From the NCBI GenBank assembly GCA_045837725.1, contig JBEWZL010000048.1, positions 124,001 to 188,000 on the forward strand: 64,000 nucleotides of DNA. Reading direction: 5' to 3'. The notes under the pieces were generated by a model, which ran no database searches, had not been told where the DNA came from, and was given only the letters and a program-made list of their open reading frames with translations. Positions 1 through 64,000 of this stretch are shown here, piece by piece. How positions within the stretch are numbered: position 1 is the stretch's first letter; each line of letters opens with the position of its first letter. The stretch comes from Vermamoeba vermiformis. Taxonomy: Eukaryota. The position numbers were made by a program, and so were the translations under genes.

Positions 1-1908
1 CTTGATGCAGACAGTTCATTGCCCTTAATGTTGACAACGAAGTCTGCCTCGAATATTGGATCCACGGTTGATTTGGGTAACTTCCCATCTGCATCTGTCA
101 CAATTTCGATGACAATTACGCAACCTGCTTCACAAACATTCAATGTTGATGTCTCTTCAGCCCTTAAGACTGCCTTATCATCCAACAGCGTCTCGTATTT
201 CTTCCAAGGACCATTGGCAACTCAAGGACGAATTATTTTGCCCGTCGTCAGCTCCTTCCGCTTGGCCCTCGACATTACGCTGTTCTCTGATGGCTCTTAT
301 TCAGTCGATATTCAATATTTGAACGATATTGCAATGGCTCCTGTCGGCGGAACAATTGTTTACAGCACAACGATCGCATCCAACGTAAAAACTGTTTACA
401 GCGCAGCAGATCTGACCCACTATCAATACCAAACATGGCACTATGTCTACTACTCTAACCAAGAGCCTCTCGTCAACGTCCAGTTCGATGTTTTGAGCTT
501 GATCCAAACGAATGCAATTCCTCCTTACAACTACACTCGCGGTATTAATGAAGGACTAGTCACGTTTACTATGAACAGCATTGATTCAGACACTTGGGGC
601 CAGCCATTCGATAACTACGGCGTCACTAAAGCCATGCCAATGACTGGTGGTCGAGCGGATCTTGGTCCTCTGCCCCTCTATACCACTGCTTGGATCATCT
701 CACAAAACAACTATATTCGACAATATATGCTGGGTTGGGGAGAGGCTGCCGGCTCGACACCGTTGAACTACTTTGCCAAGAATGAATCACGCTGGTTGAA
801 TGTATTCGATTATCCGAGACTGTGGTTGGACACGCGGTGCATTTCTTACTCGATCTGTCCGACACAATTCACTGAAGAGAACACGTGGCAGCTCGACACC
901 GCGCACTTGCCTAATATGGCATTTGTGCCCTACATGGTCACTGGTCGACGCTACTACCTGGACCGCATGGAGGCTGTTGCCGCGTGGGTAGCCAGCACCA
1001 CTTGGGACGCACTTCGACGTCAAGGTGGTGAAGCTGAAATGGGCTTGTTGTACGGCGAACAGCTGCGAGGTGCTGCGTGGGGCCTGCGAGAAGTCGTGTA
1101 CGCCAAGTACATTAGTCCTGATGACACGCCGATGAGAAGTTACTACGACAAGATGGTCTTCAATCATTTGTCGTGGTTGAACAATCAAACTGATTCGTGG
1201 ACAGCTAAGACTGGTGAAGTCTATGGCATCATGCTGGCATTCAGTTACGGCGGAGATTTCATTGTTCCGCCCTGGCAGACCGATTTCTTCGCGAGCACAA
1301 TCTCCACGGCACAAAGACAAGGCGAACCATTGGCCAAACAGTTCCTAAAGTGGTCCAAGAACTGGGACGTTGGTCGATTTTTGCACGATCCGCCATTCAA
1401 CAAACAAAACGGCGTGGCGTATAATATCTGGTACGGCAATGCTACTGAATTTGTCACTACGTGGGCGCAGTTCCAATACGAACAAGAGGCACGTGGCTAC
1501 AATAATGTCAATTTTAAAGAGAGCAACGGATATTACAGTCAACTGGGACTGATGACACTTGTCATGCATCAAATCAATGACCCGAGTGACAACGATGCCG
1601 TCACTGCTTTTAACTGGTTGTCAACTGCTGGTGCTCCTTATACTACCGAGAATGATTTCAGAAACGATCCGACATTCGGGTAAGTGGTAGATCAAACTAA
1701 AAAATATTGAAAAATATCTGTGAAAAATTTATCTAATGATGATATTTTGTTTAGTATGGCTCCTTACCCAGCACGCGTCAATGCACCCGATACAGAAATT
1801 GTTGCAGCACCAGTGTCGGGTCCTGGTGCTCCACTAGCCACTTCATTCGCCTTGCGTTTGAGTGCTATGTTTGCCTTGTTAATGCTCGCTCAAATTTTCG
1901 TTCTGTAA
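1..1908 (+). CDS. 5'-truncated large secreted/GPI-anchored protein, possibly a bacterial-like (alpha/alpha)-barrel carbohydrate-active enzyme
   Basis: Frame open from base 1 to 1679; GT-AG intron 1680..1754 joins in frame to a last exon ending in a hydrophobic tail (LRLSAMFALLMLAQIFVL*). Trp/Tyr-rich motifs (MPMTGGRADLGPLP, DTAHLPN, YMVTGRRYYLD, QLRGAAW). Function is inferred only. Confidence 0.6.
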
Positions 1909-1993
1909 TAAAATTTCGTTGTCATACCAATTTACATTCTTCGAGTACAAGCTGAGATGGGTTTTACAAACCTTCCTCTTTGTCACAAAACCG

Positions 1994-3959
1994 TTAAAGG
2001 CCTATTCCTAAGTCATCAAGCACTGCTTGTGAAAACATGTTGTAAAAGCTCTCCTTTTCTATTAGGTAAGTCTGAATCGGTCGTTGCAGCAACTTGGCCT
2101 TCTGAAACACCTTCTGCGCATCGGTTATTACTTCTTTGTTGGTGATAAGTGTAAAGGAGGCAAATTCGACCTTTTGGTTAAGCTGTTGAAGCTGTGAAAG
2201 TAGACTCTTTGCAGCGTCATTGGCGCACTTCATAATGCCAAGAATTATGTCAGGACTGCCTTGTTCTTCTCCACTGGGTCCTCCTACCGTAATTTTCTTG
2301 TCTATTCCGCCAGTTTTAATCTGCATTGCGTGAATTTTGAAGCCGTTGGCGGTCTTCTCGAACACAACGCCGTCAAATCCTTGATCCGCGGCAAAGTACA
2401 ACAACTCTCCACAATGATTTGTTACGTCTTTGAAAAGCACGTGATTACCTCCAGCTGTTACAGATAAGCATTTCTCGTTGTAGCTAGTGATCTTATACGG
2501 CAAATTGTATTCGGTTTGTCCTTCGAATAGCAGTGTTCGAATGTATTTCTCGATGAGACCACCAGCAGAGCCACATCCGTCCCATTTTCTGAACGTTCCT
2601 TCCAAAGCCATCATTGTTAATCGATCAGGGTGATTCGTCAAGTAGCTTTTGACAACTTCGTAATCACTTGGCAGTAACAGTTCGTAATTGTTATTGCTGG
2701 AGTATAATAGCCCTGTGTCCACCCATTCATTAAGTTGGCGCACATAGTCTTCTTCTCTCACATAGGGTTTCATGGCGTCAGTGACTTCGGAGTACGAGAG
2801 TGCTTGTTGTTGCCAAGAGATTTTCGTTTCTCGAGTCAGAGCCTCGTTTTTAAGGAACAGACGACTGACCACCGCTCTGAACGCAGGTTTACATAGTGCG
2901 TCAATAATGCTCGACTGAACGTCGTTCTTCATTAGTCGATCAATGTTGCGTCCAACTCCGCCTGTCTTGATAAACACCGTTTCTGTGTCATCCGTTGAGT
3001 TGGGATACCGCACTTGCAAAAGTTTCTGCAGCTCTTCTTGGTCGCGCATTGGCAGTAGTCTTTTTTCGGCATAAACAGTATTGTTTAAGTTCGGGTACTC
3101 GTGATACTGAGCGGAATTGGCCTTCTTGAAAGCCAGAGTTGTAATATTCGCGGATGAGCTTGATATAATTCCAAAACAATTGGGTTGTTTTCCGATGCTT
3201 AGCAGCTGCTTCACACATTCAACTTCAAATGAATCGCGCGTGCTATTAGGTTTGTATAGCTGTTGAACTTCGTCAGCGAGAAAGGCAACGTAGATGCGTT
3301 GGCTCTGCAGTACGCTCAAGAGCTCGATGCAGTTCGAAATATCTTTGACTACGGCAAACACCTCTACGCGTCGTAGTTGGAGTTGCTCCAAAATAATTTG
3401 CACCGGAAGTTTGCAGGCCATCTGTTCGTAGTCCCAATAGACAGGAAACACGTGCTCGCATGCCGCTGAGAGAGTGTGGGTCAGTCCCTCCATTAACATA
3501 GTTTTTCCGACTCCGCGAACGCCTGAGATCAAAAGACTGCTCCCGCTCGAGACCGCTGGTGGAATATTTGTTAAGTTAGCGGAAAGTTTCAACGAATCTA
3601 AGAATAAACTTGCCTATATTATCAACCGCGAGCTGCCTGCCAAGCCTTTCTAGCGCAATAACAGTTGAAATAATTGACCGAAATATTGGCTGAATAGTTT
3701 TGGATTCAAAAAGCTTTGAAAGTGGTTTTCGGCCGTCGGTAGCATAAACATTCCATAGCTCTTTTATGGCTCTGCTTGCTGCCTCCAAATTGTTCGATTG
3801 AATACCAGATCTGAAATCAGAAATTGCTTCTTGTTCTTTGTCGACCAGTAAATTAGTCATTTTTTGGCGCAAAGCTGTAGCAAAAATATTAGCGCTAAAC
3901 TGCGGTAAGAATAAGCGACGGAATTTACCTTCGTTTTCTTTGGTGCTAGAGGAGATCAT
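1994..3959 (-). CDS. P-loop NTPase + PD-(D/E)xK-like nuclease protein (Crinkler/RHS-type architecture)
   Basis: Walker A GVRGVGKT, Walker B AFLADE, C-terminal DQGFDGVVF...HAMQIK. The ORFs 3576..3959 and 1994..3592 join in frame if 3598..3613 (GCAAGTTTATTCTTAG) is removed. Confidence 0.6.
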
Positions 3960-4174
3960 TTTCTAAGGCCTCTTCGTAAGGAATTGTTGCGTTATCATAG
4001 ATAATTTTTCTGTCTGTTGTGTTGTAGGTTGACTTGGGAAAACATTTATAAATAGTTTCCCGCCAATTCGGGCGGTCGTTTGCTTTCTTCGTATTAAGGT
4101 TGAAATGACAGGGTCGCTGCCGTAGTATGAATTGCGTAGTGTGACGATATCACGCAATTTATTTGTAATTTGCT

Positions 4175-7100
4175 TCAAGGGTTTGTATCTTTCCGCTTTT
4201 TACCTGAGTTGTTTTGATTAGGTTGTAGCAGGCCCTTATTCTTGTTAGTATTATTATCTCCGTCCTTATTATTCTTGCCCTTTTTGCTTTCAGTTTTTCG
4301 TTGTTTTTCTTCGCGCTCTTCAATGTCCTCTTTGAACAGCACTTTGAGTGCGGGCAATAAAGTCGACAGCATTTGGAAGTCAGTGAAATCTACCGTCATG
4401 AGATCAAATGCGATGTTCGCGCATTGTTCGTACTTCTCGGCGAATGCAGGGATCTTAGGGTATCGTTGACTGAAGTGGTTCATCAACACGTAACGCGCTT
4501 TCATCCTGTGAAAAAATGAGTACGAAATTTCGCGGTTCAGTGAACGTCAAAACGTACTTTAAGGCCATTTCAATCGCGTGTTTAGTCGTAGAGTGATTTT
4601 TCATCTTTGCTTCTTTCCACATCTTGTCCTCAAAAGTTGCTTCATGAACGACAATTGTCGCGTCCATGCCGTACTTAATCATGGCTTTGCAGGGTCTCGT
4701 GTCACCAGAGAACCTTCATTATAGACATTAGGCATCATTCAATATACTTAGCTAGGGGCCTATACTACTTACACGATCTTCCAGCCGTCGTGATGTTTCA
4801 AGAAAAACGCGTACGAGTCGTGACAGTGAATGGCGTCCACGGCAAATACCTCGCTCAAGCCGCAACTCTGCACGAAGTAGTTCTGAAGCTCGTGATTGGG
4901 ATTGGCGCGCATCAAGTGGCAGTCAAAGAACTTGAAGTCAATGTGCTCGACGTGCGTGTATTCGTCGAGCCAGTAGCGCAGTGAGGTCGGGCCAACAATG
5001 ACAAGTGGTGTCACGGGAATGTTGTGGGACTCGAGGACCTGCAAATAGATCACATTAGATTCATGAACGAGGTAGTAAAATGGTTTTAAACGACGTACTT
5101 TTCTTCGTCGAATTAACATTCTAAGCGTGCCCAAGTGATGATCGGCGTGAATGTGCGTGATCATAATGGCCTTCAAGTTGCTCAAGATCTGTTCGAGCTG
5201 TTGTGGGCCGAATCTGCGCATTAATTGACCGTACGTGCCTTCACCACAGTCTATTAATAGACCTGCGCCATTGTTCAATTGCAAGTAGTTCGCGCTAACT
5301 GTGAAAATATGATCAGAATCTGTATATACAGACTAATCTTTGCGAATATTTACCATTTCTATATTTGGAAGGAATTGCAGATCCAGTGCCCAAAAAAGTC
5401 AATGCCACGCCTTTCCAGTTCTCAGGCACGTGATCGGGAGTAATGTTTTGGTGGTGACTTTTCACGAGGGCCATTTTCTCGACTAATTCTTTGTCTTCTT
5501 TAAACACACTCAATATTTCATCTTCATTGAGCCTTGTCAATATAGAATCGACCTCAAAACCGACATTTGTGGCTGGGGACAATGTAAATTTCAACAACGG
5601 CTCCGCGGGAGTTATATGACCAGGTAATCCTTCTGTTAATCGTTAATACTATAAGCGAAGTTAATAATGTTTGATTACCGATGATAACGGGCTGATTATC
5701 GAGTGAATACGACTTGGGGAATATTTTCTGGTTGAGCTGGTTCATTTTGATCTGCATTGTGGCAGTAGCTTTGAACATGTGGCGTTGTGAGCAGACTTGT
5801 TTGTTCACCAAGATGTGCTATAATATCACTATTAGTTCTCGGCCTTAACATGATGTAATGGTTCAATGTGTCAAAAGAAATCCACGTGACAAGTTTGACA
5901 CGTGTCAATAGAGGTACCTGAACGGTGTCGCTGAACAAATTCATCCACTGTTTGTATCGCGCGTCTTGCAACACTTCGTGCGGGGTCATGTGGATGATGC
6001 ACGCTGTCAATTGACCGAACTGTTGGTTGTTGTAGTACTGCGTGAAGTCTGGATGCGCGACCAGTGCGTCAAGGTATTCAACTGTTGGGCACGTGACCAC
6101 GAGCATTACCTAATAAGGAAATATTAATATGCGATGCTATAGATCAGTAAGCATACCATGCCAATGGTTGTCGGGCTCATGACGTCTGATGGCTTAATAA
6201 CTGTACCATCAGCGAGGGTCAAATTTTCACCCTTCATTAAAATACCTAATAAAACAGTCAATATTGTACTGCTATATTAATCTGTAGATATGGCGAACCA
6301 AATTGAGGACCAGGTTTAGCACCAAGTTCTTGAGCTCGTTTCGGATTGAATTTTCCTCTGACATCCGGCATGTGACAAGCCCAGCAAATGACACTTTTGA
6401 CAGGTGTCACTCGCGACAGCAATCTTGCCATGGGAGTCGGGGTCTTCTTCGGATTGTCCAAGTCGAGATCGTGTGGCTGTTCCTCGAATGATCGTTCATC
6501 TTCGACTTCATCCACGCCCTCTCCAGACTCCTCGATTGGGTGAATTGTATCGTGTACTACGTGTACATCGTCGTCAAGGTCTTTTTCTTCCTCTTTGTCA
6601 ATGGCGTGAGCAGATCCATCGGACAATTTTCTCTTTTTATTTACAGCAAAATCTAGGTCGTACTTAGTATTAATAAATTTAATAATAGATAAATAGCGTT
6701 AGTGTTACCTTGTTTATGTAGTTTGACGTGATGAAATTTCGATTTTTCGTCGTAATCAATCTTCGAGTACAAGGTGATCTGCTTCTGAAATTCACTTTGC
6801 GAGCCATCAATATCCATTTGTTCGCTAGTACTAGACTCATCGACTTGCATTTGATTGTTATTATTATTGGTATTTGTATTAGCGTCATTTGAAGGGATTG
6901 TAATGACGATTGGAATGACTTTCATATTATCATCTTGATAAATGTCATTGGCTTCGATCGATGATTTGCTTTCAAATTCTCTTATTCTGAGATTTAAATC
7001 TCTCCTGCGAATTAATTGGTAATTAAAAGCAGATCTAATTATTTTTGATTTTAATGTTAGGTACCTTTGTAAGAAGTAGCGACATGATTCAATGAAATAA

Positions 7101-7621
7101 AGTGTATTTTTAGGACCCATTAAGCTAATCTCTTTAATTCCAATGTCGGCCAATGTTAATAACGCACCTGTAAGCAAAAAATTAATCAAAAGATCGCGAT
7201 CGAGGGAAAAAATTTACCAGGCAAGCCACCAACAAGGTCCCATGTTAGCTGAGAGAAGAATATATGTTGTACTTTAGCTAATCTTACTTTGTGTTCCGTA
7301 CAAAAGCGTTGTGTGCCTTCACCACAGTTGAATAGATCTGCATTATCAAAACTGTTAATTCAAATATTTTTTAAACGGCACCAATAAATCAAATTAATTA
7401 TGGTTATGTTAAATCCAAATAATCTTCGCACAAGAATGTTTTGGAATAAAGATCACGAAACTTGATGTTTTTTGAATAATGTAGGCATAACAGTAACTAT
7501 TAAAGTCAAAAATAGGGGTTCTATAATATTATTACATACAACTTTGTTGATCGAAGAATAAAAGCAACGACGGTGTTGTATCGCCCGTGTCTGTGCCCAA
7601 AATCTGCAGGTAGATCTTCAT
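4175..7621 (-). CDS. ELAC2: tRNase Z, long form (ELAC2/Trz1 family), multi-exon
   Basis: MKIYLQILGTDTGD start, YLFNCGEGTQR, FLGTGSAIPSKYRN, LIDCGEGTYGQL, THIHADHHLG metallo-beta-lactamase motif, HEATF, NHFSQRYPK; GT-AG introns between ORF pieces. Confidence 0.93.
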
Positions 7622-7917
7622 CTTGAGGAGCAGTACTTATAGTGAGTCTTGTGCTACTCACTTCTTATCGATAGCTTGTTTAAGTTCTCGTAAATTTCGC
7701 TTATATAATTTGGCAGTCAAACTTTGTCAAACTACCTATGAACTGGATCCTACTTTGCACCAGAATTCTTGGCGCAAATCTGATATTCTCCATAATAGAA
7801 GGACCCAAGAACATCATTCTTTGGTTCTGATTCACAAGTCAAGGGCTTGCTTTATTTTTTCAGAACTCCGTCTAATTTTACCAACCGAACCCGATCAAGG
7901 AACACAACCAGAACAAA

Positions 7918-10641
7918 ATGAGTTTGGCTGCGTCATCCGCGAGCATTCAGTCGAACTACTCTGAATATTCAGAGCAAAATAGCAACTATGACGACGATGA
8001 TATGTAAGCAAATCTCTGCATCTCGTTAACGCTAGTTGCAAGTTTATTCCAAAAAATCGTATTAATATGGTTATACAGTGATATGGATAATATTGATGGA
8101 TTGGACGACGGAGATGCTATGGAAGCTGAGGCCAAGGAATCCAATTATGTCTGTCTAACTCCTGACGATATTGTCCGAGAACAACAAGATGAAATTCAAA
8201 AAGTTGCCGAATTATTCGAAGTAAGTTCATTAATATTGATATTAAATAGACTACAGTATTGAATTTTTGGGTTTCATCCTTTTTCCTATTTTTTGTAAAT
8301 TTCTGTTACTTTTTATTCAGCGAATAAGTTGGTCAATTGCATTATTGAATATTTTAAATACTGTTGGTAAATTATGGGCTCTATTTGTCCACAATTTTTA
8401 CAATATGAGTTTTAGTCTTGAAATCTGCTTTGCAACGCTATAAAACAGATTCTATGATTCACCTTGCAGATATTTTGAACATTTTCTTTTAATTTTGATT
8501 ATTTTTAAGGTTAATCTCTAATTTAAATTCAAATAAAGTTGCGGATCGAGCTAACTTCCAATTTTATTTTTAGGTCTCAGGTCCTATTGCTCGTCAATTA
8601 TTAACTCATATGAAATGGAACTCAGATAGATTAATCGAGCGCTATTATGACGGCGAAGCTGAACGCATTTTCAAAGAAGCTGGTATTGTTAACCCTCACG
8701 CAGTACGTCAACTTTTCAACGCGAGATCTGCTTTAAAAATTATTATTATTTTATTTTCCAACTGCCAATATTTGCATGTTGTTTAATCATAATATTTCTA
8801 ACCGCAAGTATGATAATTATGATTAAATTTTTGCGTGCATAACGCGTGCCACCCGAGAGGGTTCTTATTAATTAACCGATGCTACTTTTAGCGCACAAAC
8901 ACAAACGCAAAGAAATTGGACAAAAAGAAGGACGTGGAGTGTACGATTTGTTTCATGGACTACCCTGCTTCTGAAATGACCGATCTGCCTTGCAATCACG
9001 TGTTCTGCAATGACTGCTGGGGCACTTACTTGACCCTCAAGATTATGGACGAGGGCAAGGCTAAATGTAAGTCGATTCAATATATATTCGCCTTCATTCG
9101 TATTTGCAATAGAACGAGAAACATGTTCGTGAACAATTTGCGATTTTCATTCTGAAATTTCCAAAACGAGAAATAATTGTCCGATGGGCGAACAAGAGCT
9201 AGTTACCACGTGGCATATGAGATCGATGCTAATCTGTAATATTTACCGCTAGACATTCCTTGCCCTGCCAAGAACTGCCACATTAACGTCGATGAAGTGA
9301 CAGTCGGCAAGTTGATTCAAGACGCCAAAGTGCGCGAGAAGTACAACAAGATGATTGCGCAGGCCTACGTCGAGGACAACAAGAACGTGCGATGGTGTCC
9401 TGGCCGCGGCTGTCAAAATGCCGTGAAAGTCAAGTTGTTGAAGGAGAAAGAAGTCGTTTGCTCGTGCGGCACTAAGTTCTGGTACGTCGCTTTTGAATCA
9501 AATAATATGCCTAAATTAGGAAATGTCGTTAATATTGTTTCATGAATTAGCTTCGGTTGCGGTAACTTGCCGCACGCCCCAGCTGACTGCAAGATGATCA
9601 AGGACTGGAACAACAAGATGAATGCTGACGGAGAGAACGCGCAGTGGATCGCGTCATTCACGAAAGAATGTCCCAAGTGTAACTTCCTCAGTAAGTACTC
9701 CGTGGCCTGGCCTTGAGCATTCAATTGTCGGGGAGATTGCTAACAAGAATTAATTTGCAGTTCACAAGGACGGAGGTTGTCAATACATGCGCTGCTCGAA
9801 CTGCAACCACGGCTTCTGCTGGATTGTAAGTACTAGTTTAATAGAGACATCACCCGTCATGTTCGGAATGACGGATCTGGATCGAGTTCCAAGTTCTTAC
9901 ATTGTTTTATTTGCTAGTGCTTGGGAGCATTCGATCACGTGGCCCACGCGTGCAACAAGTTGAAAGAAGAGAAAGATCTCGACAAGAACAGCGAGCGTGC
10001 CAAGTTGAACAAGTTTGTGCACTTTGTCACTCGTTTCCAAGTGCACGCGCAATCTGCCAAGCTCGAAGATAAGTTGCTCGATCAGGCCAACAGATTGATG
10101 AGCGAATTGGCCGAGAAAGGGTATGTCCTATGGTAATGTCATATTCGTATTGGTGTTCTAACGAGCTCGTGCAGATCTTCATGGATTGATGTTCAATTCA
10201 TCAAGGCCGCCACTCTTGGTTTGATGGAGGCTCGTAATATGCTCAAGTGGACCTATGTCTACGGCTATTTCTTGCCTGATCACGTCAACAGAGATTTGTT
10301 CGAGTACTTGCAAGCCGATCTTGAATCCGCTACTGAAAAATTGAGCGGTTTGTTGGAAGCCAAAGAAGAAAAAGATAGACTCAAGATCATTAACGCTACT
10401 GAATACGTCAAGCAGGTAAGTCTACTTAAATAATTATATAAGATATTTTGCTGTCAAAATTAATCGACGGATCTTGCCTACTTTTAGCTTCGGTACTGAT
10501 CTTACTTTAATTCTATAGCGAATAAAGAACATGTTGGAGGGTTTGGCCGACGGAGACATTACTGGTGGCAAGGCTACAGAAGACAAGGTCTACAAGATTG
10601 ATGATAAATACGACGGCTGGATCTACAACCCCGGCAAATAA
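7918..10641 (+). CDS. ARIH1: Ariadne-family RBR E3 ubiquitin ligase
   Basis: Acidic N-terminus, RING1 (CTICF..CNHVFCNDCW), IBR (WCPGRGC..CSCG), RING2 (KECPKC..GGCQYMRC..FCWICLG), Ariadne domain (LKWTYVYGY, FEYLQADLE). Confidence 0.9.
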
Positions 10642-10804
10642 ATTCGCTGGTAAAATATAAGCGAGGCGATAATAGACACGTTATATTATAATAGCGAAGC
10701 TGGTGTACATAACAAACAAACAAAGTTCATTTTTTGACTAGTGTAATCTTTTAACAATAAAAAAATCATAATTTTAATCAGATCAGATCCGCGTCGACGT
10801 TATT

Positions 10805-11642
10805 TTATTTCTTTTTGAATAGGCCCAATAGTACTAATGGAGTATTTAAACATTTGCTACAATAGATTTTACCGTCTTTCATACCGCAGTTGTCTTCTTC
10901 AGGAATATCTAAATTACAATTCGTACATTTCTCTCTGTTCAAAATTGTCCTCCGTGCAACCTCTAAACTTTTCATAAAATTATCGAGTTGTTTGTTTTGC
11001 CAGGCAGTAAACTCGGGTGATGCGCCAGGCATGTTTGGGATCGACATCAAATTGTCATTAAATTGGTACTGTACAGGTTCTGATGGTTTCCTTGCAGTAT
11101 TATTGTTCGTATGTGTTATGGGTTTAATATTTTGGGTTTGTGTATGAAGTTGAACGAGTTGTGGCTCAACTAATGGTGGCATGTCATCTTGATCTTTTTA
11201 GATCTAGCCGATTTTTGTGCAGATACTAGATAAATAAAATTCGAATATTAATTTAATGTTACTGAATATTGTGTATGCGTATTTGCGTAAGTGTTGCTCG
11301 AATTGCAACGAAAATTATTGGTTGAAAAATATCTGATAAGATTACCTGCAGTAGAAGGTGTTTCTACGGCCGTGGAAGAGTTAGTAACATTGGCTTGTTC
11401 GACTTTGTGATTTTTACAATAATATTGGCCGTTCGTGTAAGCGTACAGACCAGGTCTAAGAGTTGATCCACATTGTTTGCATTTAAAACACGCCTACAGT
11501 TCAATTAGCACTCTAATTATGTATTAATACAATTTTACAATTAATTTTATCGTTTAATTACTCGATGAAAGTTGTCCTGACCGACACTGAACTTCTCGAG
11601 CGGATACACGGTCTTATTGCAGGCACTGCACTTGGGATTCAT
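10805..11642 (-). CDS. LIM-domain protein
   Basis: Spliced start MNPKCSACNKTVYPLEKF..FHR / ACFKCKQC..YCKNH is a full LIM domain; the C-terminal CTNC..YCSKC is a further zinc-binding module. Confidence 0.82.
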
Positions 11643-11866
11643 TGCTTACGTAGCAGTTAATATCAATTATGGTTAACAGAATTCCCGTGACAAGGTGGTT
11701 CCTTTGTGTGTGTCGCTTGTACAAGAAAATATTATCATCAATTTTACTTGCGATGGAAAGCAACAAATCACCTTCATCCGTCAATACAAACGGTTTTCAC
11801 TGAAAACCTAACAAGCCGCTAACAATTTTGTGCGGCAATTTGGCAGAAAACTCAAATCCGTTTGTA

Positions 11867-14168
11867 ATGGTGATCGAAAGTATCTGGACCCCCGTTTCGG
11901 ACGTTAATGATCATATCTTATCCTTTTTCAGCGCTTTCGACCTGTTAAACTGTGCACGGACTAGCAAAGGCTTTAGACGTTATTTCGAACGCAAAGGCTG
12001 GCTCAAGGTATTATTCTATATTAATGGCAATTTTTATTTACCATTTTGGTGCAAAATTAGGACCTTGAAAAGCTGTTTTCCAAATACGATCTTGAATATT
12101 TGCCAGAAAATATTCCATGGATTCAGTTAGTCGAAAGATACGATAAAATAGATAGAAGCATTCGAAATGGATAGTACGTAATTATAAAAATACTATTTTA
12201 ACCGCAATAAATATAATTGAACTTAACAGTGCCGTTGTGAACTGCATCGCGACTCCTGTAGAGCCTGAAAATGATGTTCAAGATCGAATAGATGCTGTAT
12301 CTAGCAATGATGAATACATTGCCCTCAACTGGACTGTAACTGAGGGATTCGGGTACGGATGCACTCCTGAACTTCCTTTGTACCAATTATTCCGTTATCA
12401 TAGATCAGGAGCGTATGACGTCATAGCAAGATCAGCGGTAGTAGATTTAAGACACAGAAATCCCATCAAGGTGAAGCTGGATCTGTTCTTTTTTTGACTT
12501 AAGGTCTAACTGCCCTTTAACAGACGGCACAAGGTCCCAATGCATTGAGAATACTAGGAGATGCAGTAGGCGAGCAAGTAAGTTGATACACGATTACAAG
12601 GGACCAATCTAATGTAATTTTTAACAGGGCTTCAGCAACCCTGGTCCTTGGGGAGACTTGTTTACTTATGAAGACCCTATTGAACTAATGAGAATCAAAG
12701 ATGAAGGCCACGAAACATTACATAGCTTACGTACGTCAAAAAAGGAGGACTCAGTAAAACGAAGAAAATTTAACTTTTCAACTCAGGTGCGCGACGGAAG
12801 ACGCGAGGAATTGTTGCAAATAGGGATCCGAGCATGAAGCATCTCATTGCTATTGTCGCGCCAATAATTAAGAGCGATAGTCTCCTGGACAGGTCGCTAT
12901 AAATATTTCCTTTTATGGATCCATGTGCTGACACGTGACCAGATCTGACCTCGAGATCGTCATTTTCGACACAAAAGCATTGAAAGAAGTGACCAGAGTG
13001 CTGCTCGTTGATGCTTCAGAGCCTCAAATGTATACCAAGCCTATGAGTGTCGTGTTCAAGGGCAACAAGATCTACTACAGCGAGAACATTCACCCAGTAG
13101 CTGAAACAACACTGCACATCGTTGATTGGACAAAGAACAACGAGCACAAGAAGTTCACATTGCCAGGGACCTGGTCTGACATCTACGGCGTGCACAAGTC
13201 CCTAGTGTACGGCACCACTGCAGCAGATTGGAATGATCGGTCAATCTTCGTGTACGACGTGAATACTGGCAGATATTTGCAGCGCAAAAAGACGGTGGTA
13301 CGTTGACGTGATTGACACGGGACCTGTCAAAGTGTCATTTTTGAGACTGACTTGTGTTTGTTAGCACTATTGCAGATCTACCTTTGACGTGCTGTGCGGC
13401 TATTTGGTTTACACTGAAGACTCCATGAGTTACTTCCTAGACTACAGAGGCGACAAGCTTGAAGTGGTGAGTTCATTTGTGGTCTCAAGTGAACATCGTA
13501 CCTGCAATTACGTGCGAGCGGTAAGTAATAAAGGCCCTCAGGCTATTTAGACCTGCTCATATTTAATTCGCTAGGGACTTGATGGCACGTTACTGTTGAG
13601 CACAGTGAATGGCAGTGTGAAGCGGGTGGACTTCGAGAACACGTGCGACTTGATGGAAGTCATGCAAATGACAGGTGTCAACGGAGAAACGGTAGGAGGA
13701 CATACATAACAATAATCACTAAAGTGATGTATCTGTTGCGTAGGAGAAGTTTAGCTTCCCTGCACACGAGCTCGGAGAAAAAATTGCTGCAATCCTCGGC
13801 GATGACTTCGTGTCACGCTATTATCGTGTCAACGAAGATTATAGGTACGAATGCTCGTCACCTCAAAGTACTCGTTGCTCTCATATTAATCTACAATTGC
13901 AAGGTGCGGTATTTTTTATCGAAGAGTACAGACTGGTCCACAACTACCCCTCTCTCAAAAGTATCTTCGACACAAAGCGCAATACAACACGCCCTATCAA
14001 TATTATAAGAGCGGGACTGGATTTCAACAGTTTCATATAAACCAAGAGTATCCGAAGTACACTGAAACAGGTTTGTACGGCACAGTGGTGTTCTTTTACG
14101 AGAAGTGGGACGGACAACACTTCAAACTTGCCAAGCCTCAAGATTGGAACAAGTTGCTGCTCAAATAA
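11867..14168 (+). CDS. Putative F-box-like protein with beta-rich C-terminal region, multi-exon
   Basis: N-terminus DVNDHILSFFSAFDLLNCARTSKGFR resembles an F-box; chain of short exons with GT-AG introns. The exact 3' end is approximate. Confidence 0.55.
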
Positions 14169-14204
14169 ACACTCAAATCTTATCTACTATAATTACAACT
14201 TGCT

Positions 14205-16442
14205 TTAATTGTACCAAAACTTTTGAAATTTGGCAGGCAATACATTAATCTCGTCAGACACAGAACTCTCATCGTCTAATGTCTTTTCATATGCGCGACG
14301 ACTAGAGCACCGATCGCACATGCAAAAACAGTCGTGTTCATATTTGTTCGAGGGCTTCTTAGGTTTGTAAGAAGGTTGAAAGCCGTGAAGAATTTTCGTG
14401 TCAGGCAATTTGCTTGATAGGTCTAAGATGATCGGGATTGACTTTTCATTATAACCATGGCTCCATAAGTACTTTTTGTGGACCAGATCCAACACTTTAA
14501 GCTGCGTAAATCTGGCCAGACTTTCCATAAATGGTTTGTGCGAGGTCGCTGCGTGTTTGAACGACAACATTTGCAGCGATGAAATTCCTGCAAAGACTTT
14601 CAAGACATCGTCGCTGAGAGCTGATTTCAGAACGTCTAATCGTGTCAGTGGCAATTCGCCAACGGTCTTCAAGATTTCAGGCAGATCGAATCCAAGAGCC
14701 AAAGTCAAATTGGATATTGTTGGTGGCATTTTTAACCGACATCCATAAAAGGGATATTTCAATAACAATCGCTCCAAGTTAACGCAGCCAGTGAAATCTC
14801 CGTCCACGATCATTTTTGGGAACTCTAATGCCCGCAAGTTAGGCAATGAGATCACGTGCCTACCACGTGACTGGAAGTCCAATTTGAGAAATTTCAAGTT
14901 GACGTAGTCGTTGACACTTTCACCAATCGAACAACGACAGACCAATCGAGTGAGATTAGGCGCTATGATAGGCGTCCATTCCTTGAGCCCTCCAATGTCT
15001 AACTCCTCTAATCTAGTCATTTCCGGTGCGATAATGTATGAAAATTCTAGTGCTGTGAGTGACACTAATCGCGTCATAATCTCCGGTGCCAGATGTAACG
15101 TCGAAAATTTTCCCGTCGACCAATACGTTGTATGAGACAGACTTAATGATACCGTTAAATAAGGTATAGTTGTATTAATTACTTACTCTAATCTTATGAG
15201 CTCAGTGAGGCAGGTCAAATAATTCAATTCGTTGTTGTACTCGCTCACTAACCGCACGTACAATCCCAAGTCCGTCAGATTTGTTAACACTGCTATATTT
15301 GATATTAATTTGATGGGCATAATCTCGTCTTTCACCACTAATCTCGTTAACGCTGTCAATTCGAAAATCCTCGTGAAATTTTCATCCAGCAACTTGCTAT
15401 GCCGTATTGTCAAACTCCTCAACGTAGTACATTGTGCTATGTAATCGATCACGTCAAACTCGCCGTTGTCATTCCCTTTTGGTCGAATTCCGTGTAATGT
15501 GAGTTGTTGTAATGACTGAAAAGACTTCAAAAAGTCACACTTGAAGTGCATTGGATCGTCAAGATAGAGCGGATTGGCAACAACGATAGACCTATCATCA
15601 TATATATATATATTAGCATCGTATAATATAATCATTCTATCACGTACCTTGAATGCCGGATCGCTGTGCTGATTAATTTGCCTACGCTGATAAAATGCAG
15701 CAGCTCTGTGATTGTTAGAAATGAAGCTATACAGCTGATAATTTCCTAAATAGTACATTAGACAATAAATTTGATAAATTTAACACTTACGACTGGCAGC
15801 GAAGACAACAAGCCTTCGTTACAAGCAGATCCCCAGTGACCAACCCTTTTGCAATGATAACACCGAGGATCTAAAGAATATTAGGCCTAGTGATGTAGAA
15901 TATCGGAAAGCTACCTTTTCTGACGGGTACTTTTGTAGCAGTAAAGTTCAAGCTGTGTTTTTGACGCATCCAACGAAGAACATCTTTACCGACCGATTCT
16001 CGTTCAAATTGCAGGTAAAAAATACCTAGTGACATTATTTAACGTTAAAATTTAGGGAAAAAATGTGCTTGAACAGGTTTGTAGCCTTCTTACCTGCCCG
16101 ATCTTTCTTGATATTTTGTAGGTTGAAGTTCTTTAACTCTAGAATTGCTTTGTCTCGAGACCAATGAATATCTCCTGAATTATAATAGGTTATTTAATTA
16201 TTCCAAGATTTTTCTAACGTACTGATGGCGTAATTGACTGGCAAATCCGGCGCAGCTGTTGAGTTCTACGATATGGTGAGTTGATATTACTACTATATCG
16301 CAGCATTACCTGTCCATGCTCTGTTCTATCTTCTTCCTCGAGATCCAAGAGTGCAAAACGATTGCGAGTTCCGATCCGAATTACTGGACAATATCATCAG
16401 CTTAAAAAATCCGTTTGTTGACAACTTACAACTCGACTCCAT
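14205..16442 (-). CDS. CCHC zinc-knuckle + F-box + leucine-rich repeat protein
   Basis: Manual splicing gives MESSLIRIGTRNRF..., then CYHCKRVGHWGSAC, LLSSLPV/EIISCIASFL (F-box), then LxxLxL repeats in ORFs 15183..15758 and 14205..15077. Confidence 0.7.
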
Positions 16443-16888
16443 TAATTCATATGAGCACTCATGTTATTACGATTTAAATAGCAGAAAAAAGCAGAAAAAA
16501 ATCAGTACGGAAGGCAAAACAGAATTACTATGTTTGGTTCTCTGAGATTCAATGAGAGATTGCAGATAAAATATCACCAGTCTTGCCTATTTGCTCTACG
16601 TAGCTGTCGTGCGTCGTCTAATTGTCACATTGCTTCAAATATCCTTTGCCAGTCAATCTTCAGCATGAACAAGTGCTTCTTAGTAACTACCTGCTGATAT
16701 CCATTGCCTTTCTAGCCTTTAGTTATTTAGCGATTTCGAAATATCAAGTAAAATTACCTTGGCTGCTGTTTTTCGAGATCACAAAAATGATTTTCTCTGC
16801 GCAAAATCTTTTCAAACAATTTCAAACTTTCCGAAAGGATACGAACACAGCTCTTAGTGTATATTTATTGTGTTAGTATTCTGTCATA

Positions 16889-19800
16889 ATGGCTACTCCT
16901 ATTTCTGCTGTTGTAGGCGAAAAGGATCTGCGCATCCGAATTGAAGAAGCAGTTCTTAAAGCCTCAAAAAATAAGGCAGTCCCTCCTAAACACAAGCACG
17001 AACGAAATATCCTTTTAAACACCATAATTAGTGTATTTGAATCGAATCCGAAGAAACAATAATTCGGAAATAATCAAAAAGATTTTCTAATTTATGTAAC
17101 CCTTAACTCTTCACACATATTATTATAGAATCATGGAACGAACGAGGAGCTACCCTTATTTATTCAGAATTATTCAAAAGACCTTTGGGCCAGAAAGATA
17201 TCGTGGCTTACAAAGTACTCATCGTTATTCACAAATTATTGCGTGAAGGACACCCTCAAGTAAGTATAATATGACATTAATTAATGGTGAATTATTAAAT
17301 CATTTCTCTTCCGAAAATGAAAATTTTTCCGGATGCTTTTCCAGATCTCAGTAACTCCTTTTCAGCCCCTTACAATATCGCTAATATGCTATTGATAGGT
17401 TATTATCGACTCGCACTTGCGCATGTCCTTTTTTGAGCAATTGAGATTGAACTACAGACGTCTGCCGACCGGTAAATATTAAAAATTATTAAAAATCACT
17501 TAATTAGCTTAAATTCGTACAAATAAGCTCCTAATTAATTTTAATACTCGACTATAAGCATTACAATATTTACGGAGATTAAAATCGAAACATTTCAATA
17601 GAAGGAAATCTCTTGATTTCTACGCTCTATTAGCCGCTAATCATGTGTTATATTAATAGAATACGGCCGATTGATTGCCAATTATGTTACATTCTTGATC
17701 GACAAAATCAATTTCCATCACTTGCACCCCGAAGTGGATGGCAGCATCTCGCTCGAAAAATTCATGCAAACAAGACACGAAACTTTGAACGTGGAAAAGG
17801 GGTATGTAAAATTATATTCTAATTATAATTTCCCTATTCCTATATTTTCGCCGCTGTCACACGAATTTTTCATGCGAGCTTTCGATTGTCTTGCCGTATT
17901 GAAGCCCCTTTGGATTTAATTAATCATTACCTCAATTATACAAATTATTTCTGTCATTTAGCTGATTATTTCTCCTAGTATGACTTTGGCGACCCATTTG
18001 TTGGATCTTCAAAAATCAGTGCTCGACTTCCAAAAGACGGTATTCCAAGAGCCCGCGCTCAGTGATTGCAAAGCAGCCGCATTTATTCCGCTCGTTATCG
18101 AGTCATACGCCATTTACACTTTGACTGTCTGGCTTTTGAAACGCATTGCTGAACGTATGTGTCATAACAAGAAATTTCATCGAACAAACTTTTAATCTTA
18201 TTTTTATATTTATTTAGGCACGACCGATATGTCTTTATTCTCATTTTTGACTGAACGATTCTACCAACAATATCCTGAGATCAGAAAGTTCTACATTGAC
18301 TGCAGCAATATCAAGTACGTCATCAGCATCATTGCCGTGCCCAGTTTGCCCGCTGAACCACCACAATTCGAGCCTGGCGACAACATTCCTATTGCCAAGC
18401 CCAAGAAGAAGCGACAGCCCAAGCCTGAGCCCGAGCCTGAGCCTTCATACGAATTGGACTTGCCCGAACAACCTGAGCCCGAGTTCAATCCTCGTGCTAC
18501 TTTATCGCCCAATGATCTCAACGCGTTGTTCCAAGCCATTCAACCTGTTCAACCTATCGTGCAGACCCCTCCTCAACAAGATTGGTTCGCTTCGATGTTG
18601 CCGCCCACACCTGTCGTGCCCGTCGAACCACCCAAGACCGAGATCCGCACTGTCGTCAAGACTGAAATCCCCGAAGAAATTTTGAAGAAGATTGAGGAGC
18701 TCGAAGCTCGCATTCGTGCCTTGGAAGCTGAGAACTCTGGCTTGAAGGGCTTGCTCGAACAATTGAAGAAAGAAAAGGCTGTCTTGTTGAAACAAAACGC
18801 CAACTACAAACAACAGTTGGAAGACGCTGAACAACGATTCGAAGATGAAAAGTTGCGTTTGTTCATGGACCAAATTCAACAAGCCTCTGATATGTTCCGC
18901 AAAGCTCAAATCAACTTTGATGACCCCAACGACTCTGGCAACCAGTCTGCCAATCCTATGGACGTCTTGACTGCCGCCGAAGAAATGCGTCAAGCTTATC
19001 AAAACTTGTTGGACGCTCTAAACAACGGTGGTGACGTTATTGGTGCCACTCGTCTCTTAGCTGAAGCTGCCTCGCGCTTGTTGGCCAACGGCAAGGGCTA
19101 CGCTCAATTCATTCAAGACCCCAACTTGCGCATGCGCTTGCTCGATGCCGTCAGATCTTGCGGTGACGCCATTGCTCGTATGTTGGAGAACGTCAAGAAG
19201 TTGCAAGGACAAAAGCCCGATGACGCTCAAGCTGAGTACTTGAACCGTCAATTGGGCAGATTGGATGGTCACTTGGGCAACGTTAGATCTGCTGTCGATG
19301 AGGCCTCCAGCGAGAACAACTTGGACACTGGCATTGATCTTGAAGACTTGGCTGAGCGTGAGTTGATGAATGCCGCTAAGATGATTGCCGATGCTGCTTC
19401 TGCCCTCGAAGCCAGATCGCGCGAACGATCGAAGGTCCCCGAGAGCGAAATGACTCTCGCTGACTCCATTATGGGTGCTGCCATGGGCATTACTTCAGCC
19501 GTTCAAGCCTTGCTCCAAGCTGCCACTGAAGCGCAACAAGAACGTGTGCGCAAGGGTCGCAGCTCCGATCCCAATGCCGCCAAGTACCACCGTGACCCCA
19601 TGTGGGTTGAAGGTTTGATCAGCGCTGCTCGTGCTGTCGCTGAAGCCACTCGCCAATTGGTCCACTGCGCCAACGAGGCCTCTGAAGGTCGTTTGGAAGA
19701 AGCCGCCCTGATTGCTGCTGCTCGTGCTGTCACTGCCGCCACTCAACAACTGGTCGCTGCCACTCGCTCCAAGTCCGATCCCTTCAGCGAGACTCAAGGC

Positions 19801-20868
19801 AAGCTTGACCGTGCTGCCAAAGCCATCACCAATGCCACTCAAGCCCTTGTCAATGCTGCCAAGAGATCAAAGGAGGACGAAGAAGCCGCTTTGTTAGCCA
19901 AGTACGAGAACTTCCAAGGCAAATTCCAAGAGGAGTTCGAGCAAACCACAAAGATCATTGCCATGGAGAAACAACTCGAAACGGAACGACGTGTCTTGGC
20001 CACTATGCGCAAGGGTCGTTACGCTGACTCGAGCACCCCTGCTCCCAAGGGCCCTGCTCCTGAGATTGTGAACAAGGCTAACACCAATGCTAAGCCTCAA
20101 GCTCAAGGCACCATTGATCAGTCTCCTCAATTCCAAGGTGTTGGTTCAAGTAAGTCAAAACAAACTCGTGTATTTACTGCGTGTCAGACTAACCTGTGCG
20201 TATCAATAGAATCTAGCGCAGTTCCTGCTTATCAACGCAAGATGGAAGAGTCACTTGGCCGCGGTGCTCCTTCAGGTGGAATGCCCAAGGCTCAAGGTGG
20301 TGCCCCTAAGGCTGCTCCTGCCAAGCAAGGTCAACAACAACAGCCTCAAGCTGGTGGTTTGAAACGCGCTGATTCGAACATGCCTCCTCGCCAAGCTCCC
20401 CCTCAAACCGCTCAGTACACCGTCCAAACCACTGTTGCTGCCCCTAAGCAGCCTGCTCCTGCCGCCAATGCTAACCAACAAGGATTTTTGCCCAAGGAGA
20501 AGCAGATGGAGAAGTTTTTGGCTAGCAACGAAAACAACACCTTCAATGCTATTAAGGCTCAAGAACGATCAATGAGCTCCAATCCTCGCGAAGAACCTCA
20601 ACAATTCACTCCTCCTCCTTCTTTGGCACAAATCCGAGAACAACAGGAAAGACAGCAAGAGATCCGAAAGATTGATCAGTTCTTGTTCGGTGATCAAGGC
20701 CAAATTGTTCAACAATACCCTCCTCAACAACAAGGTGGTGTTGCTTATTCTCAGCAGCCTCCTCAACAATACCCTCCTCAACAGCAAGGTGGTGTTAATT
20801 ATTCTCAACAACCTCCTCAACAACCTCAACCCCAACCCGCTCGTAACCCTTACAACCCATTTGCCTAA
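16889..20868 (+). CDS. HIP1: Sla2/HIP1-family endocytic adaptor (ANTH, coiled coil, I/LWEQ talin-like domain, C-terminal NPF)
   Basis: PKHKHER-NIIIESW, KVLIVIHKLLREGHP (ANTH); WVEGLISAARAVA (I/LWEQ); ends YNPFA*. Contains a 60-nt in-frame intron candidate at 20150..20209. Confidence 0.9.
17007..17116 (+). other. U12-type AT-AC intron in Sla2/HIP1
   Basis: 5' end ATATCCTTT, branch CCCTTAAC at 17100..17107, 3' end AC. Removal restores KHKHER-N-IIIESW in frame. Confidence 0.9.
20710..20820 (+). repeat. Coding tandem duplication (about 54 bp x2; QQYPPQQQGGVxYSQQPP)
   Basis: Two near-identical copies visible in DNA and protein. Confidence 0.8.
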
Positions 20869-21309
20869 AAAGGATCCCGGCTCCGAAACCATTACAGTTC
20901 TTAACCGTCATAATATAAGCCTCGCGGTTCTCTAAGGACTGAACTTTTATTTAATATAATAAACCTTATTTATTGTTTCAATAACGAGCATAGTTTAGAG
21001 GGGACACGACAAGCAACTGGTATCGACCTGGTTTCTGAAGTTGAAATCTCGCTAGAGTACATATGTAGATGCATATCATTGCAGCAGCGTTGAAAGTACT
21101 GCAGGTTGATTGATCGAGCACATCGATGCTCTTTGGGAAATTTCAAAAAATGAGCTGAAACAAAATCTTGTCTTCTTTGTGTCAGAGTACAAGTTCATAG
21201 TAATTGACGACAATAGCAATAATACGGGCTTCTTGTTATTTGTAGTTGGCCTTATAATAGCATTGTTTCGAGCTCACCCACATTGCAATTTGTAACGTTA
21301 CAATAGAAG

Positions 21310-24300
21310 ATGAGCTCGCCAGACCTCAACAACTCGACTGATTCACCGACAGAGTCGAATGTAGCTCGTGCTCGAAAGCGTATGTTAATAGAAATGCAGC
21401 TTGAATATTCAGTGTAACTTCGTTGTCCCCGCAAGATCCTAAATACCGTTTCAAATTATAATTAATTATTCATACGAAATTTTAAATCTCTAATAATAAT
21501 GCAAGCTCGTATTTATTTTAATTGATTATTGTGGCTCTGCGGATTAACGTTCCCCTTTCTTTTTAGTCAAGCTCCGCCAATCGACACCCAATTTACTATT
21601 GCAAGGCACGCTGTAAGTTTTTTGTATTATCATACCATTTTATATTAAATTGCTCCATTGAATTATTTCGGTTCACATCTACGGGAGATCCAATTAAACC
21701 GAGTTAGGAGAAATTAGCTAATATTTGTAGTGCTGGAAGCCCTAAAACTCCTCGCAAAGGAAGCGATTTAGAAGAAGCAAGACCTAAATTGGATGAGGTG
21801 CGTATTGAAATTGAATTTGTTCACCTCCGCAAATCAATAAGATTTATTATCCGAAATTAGAATTATTTGCAAGTATTTACGCAAATCTATTTATTTCAAC
21901 CATTACGATATTATTCAAGCGGTTTTGTGTACGCAAAGGTCCTGACGAATCAGTCCGGTTAAGTGACGTCATCTATTTATAGGACTTGGTCGGTCTATTT
22001 AAGGAAGTAGTGCGTCAATTAGGCATCTCGCAAGAAGATCAAAACAAACTCACTTTGCTCGTCGATACTTTCGCGCCAACAGAAAATATTTCGAATGCTA
22101 AAAAACAGAATATTTTGGTATGAGAAATAATTATTAGCTTAATACTAATTGAACAAATACGCCTTTCCATCTTAATTTTTTTTAATAATTGTTCCTTTAT
22201 TTTTAATAGTGATCTGAAGATTTTGTATTTAATTCAATATTATATTAATAGCGCTCTGTTCGATCATATTGTCAAAATACCTTGGATAAGACAAAGAACA
22301 GCAAGTCAGTTATCTGCATTCAGAGCTACATTCGAGGCTGGAACGAAATCAAAAGTTTGCAACGATTACGTAAGTGTGGATCCTCTACAAACATTTTCCT
22401 AATTTAGAAAAACGCTCTATTGTGAGTCCACTTCGCAATTGTTGCGGTTTTCAGGACAAGAAACAAATCACATAACACCAGCACATTGCAATTTTACGAT
22501 ATTTATTTTCGAAACATTTACTCTAATCACTAATCTACTAATGCAGGCAAATTATATTCAACTGTTTCATGGCCTGATCGTAACGCTGAATTGCGAGATT
22601 TGTTCACTAAAGAGAAAGAATATGTGCACGTGTTGGAAAAGATCGTCAACGTACGTCACGGACACAATTATAACTCACTACGTATATTAATACTACGCGT
22701 CTATTATAGGACTACTTGATTCCGTTACGTGAAGAGAAGATTTTGAAAGTTGAACATATTCAATCTATTTTTTCGAACGTGGAGACATTGTTATTCGTGC
22801 ACAAGTATGACTCCTATATAAGCGCTATATATACGGCCAATTAACATTCTTCAATTAAAGGGAGTTCTTTAAGAAGATAATGGACTTAAGATTGAACTGG
22901 CCTCACATCACTGGTGTCGGATCTGCTTTTATTAGAACTGTAAGTCAGTTAACATAACATCAATAGACTATACAATATTGAACGTTGACTATAACTGCCT
23001 ATCTCAATAATCTACGGTTGATGTAATATGCAAAACATAAATACTAACAATGGTCTTAGGCCGCAAGCTTGTCGTGCTACTCAAACTACGTAGAAAACAT
23101 TTCACACGCCACACTTACCTTCCAAAAATTGTCCGAGGAAAACGACCGATTTAGAGCCTTCTTGGAAAAGAGAGCAGCCTCGGACAAGTCAGGCATGCCC
23201 TTGAGCGCACTGTTGTTCTATCCCTTGAACAGAATCTCACAGTACAAGATCGGTCTCGAAGTAAGCCCCACGGATCCAACATCTTTGTCGTGCTTGATAA
23301 TTAATGCCTCTTTTTCTCGCGTAGAATTTGCTGCAAAAAACACCTCGCAAACACTCGGACTACAATCAACTGGCACGTGCTTGTGACATGATGCAGAACG
23401 CGTACACATACATTGAAAAGTCGATGGCCTTGTCTAAAAACAGAGCTGCTATTCTTGAAGTTCAACGACGTTTGGGCATGGAGGTAACGAGGTGTTTCCA
23501 AATTAGGCAAAAAATTTATTGCACACGGATCCCATAATATTTTTAATACGAGTTCAATTGTTCTGATATCAAACGTTACTTTTAGAGCAATGAGTTAGTG
23601 TTACCTGGTCGCGAGTACATCTTCGAGAATCAAGTGCAGATCTTGAAAAAAGGCAAGAAACATCCTCGACTCGCTATCCTTGTAAGTACTTCCTGTTCTC
23701 CTTTAATATTATAATACTCAAATTACTATGATGAAACTCAAAAAATGCGTTGTTCTATTTCGGAACTAATTATGAATGAAAAATGACCTGTCTGATCCTT
23801 GTTCAAAAATAACTTCCATACACTAGTCCTCGCTCTAGTACTAATGACTTGCTGATTAGTTCAATGACATGCTATTGCTCGCCAAGTCGTCAGAGAAAGC
23901 TACGGACAACATCAAATACAAAGCCATCATTTATTTTACTTCGCAAGACGAAGTGCACGCGGAGACCGATAAAGACGGTACGTTTTATTTTCTTTTTAAC
24001 CGTTATATCCTTACCCTTTCCTAATTAGGCAAGTTCCCGCTTCGCTTGGACTCGTACAGAAACAAAGACGAAGAAGAGAATGAAAACGAGAACCCAAAGG
24101 AAAAAGAGAAGGAGAGCAAGACTAAAGAGAACTTGGGTAAGTAGCTGCGACTTAGTTAAAGGTAGATGAGTAGATTACTAAATAAGGCAATCTCTTTGGT
24201 GTAGTTTCGTACCGTCTCGTGTTCAGCACCGAAAAGGAACGCAAAGACTGGTTGGAATTGATCAACAAACAGCTCAACGGTGTCAAGATCAAGAGCACAA

Positions 24301-25717
24301 ACGGTAATAAGACAACGACTTCCTTATTAGGCAACCATCTAATCTCTGCGCTAGTGTTTGGTTGTCCACTGAGTGAGCTGTTGAAAAAAGATCCGAAGAA
24401 TCCTAAAGTGCCATTTGTCGTCAAGACTCTTGTCACTGAACTCGAAAAACGTACGCAAAGACAACACTATTAAACATACTACCCTATTAACCCCGCTACT
24501 TAGACTTGACAACGACTGGTTTGTTCCGTGTGCCTGGTCGCGAGAATGAAAACAGAAGATTGAAAGATGCACTTGACACGCGTATGTACTACGCGAGGAT
24601 AACTTGTTTGAACGTAACTAATGCTCCTGTTGTAGTTGAGCCTGTGAACTTGGATTTGACGCACGTTGATCCACTAGCCATGGCTGACGTGTTGAAGATT
24701 TACTTCAGAGAACTGCCGGATCCGATCTTCACGTTCGACATGTACGATAAATTCATGAACCTCGAGGGTAAGTCGATCACGTGCTATAATAACCACATGC
24801 ACCATTAGCTAATTTGTCCCCTTAATTTGTAGCTGAGGCCACTAGCGAAGATGATTACCATAAAAGGCTATTAGTGCTGATCAATCAACTGCCGCAAGAT
24901 AACCGCAATGTCTTGGTCTACTTGATCAAATTTTTGTTGCGCATTTGCGATGTCAAAGAGAATTTGATGAGCACAGCTAGTTTGGCAATCATTTGGGCTC
25001 CAACATTGTTGTTCCCTCGCCGTGAGACTATCGAGAGCACTTTCTTGATGCCACGTGGCCACAAAATGTTCCAAGTGCTCATGGACAACTTTTCATTTTA
25101 CTTCCAAGAAGAACTGCCCGCTCCATCAGCCGCTAGAACGACCAAGAAAAAGAAGAAGAAGAGCGTCATTCAATCGCAGTTGACGCGTGGTGAGAAGTGG
25201 ATGCTCGAGACCTTCGCATTGATCGATCAAGAAGACCCCCAAAAGGCCAAAGCTTCCACGACCTCTTCGCAAACGACTAGCACACCTGTGTCACATCATA
25301 CAAAACAACCTTCGACTGAATCGCCGATGTCACCAAAGCAGCCCAAGACGTAAGTTTCGCATGACTATCTTCCCATGGGAATGCACTTCTAACGTTACAT
25401 TTTGCAGCCCTACGAAAGTAGCCGCGCCCACAACGCCAAAGAACACGCACTCGGCCGCACGCACGGTTGTGAGCAGTCCTAGTGGCCTCTCCATCGCACC
25501 TACCGTCACATCACCCGTCAGTCCGCGCGATGGTCCCTCAACCTCTCCACGCTCGCCTGGGGCACGACCACCCAGTCCAAGTTTGCCCTCCAGACGTCCG
25601 CACAATGAAGGCAACTCGTCGCCGAGAGATGCACCGCCCATGTTGCCCGTGTTGTCTGCCAACTTGCCTCCACCAACAGCGTTGACCAAGTCGAGAACTT
25701 TCTTGGCTAAGAAATAA
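21310..25717 (+). CDS. DH (RhoGEF)-PH-RhoGAP protein with Pro/Ser-rich tail
   Basis: DH-like LFYPLNRISQY, PH-like FSTEKERKDWLELI, RhoGAP VFGCPL..VPFVV..GLFRVPG..LKIYFRELPDP..NLMSTASLAIIWAPTL. 5' exons approximate. Confidence 0.82.
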
Positions 25718-25858
25718 TAACAAGGTGTATTTTATGTATAAAGTTTTACTTAATATACGCGGCCTGCGAGTAATGCGTTCAAACGGCAAAAACGTTTAGG
25801 CTTTCGGTGTTATTGTTTTTTTCAGCGACACAAACACATCCACAGTTCGCAACAAACA

Positions 25859-26499
25859 ATGCCTAATATTCTTATTACTGGCACTCCTGGCACCGGCAAG
25901 ACCACGCTTGCTGGCATGGTTAAGGACTCTGCGAAGCTCAACCACATTGAAGTCTCACAGTTGATCAAGGACAAAGGACTGCACGACGGCTACGATGAAA
26001 AATTCGATACATATATATTAAATGAAGATAAGGTTTGCGATGAATTAGAGGACGTTATGGCTTCGAGAAACAACGTGGTGGATTTTCACTCATCGGACTT
26101 CTTCCCCGAACGCTGGTTTGATTTAGTCATTGTACTTAGAACTGCAAATGATATGTTATTCCCCAGACTCCAAGCACGGTAATTATTTTTAATTTTTTTG
26201 TAAATCCACTCGCGATCCAGATCTCCAATACTTTTCTCAACTGCTCAATAATCGTTATTTTTCAATTATATATCATTTTGATATTATTATAAAATATTTA
26301 TATGGTCTATTTGAATAGTGGATACTCTGAGAAGAAGGTCACAGAAAATATTGAAGCCGAAATCTTCCAAGTGTGCCTAGATGAGGCCCGTGAGAGCTAT
26401 AAGGCCGAAATTATTTGGGAATTGGCCAGCAACACCGTTGAGGATATGGAAAACAACTTAAAACAGATCTTGGCTTGGATCCAACAATTCAAGAACTAA
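25859..26499 (+). CDS. AK6: Adenylate kinase 6 / Fap7
   Basis: PNILITGTPGTGKTT, VVDFH, FFPERWFDLV, GYSEKKVTENIEAEIF; one intron 26179..26338. Confidence 0.93.
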
Positions 26500-26699
26500 A
26501 GCACTTTAACAACCACAGCTACAGCGACCACTTATGTAAATTAATACTCGTATTGCGGTTGATAAATTAATCGATTAAGTTTGGCCGATCTCAAAACACA
26601 CACAGCCGCGAGTTACACGCATTTTTTGTTGTTTAACCAGTATGAGCACCAAGCACCTGTAACATAGGAAATTTTATTTATTTATTTATTTAATACATT

Positions 26700-28534
26700 A
26701 TGGACCCTACTACGACCGTATATGATACGAAAGCAATCAAGACAACACCAGCCCCTGTTGAAGATATTGGATGGGACAAACTGGACAAGAAGAAATTCTT
26801 TTTATCGAGCACAGTGTTCATATTATCAGTTAGAGCACTAGTCTATCCAATTGGATTGATTAAAACACGCATGCAAGTTCAAAGGGTAAATTGGAAATTA
26901 ATTCATTTTGCCGTTATGACTTTGGCAATTAAATAACTGAATCAAACCATAATAATAATATGTAGTATACCACTGCATATATTATTGCGCACCTTTCTAA
27001 TTTTTACGATTAAATTTTAATTTTTTGTTTAGGAAAAACTCTATCGTAACTCCTTTGACGCGTTTAAGAAAATATTAAGGAACGAAGGACCACGAGGTAA
27101 TTAAATTATATGTATATAAGCAATTCTAACTATTGTTAGGCCTTTACAAGGGACTTAGTGCGTCACTTTTCGGGGTGCTTCCCGCCCAAGTAAGTAAAAG
27201 TGATTTCACTAAATTTTAAATATAATTGGCATTTATATTATGTAGTCCATTAATTTGTGATATTTATAGGCTGCTTATATAACTACATATGAAATCACCA
27301 AAACTGAAAGTCTAATTCTACTTCAAAATACAAATGCGCTCAAAGAATATTCGCGCTATGGTACGTCTCATATTACTTGCATATTATAGTCTCGAAAAGA
27401 TGCTAATCTGCTATTTTGAACTAGATTATGCTGTTGCAAATTTTATCGGAGGTGGTGCCGCTTCATTAGCTTCAGCTAGTGTTGGTAAATATCGTTCATA
27501 TTACCATATATGATATCACTATCGATTTTTTATTAAAATGACGATCGATTTATTGAAAATAAACTATAACTAATTGATGATTAGGTGTGCCTCTTGACGT
27601 TATTACACAGCGATTACAAATTCAAAGTTCAAGCGAAAAACTAACAAATTTCAATTACCGTGGCGGTGTCGGTACGTCTATGATAATATTATTATAATGC
27701 CATTATTACAGAATAAGCAAATCCACTCGAAACATGATGTGACACGCGACTAATTGATCGATACAATGCAGATGCATTTTTCAAGATATTTAAAGAAGAA
27801 GGCGTGCGTGGCCTATATCGAGGCTATGGTGCTTCAATTGTGACTTATTCACCGACCTCTGCTGTCTGGTACGATAATTCTACTGCAACTCACTAAATTC
27901 ATTTGTTAGCTATTAAATTAATCAGCACCATTTCTCTTTTTGTAAGTATATTAATATTTTCTATATTATAGGTGGTCGAGTTATAGTGTATATAAAAGAG
28001 CATTCGCGCCTCTAGCAAAAGGAAATTCAATTTTAGAAATGATGATATTCAGCGTATGCGGTGCTTTATCTGGAGCAACCTCCGCAGTAAGTGAACAATA
28101 TGACATTTAACAATGATATTATGCTGTGATTGGGCCTTCAGTTGTTAATTGACGTCTCTATAGATGGTTACAAATACATTGGATGTGGCCAAAACAAGAC
28201 TACAAACTCAAGATTATGCACCATCGACAGGCAAAAACCCTAGAAATATTCTTTCGATGTTCATTCATATATGGAAAACAGAGGTACGTAAAATCAATCA
28301 ACACCGCCACTACATCCAATATCAAAATCAGTCAGTTAACATTAGTTTGACTTGCGCACCATCGATCCCATATTAAAATGCATATAAACTCTTATTTTAT
28401 AGTACTGATGTATTTTACAGGGACTTTGGAAGTTATGGACTCGCGGATTAACAGCCCGAATGACTTCAATGGCCATTACCGGCAGTATAACGATATTCGC
28501 TTACGAGAATGTAAAGAAAATAAGTAAAAACTAA
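26700..28534 (+). CDS. Mitochondrial carrier family protein (SLC25A44-like)
   Basis: DIGWDKLDKKKFF, carrier motifs YPIGLIKTRMQ, VPLDVITQRLQ, NTLDVAKTRLQ; many short introns. Confidence 0.85.
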
Positions 28535-29565
28535 CTTGAAGCGAACTTAATTCGTGTCTGCTTGATAATTAAGGAAATTTCATTGACCCAAAAAACAAGC
28601 GCAATTTTTTTCTTTCAGTTTTATTGCTCCAACAAGCAATATACAACCACAGCAACCATTAAATAGTATACCCAATGTAATGGATATATATGCACTAAAC
28701 GGCGTACACCTCCGCGCTGTTTACATGGACGATAGTTTTGAGTTATTGTTTTGGATCAACGCGATTCAAGTTGGAACCAAACAATTTTCTCTCGAATCAA
28801 TGGCCAAAACATAGTACATAGATGGTCTGTATTCAAAATGCATCGGATCACCTTTCGATGATTTACTGTTGGTAATCGTGCTGGCTTTCAAAGCCGAATC
28901 GGTCAGATGTCTTGGTATGTTTCTCGTACATCACAAATTTCACTCACAATAATTTTACAAATTAGTTTATGATATTACAAAAATAGTTTCTTTAACTTCG
29001 AGCAATTATTAAAGTTGCATCTACCCCTAAATAACCGATTCTGAATCTGACCTCAATTACGAGGCGACAGTTTATCGCGCTACTTCAACAAGTTATTGAA
29101 TACTATCCCAAACTAATATTAATGTAACTTTTAGCCCGTAATATGAAAACCTGGCTCAAATCTCAGAACGTGATTCGCCCTGTGCGCTTGTTGCAAGCAG
29201 CGAGACAAGGAACGCACCCTGTTCCGGTGACCATGGACTGAGCACACATCAGTGCCGTGTTGGATTTGGCTCCAGCTAAGAGTGATGGGTGTGCTCTGTT
29301 GTTGATTTTTCTATTTCCATTTTTCCACGCCTTTGAAAAAATACCGCCAAAAATATCGCTTTGGATCCACCGAACGACACCGTGACACGCTCAAATCAAT
29401 TCGTGGGGTACCAACCCTTTGCTTTGCAATCGAATAACGGATCCAGAGCTTGTGATTGGTCCAGCACAGAAATTTCTCAGGCAAAACGAGCCCAACAATC
29501 ACGACAGAGAGAACCGTAAATTGGTTATTATCCCTCGGTTTGGCTATATAGACGATAGACATCTT

Positions 29566-31120
29566 ATGAGTGCTATGGTATGTATTATTTTTTGCCAGGC
29601 CTTGTAGGTAGCGGGATAATCGGTTTTCTCTTCTCTTTATTTTCAGATGGGCTTATTCGGTTATATTTTTTCTTCTGACGCTCCCTGCTTTCCATACCTA
29701 CCTTAACTCACGAATATTATATCCTTCTGGACCGATTCATTAATTTAAATTAATTTGTGGTCTAATCTCACCAATTTAATTCCCTATTCCTAGTATTTCG
29801 TCCCTTTACCCTGTATTAACCCCTTTCCTTATTTGCAGACCCAATCCCGTCAACGAGGGAAAGAGAAGAGGCGTGAAGCCACCAAGACCCCCAAGACTGA
29901 CGAGGTCATCCGATGCGAGCAGTGCAACATGGAAATGCAAGCCAACCCTCCCTTTGCGACTTCTAGTTGGTAAGCACCCCATAGTAACTCGCCAGCTTCA
30001 ATTCTGGCAGGTTTCATAAATAACCACATCCCTTTTTTGAATTTTAATTCTAGATACGAGATGTCCAAACTGATGTTCATTTTTTACTTCCTTTAGGCTG
30101 CGTATTGTTTATGAAGCTATTAAGAGGCTACACAATGAAGCAAACCCTCACAGAAAATATTTTCATTACAAGCACGACATCTGCTCTTACATTGAAAAAA
30201 ATTGGGTCTCCCTTTGCCCAGATAAAAAGAGTATGTAGTCATGAATCAACAAGCTTTCTTTGCAAATTACTATCGAGGAGTTAAAGAAAATTATTGAGAT
30301 TTTATGATTGTACGCGCGACTGACCTCGTGTGCCTTAGGGACAACAACTTGGAACAACACAGTCTCGGCCGTTATCACAACGCACAGGAAGCTGTTCAAG
30401 TCTAACAGAAAGCAGAGCGGCTATTGGACACTGCGCTCCGCCTCGCAGGCAATGGACGTTGAGGACCTGAAGGAAGTGGTCAAGAAGTCACCCGCGAAGA
30501 AGCGCACGCACAGCGAGATGTCATCTCCCGTGACGCCTAAAGTTACTAAGCCCCGAGGACTGACTGAAGAGGAGGTCTATCAGCTGAAGAACTCTGTCTC
30601 GCCGTCTCAGCCACGTGTCTTTTATGCCATCTCACTACGTCGCAAAAACAAGCCGGGCAGTGAAGACGACTTGGGCTCACCGAGTCGAAGGACACGAAGT
30701 GCTACTGGCGGTGATGAGAACGAAGAAGACGATGACCCAATGCTGTTGGACGATGCAATGATCCAAATCCCCGTGCCTAAGCCTTGGATGGATCGCGTGA
30801 TCAAGCATCCGCTGGTCGCTGATACCTACACTATTGAAGGACCTATCCCTATCCCGCGGTGGGTGGAAGTTAACGAAGACGAGGTAGTGGACGAGGATGA
30901 CTCACCTGGACCCTCCCCAAGCAAGAAGGCCAAAACATCCTCGCCTAAATCCGACAACAAGGAGAAAGAGAAGCCAGAAGAGGACGGCGACGAAGACATC
31001 TCTGACGCACGATTCACCGCCCTTCATCAGCCCTACGAGACTTTGGAGAAGCGGCTGCAGAAGTACTTTGTAAATAGCCAAAATAACGGAGTCGCGCCTG
31101 TGAATAACACCAACCACTAA
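29566..31120 (+). CDS. Nuclear protein with N-terminal winged-helix-like (ASH2L-type) region and C-terminal PEHE-like motif
   Basis: Spliced WLRIVYEAIKRL..KYFHYKHDICSYIEKNW..RTTTWNNTVSAVI..SGYWTL; C-terminal IPIPRWVEV..EDISDARFTALHQPYETLEKR. Confidence 0.65.
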
Positions 31121-31305
31121 GATCCAAGACTATTTATTTAAAATATAAATGTTTGTAAATATATTTGTACAACACTTGACACTCTGTTCCTAGATTGCAC
31201 TGTTGTTTTTCTTTAGTCTCAGTTCTGGAGTTTGTGCACGCGTCGTCTTTTGACCTCTCGAAAAAATCTTTCAATTTCATTTTTATTCGTAAATAAGCCA
31301 CAATA

Positions 31306-32928
31306 ATGCTCTCCCGAAGTGTAATTCGTACTTGTTTCACTGCTTCCAAGCAACCTGCTCAGGTAAGCTCTAAAGAATGCAACGGCACATCGGCTTGGCT
31401 GTTGAAGTTCTGCTCTATTCTCAAAGAGGGCCGTATTAATAATATCTTACTATTTAATATCAGATCGCACGAAGCTTCTCTTTATTGGCACGTGCAGCCT
31501 CAACCAAGAGAACCACTCAAAACTCAGCAGTAAAATCCCAAAAGAGCACTTTCACTTTGAACTGGACGGCGAAAAAATCACCTACTCAATTATATTTTGG
31601 TTCATTTATTCAAAAGAACAATTATACAACAGCCGGTGGTGAGTTTGAATTTTTAATATTTAATTTTCAAAAATATCTCCTGCTTACGATTTCTTTCGTT
31701 ATTCTTGTGTGATGCATTCATAGGGCTCTTCATCAAATTTTGCAAGATATTTACGGGAGTAGTCAGCAGTAAAATTAATAATTGACCGTTGTGGCCTTAA
31801 TCCAGAATTCCACTTGGCTTTATAATTCTTTCAAACCAATACTCGTAAAAATAACAAACGATTTAATGGTATATTTATTGATGCAATATTCGCGCAGGTG
31901 CTGCCGCTCAAAAGTTGGATGTTGTCGTTGAAGGCGAGACTTACAAACTAATAGTCAAATTGCCCTCATCAACTGAGTCCTCCGTCTTCGTGCTTAAGCC
32001 CATGGAGACTGTTCGCGATCTCATTAATGACATTCGAGAGGAGGACCCTAAGGCCAACACAATTGTTTTCCACTACACCGATGGCCTCAGGTACGACACA
32101 TTTCTGGCCGTTTGCGTATCAAATGTATAATAACCAATGCTATAACTAGAGTCTCACACTCGACTACTATCGACGACTTGCTTAAATCAGAGTTCCATTT
32201 GACTATTGAAGGCACCAAGTACCACGTAGTTCCTCCCAAGGAAAAGAGTACGTACAACTGAGACTCACCACGCACGTGCGTCCACAGGCAAATTTACGGT
32301 GCAACTTTATTGCCGTAAAATTGTTCAAAGGGCGCTATATTCCTTCACCTTCATACGATGGAGAACAACAAGCTGACTATTTTGTTCTAGTCCTTGACAG
32401 CATCAACGAGAATGTGCTCAGTGTGATGGATTTGCGCAGTCTGATGCACAAGGCTTACTACCACAGAATCTTGCTCCGCTTAGAGTCGGATAAACGACAC
32501 CACATGCCCTACAGGTAAGCATCCTTGCTTTCGAACGAACCAGGCCTTGTTTTTGCGCGGCGACGGGTCAATAACGGCCGTTTAGCTCAGTTGGTTAGAG
32601 CATCGTGCTAATAACGCGAGGGTCCCAGGTTCGATCCCTGGAATGGCCAGTTTTTTTTTACATTTTTTACATTTTTTACATTTGGTTCGGGTGGCAGCGC
32701 TGCAGTACCTTCGATTGATTATTCGCACCAACTAAGCTGTCTGCTTTGACGCTATGTGGCGCAATTTTCAAATTTTGGGCGCTTCATTTCACGGCTGTGA
32801 AGGGATGAGCTCGAGAGCAGTAACTTTACCCATGTTGTTTCTGCTCGTTTGTTTTATTCTGCGCTTGTCTTGCCAAGTGCTTCGAGTTGGTTCCAAAAAC
32901 TCGGACAAGAAAAGCGAAGTGGCGCAGT

Positions 32929-32959
<31 letters not shown>

Positions 32960-33979
32960 CCAGGATCGAAACCTGGCTTCGCTAATCATTTTTTTGATTC
33001 TTGAAAATCAAACAACGAGCAATATGATGGTACTTCCATGACTATGAATTACTCATGATTCAAATTATACCGTTTGAGACTGATTGCTCAATTTAATTTT
33101 TTTGGTCAGGCCTGATCCAGGGGTCAACGTAACCTGATACTGATCCTTTTTTTTAGTGAGTACTTGGAATGGTGCCGTGAGTACGGCTTGAGCGACGAAG
33201 AATCACTCAACTTGGCGCACCACTTGCACGAGGTTGGATTGATCTTGCACTTCGCTGGCAACCCCGAGCTCAAGGACTACATCTTCTTGAACCCTCAATT
33301 GGTCGCCAACAGCATCACCAAGGCCTTGCAATTGCGCTACATCAAGTACGTACCAAGTTCAGTTATAATAAGAGAACGCAACTAACGATTACGCTGCAGG
33401 AAGGGAGATGAACTTAAGATGGCTGAATTGGAAGCAATCAAGCAGGAATTGGCTCCTTTGCACGACCTTAAATGTACGTAATAGCTGAATTGGAAGGTCG
33501 TGTAATAATGGTACTGGCACTAATACTGTATAAATATAGTGACTTACGACGAACAAGCCGATAACTACGGCCGTCGAGTCTTGTTGTGGTCCGGCATCTA
33601 CTTGGCCGCGCAGTTCTCTTTGCTCGCTCGTCTCGTGTGGGTTGAGTTCAACTGGGACATTATGGAACCGATCACTTACTTCGTCACCTTGGGCACAATG
33701 ATCTGGGGTTACACTTTCTTCACCTTCACCAAGACCGACTACAGCTACCCTGCCTTCAAGGACCGCATTGCTCGTCGCAAGTTGCGCGCTATCTACTTGA
33801 AGAACGAGTTCAACTGGAAGAGATGGAACACTCTCTATCAACGCGCCAAGCAGCTCGAAGACGAATTGGCTTTGCCTGTTGCTGAGCGATTCACCACTCA
33901 AGATCCCAACAAGACTCGCTTGCCTAAAGTCCAAGCCTCAGCAATCTTGTCGACTCCTGATGCCGTTCAAACGAACTAA
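31306..33979 (+). CDS. MCU: Mitochondrial calcium uniporter pore subunit
   Basis: Mitochondrial-type presequence MLSRSVIRTCF; two TM helices flanking WDIMEPITY selectivity motif; long intron 32515..33156. Confidence 0.93.
32576..32649 (+). tRNA. tRNA-Ile(AAT), inside MCU intron
   Basis: GGCCGTT..AATGGCC-A acceptor stem, D arm TAGCTCAGTTGGTTAGAGC, anticodon arm TCGTG-CTAATAA-CGCGA, GTTCGATCC T arm, followed by a T-run terminator. Confidence 0.95.
32913..32984 (+). tRNA. Initiator tRNA-Met(CAT), inside MCU intron
   Basis: A1-U72 pair (AGCGAAG/CTTCGCT-A), three G-C pairs in anticodon stem (TTGGG-CCCATAA-CCCAA), GATCGAAA T-loop typical of eukaryotic iMet; T7 follows. Confidence 0.95.
33017..33089 (+). 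ncRNA. Candidate box C/D snoRNA, copy 1
   Basis: Terminal stem GAGCAA/TTGCTC, 3-nt bulge then C box ATGATGG (33024..33030), D' ATGA (33044..33047), C' ATGATT (33055..33060), D box CTGA (33080..33083); 73 nt. Confidence 0.72.
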
Positions 33980-34118
33980 ACCCTCGAATCACTTGTTTTA
34001 TTATTCTTACACATGCACTAATAAAGTAAATACGATTATATAGACGACAAGTTTGGGTTTATTTGTGGAGTACAAAAGTTCTTTTGATTATCAACTACAA
34101 TTTACATTTCATATGAAG

Positions 34119-35279
34119 TTAGTTCTTGGTAGACTCACGGCCGACGAGGGAGGTGTAGATGTCATCACCCAACATCTTCACACGCATGCTGGTGCCCATC
34201 AACTTGGACCAGTAAACAGCACGCCACATCCAGTAAGCACCGAGACCAGTGACGATGGCCTTTGATTCTGAACCTCGCTCAACAAATCCGTCTTCAGCAC
34301 CGACGTATTCAAAGCCACCAATGTGCTTGTATCTGAAGGGTGTTCGCTCTGTGGGGTCCTCGTAATTGCACTCAGATCTGTTGAATGCTTTGGCCAAGAA
34401 TGCTCCTTGTTGAGCAGCAACTAATGGGCATGGATTAATATTATTATTCATAATACAATAGCGCTGAGAAACATACCAGCAGCGGTCGAGGGCAAGCGAG
34501 TCAATCGAGCGTCGAACGATCTCAACAGACCAGCAAACTCTTCGCGGTCCAAAGTGCCGTCCTTGTTAGTATCAGCTTGCACGAACAATTCTTTCGAGTT
34601 GTTGGCGACTTCAAAGAGAGCTGGGAATTGACGAGCCAAGTTCTTTACCAACGCTTCGTATTCCTCAACATCGACGCGACCGTCACCGTTGACGTCAAGC
34701 TTTTTGAAGATTTCCTAGCACGTGGTGTGAGTACTGATTGCAATTGACAGCGCGAGTACTTACAACAGCCTTGTTGATCAATTTGCCCTGATCAATAGTG
34801 GCACAGTCACCCAATGCCCACACGTCCTTGGCACCATTGACGGCGAGTGAGTTGTCGGTGACGAGGGCGCGAGTGTTGTTCTGGCCCTTCAGCTTGGAGC
34901 GCAGCATGTTGATGAGTGGGTGAGGAGCACCGCCAGTGGACCACACGCACAAACCAAACGGTAACTTCACTGTCTCTTCGGTCTTTGTCTCGCGGTTGAA
35001 TCGCTTCACTGTCACGCTGTCCTTATCGACGGCAACAACGTGCTTCGACTTGACTACATTAACGCCCTTAGAATGGTGGTGCAAAGCCATGTCTGTGGAA
35101 ACAAAAGTCAAGGAAAACCAGATCTGGATCAGATCAAAAAAAATAAATCGAGCAATCAGTCTCAAACGGTATAATTTGAATCATGAGTAATTCATAGTCA
35201 TGGAAGTACCATCATATTGCTCGTTGTTTGATTTTCAAGAATCAAAAAAATGATTAGCGAAGCCAGGTTTCGATCCTGG

Positions 35280-35310
<31 letters not shown>

Positions 35311-36794
35311 ACTGCGCCACTTCGCTTTTCTTGTCCGAGTTTTTGGAACCAACTCGAAGCACTTGGCAAGACAAGCGCGAAAAGTTTGAATAAAGGATAC
35401 ATTCACTAATTGAACGATCGTAGAAGTTGTTGATGTGCTCCTTGGTCGAGACTAAGGTAACATTAGCAGTTTCAGCCAATGAAGGGAATTGTGGTTTGAG
35501 ATCTTGGTCGATGAATTCTGTTCGTGCACTGAGATTAGTAGTCGGCTCTAACATGTCGTCGAAAATGTGCATACCATGCAGGTTATGGGCAATTTCATAG
35601 GCGACAGGACTGCCTCCAACAATGACAAAGTTCAACAGCTTCTTCTTTTCCTATTGTTTAATACTTGCGTGTCAATAACAAATCCTTGGCTGTCATATTC
35701 TCCTCTTATAATCAGCTTACATCGTCAGATACGTTAGGCAGAGTGGCCTTCTCAAAAGCATCAATAACTTTCTTCTTAATGTTCTTCGCGTCTAATCATA
35801 TGATCGTTAATGAGCGTTATGCGGGCAATAATCTCTGAGCACGTACCTTGAAGGTCGCGCAAAAACAAAGTGTTCTTTTCAACGTCTTTCAGTCCTAAGG
35901 TGTTTGGTACGGAACCAACAGCAATGACGAGCTTGTCGTAATTGACAGTGAAGTCCTTGCCCTCAGCAGCTGTATAAATACGTAAATGCTAATGCCGAAT
36001 ATAACGATGCGCGATATTTCGTACTTTTGCATGTAACAGTCTTCTTGTTGATATCAATGTCAGATGCGCTGGCTTCATAGTAGTTCAAAACTTTGTTATT
36101 TCGCTTAGCAAAAGTGCGAATAGGCTCAGTAACGCTAAAATAAAATATAAATCAATATTATAAAATTTACCAAGATATTTTTGCCCTTGAAACCGGATTC
36201 GTTCTTTAAGTGATTTAAAAATTAAAACGTACCTTTCAGTAGTTGTGGATCCAACAGTGACATCGGGGAGACCAGGAGTGAATAGGAAATAATTTCTAGG
36301 AGAGACAACGGTCACATCAAACATGTAAGTGTTGATATTTCCAGCCATCGACAAGGCACCCCAGCCAGAGCCTAAAATTACGAGTTTTTGTTTGTTTGAT
36401 CCTGCATCTTTTTGTTTCAAACTGCTCTCTAAGGCCAAGCAAGTGTTAATAGCGGTATGGAAATCCAGATTGAAAAAACTTACCGTGCACATATTCGACT
36501 CCTTTATACACCAAAAAGCTACCACCAAATATCGACACAACTACAGATGCCTTTTCCAGATTGGACCACTTCTTGGCAGTGCGGCTGTTATTGAAAATTA
36601 AAAATTTAATTATTTATTACCTAATTATCTAAATAATGAATGATCAATACGAATGTGTATTGCAATATTATGTAATATTTTGTTGCCAATCAATAATCAT
36701 TTTTGCTGCATGTGAAGTATTACCCTGCGTTGGTGCGAGATTGCAGTCTCGTAGCAGTTCGCGAGCTAAGGAGCAATTTGCTGATTCTAAACAT
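34119..36794 (-). CDS. Type II (alternative) NADH dehydrogenase with EF-hands (NDB-like)
   Basis: Presequence MFRISKLLLSSRTATR, LVILGSGWG, VVSPRNYFLFTP, YDKLVIAVG, FVIVGG, WALGDCAT, EF-hands (ADVNGDGRVDVEEY, ADTNKDGTLDREEF), PFRYKHIG. Confidence 0.9.
35150..35222 (-). ncRNA. Candidate box C/D snoRNA, copy 2
   Basis: Identical to 33017..33089; the stem extends by one more C-G pair here. Confidence 0.72.
35255..35326 (-). tRNA. Initiator tRNA-Met(CAT), inside NADH dehydrogenase U12 intron
   Basis: Identical to 32913..32984. Confidence 0.95.
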
Positions 36795-36964
36795 TGTCCT
36801 CTGGTTCGCGATTTAATAACTCTTGATAGTTAAAAATCTTTTTGCCGTTCTTTGAGGTGTTTGAGAATTCTACCCGCCATATCGCCAGATTTTTTAGTCA
36901 TACTGGTCGCCAGCCACCAACCAGAAGTACTTTTGCCGCAAAAAAAAGGCTCAAATACTACAGT

Positions 36965-39944
36965 TTATTTTTTCGACTTCTCTTGATAAGGAGCTACGTC
37001 CCAATGTTGCTCGACGTACGAGGAGATCTTGTTCAAGAATGTGTTCGACTGTTCTTGGGTCCACTTAGTTGGCAGTTTCTTACTTATAGACCCGCGCATC
37101 TTGTCGAGCTTGGTAACTTTCTCAACGGTGTAAGTTGGAGTATCGGAGGGCTTGTCATCTTCGAGCACTTGGTCGCCAAGATCTGACATGACGTCTCCAT
37201 TTGCATTCGTGTTGTTGGTCTCTGTCTTCATGGCATCCTGTTCAATCATCTTTTTGTTGTAGCGCCACGTGTCAGAGAACTTAATCCTCGTCTCGAAGGC
37301 CTTGTAAAATTCGAGCAATGACATCTGCAAGGTACCGATTAGTTCGCGTTGAGGGGCATCAAACACGGAGACTTACGACTTGATCTTGTAACTCTTGCGA
37401 GAAGTCTTCGTCTTGAATGTACTCGTGCACCATATACATCGGTTGGCCCTGCACAATGAGTCAGTAGGTTACAAGGGCAGTTGCGGACTGAGCTCTAACT
37501 TACCTTCAATTCGGCGGTGCGTGATTCGACGTGGAACCAATTAATGACTGACTGCTCGTCTTTTAGTCGTGTGTCATAGGTGCCGATAATAACACCCACG
37601 AACGGCTCTTTTTTGTGTTGTTCGTCTTTAAACAAAATTTGATAGTTGGTTTGGTTCTCGATGTCACGCAGAGATGGATCCGGCTGGAAAACGGGATGGC
37701 TGTGGTACCAACCCACGACTGTTAGGTTCTTTTTAGCAATAGCCTCGCGTGTCTCTAACTCTGATTGCGGATCAAGCTCCACGTTCACATCGTCATCGCC
37801 AGTATGGAGACTCTTGCAAGGGAAAGCCTCTGTAATAGTAATTTCTAAACTGCCATTAGTGACTGTGCTAATGCATGACAGACCTTTGTTGCGTACCTCC
37901 TCCAGCAGGATCGTAGCGGCCAGCAAGGAAGCCAATGATTTCAGTACGGGTCAAATGTGCGTGGAGATCAGCGATGAACATCTAAAGTACGGTTAGACAT
38001 GTGCTAATAGACGTAAATGTATATGAACATACGACGTTGGAGTGAATCTTGACTTTGAATGGCTGACTGTCTTGTTCGTAGCGACTGCATTTGACCATCG
38101 TGAGCGGGTCCCTATAGTGAAATCGAGTCAGTCCCTACGACCTGCTGGTTGATACGTGGTACTGACCTGTCGTCACCGAGTTGTTGCCAGTTAATAGAGT
38201 TTCGGTTTCTCAATCGCTCGCGGCTGAAGTGGGGCTTTGACTCGCCGTACAAGATTTCACCAATGTTCATGCCAAGATCGTTTTCTCTGAAAGGCTTCTT
38301 CTCCTTTTTCTTTGGTCCACGTCTAGGCGAGTATAAGATAAAGTGATGTTGAAAGGCCGTTAAACATACTTTCCAGGCTTCTTTGGTGAAGCAGGTTCGG
38401 GTGCAGCGGCATTGGGTGTGGCTTCAACAGGCATAGGCCACTGACCTGAGGCTTCGAGCTCTTTTTGTCGCTTGACATAGAACGCTTCGAGTACATTAGG
38501 CACGTGTCTTTCAACAGGGTTTCTTACCTTTGCCCAAATATTGCTTTGCAGCCGCGGAATCGGGATCTAACGGCTTGCCAGACAAGGTGTGACCTTCGCC
38601 TGATTCTAAGACCTGAATTTTGCGTGTTAAAAGCTTCGAATAGTGTCGTATTTCTGACCTTAGCAGGCATGGGAGTGCCGTCTCTGAAACACTTGATGAA
38701 GTATTTTTGTGCGTGACTGCGGATGGAATTTTTGTCGCGTGTGGCGATATGGTCAGCGACCTGCAATGATTGTTAGGACAAAAAACTGTATTTTAGTGTT
38801 TCTTACTTTATCCCAATCGCGTCCATAGAGCTCCATCGACTCTAAAAATCTTTTCTCCTCTTCATCCGTCCAAGGACCGATTTTGTGGTTTGGATTCACA
38901 GGCTTGTCCTTCTTTCTCTTTTTCTTGTTAGGCTCTCCGTCACTCGTGCTGTTATCCCCATCCTTTTCTTCAGCTTGCGACTGTTGTGTGTTGTTATTGG
39001 TCGTGGTGGATGAGGCTGCAACAGTGCCGTTTGCAGAAGATGACAACGAGGTTGTACCATTACTGTTAGCTCCATTAGCGGTACCATTAGTGTCAGTAAC
39101 TCCATTAGCATTGTGATCGGGTTGGGTGGTTGTATTATCAGCTTGGTTAGGTTGTAAATCAGATCCTAATCCATCGCTCATTTCGTCGAGTTTTCGTTTT
39201 CGTGGACCTCTCTTTCTGACTAAAGGCATAATTTAAATATTACGAAGATTTGACTACCACAATAACAACATACTTTGGCCAGTCTTCTCTCGAATTTCTC
39301 TTTTAACTTTCTCTGGTACAAAATCATCTGGATACTCGTCAGTACTTTGCATTGAGACCATCGCAGCGGCTTACCATCTTCATCATCCGATGCTTTTTTA
39401 TCTCCGCGCTTAGCTGCGGGGGCTTCCTTTACAAAATCGTTGTCATAAGCATCATCGTAATACGGATTATTCATTTGATCTTGCATGAGCATCGCCTTAA
39501 TTAAAGCGGCCGATTCGGCGTCATTTTGTTCTAATTCTTTGACTGCAGGCATATTTAATTAGCATCGTGGAGGAGCATGGATGGAAATGTCTTGAGGTGT
39601 CACAAAATTATTGGATACAGCATTATTACACGGTAATATGTATTATTTTAGCATGTCATTATTCGAGGTAGCATATTTAATCGGTTTTCATAAAATTTAG
39701 CGTTGATGATTATCGATATCCGAAATGAAAGTGGATAAGCGAGCGTTTTATTGTTGTAAAAGCCCAAAAAATAAATTAAATGATTTTACTTACGATTTAT
39801 ATCGGCACCTATATTTGAGCCTCCTCCGCTCGAGCCTTTCTGTTATTTAAAGCAAACCCAAGTTAATATCCAAAAGGCGCTTGGCGTAATCCAAACTTAT
39901 CTAACACTTACTCGCTTCGTTCCACGTTTGCCTCGTTCTGCCAT
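36965..39944 (-). CDS. MYSM1-like Myb/SANT + MPN/JAMM deubiquitinase
   Basis: Start MAERGKRGTKRKGS; SANT GPWTDEEEKRFLE..RSHAQKYF; MPN ADLHAHL..EIIGFLAG..VVGWYHSHPVFQPDPSLRDIENQ. Confidence 0.85.
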
Positions 39945-40183
39945 TATCAGACTATAAGATTTGGTCAACAATCGAGGTACATAGACTCAAGAACACGATC
40001 GACTTTTGGCGCGAACTTGTGAAAAGTCAAACGGTGGTCAAATAATCACGTGCTGGATCAATATAATATCTTTTTCGTCGCGCACTTGTTTTATTGACTG
40101 TTTGACCGAGTTAAGCCAGTCAATAGCCTTGGTGGTTGATTCATAACAATACAAACAAATCAATCGAGTACAGTGTAGAGCAG

Positions 40184-41235
40184 ATGAACCACTTCCATTT
40201 GTTGTTCGTTACTTTATTTTGTTTGGCAATTGCTGTCTCAGTAATTCCCTCACGAAAGAGTGTTTCAATCACCAACGAGTTTCCCAAGGTGGATATTTAC
40301 TCAAAGAGGTAAGCGTTGGATTAGCAAAAAACGCACGAATAATGCTGTATTTATCTTAATAATTATCGCTTACAGTAATCAGCACTCATATTCTTTTTTA
40401 TCATATATTTATTGTACTAGTAATTATGTTACAAAGATACTTAGATGCGGAGCTGATTTGATCAAAGGCGTTCGAAGCTCTTTTCGCCCTTTATTTTGTT
40501 TATAGAAACATTGAACGTCGAAAATATAATACGGCGAATAAGCACCAATAACGTCTGAAAATATGACACTTTGTTCTGATCGACTTTCTGCCGCAGATCC
40601 GTTCTTGGAGCTGAAGAAGTAAGCCAACACAACAGCGCCTCATCCTCCTCGTCGAGCTCTTCTAGCAGCTCATCAAGCTCGTCTTCGAGCTCCTCTAGCT
40701 CTTCGTCATCATCGAGCTCCAGTTCGAGCAGCTCTTCATCGAGCTCGTCTTCTTCCTCTTCCTCGGGTTCCTCTGCTCGTCGAGCTCATCTTCTAGCTCT
40801 TCGTCTTCATCTTCGTCCAGCTCTTCTAGCAGCTCTTCATCAAGCTCGTCTTCGAGCTCCTCTAGCTCTTCAAGCTCATCATCTTCATCGAGCTCCTCCT
40901 CCAGTTCAAGTTCCTCATCGTCTTCTAGCTCTTCGAGCTCCTCGTCTTCATCGAGTTCGTCATCGAGCTCCTCATCCTCTAGCTCCAGTTCAAGTTCCTC
41001 ATCGTCTTCCAGCTCTTCAAGTTCATCGTCCTCTTCGAGCTCCAGCGGTGAATACTTCAACTAGAAAGTTTGCTCGAACTTTTCCTTCGTTAACTGTACT
41101 TCTAATTACCAATTGACACTGTACTTGTGCTAATAAATTCTGTTTTTAACAGTACTATTGGTTCATTCCAGCGATGACGTCACTGGCAAAAAAAATGATC
41201 CGTTTTCGATAATTCTGTTTATTTTGCTAACTTAA
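40184..41235 (+). CDS. Secreted, probably GPI-anchored poly-serine protein
   Basis: Signal peptide MNHFHLLFVTLFCLAIAVS, intron to 40596, about 135 near-pure Ser codons; an optional intron 41049..41152 yields hydrophobic end PFSIILFILLT*. An alternative unspliced stop lies near 41063. Confidence 0.65.
40640..41047 (+). repeat. Low-complexity poly-Ser coding tract (mixed TCN/AGY codons)
   Basis: Directly visible; the antisense acidic ORF 40695..41060 is its shadow. Confidence 0.9.
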
Positions 41236-41271
41236 CAACAAGTCAACACTTCCTATTAATTTGGAGGCACA

Positions 41272-41826
41272 ATGAACGCTCTTACTACCAGTGCTGCCCG
41301 TGTTGCAGTCCAAAGAACCACTGCACTGCTCCGCAATGTATCCAACAGATTGACCGCGCGATATGGCCACTCTTCAACAGGTAAAATTAGAAAAATATTT
41401 AACGACTCATCGAGACACCATTTTCTTTTTTGCGTTCTTATTTGAAACTGAAAAAATAGCAGATTTCGTAAAATAAATGAAAATGTTGGTTGTGTGTTTT
41501 TCGCTTAAGCAAATATCTCTTTTATGTAATTCATTGACGGAGTGTAGTTTATAAATATTACTAAGATTTGAACTACGTAGTATTTTTATCCCGATCCAGA
41601 GTGAATTATTAGATCTACTTTTCTTACGTTCTTGAACTAATCTAAATTCACAGGTCCTCAAGCTCCCCCGAAGCCCACCGACCCTCTTAATACTAAGGAC
41701 ACCAAGGGCTACGTTGGTCAACCTTCTCACGTACAAAACGGATATAAAAGCAATTTGGATCGACTGATGCACAACCCTAATTGCCACAGATATCAAAATC
41801 CCGAAAAATACAAGCTAAAGAAGTAA
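41272..41826 (+). CDS. Small (about 93 aa) protein with mitochondrial-type presequence, unknown function
   Basis: MNALTTSAARVAVQRTTALLRNVSNRLTARYGHSST, intron 41381..41653, GPQAPPKPTDPL...YKLKK*. Confidence 0.65.
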
Positions 41827-43105
41827 GATATATAACACTCTTTCATCCCCTTTTATTTCGAATAATGTTTATGCTTGTTACATTCAGCTTTCCCGAATTT
41901 GCTCGAACATAGTAGAAGATTTGTTTCATTAATAATCCATATCAATAAAAAGAAGATTTTGCTTGAAAGAAACACGTCGCGTATCCGGAGAAGGTCAATA
42001 TCAATAGCATAACCAAAATAAGAAAGTAGATGCGCAAAAATAACTATGAAACGAGACTCTCAGCTGACCTCTTGTGCACAATTTATGGAACCAGTGTTAT
42101 TTATGACTTGTTTTAGTTGTGCAACGCGACTGAAAAATCATTGCAACCGAAAAACGATCGAGATCCCCAAATATTTGCTGCGACAAAAAAGGTCACCTGG
42201 GCCCGTTCTGAGTATAAATTCTTGTTGTTCTTACTTTTATTTCATTACATAATTCAATAGAACGACACACGTCTTAACTAAAAGCACTGAAATGGAATTA
42301 GTTTGCGGATCAGAAGCAGATCAAGCGCTGATGGAAATTGAAGATACAAAGCGAACTACTGAAGCTCCTTTTCAAGTAGTGATTCGACCTAATGTATTTG
42401 TTAATGTACAGCCATGTGCCTGCTCGTAATTGCAAGGTATTATTGCGATCGGAATTCAAATAATTGAAATTCGTTATTTATGAAATTCGATAGGATAATT
42501 AATGTCAAAATATCAATTAACGTTAATAACGCGTACTCTAATCTATTTCTGATCCATATTATCACGCAGGCACGCTGGCGAGACTTGTAAATACCCGACG
42601 CTTGATTATTTATTTGTATTACAACCTCCAACTTATTTATTAACCTTATTTATTTGTCAAATATTACTGTATAACGTGTAATAAATAGCTTATTTATATC
42701 AAAGCTGATATTTGTGGGAGATCGATTTATGAAGCGGATTCTCTTTTGATTTGGCAAAGGTCACCAGACTCCAATTGTCGGCTGTGTGTCCTAGATTTGA
42801 TCTTAAGACTGCCGATGATTTACACAAAGCAAATTCTTTGGAGTTTAACAGAGATTTCATATTTAAGCGACAGATCCACATCTGGTATCTCGATACCAAA
42901 AGAACATCTAGACTTCCAACTAAGAAAAGTGGTATTAACATTGTTACTCTAGTCTGATCGATAAGAGATTCTTATTTTAAGCAAAGCTAATAAATGGATG
43001 TGCCTGCCGATAAGTGCTCCACCTCGAAATTCATGTGTATTCTTGTGAAATTACATGTGACGAGGCGCGATCGAGTATTTTATTGGCAATTCGACTTTTT
43101 AATAG

Positions 43106-44782
43106 TCATTTGCCTTTAAAACAGTTTATTCAATCGTTCCATGACGAGTTCTTTGATGTACTTCATGTCTTCTTCTTCTCGGCTTGGCAACAGACCACTT
43201 GCCGTGTCATTAATTTCGAGAATGTACTCTGCCAACAAAATTTATAATTGCCGACCCTTTTAATAGTTAAATACCTTACCTTTACCGTCCTTTGTGTGGA
43301 CCGCATCTACAGTCAAAATGTCCATGCCTGACCACCGCGAGTTAGTTTTATATTGTAGAAGGATAAATATCGCAAGTAATTTACCTGGAAATGCTGCAGC
43401 TACTTCGTCAGCCCACAGCTGATAGCGTGGAGTGCACTCAATTTCTTCGATCTGACTCGTGCCAACGTTACCTGAGATTGAAGCATTAATATCATAATAC
43501 ACTATAGCGATGTACCATTACCTTTCCAATTCGCTGATGTCCTCTTATAAGCTCTGTAATGATTACCAATCTTTTGAATTCTCAAGTCGTAGATCTTGTC
43601 CGCGATAAATGGCTCAGCTGTGATGTAATCTTTATACATAGCCATTACTCTTAAATTATATGTTAGAAAGGTCTTATATGTACTATTGATTTCCTTACCC
43701 TCTGAAATCAGGGATCATTTCATTCGTGTCAAACTTCATCTTGCCATAACCTGCCTCAGCACTGCCAATCTAATGAAAATTACCCAGTATATCATAAATA
43801 TAATCGCGGTATTTAGATGGGTACCTTGACGACAATAGGAGGTTCAGGAGTGAATAGCATGGCTGTTCAAGTTAGCGATGGAGGACTGGATCTCGCTCTT
43901 TATGACTTACCATTGTGATGCGAGTAATACGTCATGGGAATGAGTTGAAATTTGTCTTTGCCGACCTTCTTTTCGATTTGTTTCAGTTTGTTGTACACGA
44001 CTGGTTTCTAAATTACAGTTAAATTAGCGCTGTCAAATATACTCTCGCTCATGCTATTCTGCTGTACCTCTAACGACAAGAGAATAGACTCGAATGAGTT
44101 CACAGACTGCAATCCAGTGAACATCAGGCCGTACATTGTGTTCGTGTAGTCCTCGTCTCTGCAGAGGTGTCAGTGTTCAATGTTCCACGACCTTATTTGA
44201 ACTTACTTGGTCAGTCCGCGCACTAATTTGCGCACCAACACGAAGTTCGGCATGAATTGACGTGTTTTGTCTTCTTGTGTACCAGGAAGGGGTTTCTGTA
44301 TTCAGCGAAATGGTTATTCAATAACTTTGCGATCACGAAACAATTGAGTATAGCATTAATTGGTATTATTTAATATTATTAACAATGAGCCGATATTATT
44401 GAATCAACCGTTCACCTGTCGTTGAGTGAAGTGGACCAGATTGAGTAAAGGCCCGAATAAATAATAATAAGAAATTACTGATAAATGAGCCACGTACCGT
44501 ATTAGCTTTAATAGTGACGTAACAATCGCCTCTCGACTCCGCCATGACCACCATATTTTCCCAGCGTGTCTTATCAACAACGATTTTCTTGCCAGAAGCC
44601 GTGCGTTCGTTTTCAAACACTTTATACCAATTCTTTTCATCGGAGTCTATTACTAGCAGATTTACTTGGCCTGTGGCTGGCGGTTCATTTTCAACTTTTG
44701 GTTTTTCAGATTTGCTTTCTTTTTGTTTCTTTTCCTTCTTTTCCTTCTTTTCCTTGTCTTTCTTCTTATCTTTGTTTTCCAT
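43106..44782 (-). CDS. Synapsin-like ATP-grasp protein
   Basis: [93 protein letters not shown] match the synapsin C-domain layout. Confidence 0.82.
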
Positions 44783-44921
44783 GTTGCTCGATTATTATTA
44801 TTATTAGTTGTGTATGATTTTGGTTGGAACTAAAAATGGCGAAGATTTTCATTCAACTATTTAATCGCCCAACGTTGCAACAGCGCGCAAGATTATAGTT
44901 CAATATAATTACTAGTTCCGC

Positions 44922-47900
44922 GATGAGCAATACTGGAACGTTGCGTAAGAGTAAGATAGCACCAAATGGACCTTCAAAACTAATCTGATCAATAGGTAAT
45001 TCGAAGGCGAGTTTAAACACCGGTACTATACGCCGTAAAACTACGGTAGTTTATAGGAATAAACGAGAGTCTCGCGATATGACACCATCGCCTATAGTGC
45101 GAGATTCTCTTGCAGCAGATGGAGAAAATACAGCAGGAGGTGAACCTGGCAGCGCTAGACGAGAAAATCTAAATACAGGAACATTAAGATCATTATCAAG
45201 ACATAAGAATTTGATGTATTCAGCGAGAGAAGCCGAAATGCTGGAAGATATATTCAAAACTTTAGCTATTCATCAGCCCTCGTAAGTGAAATGATATTAA
45301 TTATCCATTCATGATATTACTGCGGGCTATATTAGTATTTTTAATTGCTGATCTGCCATTAAATTTTAACCTTTCATCTGGAGGGTATTTTGTGTATTAC
45401 AAAAATTACGGAATTTAATTATTTCAATCTATATTTTGATTAGATGTGCCTTTATTAGTCATAAATTTATAACAAAATCCTTAAAATTGCGTTGTACTCC
45501 TTAGACCCCATGGGACCTAAAGTCCGGCTTTAATTAATCGTTAATTATTTAAATAGAAGCAATTTATTGCTAGTAAGTATGCATATTAATAATACTATAC
45601 GACAGGGTGTTTAAAGAGTTATTTGCTTCAACGGGCAAAACGGATCACGACGATTTGGCTGAATCAATAGTAGCACTATCTTATGGCAATAATTCATTTT
45701 TTCCACTCATGAAATATATGATACACGATGAATTTGAAACCAATCAGCAACAAATGGGCCAGATCTTGCGCGAGAATTCCAACGTCTCTAAATTGGTGAA
45801 AGCATATTTAAGTACGAATTAATCAACAAAATATTATATGACGCTATACTAACGATAATATATTAGATCGCGTTGGTCGCGATTATTTAATTGAATTGTT
45901 GGGCAAAAATATCCAACAAGTAGTTTTCGAGCGCAAAGTGTCTTATGAAGTTGATCCTGCGTAAGTATCGAGCATTATATTAACTATGCAGTGCTTTATA
46001 ATACGCCATACTAAATATTACAGAAGAACAAATCACATTATAGTTTTATTTAATGTCAAAGTCTATTCAAGTGTGATTCTATTTTTTTTAATATTTTTTC
46101 AAATGACAGTAAATTGGACAAAGAAAATGACAACGTGGAAGAGAATAGAGACAACTTGGAGAAAAAAGTTGAATCAATATTGAAATTAATTATGTCCAAA
46201 GAATCACTCGATAAGATGCCTCCAGGCATTCGAATTCTCGCGCAATATGTCGCTGAATGCACCAAAACAATTTTCAAAGACGAGAAGTTAGTGAGCACAT
46301 TCATCGGCAGCTTTATCATATTGAGATTCATGAACCCGGCTATATTCACGCCGGAACAAGTGCCTGGTCTGTTGCCCAAGGGCCGCGCACCGACACCACA
46401 AACACGAAGAAATTTAACGCTGATTAGCAAGATCATTCAGGTGCGTATCAAATGTGATGTAGAAATAAGTATCTTGTGATTGATTTTTTAATTTTTGACG
46501 TGCCACAGAACTTGGCCAATCACAAAGAGTTCAAAGAGCAGTTCATGAAGCCACTCAACGCCTTTGTAGAAAAGCACCAAAAGAGCATTGACAAGTACTT
46601 TGCGGACATTGTCAACTTCTCGGTGAATACACAAACAGTGCACAATGTTGAAGTGAACGAGCTGAGTGTGTATGACTTGCACATGTTCCATTCGCTGCTG
46701 TTCCAGAACAAGGACGTCATTTTGAGCAAGTTAAAAGACACTGGTACGTAGCTTCAAATTAAGCTACAAAAAGATCTTGCTGATATTTGTGTCATACAGA
46801 ACAATTGGCCGATATTGTCAAGTTGATGGACAGATTGGGTTCATACGAGAAGAAAGTCTCTTTTGCATTCTTGGACGAGAACCATCAAAGTAAGTTCCAA
46901 GCCACTAATATTGCCACACGGATCCTAACTTTGTTTTAGAATTCGTCAAACAAATGCTCGCGACACGTGGTGAAGAGGCCTCGTTCATCGGCTACATTGA
47001 CGAAAAGAAAAAGAAAGATAAGAAATTGAAGATATCGAAGCAAGTGCTCGTGGTAGGAATGCACAGAATTTACACGATGAGCTTGAAGGGCAAGGTAATG
47101 CCACGAACATAGATAGCTAGACGAGTGGGTTGTTATTAACAGCACTTTGTAGCTTGGCAAAGAAGCGCATCAATTGGATCTCGTTGAAATTAAGAGTCCC
47201 GAGCCTGGTCAAGTACGATATTAACAGCGTTGTAATATACAGTACTAATTGATGTTTTTTGCTATAGTTTACACTGGTGTTCAAAACGCTTGAAATTGAC
47301 GCGAACAGCGAGCAAACAGACGAAGTCATTGAAAGTGTGCGTCGTGCATTCGAGTACAATTTCTTTGGCATGCCGCAAGAGCTCAAGTTCAAGGTCAATT
47401 TGTTGCCTGCTTCACGTTTGCAAGAAGTCTCGGGCAATGCAATGCGTACGTTGAACTGCTGTGCCTTAATTCCTGACTAATGCCGTGTTGCAGAGAATGA
47501 ATCATGTGGTGGTCTATTGAGCACATACAACTCGTTGTGCGATTACTACGCAGTGCTGCCGAACGAACAAGTCAAGTGGGACCTTGAGAACTTGTATCAA
47601 AACAACCGCACGTTCAACTTGAAGAAGTTCACCGCTGAATATGAGGTGCCGTTAACTGACAAGGACACGATGCCGCTGTTCCACGCACTTGCGTACAACA
47701 TGCACTTTACTACAGTGGTCGTCAAACACTTCAAGTTTGAAAAGGCACCATGGAGTGGTACGTGCAGCACGAGTGTTGGACGTGCATTGCTAACAATCTT
47801 TTTGCAGCTGTTGCTACGATGATGCGATACAGCAAGTCAATCCAAGAGCTGACACTGATTGACGTCAATGCCTCGAGCTTCATTCCGCTCTTCGAGGCCA

Positions 47901-49360
47901 TGGCTGCCAATGACAACTTGCCGCTCACTTCGCTCAATGTATCGCGCTGTCCTATTGACGAAAAGGCGATGCAGAGTCTCACCATGTTTGTGCGCAAGAG
48001 CAAACAACCCTTCGTTAAAGTTAACGTCGCTGAGACCACTGGTGACAAGATTGGCAAGGCTGGAGGTCTTCAGGTACGCCACGAGCACCTCTAATGTAGT
48101 ACGAGAACTAACGCTGCGAACGTTAGCCCTTGCTCGAAGCCCTTGAGACTAAGAAAGCAAGTCTGTTAGAGCTCAATGTCTCGGGCAACAAGTTGACAGG
48201 CTTAGAGTCCTCTGTTGCTAAGTAAGTCTCAAGCTCACACCGTAGGGAGCCCTTTTACTAATAACGATTACAGGTTGCTCACGGAAACAAAAGAGCTTCA
48301 GATCCTCGAGCTCGCTGACACACAGCTGACACTCAACAGAATCCCGTTCGATTTCTGCATTAACTTGCGACGACTCAACTTGAGTGCCAACAAATTTGTC
48401 AAGCCCGACATGTGGACTACATTGACCAAGTTCCTTGCGTCAAACACGAACTTTTTGGAGTACTTGAATATCAATCGTACTAATGTTCCTGTTGAAGTTC
48501 TCAAGTCAATTTTGAGCAGTGTCAATCCTGACACTAACTTGGCTGTGTACGCCTCCGAGAACAACTTGTAAGTCCAGATCTGTTCTACGGTAAGACGTAA
48601 TATTAATACTTGACTGTTAGGGGTCTTCCTGGTGCACAAATGATTGGTTCAATTGGTCCTCAAATCACTAACGTCTATCACCTGGATTTGTCCGAGAACG
48701 GTTTCGGTGACGAAGGCATCACAGCAATTGCTGAAGGATTTTTCCACAATCAATCAGTATCGTACCTCAACCTCGATCGCAACTGGTCTCGTGAACCTCG
48801 CACTAAGCCACGTGCCAGTGCTATCAACAGTCTCATTCAGCTGATCGGATCCAATCACATTCCGCTTGAAGGTATGGTCTTTCACGCCCTCGCTCATTAG
48901 TTACAATCCATTAACATTCGTTGTAGCTTTGCATATTGCCGGTGGCAGCAACTCTCGATTGAAGGACGCTATTGTGCCTTTCATTTACGCACTGGGCACG
49001 AACACTAAGCTCACCGAACTTGATATCTCGGGTCACTACATGGGCAACAAGGGCGTGTCTAGCTTGGCGAAGATTTTAGAGACTAATCATGCCTTGACTA
49101 CTCTCTATTGGGACGATAATGTGACTGGATTGATTGGCTTCTTATGGTAAGTAGCAGATCTGATTGAGCACCGAGCCATGGCTAATATTGTGTGTAGTAT
49201 TAAGGACAGCATCGTCATTAATCAAACAATTAAGAACATGCCACTGCCATTCAATGACATTGTCAAGCTGATGAATGAGCTGCAAGACGCGAACAAAATT
49301 ACGTTAACAACTTTGCTGAGCAAGATCGAGGGCCACTTGCTGAAGAATCAATTGGCTTAA
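44922..49360 (+). CDS. RasGAP + CARMIL-like PH/LRR protein
   Basis: ILRENSNVSK, YEVDP, FIILRFMNPAI, RRNLTLISKIIQNLAN (RasGAP); CGG..TYNSLCDYY, ALAYNMHF, RI-type LRRs, LDISGHYMGNKG, LYWDDN, MPLPFND (CARMIL-like). Confidence 0.8.
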
Positions 49361-49494
49361 CGTAGTTCTACTGTCTTCACATTATTTAAACTGTACAATA
49401 AATTATTTATAATACTTAGTGCTGCCCACGTGCCAGGGTGTCATTTTTTCCGCTTTCTGAAAGCTCACGGTTCAGTTCATTTTGTATCAATGTG

Positions 49495-51471
49495 ATGAGC
49501 AGCAAGAAGGTTGTGAACGATAAAAAGAAGGATAAAGCGAGCATTGATGCTTCGCCAAGTCCTACGCCGCAGATTGGAGACTTCTTTAGTCACGGAGGAC
49601 TGGCCGTCAATGCCATTTTATTTTTAATATTTTTCAATATTTTAATTCGCTTCTCAGTTGGATTAGAAGGCTATTCAGGTTCGTAATCAAGCGTATTGTG
49701 CAACGCAAAAATTAATTATTTTTTTATAGGCTATAAAAAGCCTCCAATGCACGGAGACTACGAGGCACAGCGTCATTGGATGGAAGTAAGATGATATAAA
49801 ATATTTAAATAATTATTAAAGCTAATTGCATGAAATTTATCAGATTACCACCAATTTGCCAGCCGAGGAGTGGTACGTCAATTCAGAAGACAACGATTTG
49901 CTCTATTGGGGCCTAGACTACCCTCCACTGACTGCCTATCATCATTACGTATTGGGTCTGATGTAAGTGTCTTTCGTCTGTGTTGACGTGACTGACATTC
50001 TCGCGTTGCAGATCCCGTTACTTTGAACCAGCGAGTGTTCAATTGCACACCTCACGAGGCTACGAAACCCCGTCGCACAAACTGTTTATGCGCACTTCCG
50101 TAGTGGTGACAGACGTGTTGATTTATTTCACGGCAGTGTATTTGTTTGTCTATCATTCGTACTGCAAAAACGAAATATTACGACGCAAGGTACGCTGTGC
50201 AGCATATATAACTATAATCTGTATAATCGCGCTAACGTATTGGTGCAGTTTGAGATCTTCGCCTTCATTTTGATCCAACCAGCATTGATTTTGATCGATC
50301 ACGGTCACTTTCAGTAAGTCCCAATGTCAATGCAACCACGCGCATTAACACAGCTTAGATTCAATTCCATCTGTTTGGGCTTCACTGTGCTCGCCATTCA
50401 CAACATACTGTGCGACAGAGAACTCATGGGCAGTTTCTTCTTTGTGCTCGCACTCAACTACAAGCAGATGAGTCTCTATTATGCCCCTGTATTCTTCTTT
50501 TATCTCTTCGGCAAGTCAATCGCACAGGCACGTCACAACAACACGTGGTGGATTGCCAAGGTGCTGGCGATAGGCATTGTTGTGCTCGCGTCATTCGCGC
50601 TCTGTTGGCAGCCATTCTTGCGCGACAAAGACATTGCATTGCAGGTACTGTCGCGCATGTTCCCTGTGGGCCGTGGGCTGTTTGAAGACAAAGTAGCCAA
50701 TTTCTGGTGCACGATTTCACCCTTTGTCAAGCTTAAGATGATGTTCAGTCCCGATGTCTTGCTCAAGATGTGGTACGTTTAGCGCTTATTGTTAACAATG
50801 CATTAAGGCCTTGCTTCATAGCACACTGGCCACACTGGTAGCCATGACACCCTCGTGCATCATTGCGTTCTTACGTCCCGATGGACTCAACTTCTTGTCG
50901 TCGCTGTTCAACACGTCAATGGCATTTTTCTTGTTCTCATATCAAGCGCACGAAAAGTCCATTTTGTTGCCTCTGCTACCCATCACATTATTGAATGCAG
51001 AATACGGCTATTTGTCAGTGTGGCTCATCACTACCGCATCGTTCAGCATGGTGCCTTTGCTCATGAAAGATGGACTCGTGCTCGCATACACGGTGCTGCA
51101 GATCGGCTCTATTTTGTTCTACCTGAAGTATTCTGTCATTAGGAAGTCTGTGCTGTTCTACGTAAGTACCAGAAATCAATTGATTGGGAAATAAGCTGAC
51201 ACTTAAATAGTTGCACTTGCTCGCTATGACCGCCATCCACATTGTGCACGCTACTGTCACACCACCTGAACGTTATCCCGATATCATCACATTGGCCATC
51301 ACATCCTATTCGTTCATGATCTTCTTCTTGTCATTCTTGCTCGTCAACTTCAGACAATGGCAAAGATATTTTGGAAAGCAGAGACGTGCTTTAGTTGCAG
51401 ATGACACGAAGAAAACAGAGCGCAAAACACCGACGAAAGAGAAGCACGTCAAGATTGTAAAACACGAATAA
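49495..51471 (+). CDS. ALG6: Dolichyl-P-Glc alpha-1,3-glucosyltransferase
   Basis: [82 protein letters not shown]. Confidence 0.95.
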
Positions 51472-51527
51472 AAAGCTGTGAATATTTGGCACGGTTTTAT
51501 CTACATGAATGTTGGAGCTGAATGAAG

Positions 51528-53310
51528 TTACTTTTGACTGCTTTCAGCTGCTTGTCGTCGTTGTTTAAATGCAGTAAGTTTGGCCTCGCATTTGTGCACT
51601 GGCGGACTCTTTTCACCGAACCGTTTCTTGTTGACTTTCAGTGACTGGTTCCACATGTCTTCAGCTTGTTTGAACTTGCCTTGCACCTCGTAAATATCTG
51701 CGAACAGTTCTAACGCATAGGCTATTTCAACTTCCTCGCCGTACTCATCGCGCATGAAGTCTAATAGCTCTTGACACCTCTTTTCAGCGTCAATAATTGA
51801 GGGTGGATTGGCTGATAGATCACCATTCTTGTTGAGTTCTTTCCACTACGACACGAATTAGTTATAATGGCCTTAAAAATAACTGATCGCAGTCCAACTT
51901 ACCCTCCTGTAATGGCTCTTGTACAGGGCAATCAAATTGAAGTACGTGTATTTCATGTCTTCGGTGTACTCGTCACAGCTGCGATAGATTTCAATGGCCT
52001 TTTTGAACCCATCCTCTGCATCTTTGAATTTTTTCTGTAAAGCGTTAATGACATTATGCTTATGAGTGCAGATCTATTATACAACATACCTCTTGGAAGT
52101 ACAACAGCGATTGATTGTTGGTCATCTTCGCGAGTTCTTTCTTGACTTGATTGTATCGATTTTCAATGTCTGCTTCAACGGCCTCTTCTTCAGGGGTCAG
52201 TGGCGTGGCTGTGAAAAATGTCAACAAATGTTTCACAGTTCAAATATCTCAGACACACGTACCAATAGCCTCATCATCGCCCGTCATATTCATGCGCTTG
52301 CTCTTCACTTCGAATAAGGTGCGTTCAAAGTCAGAAATCAGATCTTCCATGATCACAACGGCCTGGGCATAGTTGTCAATGGCCTCTTTGATTTCTGAAC
52401 GCGCTTTGAACAGCTCGGCCAAGTGACCGTAGGCTGTGATAAGATTGGTCAGTAGATTTCCTTTTTAGGAAATACCACGTGATTGCGCGTACCTGTCGCA
52501 ATGCTCATGTGTTTACGACCTAGTGAATTAATGCGAATATTTAGTGCTTCAGTCAGTGCTTCTTCTGCATCGCCCAATCTGACAGCCATTAGCACACTAT
52601 ATCTTATACTAATAGCATCATATTCAACTGCACTTACTGTCTCTTGGCCATGTGCACGAGTCCAATGTTGATGAGAATAGTCGCGACCTCTTTGTGACCA
52701 GGGCCCAATTGTGCTTCAATCATCTCTCGTGCTTCAATGAAACTCTTCAATGCCAAGTCATGCATGCCTAGCCACGATATTAATACGGCATAATTGGGTT
52801 AGAAATAACAGATCTGAGTACCATTTGAAAAATATAATTGACCATGCGTATTCAAGTTGATAGCCTCAGCCAACAACTTCTTTAATTTCATTTGTTCTTC
52901 GATCTCTTTCTCTTCATTCACAAGCACGTCATCGTCAATAAAATCATCGTAATCTTCTTCTCTAAAATTAACTTTCTCTTCTTGATCTTCTTTTTGAGCT
53001 GTATTTCTGACAGTTTTCGAAAAAATAGACAATGGGCGATACTAAAACAAATTAGTTTATTGATAAAAAGGCGGCAACATTTGCAATCTGTAGCAAAATA
53101 TTGAAAAATGCGAAAAAAATTCTAAAATTATACCTGAGTGCTGAAAGGCATATTATTCCTCATAAAATTGCTCTTTTTAGTGGTATTGTTGCTCCACAAA
53201 TTCGTAGAGACGGTTCTGGTTTGCTGACCCACATCCAACACTATTTTTGAAACGTAAGAGCGCGATCTGCGGGCAACAGTCCGTGAAGAATTAAATATGC
53301 AAGACAGCAT
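51528..53310 (-). CDS. TPR-repeat protein (kinesin-light-chain-like TPRs), likely mitochondrial
   Basis: Arg/Ser-rich presequence, LGPGHKEVATILINIG, IYEVQGKFKQAE repeats; multi-exon. Confidence 0.72.
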
Positions 53311-53609
53311 TGTTGTATTCGATGCAGTTTGAGAGGTTAAAATGAAGGGACGACCTCAGGTTAAGATAATTTTCAAAACTTTCCATTAAATTTCGAAAAA
53401 ATGCCACCGTGCTGTTTAATAACCGATACTCGCTTCTAATTCATTACAAATACTTTTATTACGTATAAGGGCGTATGAAACGCATATCACAAGGGAAAAT
53501 GAACACGAAAATGCAAAGTGTCAAATCTGTCACGCAAACATTAACGAAACGATATCAAATTCCAAATTGAATAAGTGCACGTTAAATATAAGAGCAGTCA
53601 AGTCATGCT

Positions 53610-56600
53610 ATGCAATCCTCCGCTCTGTTTGTTCTATTGATTTGTGCTATCACTGGTATGAACACGCGACACCATCTCGCCCATCCGTTAAATCAATTTG
53701 ATATGATTACTTATTATTATGATTAGTATCTGCACGGTTGTACTCGTGGGGAGATAATGCGTACGGACAATTGGGGGCTGGATGGGCCGCGAGCAGATAT
53801 TTGTTAGGAAGTGTTAATCACCCTGCCTTAGCCAACAAGACTATTACTAAAATAACTAGCGGCTTTGGTTCCCATGTGCTCGTAATTACAAGTAAGATCC
53901 AAATTAAATCGAAATTTAATTATTAATATCATGAATTCTAATTCTACCATTGATTAGGCGATGGAGAGGTATATGGTTGGGGTAGGAACATTAAAGGAGA
54001 GCTTGGAGATTCAACAACGCAAAGCCATGCAACGGCGATCAGGATCAACAGCACATTATTCGATGGCGAGCGAATTATAGACGTAGCCGCAGGTAGAGAA
54101 CATTCGCTATTCTTGACAGGTAATGGCATAGCAATCATAATGCTTGATTAATTGCGCCGTTAACAGCATCTGGTCGAGTACTCGCGTGTGGAGACAACAT
54201 GTACGGCCAATTAGGCGATGACTCGCGCATTGAACGGCGAACACCTGTGCTTGTTATGAGTGACGGATTCATTGCTGGCAAACGAACAGTCAAAATTGTT
54301 GCAGCACGCAGTCATTCACTGGCAATTACAGGTACAAACACTTGATGATTGAGGCATTGTTACGTACCACATGCGTAACCATATTAATACAGATGATGGT
54401 ATGTTATATGCCTGGGGCTGGAATACGTTCGGTCAGCTCGGTGATGACAGCCTTGAGGACAGTTTGACACCTGTCAAAGTCGGTATTCCCGGCGACAAAA
54501 CCGTGATTGACGTGTCAGGAGGACGATTGCACACCATTGCACTGACAAGTAAGTGCGACGTAGATGTGTAGACCACCAATCTAATGTGTGCCAGGTGACA
54601 ACATGGTCTACACATGGGGCTCGAACAGAAATGGACAGCTAGGTGATGGCACGACCTTTGATCGCTGGGCACCTGTCAACATCAGCCTCGCGCACCTTGA
54701 TCCCCCTCCTGGGCTGTTGAAGAAAGTTGTCGCGGGTAAATACTTCTCATTGGTGCTGACTGAAGCAGGGGACTTGATCACATTCGGCGACAATTCTCGC
54801 GGTCAGCTCGGCGACGGCTCAATACAGCTCAGCATTGACCCCAAGTACTTGCCACGCACCAACGTGTTGTTTGAACGGTTCTTTGTTGACGTGGCTGCAG
54901 GTTACGAGCACGTGATTGTGCTAACAGATGACTCGAGAATATTCTCGTGGGGACGCAACTCTTTTGGACAGCTCGGCGACAGTACCACGACTGACCGACA
55001 CTTGCCACAGCCGTTCATTATTGTCCAGCACGTGTCTAACATCAGATTTGTGGCTATCGCTGCTACGCTCTACGGTAGTTTTGTTCAAACAGGTACGGAA
55101 ACCACTCTGTTAGTCGCGCTATTCTAACTTGCTTGCCAGTCGGAAATAGACTGTATTCGTGCGGAGACAACAGATTCGGTCAACTAGGTGACGGCTCTCG
55201 CTACGTGTCACAGCCTTCAAAACCTGTCAGAGTGTCCTTGTCAAACAACTGCGGCTCTGTGAGCTCGTTGAATGTCATTTCAATCGATGGTCGTGATCAC
55301 TCTGTGCTAGCTCTATGTAAGTAACCTCTGATGAATTATAGTCTATCTAACACCTAACAGCCAATGGTCGCGTGTATGCTTGGGGTCAGAATGACTTGGC
55401 GGAGATTGGAGACGGCTCTACCATCAACAAGATGAGTCCTACAGAGACTGACAGCACTGGTGTATTGGCCAATCAACGCGTCATCCAAGTGGCAGCTGGC
55501 TATGATCACACGCTCGCATTGACAGGTACTAAGCATAATATAGCAGGATATTGTAGCTAACTCTGTCAGACGCTGGCCGCATTTACGCGTGGGGCAACAA
55601 CGAAGAAGGTCAACTAGGCGATGGCACTGAAGTGAGTCGTGTCACTCCTGTGCTGGTAGACATGTCTGTCATGTTTGGCAAACGCGTCGTGACCATTGAC
55701 GCTGGCACTGCGCACAGCGTAGCTATTACGGGTAACTACTTGAGACTCTGCATCCACTGTATTAATATGCCAATAGATGATGGTCGACTTTTTGCCTGGG
55801 GCCGCAACTTTGAAGGCCAAGTGGGCACTGGCTCCAGAATACCTGCGTACACGAGTCCAGTAGAAATAGTGGTGACTGATGAACTGGTCGGCAAGAAGTT
55901 TGTAGCAGTGACTGCTGGCTCGTACTTCACCCTAGCACTCACTGGTATGTAGGCTATACTTGCATTCACTAGTACTAATGTCTCGTTAGATTCCAACGAG
56001 CTATTTGCCTGGGGAGACAACGAGTACGGTCAATTAGGCATTGGCAACCAGCTGTCACAAAGCACAGCGGTCAAAGTTGAGAGTGAATTGTTCGGCAACA
56101 AAACGATTGTTCAACTCGCTGCTGGACGACGTCATGCCATGGTATTGACAGCTGATAATCTCATCTATGCGTGGGGCAGCAATTCAATGGGACAGCTTGG
56201 AGATGGTTCTTATGAAACTAGGACATCACCCATCCCTATCAATCAGAGTGGTGTGCTCAAATACGTCAAAGTGAGCAAGATTGACACGGGCTACGAGCAC
56301 TCTCTGGTACTGGCAGGTGAGTTGAATGCAAGTGTGATTGTATCTTGCTAACACATTACAGCTGATGGTCGAATCTATGGCTGGGGTGACAACGAGTTCT
56401 ATCAGCTCGGTGTCTCAGATCGCGTGCAGATTCCCAATCCCATCGTCATGCCACTGCAAGGTGCATTGACGAACAAGCGTGTCAAGATCATCGAAGGAGG
56501 TGATGGCCACACATTGGTGCTTACTCGTACGTTATAATATAATATTGGTCTTCTAGAACGGCATTGACATTCTTCAAAGGAATTTATGTGAGCGAAGTCC

Positions 56601-58722
56601 GAGATTACATTGGCGACACTGCAGAGCTCCTCATCATCAGTGGCTCAGAATTCGGCACCACAAGAACAGACGTGCGAGTTGAATTGAGTCAAGGTAACTG
56701 TACCATTCGATCAGTGAGCGAGAACGCTATCACGTGCGTCCTGTCTAACTTGGCGGTGGGGCCTCTTTATGCACGAGTATTCGTTCTCGATGAGGACTCA
56801 GGTGACCCCGTGCAAGTCAGAACTGTCGTCCCTGCTCCGTCCATCACACCTACGCGCTCTATTATCACTCAAGACGCGACTATGCTCTTCATTTATGGCC
56901 AAGGATTTGACCCCTTAGCTACTTCAAACGTCGTGACGCTGTTCTTGGGCCGTCAATCGTTGGACTGTGTGGTGATTAACGGCACTGCGACTCAATTAGT
57001 GTGTGCGATGCAAGAAGAACTGGGTAGTCTCGGCACACTCATGGCACAGGTCAAATCGTTCAATGCGACATCGACCACAGTTGCCGTGGCTGAAGTCACG
57101 CTACCCGTGTGGCTGCTGACACTGGTGCTCCTCGCCACCACTGGCATTGTTGCAGTCATGATATTCTTCGGCGTACGCTATTAGTAAGTTCATAAGGCAA
57201 TCAAAACAATACCACGCACTAACCTATCAACAGCCGGTCTGTCAAGCAAAAGAAGCGATTCGAAGAGTGGCAAGCAAACTTCCAGTCCAAATACATCGTG
57301 CCGCGCAACGAAATATTTCCGCCAGTCACACTCGAGTGGGTGCAGCCTGACACTTCAGTCAACACTCCGCTCGATGACTTCCCCGTCAAGTTCTCAAAAT
57401 CTCACTTGGACTTTGGTAACTCGGGCTATCCGTTCCGCTTGAATGTCACGTACAAAGATTCAGTCAATTTGCAGCTCAAGAGACTTGTGGCCAAATCCAA
57501 GCCCACCAAGGGCACGCACGCAAGCATGTTAGCACTCGAAGATATTGGCTCGGATTTGAAGCAAGGTCTGCTCGCCTCAGCCTCGCACAAAGGAGTTCGC
57601 GTCGTATTCCACACACCTCGTTCACACAAGTTCAAGTTGTTGATGCCCAACAACGAGTTCTTGTTGACCAAGGGCAAAGAAGACGTAGCCGAGTTTGATT
57701 TGATGGTGTTCATGACCACGCAATGCGCCGTGCCTATTGCGATTGAGATCCCGGACTGGAACATGCATACTTACATTGAACTCAATGTCGTCGGTGAACT
57801 CTCGCCCTACATTGACTTTGATGAAGTCAAGTTTGACAAAACCAAGATGATTGGCGACGGTGCGTTTGGTACAGTCTATCAAGGCATGTATCGCAATCAA
57901 CACGTGGCTGTCAAAGTACTCAAGATCCAAGAGCTGCTGCCAGCTTTCATGGACGAATATTTCCGCGAAATCGACTTGCTCAACAAGCTGCGACATCCCA
58001 ACATTGTGCAGTTTGTGGGTGCATCCACTGTGGAGGGACGATTGGCAATTTTGACTGAATTCATCGAACTCGGCAGTGCGAAGAACGTAAGTGCCTGTTC
58101 ATGGATGTGGTCATGTATTAATCAAGTTTGTAGTATTTGAGCGATGATCTCGAGCTGTATGTGCGCATGCGTATTGCACTTGACACAGCCAAGGCCATCC
58201 AATTCTTGCATCAAAACAAGATTATGCACCGCGATATCAAGCTAGAAAACTTATTGGTATGTCTGCTAGATATAAGTACCTTCCTTTGAACTTAGACTAA
58301 CATACGTGAAGGTTGTCTCGCTTGATCGCAATGCGCCTGTAGTTGTCAAGTTGACAGATTTTGGTACGTCGCGTGCGATTGCCGAAGAATTAGCGCAAAG
58401 GTACACCATGGGTATCGGCACACCAATCTTCATGGCGCCTGAATTGTTGTTGAAACAACCTTACGACCTCAAATCCGACATTTACAGCTTTGGCATGTTG
58501 CTATGGACACTTTATAGTCAGAGAGAGCCCTATGAGACATTTGAGCGTACGTGGGATGTAGTGCCATTCGTAATTCAAGGAAATCGAGAGAAAATTCCAG
58601 ACACGTGCCCGAGTGACCTCCGTACACTGATTGAGAACTGCTGGGACCAGGATCCGAAGCTACGACCTACTATTGACGCAGTCGTGACGAGATTAGAAAC
58701 ATTTGTGAATGGCCTCAAATAA
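53610..58722 (+). CDS. Receptor-like TKL kinase with 14 extracellular RCC1 repeats and two IPT/TIG-like domains
   Basis: Signal peptide MQSSALFVLLICAITVSA, 14 x (Y.WG.N..GQLG), IPT-like IISGSEFG and FIYGQGFD, TM VWLLTLVLLATTGIVAVMIFFGV, kinase IGDGAFGTV, VAVK, HRDIKLEN, DFG, GTPIFMAPE. Confidence 0.88.
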
Positions 58723-59021
58723 TAATACCAATCGAATCAATAAATGTAAATACCTGTCAAATACCTCCGATCCAATTGTGACAGACGAATTGCCCTTTGA
58801 AATTTAATATTGTTGCCGCCCTTTGCGGAAACAGACGATGATCCCTCGCGAATGTATTCTTTGTATGACTTGTCTTAGTACTTTTCGGACGACTATGCAA
58901 TACGTTGCACCACGTTTTTGCAGTTGTTGCGTGGTCAAACAATTTCTCCTTCAATTTTTGTTATTCTCAAGAACCCTGTAAATACGAACACCACAACTCA
59001 TCCCTGTAAATAGTTTCGATC

Positions 59022-61740
59022 CATGTTGCACCATAAGGATTTATATGCTTACAAAAGACCAAAAGGTACGCCACGCGGCCAATTAAATATGCCAGATCTG
59101 ATTCTATTTTATTCAATTATTCTTCTTATATTCGATTACAAATGATAATTAAAGTATTATTAATCACTATGATGTTATTAGGTGTGCATAAAGTTTTCGG
59201 CTTGGATTTGGAAATTCTTTGCAAAGCAGAACGACGCCACTGCCCAAAACTTATTATATGTATCATAGATTATCTAGAGCAAAAGTGTAAGTCGAAAATC
59301 GGAATTATTTGTTTAATTGAAATTGAATTGGATCGTTCAACAAAATCCGAACGAAATAACGAATTTCGTGTTTAAATAAGAGTTTAGCAATAAGAATCGG
59401 CACAACTTCGCATAATTAATTGTCCGTTATGCTCTCGTACACTTATCGAGCGAGGTTAATATCAATTTCAGCGAGATTTAATATAAATTTGTTGAAGGTC
59501 TCGATGAGGAACGCCTCTTGGCTCAACCTGGAAATGTGGCCCAACTAAAGGATGCCGTGGCCAAAATTAACAACGGTAAGTTGTCTGGAGGCAATAGGGG
59601 CGATATGTCGTTTCGTTAAATTAACGCACGGAATTTCGGAATCTAACGAACGAACGGGCAATGACCCACTCCTCTATCCAAATCTAACGAATTATAATAA
59701 AGGCAATCGTATCAAGTTTGAAGATTTAGGAGCGTACACAACGGGAGATCTGTTGAAGAGATTCTTGTCCGAACTGCCCGTGCCTCTCATCCCGAAAGAA
59801 ACATTCAAGCGCTTGACTGAAATCAAATCTGACGATCCAAAGCGCGAAGAAGAAACTATTGCAGTACTGCAGACATTGACTCATATTCAAGCTGCGACGT
59901 TGGAAGTCGTGTTGCAGATGTGCAAGTAAGCCTCCGAACTAAACAATGTGTCTCTAATTCTAACGTGACTTTGTAGACGAGTGACAATGCGCAGTGGCAC
60001 CAACAAGATGGACTGCAACAAATTGGGGCTAGTCATGGTTCCAGCACTGATGCCCTATGTCACTGACGTTGAAGCACAATCACTGACGCAGAGTCGTGAT
60101 GCAGTGCTCAAGGGCAATGAACTGTTCGAATATCTCGTGCCTGAAGTGGAGAGTCTGTTCAAGTGGGTACGTAGATTTATCGTCGGTCGTCATTGGCTGT
60201 CGTACTTACATGTATGTCAGAACACTCACCACCAGAAGCGATTGAGCACCAAGATCAACAAATTGAAGCACTTCAATAGACTCGCCGCTGCCCCTAATAC
60301 GCCCAAGCGAGGAGTGCGCATCTTGGCGCTGGACGGTGGAGGCATGCGTGGTCTGTCAGAACTCACCATTCTCTCGCACATTGCAAAGAAGTTGTACGGC
60401 GATAATGGACCTGAAAGCACTAAGGTAACGCATTTTACCTTGAAGAATTGACTCCGTGGATCCGAGACGGTGATCTGGTGCAGTATTGTTCGTACGGCAA
60501 GTAGTGACCCGAACACGCAGTTGAAAAGCGTCTCGGGCACGACCACACTAACAAGAATGCACCGCTTCCCGTCCGATCAGCGAAGTTAAGCTTGTTCAGG
60601 CCTTCTTAGTACTGGGGTAGGAGACTACCTGGGAATCGGAGGTGTTGTGCTCTTCTCTTTTTTGCTTTTGCTCCTCTTACCTGCAGTCTGTGCTGACTCG
60701 CTCTCTTTTTAGAAACTTGTCGCTTCATTCGACTTGATTTGCGGCACTTCTACCGGCAGTATCGTGGCCATGTCGCTGTTGAAGAACTCATTGAAGGACT
60801 GCGAAGACTTGTACTATAACTTGGGCTCACAAATCTTCTACAACTCGTATTTATACGCCACAGGTCGCTGGTGGCGATACTACCGCAGCGGCGATTACTA
60901 TGACGGCGAATCACTCTACAAGCTGTTCAGTGAAAACTTTGGCTCCGACATGATTGGCGAAATGTTCGACGCCAATGCCCCTCAAAAGGTAGCTAGTTCA
61001 TTGTGTAAACAATCATCGCACTTTAACTGACTTTATTTGCAGCTGTTTGTCACCGCGACAGATGCTACCAGTGACGTGTTCGATCCAGTGTTGTTCCGCT
61101 CTTACGAGAACAAGAACAGTCACGTGACTGGACACTCTAAAATCTCCGCACCACAAGCACTTCGCGCTAGTTGTGCAGCCCCTACTTACTTCTCTCCGTT
61201 GGTACTCGACGAACACAATTACATGGACGGTGGATTCATCTACAACAATCCCACTGAACTCGCCATCTTTGAGGCTCATGCTTTGTGGCCCGATCGTCCT
61301 ATTGAGTGGTAAGTCTATAATCAGTGGTATTCATATTCATAAGGCTAACAACATGTAGTATTGTTTCGGTTGGTACTGGCTTGCCTAAACCCAACCCTGG
61401 CTCCGAGAACGTGCTGTCACTGCTTGGCGAGATCATCGATATCTGTACCAACAGCGATGCTATTCACAAGCGAGTCTTGGCGTGGTTGGACTTCTTGCAG
61501 ATCAAGCCCAGTTATTTCCGCTTCGATGCCAATCCACCCATTGGCTCTCTCAGACTTGACACGGGTGACAAGCCAACACTCGAACAAATGTGCGCACAGA
61601 CCGAGGCCTATATGAACGAAGCTAAACAGACCTCTGAAGTTGAACGTCTGATGCAGATCTTGTCTGGTCAGCGAACTGGCTTCCTCACTGAGAACACTGT
61701 AAATAATACGAACAACACGAATGTGAATAATGCCAACTAA
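59022..61740 (+). CDS. RhoGAP-like domain + patatin-like phospholipase
   Basis: VFGLDL..CPKLIICIIDYLE, LLKRFLSELPVPLIP, NKMDCNKLGLV; patatin motifs LALDGGGMRG, GTSTG, ALRASCAAPTYF, DGG. Confidence 0.85.
60535..60653 (+). rRNA. 5S rRNA gene inside intron 60425..60712
   Basis: 119 nt; helix I GGGCACGAC/GTTGTGCTC, conserved CCCGTCCGATC..GAAGTTAAGC, TTAGTACT..GGAGAC..CCTGGGAA motifs; T-run terminator immediately downstream. Confidence 0.93.
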
Positions 61741-61867
61741 TGTAAATATTTGTATATTGATTACTTTTGTACATATTATTAAACCTGTCGATATTCCCGC
61801 GAGTCTGCCTTGTTTGGATCCACAGCCCAAAATATTGTCCTTCTATTAAACAACGAGCAACAACACA

Positions 61868-62680
61868 ATGAGTGGCAGGCGAAACAGAGGAAATAAAGCA
61901 CAACCTCAACCACAACAGAAAGGTCAACCTCAAGCCAAGCAAGAGCCTTCCAATCCCTTGCTCGATCTCATCAAGGAGCTTGTCTTGCAAGGCGCACAAA
62001 AATATTTACCACAAGATAAACAACCAAAACAACCACAATTAGACACTGTTATTAAGACTATTGAAAAAGGTAATTAATTCTTAACTGGATGCCGCATTAT
62101 TTTTCGTCCTCACGACGTTGTAAAAATTAATTTTATCCTATAAATATTTAATACCCGCCATATTCACTCCAAATAAATTATTGATATATTTTCTAATGAT
62201 TGTTTTTCCTGAACAGAATGCTTGCAATTTTTAAAAGAGCCTCGAACATCAGAAGATCGATATTCAAAGTTCGCTATTAAAGTTACTATGTTTGTGCAGA
62301 CTACACTGGCTATTGACGCCACTCTCAGCAAAAAAGTAACGTAGATCAAGTGTATGTCCTTGCGTGTCTAACTACGGCTTTGTATTTAGGTTGTTTGCCT
62401 GATATTCTCATTCTTATTAGACGAAATTCAAAAGCATTGGGCTAATTATAAGATTGCTGAGGCTGATGTCCACCCAGACCACGTACGGATCTAGATCTGT
62501 CAATACCGTTCATTAAGACTAACGCTGTCATATCCGTAGCACCCTGAAAAGAAAGACGACGATGAAGAGGATGAAGATGAGGACGAAGACGAAGAAATGA
62601 ATTATGAAATGAAAGACATGCCGCGCGAAGAATTTGAAGCTTGGCAAAAGGCATTCAACTATCTGAATGTGAATGTGTAA
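61868..62680 (+). CDS. Hypothetical protein with acidic C-terminal tract, four exons
   Basis: MSGRRNRGNKAQ...; GT-AG splicing keeps the frame open to TAA at 62678..62680. Confidence 0.65.
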
Positions 62681-62797
62681 TGACCTGTGCAGCACTGACG
62701 GTGATTAAATACAACACTTAGACTACGATGAGTTATATATAACTATTGTTATTAATATCTACAGCAATGTAATATGTACACGTCATTCCAAAGCGTT

Positions 62798-63512
62798 TTA
62801 CAGCTCTTGTTTCAAGCCTCCGCAGTGCTCGGGCAAGGGCACGCCAATGCGATTGTAATAGCCGGGCAAGGTGTATGCCGCGCCTATCGCACAGACACCA
62901 ATCATCAGACCCAGTATCGCCACGAGGTTGATGATGCGGTCGAAGGCGCTGTGCTTGCCAGTGCGACCAGTGTGCGTGGAATAGGCCAAGAGCATGCCTA
63001 GCGAAATGATGAACAGACCACCGCCCTCACGACCCTCTTCAAACTCGAACATGCGCGACAAGCTGTGATTAGCGATGTTGTCGGAGGTAATGAAGAGGAA
63101 TACTGCAATGTACAAAGAACCAAGATTAGTTTCCTTATTTAGAAAAAGATACTGAATTTTGTAATATATTTTGATAATATCAACATAATAGTATTCGTAA
63201 CGCAACAGTAAATTTGGTGATTATGCAAGTTAATTTGGAATTGTTCGATTTTTTTCCAATTGGCAAAGTCAATTTACCTGAAGCCGAGAAGCACAGTAAG
63301 CCATAAATGCCGGAGATGACGGTGCTTATTTTTCCAAAAGCACGTGATATGACTAGCAGAGCGGCGAAGCAGTAGATCGCAATCCAAAATGCTGAATCTG
63401 GATCGTTCAATTGTAGCACTGCGGCGTACAAATAGAACACTCCTAGAACTACTAGGGACGCGCGCTTAACGAACATAGTCATACTGGTGTGGGTGCTTGG
63501 TTGTGGCTTCAT
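62798..63512 (-). CDS. TMEM220-like membrane protein
   Basis: AAVLQLNDPDSAFWIAIY and FEEGREGGGL motifs, hydrophobic helices; one intron near 63123..63278. Confidence 0.72.
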
Positions 63513-63742
63513 TTCTTCTGTTCAGAATTTGATTACTGAACAGCTGACAAGCGGGGCTAATAAATATTCCGTGAATGAAATCTCTGTGACTGCTCTTTAC
63601 TTGATCTTTTTCCTAAATCAGGCTTGGAGGATTGATCAATCTACACCTAGCTGTTGGCGAGCAACGAAGCGGCAATCCTGCGTGAGCGAACATTGTACAA
63701 ATCAATTTATTTTTCTATATTACAGGAGGGTATTCGATTGAT

Positions 63743-64000
63743 TTAAGAGAGGCTGAAGTAACTGCTGGTGTTCAGACCATCAATATGGTGATCATCTTGC
63801 GAGTCATTCACAAACACGCCGTCCAAGTCAAATCCAGTCTCAAAGTCCAATTCGTCGTGCGTTGTGTCGTGTTCTGTTTGAGGTTCAGCGGCTGGTGCTG
63901 GTTCAGGTTGCGGCATCACAGGTGTCACATTCACTTGCGGTGGCTGATGATGGCCATTGGTGGGTGTTGCAGTGTAACTCGTGTTGGTTTTGAGTTTGAT
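63743..64000 (-). CDS. 3' end of an unidentified gene, truncated by window
   Basis: Open frame to stop at 63743; low-complexity Pro/Thr/acidic sequence. Confidence 0.45.
   Translation of the reverse strand: MKLKTNTSYTATPTNGHHQPPQVNVTPVMPQPEPAPAAEPQTEHDTTHDELDFETGFDLDGVFVNDSQDDHHIDGLNTSSYFSLS

What the first reader, a model, noticed from the sequence alone, without database searches (positions are those of the whole stretch)
32861..33089. Intron-hosted initiator-tRNA + box C/D snoRNA cassette
Seen: an intact tRNA-iMet is followed 32 nt later by a 73-nt element with correct kink-turn geometry (GAGCAA stem, 3-nt bulge, C box ATGATGG ... CTGA, TTGCTC). It also has an internal D'/C' pair (ATGA/ATGATT, with an A-U pair replacing the usual C-G). 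Identity between the two copies ends exactly at the snoRNA 3' stem. Established: dicistronic tRNA-snoRNA genes cleaved by RNase Z are known from plants. Inference: this may be a protist tRNA-snoRNA unit. A T7 run between tRNA and snoRNA, plus another T-run after the snoRNA, leaves open Pol III readthrough versus release from the host Pol II intron. I could not assign an rRNA target, so the guide (TACTTCCATGACT / AATTATACCGTTTGAGA) may be orphan.
Basis: partly seen in the sequence, partly recalled or inferred. Interest (0 to 1): 0.85.

Follow-up and report, generated by a model that had tools for sequence, protein, structure and literature searches.

The report
Initiator tRNA plus snoRNA intron cassette
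A small guide-RNA gene of the type that marks ribosomal RNA sits just behind an initiator tRNA gene inside introns of two neighbouring genes of a poorly sampled protist, and a related species keeps the same pair, so it is real but a variation on known arrangements.

Summary
An intact eukaryotic initiator tRNA-Met (32913-32984) is followed 32 nt later by a 73-nt element (33017-33089). That element has a 6-bp terminal stem, a C box AUGAUGG, a D box CUGA with correct kink-turn register, and internal D'/C' boxes. A second copy, identical over its core, lies inverted at 35150-35326. Spliced RNA contigs show that copy 1 lies in a 642-nt intron of an MCU-like gene. Copy 2 lies, by inference, in a 308-nt intron of the convergent NDH2-like gene. 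Both copies are sense to their host.

Three metagenome contigs from a related species carry the same tRNA+snoRNA pair, one of them clearly at the syntenic MCU intron. Stems, boxes and the D' guide are unchanged, while spacers, linker and the box-proximal D guide have diverged. The D' guide pairs 12 bp with a conserved LSU rRNA hairpin, but only in the U variant of that site. The D guide stays orphan.

T6-T9 runs follow the tRNA in every copy, so plant-type Pol III dicistronic expression is not favoured. Release from the host intron is my preferred route, and it is not shown. There is no direct RNA evidence for the mature snoRNA. Verdict: a real, new box C/D snoRNA next to tRNA-iMet, of moderate interest.

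The parts
32515..33156 (+). 642-nt GT..AG intron of the MCU-like host gene. It holds tRNA-Ile, tRNA-iMet and snoRNA copy 1.
   Evidence: Spliced contigs of runs X1 and X3 join 32512/33155, and the join fits equally with the cut 2 nt to the right. The downstream exon 33542-33976 hits Pfam MCU at E 8e-30.
32576..32649 (+). tRNA-Ile(AAU) gene in the same intron, followed by T9 (32651-32659)
   Evidence: ARAGORN; Rfam 65.4 bits; flank read
32862..32912 (+). 5' leader shared 100% by the two window copies. It is partly alignable with L060 and L062 (30 of 52 identical) but not with L059 (15 of 52).
32913..32984 (+). Initiator tRNA-Met gene, copy 1
   Evidence: initiator marks read
32989..32995 (+). 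T7 run 5 nt behind the tRNA; most likely the tRNA's Pol III terminator
   Evidence: Sequence. Other Pol III genes here end in T6-T9.
33017..33089 (+). Box C/D snoRNA candidate, copy 1. Stem 33017-22 / 33084-89; C box 33024-30; D' guide 33031-43; D' 33044-47; C' 33055-61; D guide 33062-79; D box 33080-83.
   Evidence: conserved in L059, L060 and L062
33097..33103 (+). T7 run 7 nt behind the snoRNA stem. A T run at this place is kept in all 5 copies seen (T7, T8, T9, T9, T9).
35093..35400 (-). Inferred 308-nt GT..AG intron of the NDH2-like gene, holding copy 2
   Evidence: Open frames on both sides and GT/AG read. Exon 34782-35093 hits Pyr_redox_2 profile positions 192-277 at E 3e-10. The upstream exon carries a weak, below-cutoff dinucleotide-binding match. 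No RNA was laid on this stretch.
35255..35326 (-). Initiator tRNA-Met gene, copy 2
35150..35222 (-). Box C/D snoRNA candidate, copy 2. It is identical to copy 1, and its terminal stem is 7 bp because the base after the stem is G.

Best explanation
The element is a genuine box C/D snoRNA gene. It lies 32 nt behind a normal initiator tRNA gene, and both sit in sense orientation inside an intron of an MCU-like gene. The 228-nt unit is duplicated, inverted, into an intron of the convergent NDH2-like neighbour.

The tRNA is an ordinary Pol III gene that ends at its own T7. This is inferred.

The snoRNA is most likely made from the host's Pol II transcript. After splicing and debranching, exonucleases trim the intron back to the snoRNP that assembles on the kink-turn formed by the C and D boxes and the terminal stem. 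This is inferred.

Its D' guide most likely directs 2'-O-methylation of the A in GGUCA*UGGAAGU. That sequence is a hairpin in the 5' half of LSU rRNA, which I recall as helix 43 of the GTPase-associated centre. This is predicted and depends on the host carrying the U variant.

The D guide has no assignable target.
For: **Anatomy.** Stem, 3-nt bulge, tandem G.A register, C and D boxes, and D'/C' boxes are all present. In the D'/C' pair the usual C-G is replaced on both sides by A-U. Only these two elements in 128 kb of strand pass my scan, against 0.07 expected per shuffled window.

**Conservation.** 3 of the 4 hits of one metagenome pattern scan are the same tRNA-iMet + snoRNA pair.
- L060 is syntenic: same upstream gene, same MCU gene, same convergent NDH2 gene.
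- Against L060, both stems (12 of 12), the C' box (7 of 7) and the D box (4 of 4) are identical. None of these was demanded by my search pattern.
- Over the same comparison the tRNA-snoRNA spacer is 17 of 32 identical plus 3 gap columns, the D'-C' linker 5 of 7 plus 4 gap columns, and the box-proximal half of the D guide 3 of 8.

**Intron route.**
- The copy 1 intron is shown by spliced contigs.
- Both window copies are sense to their hosts.
- The snoRNA ends 67, 57, 56 and 63 nt before the 3' splice site in copy 1, copy 2, L060 and L059 (the last three splice sites are inferred).
- Every copy has a T6-T9 run right behind the tRNA, like the runs behind tRNA-Ile, 5S and tRNA-Ala.

**Target.**
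- The D' guide pairs 12 bp (11 Watson-Crick + 1 G.U, -18.5 kcal/mol) with LSU position 1297-1308 of L006. This is the best site along that sequence.
- 9 of 1000 shuffled guides did as well against SSU + 5.8S + the 5' part of the LSU.
- In L006 the C-to-U change at this site is matched by a G-to-A change 12 nt on. I read these two as a base pair of the hairpin, so the U form looks like a natural variant.
Against: - **No mature RNA seen.** The two raw RNA-seq runs laid (28 and 36 reads in all) gave a depth of at most about 0.6 over the cassette, roughly one read running from the tRNA into the snoRNA. The two contig runs had nothing in the intron.
- **No Rfam family.** The best match is TtnuCD19 at 23.2 bits against a gathering score of 70.
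- **Target depends on an unknown.** 5 of the 6 LSU sequences fetched have GGCC, which puts an A x C mismatch at position 3 and drops the duplex to -13.6 kcal/mol. By my contiguous-pairing criterion that site then fails: the best contiguous match anywhere in that set scores 6.0 and lies in the SSU, and 997 of 1000 shuffled guides reach it. The host's own rRNA could not be obtained.
- **No known methylation at the site.** By my approximate mapping it is not one of the 32 LSU Nm sites listed for Dictyostelium discoideum. I also recall none there in yeast or human.
- **Ascertainment.** The C box core, most of the D' guide and the UGA of D' were demanded by the pattern that found the relatives. Their conservation is therefore partly by construction.
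- **Relatives are close.** A Sla2-like protein is 87-93% identical to metagenome proteins, and they may be one or two species only.
- **Signs pointing to Pol III or tRNA-aided expression.** A T7-T9 run follows the snoRNA in 5 of 5 copies, and the tRNA-snoRNA spacing is almost constant (32 and 29 nt).
Confidence: 0.5

Rival explanations
1. The tRNA helps to make the snoRNA. There are two possible routes. Either Pol III starts at the tRNA promoter, reads through the T7 in a fraction of rounds and stops at the T run behind the snoRNA. Or the tRNA fold inside the Pol II intron transcript is cut by RNase P and RNase Z. In both routes RNase Z creates the entry point 32 nt before the snoRNA, and exonucleases then trim to the snoRNP.
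For: - The tRNA and snoRNA are linked on the same strand, 32 nt apart in both window copies and 29 nt apart in 3 of 3 related contigs.
- The duplicated unit contains exactly both genes.
- A T7-T9 run sits 6-8 nt behind the snoRNA stem in 5 of 5 copies.
- Roughly one RNA-seq read in X21 runs from the tRNA across the T7 into the snoRNA.
- Precedents are plant tRNA-snoRNA genes and C. elegans UM2 loci, some of them intronic (passages read in PMC2566860 and PMC2527325).
Against: - In known Pol III tandems the terminator lies only behind the second gene (passage in PMC2566860). Here T7, or T6 plus T9, lies between the genes in all 5 copies. T6-T9 is also what ends the other Pol III genes seen.
- The single spanning read fits an unspliced pre-mRNA equally well. 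The library looks unstranded, because the MCU exons are covered in both directions.
- Linkage in the relatives may be plain synteny.
Confidence: 0.3
2. The element is not a working snoRNA. Its box-like motifs are a chance or decayed feature of the tRNA's 3' flank. They look conserved only because the copies are young, are homogenised by gene conversion, and were found with a pattern that demanded the motifs.
For: - There is no Rfam family match and no RNA evidence.
- The two window copies are also identical in the leader and spacer, which points to conversion or recency rather than selection.
- The D guide is not conserved and has no target.
- The search pattern pre-selected part of the conservation.
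Against: - Between species, the 23 positions not demanded by the pattern (both stems, C' box, D box) are 23 of 23 identical. The adjacent spacer is 17 of 32 identical, and the linker and distal D guide are rearranged.
- The bulge base differs (U against A) while the kink-turn register is kept.
- The D'/C' pair carries a two-sided change that keeps pairing.
- The expected number of chance hits is 0.07 per window.
Confidence: 0.1
3. The snoRNA is an independent gene with its own promoter in the 32-nt spacer or in the tRNA region. It is expressed regardless of the host intron and of the tRNA.
For: - Most Dictyostelium box C/D snoRNAs are intergenic, independently transcribed genes: all but one of 47 (PMC8817022, sections 19 and 28 read).
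- A T run follows the snoRNA.
Against: - The spacer is only 29-32 nt and is poorly conserved, 17 of 32 identical.
- I saw no TATA-like or other shared motif in it.
- Both copies sit in sense orientation inside introns.
Confidence: 0.08

Closest known systems
Plant dicistronic tRNA-snoRNA genes: Arabidopsis tRNA-Gly(GCC)-snoR43, 12 copies; rice tRNA-eMet-snoRNA (Kruszka et al. 2003). The paper itself is not held. I saw only how it is described in passages of PMC2566860 and PMC2527325.
   Same: A box C/D snoRNA lies directly 3' of an intact tRNA gene on the same strand. There are several paralogous copies, and a T run follows the snoRNA.
   Different: - Here a T6-T9 run lies between the tRNA and the snoRNA.
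- The tRNA is the initiator, not Gly or elongator Met.
- The unit lies inside Pol II introns.
- The organism is not a plant. Its nearest named homologue is amoebozoan at 35% identity.
tRNA-like leader promoters of Pol III snoRNAs: C. elegans UM2 loci and yeast snR52 (PMC2527325, passages read)
   Same: An A/B-box-bearing element upstream of a snoRNA. Some loci are intronic (CeN55), and transcripts end at T runs.
   Different: In those cases the leader is a degenerate tRNA-like remnant that is discarded. Here the upstream partner is a complete, presumably functional tRNA-iMet with its own terminator.
Intron-encoded box C/D snoRNAs of animals, fungi and algae, for example 72 of 131 snoRNAs in Ostreococcus tauri (PMC7671301, passage read)
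   Same: One snoRNA per intron, sense to the host, with a terminal stem plus C/D kink-turn. It lies some tens of nt upstream of the 3' splice site (56-67 nt here).
   Different: The intron also carries one or two Pol III tRNA genes. The host genes are mitochondrial (MCU-like, NDH2-like) rather than translation-related.
Dictyostelium discoideum CD RNAs (PMC8817022; abstract, Table 1 passages and sections 19 and 28 read)
   Same: Short box C/D snoRNAs of an amoebozoan, often with G.U pairs in the guide duplex and many lineage-specific target sites.
   Different: All but one (CD38) are intergenic, and no tRNA linkage is reported in the text I read. By my approximate mapping, none of the 32 listed LSU sites coincides with the site predicted here.
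Nanoarchaeum equitans tRNA-C/D sRNA dicistrons (PMC3491384; search listing and start of the abstract only)
   Same: A tRNA followed by a C/D guide RNA.
   Different: Those are archaeal, are co-transcribed without an intervening terminator, and have no intron context.

Membership tests
Box C/D snoRNA | C box (RUGAUGA) near the 5' end and D box (CUGA) near the 3' end | tested here: met
   AUGAUGG at 33024-33030 (last base G instead of A) and CUGA at 33080-33083. Both are unchanged in L059, L060 and L062. The C box core was part of the search pattern.
Box C/D snoRNA | Terminal stem flanking the C and D boxes, with kink-turn register (3-nt bulge, tandem G.A) | tested here: met
   GAGCAA / TTGCTC, 6 bp (7 bp in copy 2). 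The bulge is UAU in the window and AAU in the relatives. The register is G.A, A.G, U.U, G-C. The stem is 12 of 12 identical in the relatives and was not in the pattern.
Box C/D snoRNA | Internal D' and C' boxes | tested here: met
   AUGA at 33044-47 and AUGAUUC at 33055-61. The usual C-G is replaced by A-U on both sides. The C' box is 7 of 7 conserved in the relatives while the linker between the boxes changes length from 7 to 11 nt.
Box C/D snoRNA | Guide of 9-10 nt or more, complementary to rRNA or snRNA, with the target at the 5th nt from D or D' | tested here: inconclusive
   **D' guide:** 12 bp with the LSU of L006 (1 of 6 LSU sequences; 9 of 1000 shuffled guides as good). There is one mismatch at position 3 in the other 5.

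**D guide:** the best site is in the SSU near position 1040 of L049, reached by 116 of 1000 shuffles. Nothing was found in the 3' third of the LSU.

The host rRNA was not available.
Box C/D snoRNA | Match to a curated family | tested here: not met
   No Rfam family reaches its gathering score. In E-value mode 6 C/D families score 14.9-23.2 bits against thresholds of 47-70. This does not exclude a new family.
Box C/D snoRNA | Stable RNA of about 60-100 nt bound by fibrillarin, Nop56/58 and Snu13 | not testable with these tools
   Only poly(A)-type or unknown RNA-seq runs were served, and depth over the element was at most about 0.6.
Dicistronic Pol III tRNA-snoRNA gene (plant type) | snoRNA directly 3' of a tRNA gene, on the same strand, with a short spacer | tested here: met
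   32 nt in both window copies and 29 nt in 3 of 3 related contigs.
Dicistronic Pol III tRNA-snoRNA gene (plant type) | No Pol III terminator between the two genes; terminator only behind the second | tested here: not met
   T7 lies at 32989-32995, and T6 plus T9 in the relatives. Other Pol III genes in this lineage end at T6-T9. A T7-T9 run behind the snoRNA is present.
Dicistronic Pol III tRNA-snoRNA gene (plant type) | Dicistronic precursor cleaved by RNase Z | tested here: inconclusive
   Roughly one read in X21 spans the tRNA, the T7 and the 5' half of the snoRNA. It cannot be told apart from unspliced pre-mRNA. Cleavage is not testable here.
Intron-encoded snoRNA | Lies in an intron, sense to the host gene | tested here: met
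   Copy 1: spliced contigs in 2 of the 2 contig runs laid. Copy 2: inferred from open frames, GT..AG and Pfam coordinates. In L060 it lies in the orthologous MCU intron.
Intron-encoded snoRNA | Position some tens of nt upstream of the 3' splice site or branch point. The optimum distance is recalled from work on vertebrates. | tested here: met
   67, 57, 56 and 63 nt from the snoRNA 3' end to the 3' splice site in copy 1, copy 2, L060 and L059. The last three splice sites are inferred.
Eukaryotic initiator tRNA-Met | A1:U72, G29-31:C39-41, A54, A60, anticodon CAU (the list of features is recalled) | tested here: met
   All are read directly in the 72-nt sequence. The tRNA is 72 of 72 identical in the three related contigs.

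The most novel reading that the evidence does not exclude
The tRNA-iMet and the snoRNA form one portable expression module. The tRNA fold, embedded in a Pol II intron (or read through by Pol III), serves as an RNase P / RNase Z handle that frees the snoRNA independently of splicing. The 228-nt module has spread into the intron of the neighbouring gene and is kept identical by gene conversion. It would be a non-plant counterpart of dicistronic tRNA-snoRNA genes. Its predicted target is an adenosine in the GTPase-associated-centre hairpin of LSU rRNA, a site not known to be methylated in the model organisms.
Probability: 0.2. Interest if true: 0.65.

Novelty: new member of a known kind. Interest (0 to 1): 0.4.

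Why it matters
If confirmed, this adds a new box C/D snoRNA family with no Rfam match. It also adds a predicted, lineage-specific 2'-O-methylation in a functionally central rRNA hairpin, in a branch of eukaryotes where snoRNAs are almost unstudied.

The pairing of an intact initiator tRNA with a snoRNA is conserved between paralogues and between species, and it is nested in Pol II introns. That makes it a natural test case for three questions:
- whether Pol III genes and intronic snoRNAs can share processing;
- how tRNA-snoRNA units arise outside plants;
- how small RNA modules spread between introns.

The practical value is modest. It is a clean, testable locus rather than a new principle.

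Tried and rejected
- **Whole genome:** none is held. Other tRNA-iMet copies and the host rDNA could therefore not be surveyed.
- **Sequencing runs:** The look-up of sequencing runs listed no RNA holder on record.
- **Rfam:** no snoRNA family matched.
- **ITS3 primer scan of viral contigs:** 0 hits.
- **The genome search with the eukaryotic LSU family on handles:** failed twice. It was replaced by a short-motif search that yielded the 3' third of the LSU.
- **D guide, window and relative versions:** no convincing target in SSU, 5.8S, the LSU 5' part, the LSU 3' part, the window's 5S, tRNA-iMet or tRNA-Ile.
  - The SSU match near position 1040 of L049 is no better than a chance hit in a bacterial contig (L016).
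  - My idea that the two D guides co-evolve with a variable SSU helix could not be tested.
- **Dictyostelium site Am1463:** I considered whether the D' site equals it (PMC8817022, Table 1). By anchor spacing the predicted site falls about 5-20 nt further 3', so I rejected this. The mapping rests partly on recalled yeast coordinates.
- **Arabidopsis Nm lists:** not in the main text of PMC8053127 or PMC8351944. Supplements are closed and may hold a site at this position.
- **Kruszka 2003:** not held.
- **Hairpin in the tRNA leader:** two apparently compensatory pairs by eye, but not supported by consensus folding at -1.6 kcal/mol.
- **Covariation in the snoRNA:** none is possible, because the stems are identical.
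- **Earlier findings of this scan:** nothing on this genome, and no look-alike in other windows. The word search returned only archaeal tRNA-trailer cases.
- **Protein Atlas:** gave the family (MCU) but no useful taxon.
- **Literature on a tRNA-snoRNA unit outside plants, worms and yeast:** nothing surfaced in the listings of searches. Two searches do not establish that it is absent from print.
Full report
**What is there**

ARAGORN and Rfam find three tRNA genes in the window: tRNA-Ile(AAU) at 32576-32649, and two identical tRNA-Met(CAU) genes at 32913-32984 (+) and 35255-35326 (-). The tRNA-Met has A1:U72, three G:C pairs at the bottom of the anticodon stem, A54 and A60. These are read from the sequence. 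That they define a eukaryotic initiator is recalled knowledge.

- stem GAGCAA (33017-22)
- bulge UAU
- C box AUGAUGG (33024-30)
- a 13-nt D' guide
- D' AUGA (33044-47)
- a 7-nt linker
- C' AUGAUUC (33055-61)
- an 18-nt D guide
- D box CUGA (33080-83)
- stem TTGCTC (33084-89)

The register gives G.A, A.G, U.U and G-C between the C and D boxes, which is a proper kink-turn. In the internal pair the usual C-G is A-U on both sides. A T7 run lies between tRNA and element (32989-95), and another lies 7 nt behind it (33097-103).

**Is it more than chance?**

A scan of my own looked for RTGATGN, then CTGA 40-130 nt on, with a flanking Watson-Crick stem. It returns only these two copies in both strands of the window. 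200 Markov-shuffled windows gave 0.34 hits for a stem of 5 bp or more and 0.07 for 6 bp or more. The element folds better than 199 of 200 shuffles. No Rfam family reaches threshold. In E-value mode six C/D families score 15-23 bits, essentially on the boxes.

**The two copies**

The inverted repeat is 247 nt long, 32861-33107 against 35132-35378. The copies are identical from 32862 to 33089, and the first difference is the base after the 3' stem. In copy 2 that base is a G, which lengthens the stem to 7 bp. Behind the stem the copies stay alignable for about 35 nt, but with three substitutions and an indel. The 228-nt core is therefore either very young, under constraint, or homogenised by gene conversion. 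Leader and spacer are identical too, although they differ strongly between species. I therefore favour conversion or recency for the identity itself.

**Context**

Contigs of two public runs (X1, X3) are spliced mRNA of the + strand gene. They skip 642 nt with GT..AG, so the intron is 32515-33156. Four further short introns of 54-145 nt are also skipped. The gene's last exon hits Pfam MCU at E 8e-30 (the Atlas agrees).

Copy 2 lies on the minus strand between two open frames of an NDH2-like gene. One exon hits Pyr_redox_2 at E 3e-10, and EF-hand-like repeats lie downstream. It is bounded by GT at 35400 and AG at 35093. That makes a 308-nt intron of which 247 nt are the repeat. This intron is inferred, because I laid no reads on it. 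The two genes converge, and each copy is sense to its host.

The organism is a eukaryote with short introns. A Sla2-like protein of the window has its nearest named homologues in Dictyostelium purpureum (35% identity) and Filamoeba (31%). I call it amoebozoan-like with reserve.

**Relatives**

I scanned the metagenome contigs once, with a pattern made of the C box core, the D' guide (two positions degenerate) and the UGA of D'. There were four hits. One (L061) is unrelated. Three (L059, L060, L062) carry an identical tRNA-iMet followed 29 nt later by the same element.

L060 is syntenic with the window: same upstream gene, same MCU gene with the pair in the same intron, and same convergent NDH2 gene.

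Feature by feature against L060:

| Feature | Identical positions |
|---|---|
| tRNA | 72 of 72 |
| Both stems | 12 of 12 |
| C box | 7 of 7 |
| D' guide | 13 of 13 |
| D' box | 4 of 4 |
| C' box | 7 of 7 |
| D box | 4 of 4 |
| Bulge base | 0 of 1 |
| D'-C' linker | 5 of 7, plus 4 gap columns |
| D guide, 5' half | 9 of 10 |
| D guide, box-proximal half | 3 of 8 |
| tRNA-snoRNA spacer | 17 of 32, plus 3 gap columns |

The C box core, most of the D' guide and part of D' were required by my pattern, so only the stems, C' and D (23 of 23 positions) are unbiased. Even so, this is the pattern expected of a working box C/D RNA. It is not what a neutral tRNA flank would show. The three contigs may stand for only one or two close species.

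**Targets**

No host rRNA was available, so I fished eukaryotic rDNA that contaminates prokaryote assemblies. I scanned SSU, 5.8S and LSU with both guides.

*D' guide.* It pairs with a conserved LSU site that six fetched LSU sequences contain.
- In L006 the site reads GGTCATGGAAGT and gives 12 contiguous pairs (11 Watson-Crick, 1 G.U; -18.5 kcal/mol). This is the best site along that LSU, and 9 of 1000 shuffled guides did as well.
- In the other five it reads GGCC, which puts a mismatch at guide position 3 (-13.6 kcal/mol). By my contiguous criterion that site then fails: the best contiguous match in that set scores 6.0 and lies in the SSU, and 997 of 1000 shuffled guides reach it.
- In L006 the C-to-U change goes with a G-to-A change 12 nt downstream. 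I read this as a compensated base pair of the hairpin.
- The guide's A at position 3 predicts that the host has the U form.

The nucleotide opposite position 5 is the A of C-A-UGG, at LSU position 1220-1228 in five sequences and 1301 in L006. From memory, this hairpin is helix 43 of the GTPase-associated centre, and the A lies two nucleotides 5' of the equivalent of E. coli A1067.

Using Table 1 of PMC8817022 I took two anchors: yeast Am1133 = Dictyostelium Am1370, and yeast Cm1437 = Dictyostelium Cm1673. Together with spacing measured in L026, these place the site near Dictyostelium position 1468-1484. That is not the listed Am1463. The mapping is approximate, and the complete site lists of other species are in supplements I could not open.

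*D guide.* It found nothing convincing, in either the window or the relative version.

**How it is made**

The defining feature of the known Pol III tandems is that the terminator lies only behind the second gene (PMC2566860, passage). That feature is not met here. All five copies have T6-T9 right behind the tRNA, the same as behind tRNA-Ile (T9), 5S rRNA (T6) and tRNA-Ala of L059 (T8).

Both window copies are sense to their host introns. The element ends 56-67 nt before the 3' splice site in four loci. I therefore prefer the ordinary intronic route: splicing, debranching and exonucleolytic trimming to the snoRNP.

Three observations keep a tRNA-aided route alive, and I give it 0.3:
- the near-constant spacing between tRNA and snoRNA;
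- the T run behind the snoRNA in 5 of 5 copies;
- a duplicated unit that contains exactly both genes.

That route could run either by Pol III read-through or by RNase Z cutting the tRNA fold within the intron transcript.

RNA data do not decide. Two raw RNA-seq runs of a related strain gave 28 and 36 reads on the 2.3 kb. Roughly one read runs from the tRNA over the T7 into the element, and the library looks unstranded.

**Comparison and verdict**

The closest known arrangements are:
- the plant tRNA-snoRNA genes;
- the tRNA-like leaders of C. elegans and yeast Pol III snoRNAs (PMC2527325, PMC2566860);
- ordinary intron-encoded C/D snoRNAs (for example PMC7671301).

In Dictyostelium all but one of 47 C/D snoRNAs are intergenic, and no tRNA linkage is mentioned in the sections I read (PMC8817022, sections 19 and 28).

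I file the element as a new box C/D snoRNA, with about 0.85 confidence that it is one, lying beside tRNA-iMet in introns. It is not a shown member of the dicistronic Pol III class. Interest is moderate: the anatomy and conservation are clean and the locus is very testable, but each ingredient is known.

Noticed in passing
L059:531-4953: In one related contig a non-LTR retrotransposon lies head-to-head about 45 nt upstream of a tRNA-Ala(AGC) gene. Its ORF1 is 305 aa and its ORF2 is 1130 aa and looks to me like an endonuclease/reverse-transcriptase protein (not domain-checked). The tRNA-Ala gene is itself about 190 nt upstream of the tRNA-iMet + snoRNA pair, inside the MCU intron. The distance and orientation resemble TRE5-type elements of dictyostelids, which target tRNA genes at about 50 bp upstream (PMC5006619, abstract and passages).
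   Followed up: partly
window 32576-32690; L059; L060: The MCU intron is a variable nest of tRNA genes. The window has tRNA-Ile ahead of tRNA-iMet, L059 has tRNA-Ala plus a retroelement, and L060 has tRNA-iMet only. Behind the window's tRNA-Ile, its T9 is followed by three tandem ACATTTTTT-like units.
   Followed up: partly
window 32862-32912; L060:2524-2577; L062:2852-2907: The 50 nt upstream of tRNA-iMet are partly conserved between the window and two related contigs (30 of 52 identical) but not in L059 (15 of 52). A small hairpin with two apparently compensatory pairs (CGAGTT..AACTCG against CTGGTT..AACCAG) is not supported by consensus folding (-1.6 kcal/mol).
   Followed up: partly
window 33155-33343: The exon of the MCU-like gene just after the intron hits the COR-A domain (C-terminal of Roc, PF16095) at E 8e-12. 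That is an unusual companion for an MCU domain.
   Followed up: no
window 60535-60653: A dispersed 5S rRNA gene (104.7 bits) followed by T6. It is not linked to rDNA or to a tRNA.
   Followed up: no
L060:4740-4787; L062:3090-3103: Two of the three related contigs end at or near cassette edges. L062 ends right after the T run behind the snoRNA. L060 ends 48 nt into the NDH2 intron, where the window has copy 2. This would fit a repeated cassette in that genome too, but it is not shown.
   Followed up: partly
L001-L058, L063-L066 (prokaryote assemblies): At least 58 stretches in bacterial or archaeal species-representative assemblies carry eukaryotic 5.8S/rDNA. L026 is a chimera of yeast-like rDNA fused to high-GC sequence. 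One MAG labelled Deltaproteobacteria holds eukaryotic rDNA, archaeal LSU rRNA and archaeal RNase P RNA. I read these as assembly contamination.
   Followed up: partly
window 33029-33033 and 33067-33071: The end of the C box and start of the D' guide (UGGUA) can pair with UACC(G/A) in the conserved 5' half of the D guide region, in both species. This might explain why that half is conserved although no target was found.
   Followed up: no

What the first reader, a model, noticed from the sequence alone, without database searches (positions are those of the whole stretch)
32861..35378. Identical inverted duplication of the cassette into introns of two convergent genes
Seen: the 229-bp block is present twice in inverted orientation, about 2.06 kb apart, each copy sense to its own host (MCU on +, NADH dehydrogenase on -). 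Flanks share only decayed similarity (atttaattttttt..ctgatccag vs atttatttttttt..ctgatccag) and I see no target-site duplication. Inference: either a recent duplication/insertion of a mobile RNA-gene module that favours introns in sense orientation, or homogenisation by gene conversion. Recombination between copies would invert the spacer and swap the 3' halves of the two genes across incompatible introns (U2 phase 2 versus U12 phase 1).
Basis: partly seen in the sequence, partly recalled or inferred. Interest (0 to 1): 0.7.

Follow-up and report, generated by a model that had tools for sequence, protein, structure and literature searches.

The report
Local tRNA–snoRNA copy between neighbouring introns
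In a free-living amoeba, a short block holding a tRNA gene and a small ribosome-modifying RNA gene was copied from one gene's intron into the neighbouring gene's intron; such local copying of tRNA genes is common in this genome, so the case is real but fairly ordinary.

Summary
A 229-bp block is identical at 32861-33089 (+) and 35150-35378 (-), 2060 bp apart, at about twice flank depth in a DNA run. It is an initiator tRNA-Met gene with its terminator, followed by a box C/D snoRNA whose D' guide pairs with the organism's own LSU rRNA. It lies sense in a U2 phase-2 intron of MCU and a U12 phase-1 intron of an NADH dehydrogenase; both splice. The genome is Vermamoeba-like. The block has only two copies and no hallmark of a mobile element. 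A diverged relative keeps it in the MCU intron, so that copy is old; the NDH copy is probably derived. It belongs to a genome-wide class: 27 of 396 same-family tRNA pairs lie within 12 kb (0.22 expected), in all orientations, usually sharing flanks. Best reading: local DNA-level duplication of a tRNA gene with a hitch-hiking snoRNA. Recent origin versus later gene conversion is unresolved. No inverted allele was seen, but the data could not show one.

The parts
31306..33979 (+). Host gene 1: mitochondrial calcium uniporter (MCU) with a COR-A-like segment
   Evidence: tblastn with relative P0001; Pfam MCU and COR-A
32515..33156 (+). MCU host intron, U2-type GT-AG, 642 nt, phase 2; holds tRNA-Ile, tRNA-iMet and the snoRNA
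   Evidence: splice joint skipping 642 nt in X21 and X24; sequence
32576..32649 (+). tRNA-Ile(AAT) gene, not part of the duplicated block
32861..33089 (+). Copy A of the 229-bp block (probable donor); likeness continues to 33107 with 3 differences
   Evidence: orthologous block in L014
32913..32984 (+). Initiator tRNA-Met(CAT) gene; T7 Pol III terminator at 32989-32995
   Evidence: A1:U72 pair, A54/A60 T-loop and three G-C anticodon-stem pairs seen in the sequence (identity rules recalled)
33017..33089 (+). Box C/D snoRNA, copy A: terminal stem, box C 33024-33029, guide 33032-33043, D' 33044-33047, C' 33055-33060, D 33080-33083
   Evidence: fold; guide pairs with own LSU rRNA near 1348-1361; boxes and guide kept in L014 while other parts change
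34120..36500 (-). Host gene 2: type II NADH dehydrogenase-like gene with an EF-hand-like stretch (ends approximate)
   Evidence: translation; Pyr_redox_2; spliced contig of X24
35093..35400 (-). NDH host intron, U12-type GT-AG, 308 nt, phase 1; donor GTATCCTTT at 35400, branch motif TTCCTTGAC at 35115-35107
   Evidence: joint in X21 and X24; U12 snRNA gene in genome
35150..35378 (-). Copy B of the 229-bp block (probable insertion)
35255..35326 (-). Initiator tRNA-Met(CAT) gene, copy B
35150..35222 (-). Box C/D snoRNA, copy B, ending 57 nt before the 3' splice site

Best explanation
This is a local, DNA-level duplication of a tRNA gene that carried a neighbouring snoRNA along. Shown: the MCU intron has long held tRNA-iMet plus a single-guide box C/D snoRNA; a stretch of about 230-250 bp of it is also present, inverted, 2 kb away in the U12 intron of the convergent NDH gene; local same-family tRNA pairs with shared flanks are common in this genome and occur in all orientations. 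Inferred: the direction is MCU to NDH; the copying is repair-templated (strand invasion or template switch onto a nearby stretch), not retroposition; the tRNA is made by Pol III from its internal promoter and stops at the T7 run; the promoterless snoRNA is cut from the host pre-mRNA intron, so copy B can work only because it landed sense in an intron; it guides 2'-O-methylation of LSU A1354 (own numbering). The perfect core is either youth or later gene conversion, about even odds. An inversion between the copies would break both genes and is probably rare and selected against.
For: Two copies only. The relative L014 keeps tRNA, boxes and guide in the orthologous MCU intron but differs at 22 of 54 columns of the 5' flank and 15 of 32 of the spacer, so the identity of the two window copies there is not due to constraint. 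Removing the block from the 308-nt NDH intron leaves 61-79 nt, close to the 49-66 nt of neighbouring introns. 27 of 396 same-family tRNA pairs lie within 12 kb, against 0.22 expected; 13 direct, 8 divergent, 6 convergent; 44 of 132 genes have such a neighbour. 19 of 21 hand-picked local groups share at least 35 nt of flank, with about 6% mismatches pooled. In 7 of 29 scanned loci one gene brackets the tRNA by Pfam: 6 sense, 1 antisense. Nested tRNA and snoRNA genes with tRNA turnover are described in nematodes (PMC3342880, passages).
Against: The NDH intron of a relative was not seen: L014 ends 47 nt into it, so direction and age rest on parsimony. All 3 differences sit in the last 18 nt and none in about 110 free sites, which a single copying event does not explain well. 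This pair has the longest perfect flanks among the pairs compared (52+105 nt; others at most 69+12 or 63+23). No expression or methylation evidence for the snoRNA; an 11-nt perfect match arises in 59 of 2000 shuffles. The copying mechanism was not tested. The tRNA census is partial and the pairs were picked by hand; one pair (C30, C306) may be the same locus assembled twice.
Confidence: 0.78

Rival explanations
1. An older duplication whose core is kept identical by ectopic gene conversion between the two inverted copies. This refines the best explanation rather than replacing it; it differs on age and upkeep.
For: 3 differences in the last 18 nt and 0 in about 110 free sites (about 0.02 by chance as computed for two differences, smaller for three). 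At the first difference the NDH copy matches L014 and the MCU copy does not, so change has occurred since the duplication. Allele classes in X1 differ in both 3' flanks while 32958-33073 is one contig. 3 of 10 other pairs have 63-69 perfect nt next to the tRNA and differences further out.
Against: The boundary was chosen after the fact and borders a T-run where slippage is common. Pooled over 10 pairs, mismatch density shows no clear rise with distance from the tRNA (0.09, 0.05, 0.12, 0.07 per site in the first four 25-nt bins). A branch at about 33074 suggests homogenisation is not complete.
Confidence: 0.4
2. A mobile RNA-gene module (SINE-like or snoRNA retroposon) that inserts into introns in sense orientation.
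For: Both copies are sense and intronic; tRNA genes carry internal promoters; tRNA genes in this genome do spread.
Against: 2 copies only. No target-site duplication, A-tail or terminal repeat seen. The block includes DNA upstream of the tRNA and beyond its terminator, which a Pol III transcript would not contain. Other iMet copies lack the snoRNA. Many different tRNA genes show the same local pairs with variable ends.
Confidence: 0.06
3. A recombinational switch: the inverted copies flip the 2-kb spacer and turn MCU and NDH off together, or make chimeric transcripts.
For: The layout resembles the engineered yeast intron-based inverted-repeat assay, where 350-bp repeats reorient a segment (10.1101/519397, passages). 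The phases and spliceosome types differ, so a flip would break both genes.
Against: No strand-changing joint listed in 4 runs; normal joints in X21 and X24; the same gene order in L014. Convergent pairs are not in excess (6 of 27). These data have little power to show a rare flip.
Confidence: 0.03
4. An assembly artefact (one copy false, or identity produced by polishing).
For: The assembly differs from both allele classes at 33119-33121, so it is imperfect next to the block.
Against: Block depth is about twice flank depth, the unique contigs run up to or near both copies, and 32958-33073 is one contig.
Confidence: 0.03

Closest known systems
Nested (intronic) tRNA and snoRNA genes with birth-and-death turnover in Caenorhabditis (PMC3342880; passages read)
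   Same: Many tRNA genes (43%) and snoRNA genes (78%) lie in introns there; tRNAs are gained and lost without changing the host; promoterless snoRNAs depend on the host intron.
   Different: That paper argues snoRNAs rarely duplicate successfully because they need the host locus. Here a snoRNA moved with a tRNA into another gene's intron, a U12 one, in an amoeba.
tRNA gene turnover and clustering by duplication in Drosophila (PMC2997554; passages read)
   Same: Same-anticodon tRNA genes cluster, and individual genes are gained and lost.
   Different: Here the copies sit in introns of unrelated neighbouring genes, share about 110-450 bp including the tRNA, and take any orientation.
Plant dicistronic tRNA-snoRNA genes (Kruszka 2003; seen only as cited in PMC8351944)
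   Same: A tRNA gene directly upstream of a box C/D snoRNA on the same strand.
   Different: A T7 terminator follows the tRNA here, with longer T-runs in L014, and the unit is intronic, so one Pol III transcript is unlikely.
Dictyostelium box C/D snoRNAs (PMC8817022; passages, section 20 and supplement searches)
   Same: Amoebozoan C/D guides of similar size, some for lineage-specific LSU sites.
   Different: All but one are intergenic there. The guide motif was not found in the supplement text (figures are not held as text), and no ortholog was identified.
Yeast intron-based inverted-repeat recombination reporter (10.1101/519397; passages read)
   Same: Inverted repeats inside introns whose recombination would reorient the segment between them.
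   Different: That is an engineered reporter where flipping creates a gene. Here flipping would break two genes, and none was seen.

Membership tests
Box C/D snoRNA | Box C near the 5' end, box D near the 3' end, terminal stem | tested here: met
   C 33024-33029, D 33080-33083, 7-bp stem; kept in L014
Box C/D snoRNA | Antisense element of 10 nt or more to rRNA next to box D or D' | tested here: met
   12-nt guide (11 Watson-Crick pairs plus one G-U) abutting D' pairs with own LSU; unchanged in L014. The arm before box D has no rRNA match and varies.
Box C/D snoRNA | Expressed as a stable small RNA; target ribose methylated | not testable with these tools
   RNA run X21 gave depth under 1 there
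Box C/D snoRNA | Member of a described Rfam snoRNA family | tested here: not met
   Only sub-threshold hits, E 2.4-7.2
Mobile element (SINE, snoRNA retroposon or non-autonomous DNA transposon) | Many dispersed copies | tested here: not met
   2 copies; the genome search gives lower bounds for repeats
Mobile element (SINE, snoRNA retroposon or non-autonomous DNA transposon) | Target-site duplication | tested here: inconclusive
   None visible, but no empty allele is available
Mobile element (SINE, snoRNA retroposon or non-autonomous DNA transposon) | Ends that match a transcript (5' at tRNA start, A-rich tail) or terminal inverted repeats | tested here: not met
   Block starts 52 nt before the tRNA and ends in a T-run
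Plant-type dicistronic tRNA-snoRNA gene | No Pol III terminator between tRNA and snoRNA | tested here: not met
   T7 at 32989-32995; T6 and T9 runs in L014
Plant-type dicistronic tRNA-snoRNA gene | One precursor transcript, cut by RNase Z | not testable with these tools
   No small-RNA data
U12-type intron (NDH host intron) | GTATCCTTT donor, TTCCTT(A/G)AC branch motif near the 3' end, minor spliceosome present, spliced | tested here: met
   (consensus motifs recalled)
Interlocus gene conversion pair | Paralogs more alike within a strain than each is to its ortholog in another strain | tested here: inconclusive
   Only the MCU copy of a relative was obtained; differences cluster at the edge
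Invertible DNA switch | Both orientations present in the population | not testable with these tools
   No long reads; no strand-change joints
Invertible DNA switch | Dedicated recombinase | not tested
   The window was not searched for one

The most novel reading that the evidence does not exclude
tRNA genes in this amoeba act as carriers in a frequent local copy-paste process. Here one delivered a promoterless snoRNA into a minor (U12) intron, where it is expressed, and the resulting inverted pair flips often enough to give a heritable two-state switch of the calcium uniporter and the NADH dehydrogenase.
Probability: 0.04. Interest if true: 0.75.

Novelty: new member of a known kind. Interest (0 to 1): 0.3.

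Why it matters
It shows a simple route by which a host-dependent snoRNA can gain a new host gene: riding on a duplicating tRNA gene into a sense intron, here a U12 one. The wider pattern (44 of 132 tallied tRNA genes have a same-family neighbour within 12 kb) makes this genome a convenient place to measure local duplication and conversion of Pol III genes. I found no paper describing it for this amoeba (searches; most subscription journals are not in the library). The single locus is not surprising in itself.

Tried and rejected
Orientation bias: the first eight pairs I looked at were mostly convergent, but the wider tally gave 13 direct, 8 divergent, 6 convergent; rejected. A codon model to call host strand around tRNAs leaned sense but was too weak for short exons; replaced by Pfam bracketing, which decided only 7 of 29 loci. 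A target for the arm before box D: no match of 10 pairs or more in own rRNAs; it varies in L014; treated as non-guide. Known orthologs of the snoRNA: Rfam none; guide motif absent from two supplements as text and from a full-text search. A second structured RNA at 32660-32860: z 0.19 and -1.84, no second copy, no Rfam hit; an 11-nt SSU match there is unexplained and may be chance. A decayed tRNA-Ile in L014: the alignment did not support it. A relative's NDH intron: L014 too short; X24 and X15 were spliced or partial; pattern scans of prokaryote genomes and viral contigs found nothing. Earlier findings of the scan: none.
Full report
Observation. The exact inverted match is 229 bp, 32861-33089 against 35378-35150, with 2060 bp between. 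It extends to 247 bp at 99%, with 3 differences in the last 18 nt. Contigs of DNA run X1 show depth 728 inside the block against 316-409 in unique flanks, so there are two real copies; X1 may be the source sample. X1 also shows two allele classes (about 1 to 2.5) in both 3' flanks. The contig inside the block stops at 33073, which hints at a variant there.

Organism. The genome is 43.3 Mb in 309 contigs. Its SSU rRNA contains the site of a primer used for Vermamoeba vermiformis (PMC12300931, one passage). I treat it as Vermamoeba-like.

What the block is. It holds 52 nt of 5' flank, a tRNA-Met(CAT) at 32913-32984 with initiator features (identity rules recalled), a T7 terminator, a 32-nt spacer, and a box C/D snoRNA at 33017-33089. 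The snoRNA has a terminal stem, boxes C, D', C' and D, and a 12-nt element abutting D' that pairs with the organism's own LSU rRNA. By the fifth-nucleotide rule (recalled) the target is A1354 in own numbering. An 11-nt perfect match occurs in 59 of 2000 shuffles, so conservation carries the weight. In metagenome contig L014 (about 77% DNA identity, same gene order) the tRNA is unchanged, the stem-C-guide-D' stretch differs at 1 of 31 columns, and C' and D-stem at none, while the 5' flank differs at 22 of 54, the spacer at 15 of 32 and the 3' arm at 7 of 20. No Rfam family reaches threshold.

Hosts. Copy A is in the 642-nt U2 intron of MCU (32515-33156, phase 2), behind a tRNA-Ile. Copy B is in the 308-nt intron of an NADH dehydrogenase-like gene (35093-35400, minus strand, phase 1) with a U12 donor and branch motif. 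A U12 snRNA gene is present. Both introns are spliced in a diverged strain (X21, X24).

Copy number and direction. The whole block and the guide-plus-D' motif each occur twice in the genome. Three further identical tRNA-iMet genes lie on another contig, beside tRNA-Ala, with different flanks and no snoRNA. L014 has the block in the MCU intron, so that copy is old. L014 ends 47 nt into the NDH intron, too early to show copy B. Removing the block from the NDH intron leaves 61-79 nt, near the 49-66 nt of neighbouring introns. MCU to NDH is therefore inferred, not shown.

It belongs to a class. I tallied 132 tRNA genes in 25 families from two pattern searches (82 rows; 100 of 129 rows), leaving out singletons and the tandem-array families and assigning families by eye. 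27 of 396 same-family pairs lie within 12 kb, against 0.22 expected; different-family pairs gave 14 of 8250 against 4.6. Orientation was 13 direct, 8 divergent, 6 convergent. One pair may be a locus assembled twice. Of 21 hand-picked local groups, 19 share at least 35 nt of flank, at about 6% mismatches pooled. The window pair has the longest perfect flanks. For host strand I scanned 146 of 157 candidate ORFs from 29 loci; in 7 loci one gene brackets the tRNA, 6 sense and 1 antisense, and 22 were undecided. The window's 5S gene also looks intronic and sense. Intronic, mostly sense placement and local duplication are thus traits of Pol III genes here.

Mechanism. The copy includes DNA outside any Pol III transcript and shows no A-tail, terminal repeat or visible target-site duplication. 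I infer DNA-level copying from a nearby template during repair or fork restart. tRNA genes are described as fork barriers (PMC6733944, seen only in a search listing); the link is my inference. The tRNA carries its own promoter. The snoRNA lies behind a terminator and most likely comes from the host intron, ending 67 and 57 nt before the 3' splice sites. A sense landing in an intron is what would let copy B work.

Recent or converted. For conversion: 3 differences in the last 18 nt and none in about 110 free sites; at the first difference the NDH copy keeps the L014 base. Against: the edge was chosen after the fact and borders a T-run, and other pairs show no pooled rise of mismatches with distance. 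I leave it near even.

Inversion. Recombination between the copies would join a U2 phase-2 donor to a U12 phase-1 acceptor and the reverse, breaking both genes. The layout recalls the yeast intron-based reporter (10.1101/519397, passages). No strand-changing joint was listed in the 4 runs laid, but contigs cannot bridge the repeat and X21 had 162 reads on the stretch. It is untested rather than excluded.

Comparison with the literature. Nested tRNA and snoRNA genes and tRNA turnover are known (PMC3342880 and PMC2997554, passages; PMC13578239, two passages). Plant tRNA-snoRNA dicistrons were seen only as cited in PMC8351944; the terminator argues against membership. Dictyostelium C/D genes are nearly all intergenic (PMC8817022). 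No ortholog of this guide was found; supplement figures are not held as text and could hide one. Searches for this pattern in amoebae found nothing relevant.

Verdict. Real and correctly described, but a new instance of known processes: local tRNA gene duplication with a hitch-hiking intronic snoRNA. Not a mobile element. Interest 0.3.

Noticed in passing
G000 C56:17324-22431 (L084), also C175, C209, C217, C243: Tandem arrays of roughly 80-bp units, each with a short palindrome, a Pol III B-box-like motif and a T-run; ARAGORN calls no tRNA. Possibly a SINE-like or small Pol III RNA family.
   Followed up: no
G000 C3:557169-557955 (L085): Three spaced copies of a short hairpin with a B-box-like motif and T-run, separated by CAT-rich simple repeats.
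   Followed up: no
L060-L062 (C211) and L056:2193-2263: A third kind of tRNA-Met(CAT)-like gene, unlike both the initiator and the elongator, some copies with a poorly paired anticodon stem; one copy is antisense in an intron.
   Followed up: partly
L056:1585-2674: A cluster of tRNA-Asn, tRNA-Ile, a Met-like tRNA, 5S rRNA and a truncated local inverted copy of tRNA-Ile(TAT).
   Followed up: partly
window 60535-60653: 5S rRNA gene lying sense in what looks like an intron of a protein-coding gene.
   Followed up: partly
window 33158-33343: The MCU protein carries a COR-A-like segment before the MCU domain.
   Followed up: no
L009 (G000 C11:679063-681372): SSU rRNA gene is 2310 nt, with an insertion of several hundred nt that looks like a group I intron (by eye).
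   Followed up: no
G000 C309:24147-65480: Organelle-type rRNA and tRNA genes present twice as a large inverted repeat; could be real or an assembly effect.
   Followed up: no
L014:4741-4787: In the relative's NDH intron a U12 branch-like motif sits directly against the 3' AG, unlike the 15-nt spacing in the window.
   Followed up: no
window 32726-32736: 11-nt perfect complement to own SSU rRNA in the middle of the MCU intron, without clear snoRNA boxes.
   Followed up: partly
window 40634-41042: Low-complexity repeat region, probably coding.
   Followed up: no

Follow-up and report, generated by a model that had tools for sequence, protein, structure and literature searches.

The 308-nt intron at positions 35093..35400 of the window (the whole stretch of 64,000 nt of Vermamoeba vermiformis DNA that was analysed) is, on its sequence signals, likely a true U12-type intron. 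It interrupts an NDH-2 gene, and we considered it probable that the whole represents a genuine U12-type GT-AG intron plus a passenger module made up of a tRNA gene and a snoRNA candidate. This reading starts from what was observed directly: the splice junction with its motifs, the tRNA, the fact that the module is duplicated, and the occurrence of the module in contigs of related organisms. Removal of such an intron would depend on U11, U12, U4atac and U6atac.

The host gene and the signals of the intron were located as follows.

34119..36794, minus strand: gene hosting the intron, modelled with 11 exons and 577 aa and encoding an EF-hand external-type NADH:ubiquinone reductase (NDH-2).
35093..35400, minus strand: U12-type GT-AG intron candidate, 308 nt, NDH-2 intron 8 of 10, phase 1, T at position -1.
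35392..35400, minus strand: 5' splice site GTATCCTTT, from the sequence and a motif count.
35107..35117, minus strand: branch-point motif TTTTCCTTGAC; its branch A, 35108, precedes the last intron base by 15 nt.

The NDH-2 protein contained Pyr_redox_2 and EF-hand domains (Pfam). It aligned without gaps to P0039, a protein from a Vermamoeba vermiformis transcriptome, with 92.4% identity (511/553), and a Protein Atlas look-up confirmed the family. Protein relatives that carry a species name pointed to a Vermamoeba-like amoeba. The host gene is one for a calcium-regulated, Ca2+-binding alternative mitochondrial NADH dehydrogenase.

The joint between 35092 and 35401 was present in spliced-transcript contigs of X1 and X2, two public contig runs from two studies, whose label as RNA is a guess. 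Exact skipping of 35093-35400 was seen in both runs (2/2), with no ambiguity (the count for 'both' was 0). In X2, all nine model introns inside the covered stretch were skipped at the model positions. In X1, eight of nine were skipped in this way, and the ninth (36135-36232) gave the model junction together with a form shifted by one base. At the protein level, three related proteins spanned the junction, and the sequence DRSISEY|M ran across it in P0001, P0039 and the window model. Two sets of raw RNA-seq reads labelled as the same species (X21 and X22) yielded only 5 and 16 mapped reads, with 0 at the junction; these reads were mostly tRNA-like, with flanks unlike the window.

The 5' splice site, GTATCCTT, matched U12 consensus at 8/8 positions, and at 9/9 over GTATCCTTT. 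The branch motif, TTCCTTGAC, matched at 9/9 positions, with its A 15 nt from the 3' end, and the 3' AG was at 35094..35093 on the minus strand. The published consensus, as given in the accessible text of 10.1101/2020.10.12.336362, is [G/A]TATCCTT for the 5' site and TTCCTT[G/A]AC for the branch. Thus, the earlier note had correctly claimed both the use of the splice sites 35400/35093, which X1 and X2 joined as 35401 to 35092, and the presence of U12 donor (35400..35392) and branch (35117..35107) signals. The last exon base, position -1, was T, and T is in excess at this position in GT-AG U12 introns according to the accessible part of PMC7367187. Phase 1 was common to 5/10 NDH-2 introns and therefore did not discriminate between intron types.

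The motifs by themselves were not enriched. RTATCCTT occurred 6 times in the 64-kb window against 3.48 expected (13/100 shuffles reached 6), and TCCTTRAY occurred 11 times against 8.52 expected (24/100 shuffles reached 11); neither was significant. What is above chance is the conjunction, both motifs lying exactly at a splice junction used in transcripts.

In these features the intron resembled canonical U12-type GT-AG introns (intronIC/IAOD), which share GTATCCTT, TTCCTTGAC, the A at 15 nt from the 3' end, T at -1, a phase other than 0, and the occurrence of a single such intron among many of U2 type. It differed from them in that four fifths of it was taken up by the tRNA and snoRNA module, and in that the branch motif was degenerate in a relative. 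The branch motif here is also classical, unlike that of Physarum, TTTGA (10.1101/2020.10.12.336362, in its accessible text).

Setting the module aside left an intron core of about 64 nt, of which 22 nt belong to the 5' end of the intron and 42 nt to its 3' end; this is a normal length for an intron in Vermamoeba vermiformis. The other 244 nt would be a passenger module. A second copy of the module was found in the neighbouring calcium-uniporter (MCU) gene.

35135..35378, minus strand: module copy B, 244 nt, consisting of leader, tRNA, T-run, spacer, snoRNA candidate and T-run; 2 differences in 244 from copy A.
35255..35326, minus strand: initiator tRNA-Met(CAT) gene, sense with NDH-2 (ARAGORN; Rfam 60.9 bits).
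35244..35250, minus strand: T7 run, Pol III terminator-like, starting 5 nt after the tRNA.
35149..35223, minus strand: box C/D snoRNA candidate, 75 nt, with boxes and terminal stem GAGCAA/UUGCUC.
35215-35209, 35195-35192, 35184-35178 and 35159-35156, minus strand: boxes of the snoRNA candidate, in this order C (AUGAUGG), D' (AUGA), C' (AUGAUUC) and D (CUGA).
35136..35143, minus strand: T8 run directly after the snoRNA candidate, from the sequence.
32515..33156, plus strand: MCU U2-type intron, 642 nt, GTAAGC...TTTTTTTTAG, hosting tRNA-Ile(AAT) at 32576-32649 and module copy A.
32861..33104, plus strand: module copy A, 244 nt, sense with MCU, with its tRNA at 32913-32984 and its snoRNA candidate at 33016-33090.

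Copy B (35378..35135) made up 79% of the 308-nt intron, close to the three quarters that the earlier note had assigned to an RNA cassette. The MCU gene was recognized by Pfam (MCU, 8.3e-30), and the junction of its intron (...HHMPYS|EYLEW...) was spanned by the related protein P0043. The two copies formed an inverted pair 2.3 kb apart in the convergent genes NDH-2 and MCU, and the related-organism contigs contained the module in both hosts. The two copies were probably kept alike by gene conversion.

The tRNA-Met was identical at 72/72 positions in 4/4 copies. The pair A1:U72 is a signature of initiator tRNA, and it was present here together with C3:G70, G29-31:C39-41, A54, A60 and the CAU anticodon. 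Three G:C pairs at 29-31:39-41, A54, A60 and C3:G70 are listed as initiator signature residues in the accessible text of PMC3950347. With promoter-like boxes inside it and a T7 terminator of its own, this tRNA gene looks like an autonomous Pol III gene and would be transcribed independently of the host.

Box C/D RNAs have a C box (RUGAUGA) and a D box (CUGA) joined by a terminal stem, and their guides pair over at least 10 nt with a site in an rRNA or snRNA, the pairing ending 5 nt from D or D'. The C box of the candidate, AUGAUGG, agreed at 6/7 positions, ending in G instead of A. The C box, the D box and the 6-bp stem GAGCAA/UUGCUC were invariant in 4/4 copies, as were the C'/D'-like boxes, and the stem directly abutted the boxes. 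Between organisms, the candidate was conserved at 65/75 positions, compared with 17/28 in the spacer and 28/46 in the leader. The length of the D'-C' loop varied, as expected of C/D RNAs. Only the 5' guide was kept; the sequence beside the D box was not conserved. The tRNA and the snoRNA candidate of the earlier note were recovered, the latter with C/D anatomy. What the snoRNA is and targets, and which polymerase makes each RNA, are parts that we infer.

The 75-nt element could instead be a conserved flank of the tRNA, for instance some other small RNA or an element with a regulatory role. This would account for the unconserved sequence next to the D box and the final G of the C box. It would also fit the absence of any Rfam family match to the element at E up to 5 (searched over 32400-35500 and in L001 and L002, the related-organism contigs), and of a target among the 5S rRNA and tRNAs of the window, where the best pairing was just 10/14 including G:U. 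On the other hand, invariant boxes with an abutting stem, a loop free to vary in length, and conservation above that of the spacer and leader count against a flank, and we regarded this alternative as unlikely.

Read as a box C/D snoRNA, the candidate, which is in sense and has the branch point about 40 nt downstream of it, would most likely be released from the excised intron. Intron-encoded snoRNAs are released from excised introns in other eukaryotes. The arrangement is like that of animal and fungal intron-encoded box C/D snoRNAs in its sense orientation, in the single snoRNA per intron, and in the stem with C and D boxes. As for position, Hirose and Steitz are said to have placed the snoRNA optimum, in 2001, roughly 50 nt upstream of the branch point, compared with about 40 nt here. 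Unlike the animal and fungal cases, the hosts here are mitochondrial membrane proteins and not translation-related, one of the host introns is of U12 type, and a tRNA gene is immediately upstream.

The tRNA and the snoRNA might also form one Pol III dicistronic unit, from which RNase Z would free the snoRNA, leaving the intron as a landing site only. The order of tRNA and C/D RNA, about 30 nt apart, and the T-run 3' of the snoRNA candidate in 4/4 copies agreed with this. Plants provide precedents, dicistronic tRNA-snoRNA genes in which a C/D RNA follows the tRNA within tens of bases and a T-run comes after (Kruszka et al. 2003, as cited in PMC2566860). However, those genes are recognized by the absence of a T-run between the two RNAs (same source), whereas here the T7 run, replaced by T6 and T9 in L001 and L002, stood at exactly this place. 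The unit here is also intronic, and its tRNA is the initiator rather than tRNA-Gly or elongator tRNA-Met of the plant genes (PMC2566860, as far as its accessible text goes). Furthermore, each copy runs in the same direction as its host gene, an arrangement expected by chance in one case out of four and kept in the relatives, and required for a snoRNA processed from an intron. A dicistronic unit is therefore quite improbable.

For the intron itself, the alternative is removal by the major (U2-type) spliceosome, or a 'hybrid' intron, with the U12-like motifs as relics or chance resemblances. The branch motif offered some grounds for this. In L001, the homologous motif was degenerate (TTCATTCAC, 7/9), and its A preceded the final base of the intron by 13 nt. 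L001 also had a better motif, ACCTTAAC, but its branch A preceded that final base (the G of AG) by only 3 nt, and by known rules such a position is too close to the intron end. The TTGAC of the branch also fits the U2-type branch consensus, and a similar TATTGAC occurred in a U2-type intron of NDH-2. Donors beginning with GTAT were frequent locally (e.g., GTATGC and GTATGT).

The 5' splice site argued in the other direction. The intron had C at +5 (CC over +5/+6). Of the 17 other introns examined, 15 had G at +5 (8/9 other NDH-2 introns and 7/8 orthologous introns in L001 and L002) and none had C. Besides the 9/9 match over GTATCCTTT, its first 12 bases were identical in L002, even though protein identity was only about 80%. 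On the side of the major spliceosome, conservation over the 5' site (13/16) was equalled by I3, an intron of U2 type.

An AT-AC intron with the same set of motifs was spliced elsewhere in the window.

17007..17116, plus strand: AT-AC U12-type intron, 110 nt, phase 1, in a Sla2/HIP1R-like gene; ATATCCTTTT ... CCCTTAAC, followed after 10 nt by the terminal AC.

This intron started with ATATCCTT, and CCTTAAC stood 10 nt before the AC. P0003, a related protein, spanned the junction (KHKHERN|IIIESWNERG), indicating in-frame removal. P0003 has 1092 aa on a contig of 3433 nt, so there is no room for introns. The major spliceosome is not expected to handle such an intron, and with it the organism very probably has minor splicing. 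The chance that the NDH-2 intron is a hybrid one or is removed by the major spliceosome is small.

Rfam searches of the 64-kb window, at gathering and at relaxed thresholds, detected none of U11, U12, U4atac and U6atac, a point on the side of the major spliceosome; over the whole window they gave nothing beyond 5S, three tRNAs and a single C/D match below threshold. Among Amoebozoa, minor introns are listed for Physarum, Protostelium, Pelomyxa and Acanthamoeba in the accessible text of PMC10639083. The main text of the same paper has no mention of Vermamoeba, Echinamoeba or Tubulinea, which its supplements may list. A literature search found no paper joining Vermamoeba vermiformis with U12.

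With the NDH-2 intron read as a U12-type intron, the relation between intron and module could be considered. Copy A sits in an ordinary MCU intron with a GTAAGC donor, so the module does not depend on a U12 host, and its pairing with the U12 intron looks incidental.

We gave a slight chance to a different relation, in which the module, kept as an inverted and gene-converted pair, is selected as sense intron cargo and both RNAs come at least partly from the host Pol II transcripts: the lariat would give the snoRNA, and RNase P/Z cleavage the tRNA. If so, the output of an initiator tRNA and of a ribosome-modifying guide would be tied to the expression of MCU and NDH-2, both concerned with mitochondrial Ca2+ handling, and one arm would be gated by minor splicing.

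In the model of the earlier note, minor splicing, being slow, could face competition from transcription of the tRNA or from cutting of the pre-mRNA by RNase P/Z, and this could couple the supply of initiator tRNA to NDH-2. The sense orientation of the tRNA within the pre-mRNA, seen for both hosts and also in the related contigs, would permit this. However, this part of its interpretation, unlike the splice sites, the U12 signals, the tRNA and the snoRNA candidate, found no support and is very improbable. The module is equally present in the U2-type MCU intron, the tRNA carries a T7 terminator of its own, the fully spliced mRNA was the assembled form in 2/2 contig runs, it is common for tRNA genes to be intronic (44% of those of C. 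elegans; PMC4999229, accessible text), and slow U12 splicing is not universal, as it is not seen in Physarum (10.1101/2020.10.12.336362, accessible text). As in C. elegans, the tRNA lies in the intron of a protein gene and the pairing of tRNA and host is conserved among relatives; unlike the C. elegans genes described in the accessible part of PMC4999229, it is accompanied by a snoRNA candidate, and the module that they form is present as an inverted duplicate in a pair of convergent genes.

With these findings, two U12-type introns supported by transcripts are at hand from a tubulinean amoeba close to Vermamoeba, of which one is GT-AG and the other AT-AC. A U12 intron that contains both a snoRNA and a Pol III gene lends itself naturally to testing whether the minor spliceosome tolerates bulky structured cargo, and the U2-type MCU twin next door is a built-in control for this question. 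Literature searches found no dedicated report of a snoRNA or tRNA inside a U12 intron, only general reviews. The elements themselves are of ordinary kinds, and the practical value is modest.

Some minor observations were made in the window. Of the public protein models matching it, P0002 was without the N-terminal exons and P0040 was a 110-aa fragment. These models look blind to introns, and therefore both U12-type introns are probably without annotation. A COR-A domain on an MCU exon was considered as a gene-specific fusion and rejected, being present in 20/21 MCU relatives. A pairing script run over the window returned 10 donor-like sites with a branch-like motif downstream, for which the coding context was checked at 17007 and 35400, and by eye at 16639. 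The donor-like site at 16639 was located upstream of the Sla2-like start.

The window was eukaryotic: GT-AG introns of about 50-100 nt were numerous, and the G+C content was about 42%; Echinamoeba, Nolandella and Copromyxa were the named relatives for another of its genes. The exons of the NDH-2 gene matched the Pyr_redox_2 and EF-hand families, and its predicted product is an external-type, Ca2+-binding type-II NADH:ubiquinone reductase; a source gives the 90%-identical relative P0001 this same name. The model aligned without gaps with P0001 (492/545 identical) and with P0039 (511/553), a Trinity-transcriptome protein entered in EukProt under Vermamoeba vermiformis. These relatives mark the organism as a Vermamoeba-like tubulinean amoeba. 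NDH-2 and the calcium-uniporter gene (MCU) lie side by side in convergent orientation, their stop codons separated by about 140 nt; both proteins are mitochondrial and Ca2+-linked.

Features of the NDH-2 and MCU introns and of a second U12-type intron
36794..34119, minus: NDH-2 host gene, 11 exons, 577 aa
35400..35093, minus: NDH-2 intron 8, 308 nt, starts GTATCCTTTATT, ends ...TGGTTTTCCTTGACTTTTGTTTCCACAG
35378..35135, minus: module copy B, 244 nt (leader, tRNA, T-run, spacer, snoRNA candidate, T-run)
35326..35255, minus, sense with host: tRNA-Met(CAT), by ARAGORN and Rfam
35223..35149, minus: box C/D snoRNA candidate, 75 nt, about 30 nt beyond the tRNA
32515-33156, plus: U2-type MCU host intron, 642 nt, GTAAGC...AG, with copy A and tRNA-Ile(AAT) at 32576-32649
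32861..33104, plus: module copy A, 2 differences from 35378..35135
17007..17116, plus: AT-AC U12-type intron of a Sla2/HIP1R-like gene, ATATCCTTTT ... CCCTTAAC, 10 nt, then AC

Public runs were mapped to 34100-36600, and mRNA was found in contigs from the runs X1 and X2 (two studies), whose RNA label is only a guess. In the X2 contigs all 9 introns of this region were absent, exactly at the model positions. The X1 contigs lacked 8 introns at the model positions; at 36135-36232 the model junction came with a second form, displaced by one base and carrying one extra letter. The contig with this displaced junction (36133-36233, minus; intron 36232-36135) occurred beside the main junction, and may reflect a minor alternative 3' site, strain variation or misassembly. 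Both runs skipped 35093-35400 exactly, with no positional ambiguity, so the splice sites proposed in the earlier note are used. Since every intron was precisely absent and P0039 reads DRSISEY|MSLH across the intron-8 junction, the simple reading is that these contigs are spliced RNA. Two raw RNA-seq runs, X21 and X22, gave only 5 and 16 reads on 34100-36600.

The same note had assigned this intron to the minor spliceosome, and we consider the assignment likely to be right. The published U12 consensus, [G/A]TATCCTT at the 5' site and TTCCTT[G/A]AC at the branch (10.1101/2020.10.12.336362), was matched at 8/8 and 9/9 positions, with the branch A (35108) 15 nt upstream of the final intron base. 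Base -1 is T, the base in excess there in GT-AG U12 introns (PMC7367187). Position +5 is C, which none of the other introns of the gene or the orthologous introns of related contigs has; G occupies it in 8 of the 9 others and in 7/8 of the orthologous introns. Across the whole window neither motif was over-represented, and the argument rests on their conjunction at a used junction. In the related contig L002 (proteins about 80% identical) the first 12 bases of intron 8 were the same, with divergence beyond. This counts little alone because the U2-type intron I3 was conserved equally over 16 bases (13/16).

On the other hand, several points favour an intron that is not U12-type. A U2 branch site could also use TTGAC. 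In the related contig L001 the homologous branch motif, TTCATTCAC, fits at only 7/9 positions, and the better motif there, ACCTTAAC, places the branch A just 3 nt from the intron's final base, the G of AG. A relaxed Rfam scan of the 64-kb window found no minor snRNAs. Phase 1, common to 5/10 NDH-2 introns, was also counted against the U12 reading.

The best indirect evidence for a minor spliceosome in this organism is the intron at 17007..17116. Its removal gave KHKHERN|IIIESWNERG, exactly as in the 87%-identical relative P0003, a protein of 1092 aa on a 3433-nt contig into which introns cannot fit. Minor introns have been reported in Amoebozoa (PMC10639083).

The RNAs that the earlier note had placed in intron 8 were also recovered. 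The tRNA-Met(CAT) carries three G:C pairs (29-31:39-41), A54, A60, C3:G70 and A1:U72, which are initiator signatures (PMC3950347), and a T7 run resembling a Pol III terminator lies 5 nt past it. In the snoRNA candidate a C box (AUGAUGG) and a D box (CUGA) are abutted by a terminal stem, D'/C'-like boxes lie inside, and a T8 run follows; the candidate matched no Rfam family.

The module is not specific to the U12-type intron, as copy A lies in the U2-type MCU intron, across whose junction the relative P0043 reads. Without the module intron 8 would be about 64 nt, an ordinary length for this gene. The layout recurs in related metagenome contigs: L002 carries the module after GTATCCTTTATT in the NDH-2 intron, and L001 carries it in the MCU intron. 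The tRNA was identical at 72/72 positions in all four copies. Between organisms, 65/75 positions were kept in the snoRNA candidate, 17/28 in the spacer and 28/46 in the leader; within pairs, the copies agreed nearly or fully, at 74/75 (window) and 80/80 positions (L001 and L002). Such a pattern fits an ancient duplication kept alike by gene conversion, with the caveat that L001 and L002 belong to separate records and may stem from different organisms. The leader can form a hairpin at 35356-35336 (minus; CGAGTT...AACTCG). It recurs in L002 at about 2868-2889 (CTGGTT...AACCAG), with two compensatory pairs, and is absent from L001.

We propose that the minor spliceosome would remove intron 8. The tRNA, judged from its terminator and internal boxes, would be an autonomous Pol III gene, and the snoRNA, in sense in both hosts and about 40 nt upstream of the branch point, would be freed from the excised intron. 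The earlier note had instead suggested that tRNA transcription or processing could compete with slow minor splicing and link initiator tRNA supply to the respiratory enzyme. Such coupling seems improbable, the sense orientation of the tRNA being the one point in its favour. The module copy in a U2-type intron and the complete splicing of the transcripts speak for a cargo that is tolerated and not regulatory. Elsewhere, too, tRNA genes often lie in introns, as do 44% of those of C. elegans (PMC4999229). A dicistronic Pol III route of the plant kind does not fit, as such genes are defined by having no terminator between the two RNAs (PMC2566860), and the T7 run lies between them here.

All elements of the locus are of known kinds. 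Transcript-supported U12-type introns may be new for the Vermamoeba lineage: the literature search found no paper mentioning both Vermamoeba vermiformis and U12, and the main text of the PMC10639083 survey does not mention the lineage. A U12 intron with a Pol III gene and snoRNA as cargo may also be new, as the search found no dedicated report of one.

The public models P0040 (110 aa; 34119-34450) and P0002 (879 aa; 18196-20868) are identical to window ORFs and look like intron-blind calls. The deposited annotation therefore probably lacks most exon-intron structure, with both U12-type introns unannotated. P0002 starts downstream of the 17007-17116 intron, and the N-terminal ANTH exons are missing from it. 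Elsewhere in the window, 23724-23798 (plus) is possibly another snoRNA, from a sub-threshold Rfam match to the fungal C/D family Afu_294 (26.2 bits, E = 0.58; gathering score 43), and a dispersed 5S rRNA gene lies at 60535-60653 (plus; 104.7 bits).

Follow-up and report, generated by a model that had tools for sequence, protein, structure and literature searches.

Gene structure at the locus

The window analysed here is a 64,000-nt stretch of Vermamoeba vermiformis contig JBEWZL010000048.1 (positions 124,001 to 188,000, forward strand), and plain coordinates below refer to it. It contains a gene at 59023..61740 (+), the 5' limit of which comes from a rough gene model only, that encodes a fusion of RhoGAP (PF00620) and patatin (PF01734) domains, and this fusion is also present in the relatives P0001 and P0002. 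The exon at 60221..60424 (+), placed by contig joints and alignment with P0001, carries the start of the patatin domain with its GGGMRG motif, and the exon at 60713..60988 (+), placed by contig joints, Pfam and the P0001 alignment, continues PF01734 with GTSTG. Between them the reading frame and contig joints define a spliceosomal GT-AG intron of 288 nt in phase 0 (60425..60712, +), within which lies a 119-nt 5S rRNA gene of the majority type (60535..60653, +).

An earlier note on this DNA had claimed a full-length, well-paired 5S gene inside a sense-strand intron that is spliced out of the mRNA, and each part of this held. The 5S gene matches the RF00001 covariance model over positions 1-120 with 104.7 bits (E 6.6e-22), with all helices intact and no non-standard pair flagged. 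Excision of 60425-60712 fuses the GGGMRG and GTSTG exons in frame, while the unspliced frame contains stops, and the two flanking exons align gap-free and end to end on the homolog P0001 (residues 216-281, then 282-373). Furthermore, a joint with GT..AG ends that omits the 288 nt was found in three of three contig runs (X1, X3 and X4, public and from separate studies, and RNA at a guess), and the other introns of the RhoGAP-patatin gene are likewise skipped in these contigs.

The 5S gene is followed by a predicted oligo-T Pol III terminator (60658..60669, +), comprising T6 at 60658-60663 and T4 at 60666-60669, and preceded by a 5S-specific upstream element (60499..60534, +), of which the core at -36..-20 is conserved between species and -19..-1 is homogenised within each. 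TATA(A/T)A is absent at -45..-15 of the window copy and of all 63 copies described below; the terminator and the missing upstream TATA box were both read correctly at the outset. An 8-nt word at 60584..60591 (+) is the putative box A of the internal control region, judged by its likeness to the consensus. The box C region would fall at ~60614-60631 (+), following the box layout in PMC6562748. Two GATC sites at -76 and -63 (60459..60475, no strand) sit within a genome-wide GATC peak 60-120 nt upstream of 5S genes, and a branch-point-like motif, pyrimidine tract and acceptor are evident in the sequence at 60693..60712 (+). A second RNA upstream of the 5S gene, such as a snoRNA, was also considered and dropped because neither the whole intron nor its upstream part folded significantly (z -1.20 and -0.61, respectively) and an Rfam scan of the intron returned nothing besides the 5S.

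The 5S genes form a dispersed, nearly uniform family

A 21-nt 5S core has 62 exact matches in the genome G000 (43.3 Mb) against none for the reversed control, and the upstream motif led to a 63rd copy, which carries a 1-nt insertion. These 63 loci were analysed, although a separate count gave 64 candidates and one may be unseen. The copies are unlinked and nearly identical, with 55 of the 63, including that in the window, being the same throughout, and all 47 RF00001 matches that were scored fall among the known 63 loci. Variant copies include the intronic L042, L043, L044 and L046, as well as L055. The gene had been called solitary, which is true locally, as there is no neighbouring copy, but not genome-wide, where it is one of 63 dispersed copies. 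No head-to-tail repeats were seen, in keeping with the absence of a tandem array noted before, and the nearest two copies in the assembly are ~18.5 kb apart; likewise, no 5S array was found in the G000 assembly, which may be incomplete, and the rDNA unit fell outside the analysis.

A single copy, L045, is truncated, and orphan upstream elements and partial copies are present at L002 and L006. At L037 a non-intronic 5S adjoins a DEAD-box helicase gene fragment, possibly at a rearranged or decayed locus. At L061:1999-2928 an antisense insertion of ~930 bp immediately precedes the 5S start; it has a 10-bp target-site duplication and contains a 280-codon open frame whose protein has no Pfam match. 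This insertion resembles the 3'-terminal part of a non-LTR retrotransposon and is reminiscent of elements that target Pol III genes, and the duplication that flanks this separate insertion is the sole one noticed, outside any systematic search.

Nearly all 5S copies occupy sense-strand introns

We curated each of the 63 fetched loci by hand, because the automatic intron score has a high null rate (333 of 1162 noncoding stretches pass the same threshold, so that it is weak alone) and its donor is often wrong. This placed 58 of 63 copies in sense-strand introns, with L038 and L039 added to a set of 56, none in antisense introns, and five outside introns (L033, L037, L045, L050 and L052). Confirmation at the RNA level applies to the window intron, and the placement of the other 57 relies on curated splice signals and open frames, with support from Pfam for 16 and from orthology for 19. 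Once four near-duplicate pairs are merged the hosts are 54 unrelated genes, including those for thymidylate synthase, glycogen synthase, a tRNA synthetase, kinases and a deubiquitinase, with a STATa Ig domain, which points to Amoebozoa, in one of them. In 16 of 55 scanned exon pairs the two exons flanking the intron matched one and the same Pfam family, 13 of them with contiguous model coordinates (in the thymidylate synthase host, model position 167 before the intron and 169 after), and no family spanned both sides in the remaining 39.

Under random orientation the probability of 54 hosts to 0 is 0.5^54 = 5.6e-17, and for 54 of 59 the probability is P = 1.6e-21 given an expected sense-intron share of 0.32, a generous value from a rough window gene model that over-calls introns. 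A combined splice-plus-coding score preferred the sense strand at 60 of 63 loci and, above a score of 10, gave 48 sense to 1 antisense. GTAAG words were only modestly informative (33/63 sense, 14/63 antisense, background 333/1724).

The 5S host introns are long, with a median of ~394 nt against about 55-60 nt for ordinary introns in the window, and the distance from the 5S ranges from 58 to 1024 nt to the donor and from 58 to 461 nt to the acceptor. Eight of them also hold tRNA genes on the same strand. At L039 (G000:C13 near 413800) and L133 a long intron contains three tRNAs, a 5S and a partial tRNA-Ile, the flank of which matches a complete copy ~3 kb off.

Nearly all 5S genes have the upstream element and all have an oligo-T run

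The core of the upstream element is at exactly -31 in 58 of 63 copies, and a run of at least four Ts begins within 10 nt of the 5S 3' end in 63 of 63, with non-intronic copies showing the same anatomy as intronic ones. Exact matches to the 16-nt element number 42: 40 of them immediately precede a 5S, and two are elsewhere inside 5S-host introns. The element was not seen upstream of the six U6 and four U2 loci viewed, which carry other motifs there, and we therefore rejected it as a general snRNA promoter. Since -36 to -20 is conserved between species, unlike -19 to -1, it is likely to be the functional part. We infer that the element may act as an external Pol III promoter element that replaces a TATA box. 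In a diverged relative (L066-L099) the upstream element and the first 5S bases are often in tandem, as 2-4 copies of ~53 bp.

The intronic positions are shared with a diverged relative, yet the genes evolve in concert

A metagenome scan gave 38 5S loci, of which 37, from three assemblies, were analysed for this relative and L083 was excluded from all analyses; some of the contigs are apparently chimeric at the 5S repeat, and both intron boundaries lie on one contig for 6 hosts. Codon positions 1-2 are 93% identical between G000 and the relative (1083/1160) and position 3 is 60% identical (347/580). The loci of the relative include 24 that correspond to 20 G000 hosts, and for 19 of these 20 the donor or acceptor is at the same codon, i.e. 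the same intron carries a 5S in both; L093 is the ortholog of the window intron, 5S included. In the twentieth shared gene (L049/L080) the 5S is in different introns in the two species. This conservation fits selection, but it also fits plain inheritance with the cassettes not being excised.

At position 25 of the 5S, all G000 copies have G and 37 of 37 loci of the relative have A, and in all 17 of 17 comparisons the upstream 36 nt match other copies of the same species better than they match the ortholog. Because the shared sites are old, and yet position 25 is species-specific and the upstream 36 nt resemble those of conspecifics, the sequences indicate that the 5S and its upstream element undergo concerted evolution among unlinked intronic genes.

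Cassettes enter or leave existing introns

For four of four hosts tested that carry a 5S only in the relative, the G000 ortholog has the same intron with the 5S absent; two of these introns are plain (~50 nt) and two hold tRNA genes instead. As judged from these orthologs, cassettes thus enter or leave pre-existing introns and do not create them, with the direction not readable from two species. Flanking sequence beyond the conserved unit is common to nine pairs of unrelated hosts (0 of 3000 shuffles). Three of the nine pairs lie on one contig, as do 22 of 1948 pairs overall, and three are partly similar through a shared tRNA-Met. In addition, two tRNA-Met copies in the window (32913-32984 and 35255-35326) share 244 bp, flanks included. 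Because the copied tract reaches outside the Pol III transcript, copying would proceed either by DNA-level duplication or conversion, or with intron RNA as template.

GATC sites are phased with 5S genes

The flanks of the host introns are enriched in GATC (127 versus 34 +/- 5), with a peak 60-120 nt from each 5S end, and beyond 150 nt GATC is phased with the 5S at a period of 150 bp (5S loci, +/-1200 bp). The phasing value in G000 was reached by 0 of 1000 shifted nulls downstream and 3 of 1000 upstream, and that in the relative by 43 of 1000. Weaker GATC phasing at ~150 bp is also found around tRNA genes. AT-rich words show the same period downstream of the 5S, and exon-intron spacing may for this reason contribute to it. 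ApT methylation occurs in linker DNA of several protists, with no periodic pattern in Acanthamoeba, according to bioRxiv 10.1101/2024.10.28.620566. As a lead, the phasing suggests that 5S copies could act as protein-bound barriers.

tRNA genes share the intronic placement

Many tRNA genes follow the same pattern, which is most pronounced for 5S. Of the 30 tRNA loci with the highest scores, two lie on an organelle-like contig; as sense introns 16 of the 30 exceeded a score of 10, and none did so as antisense introns. By eye ~19 of the 28 nuclear ones are intronic, with weaker Pfam support, and strict automatic curation of these loci was unreliable. In the window, a 642-nt intron at 32515-33156 (+) contains a tRNA-Ile (32576-32649) and a tRNA-Met (32913-32984), both sense, in a gene that by a motif resembles the mitochondrial calcium uniporter. 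A further tRNA-Met at 35255-35326 (-) appears to sit in a sense intron of a gene on the minus strand that by eye is type-2 NADH dehydrogenase-like.

The four main U6 copies look intergenic, and L141 and L142 are divergent U6-like variants with an altered 5' stem and a 3' extension. At L146 (G000:C202:320789-321007) a divergent U2-like RNA that scores 57 bits appears to lie in a sense intron of a protein-coding gene; it has a TATA box, a T-run and, upstream, a motif of the U6 type. There are three further weak U2-like matches. G000:C309 carries mirrored clusters of organelle-like tRNAs and is probably inverted-repeat mitochondrial sequence.

Discussion

The earlier note suggested a functional intronic 5S gene, and this is the best reading of the locus: 54 other copies have exactly the same sequence as this one, which comes with a fixed-position upstream element and a terminator and occupies the same intron in the relative. 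What that description missed is that an intronic 5S is the normal arrangement in this genome and that a conserved non-TATA element lies upstream. The sequence evidence makes it highly probable that this is a type-1 Pol III 5S gene nested in a Pol II intron, one of ~63 dispersed copies that are nearly all sense-intronic. Each copy would be transcribed alone from its internal control region and the -36..-20 element and stop at the T-run, and the host would splice the 5S out together with the intron. The cassettes would spread by DNA-level copying that carries flanks of variable length, with gene conversion keeping them uniform, and antisense insertions would be removed by selection or never made. 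Selection against antisense copies is the most likely candidate cause of the sense-only placement, and could act through head-on Pol II/Pol III traffic or through pre-mRNA complementary to an abundant rRNA; intron-to-intron copying with orientation kept would possibly reinforce the bias.

An absolute sense bias, 58 to 0, is also what would be expected if the 5S were processed from the excised intron in the manner of intronic snoRNAs, either as the sole route or in addition to Pol III, and PMC4999229 gives a sense share of only 56% for the intronic tRNAs of C. elegans. The X3 and X4 contigs, moreover, run from a 5S into intron-like flanks of other copies, which may represent pre-mRNA or DNA. 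The copies do share with snoRNAs a sense orientation in a spliced intron, but they do not lack a promoter element and terminator of their own: the upstream element is conserved across species at its fixed position (58/63), the T-run is present at 63/63, the non-intronic copies have identical anatomy, and the distances to donor (58-1024 nt) and acceptor (58-461 nt) are highly variable, all of which makes such processing unlikely. It also enters a broader proposal, which we consider speculative and rather doubtful, in which Pol III genes and Pol II introns are coupled as a system, with 5S and many tRNAs at least partly intron-processed or host-dependent, intron RNA templating oriented moves of the cassettes, and bound cassettes phasing nucleosomes over the host genes (the ~150-bp GATC period).

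The copies could also be inert retroposed pseudogenes or a 5S-derived SINE, with the real 5S elsewhere, for example in an unassembled array, and their dispersal, the truncated L045, the orphan elements and partial copies at L002 and L006, the possible incompleteness of the assembly and an rDNA unit outside the analysis would all suit this. We nevertheless consider it very improbable, as 55 of 63 copies are identical even though 19 sites are older than the split of two species that share only 60% identity at third codon positions, all 47 scored RF00001 matches are among the known loci, and the upstream flank is copied along, unlike that of a retroposed mature 5S; in place of copies that start at +1, lack the flank and decay independently, there is homogenisation across the species. 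Alternatively, the cassette could be an introner-like mobile element that creates its own host introns, for which strict sense orientation is expected and which would account for host introns of about 394 nt at the median against about 55-60 nt. Set against this are the orthologous G000 introns that exist without a 5S in 4 of 4 cases tested, so that insertion does not create the intron there, the gene at L049/L080 that carries the 5S in different introns between species, and the splice sites, which are outside the conserved unit at variable distances; an introner origin is accordingly extremely hard to sustain.

For the functional intronic 5S gene, the component parts are known, namely 5S genes, dispersed families and intronic Pol III genes, and what is new relative to the literature searched is a near-complete, strictly sense, cross-species intronic 5S family. 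No such family was described in that literature, which included few subscription journals, and "5S rRNA" was absent from the text, supplements aside, of the amoebozoan genome papers PMC7125106 and PMC4053784. With about nine in ten 5S genes in sense-strand introns, this is a mode of arrangement absent from the searched literature. It offers a case of concerted evolution of unlinked rRNA genes with known orthologous positions and a mappable homogenised tract, as well as many natural replicates for the sharing of one template between Pol II and a very active Pol III gene, and for selection on orientation. In practical terms, rRNA will turn up in dozens of housekeeping genes when such amoebae are annotated or sequenced by poly(A)-independent RNA-seq.

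The described arrangements of 5S genes are tandem, rDNA-linked, linked to other repeats, or scattered, and dispersed nuclear 5S genes occur in filamentous fungi, fission yeast and Acanthamoeba, where they are not known to be other than intergenic. The family reported here is like those of fungi and Acanthamoeba in comprising tens of unlinked, near-identical Pol III genes, some of them by tRNA genes and homogenised without an array, but differs in that 58 of 63 are in protein-gene introns, all sense, with a non-TATA upstream element. Intron-encoded snoRNAs are structured RNAs on the sense strand of host introns that move between hosts in evolution, and the intronic 5S genes resemble them in siting and host switching, but appear to have kept a promoter element of their own, along with a terminator. 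5S-derived SINE3 elements likewise place a repeated unit in many unrelated genes, whereas the copies here are full-length and homogenised, with the upstream flank copied along.

That 5S genes can be dispersed is also stated in PMC6562748. Introners, as presented in PMC9860276, similarly insert a repeated unit into many unrelated genes, whereas here the introns pre-exist. A parallel in the placement of Pol III genes within Pol II introns comes from Caenorhabditis tRNAs, for which PMC4999229 likewise describes host pairing that is conserved across species. By that study's figures, introns contain 44% of the C. elegans tRNA genes, a share expected by chance, and 56% of these intronic genes are sense, whereas the genes described here are ribosomal, and are 92% intronic, far above chance, and 100% sense.
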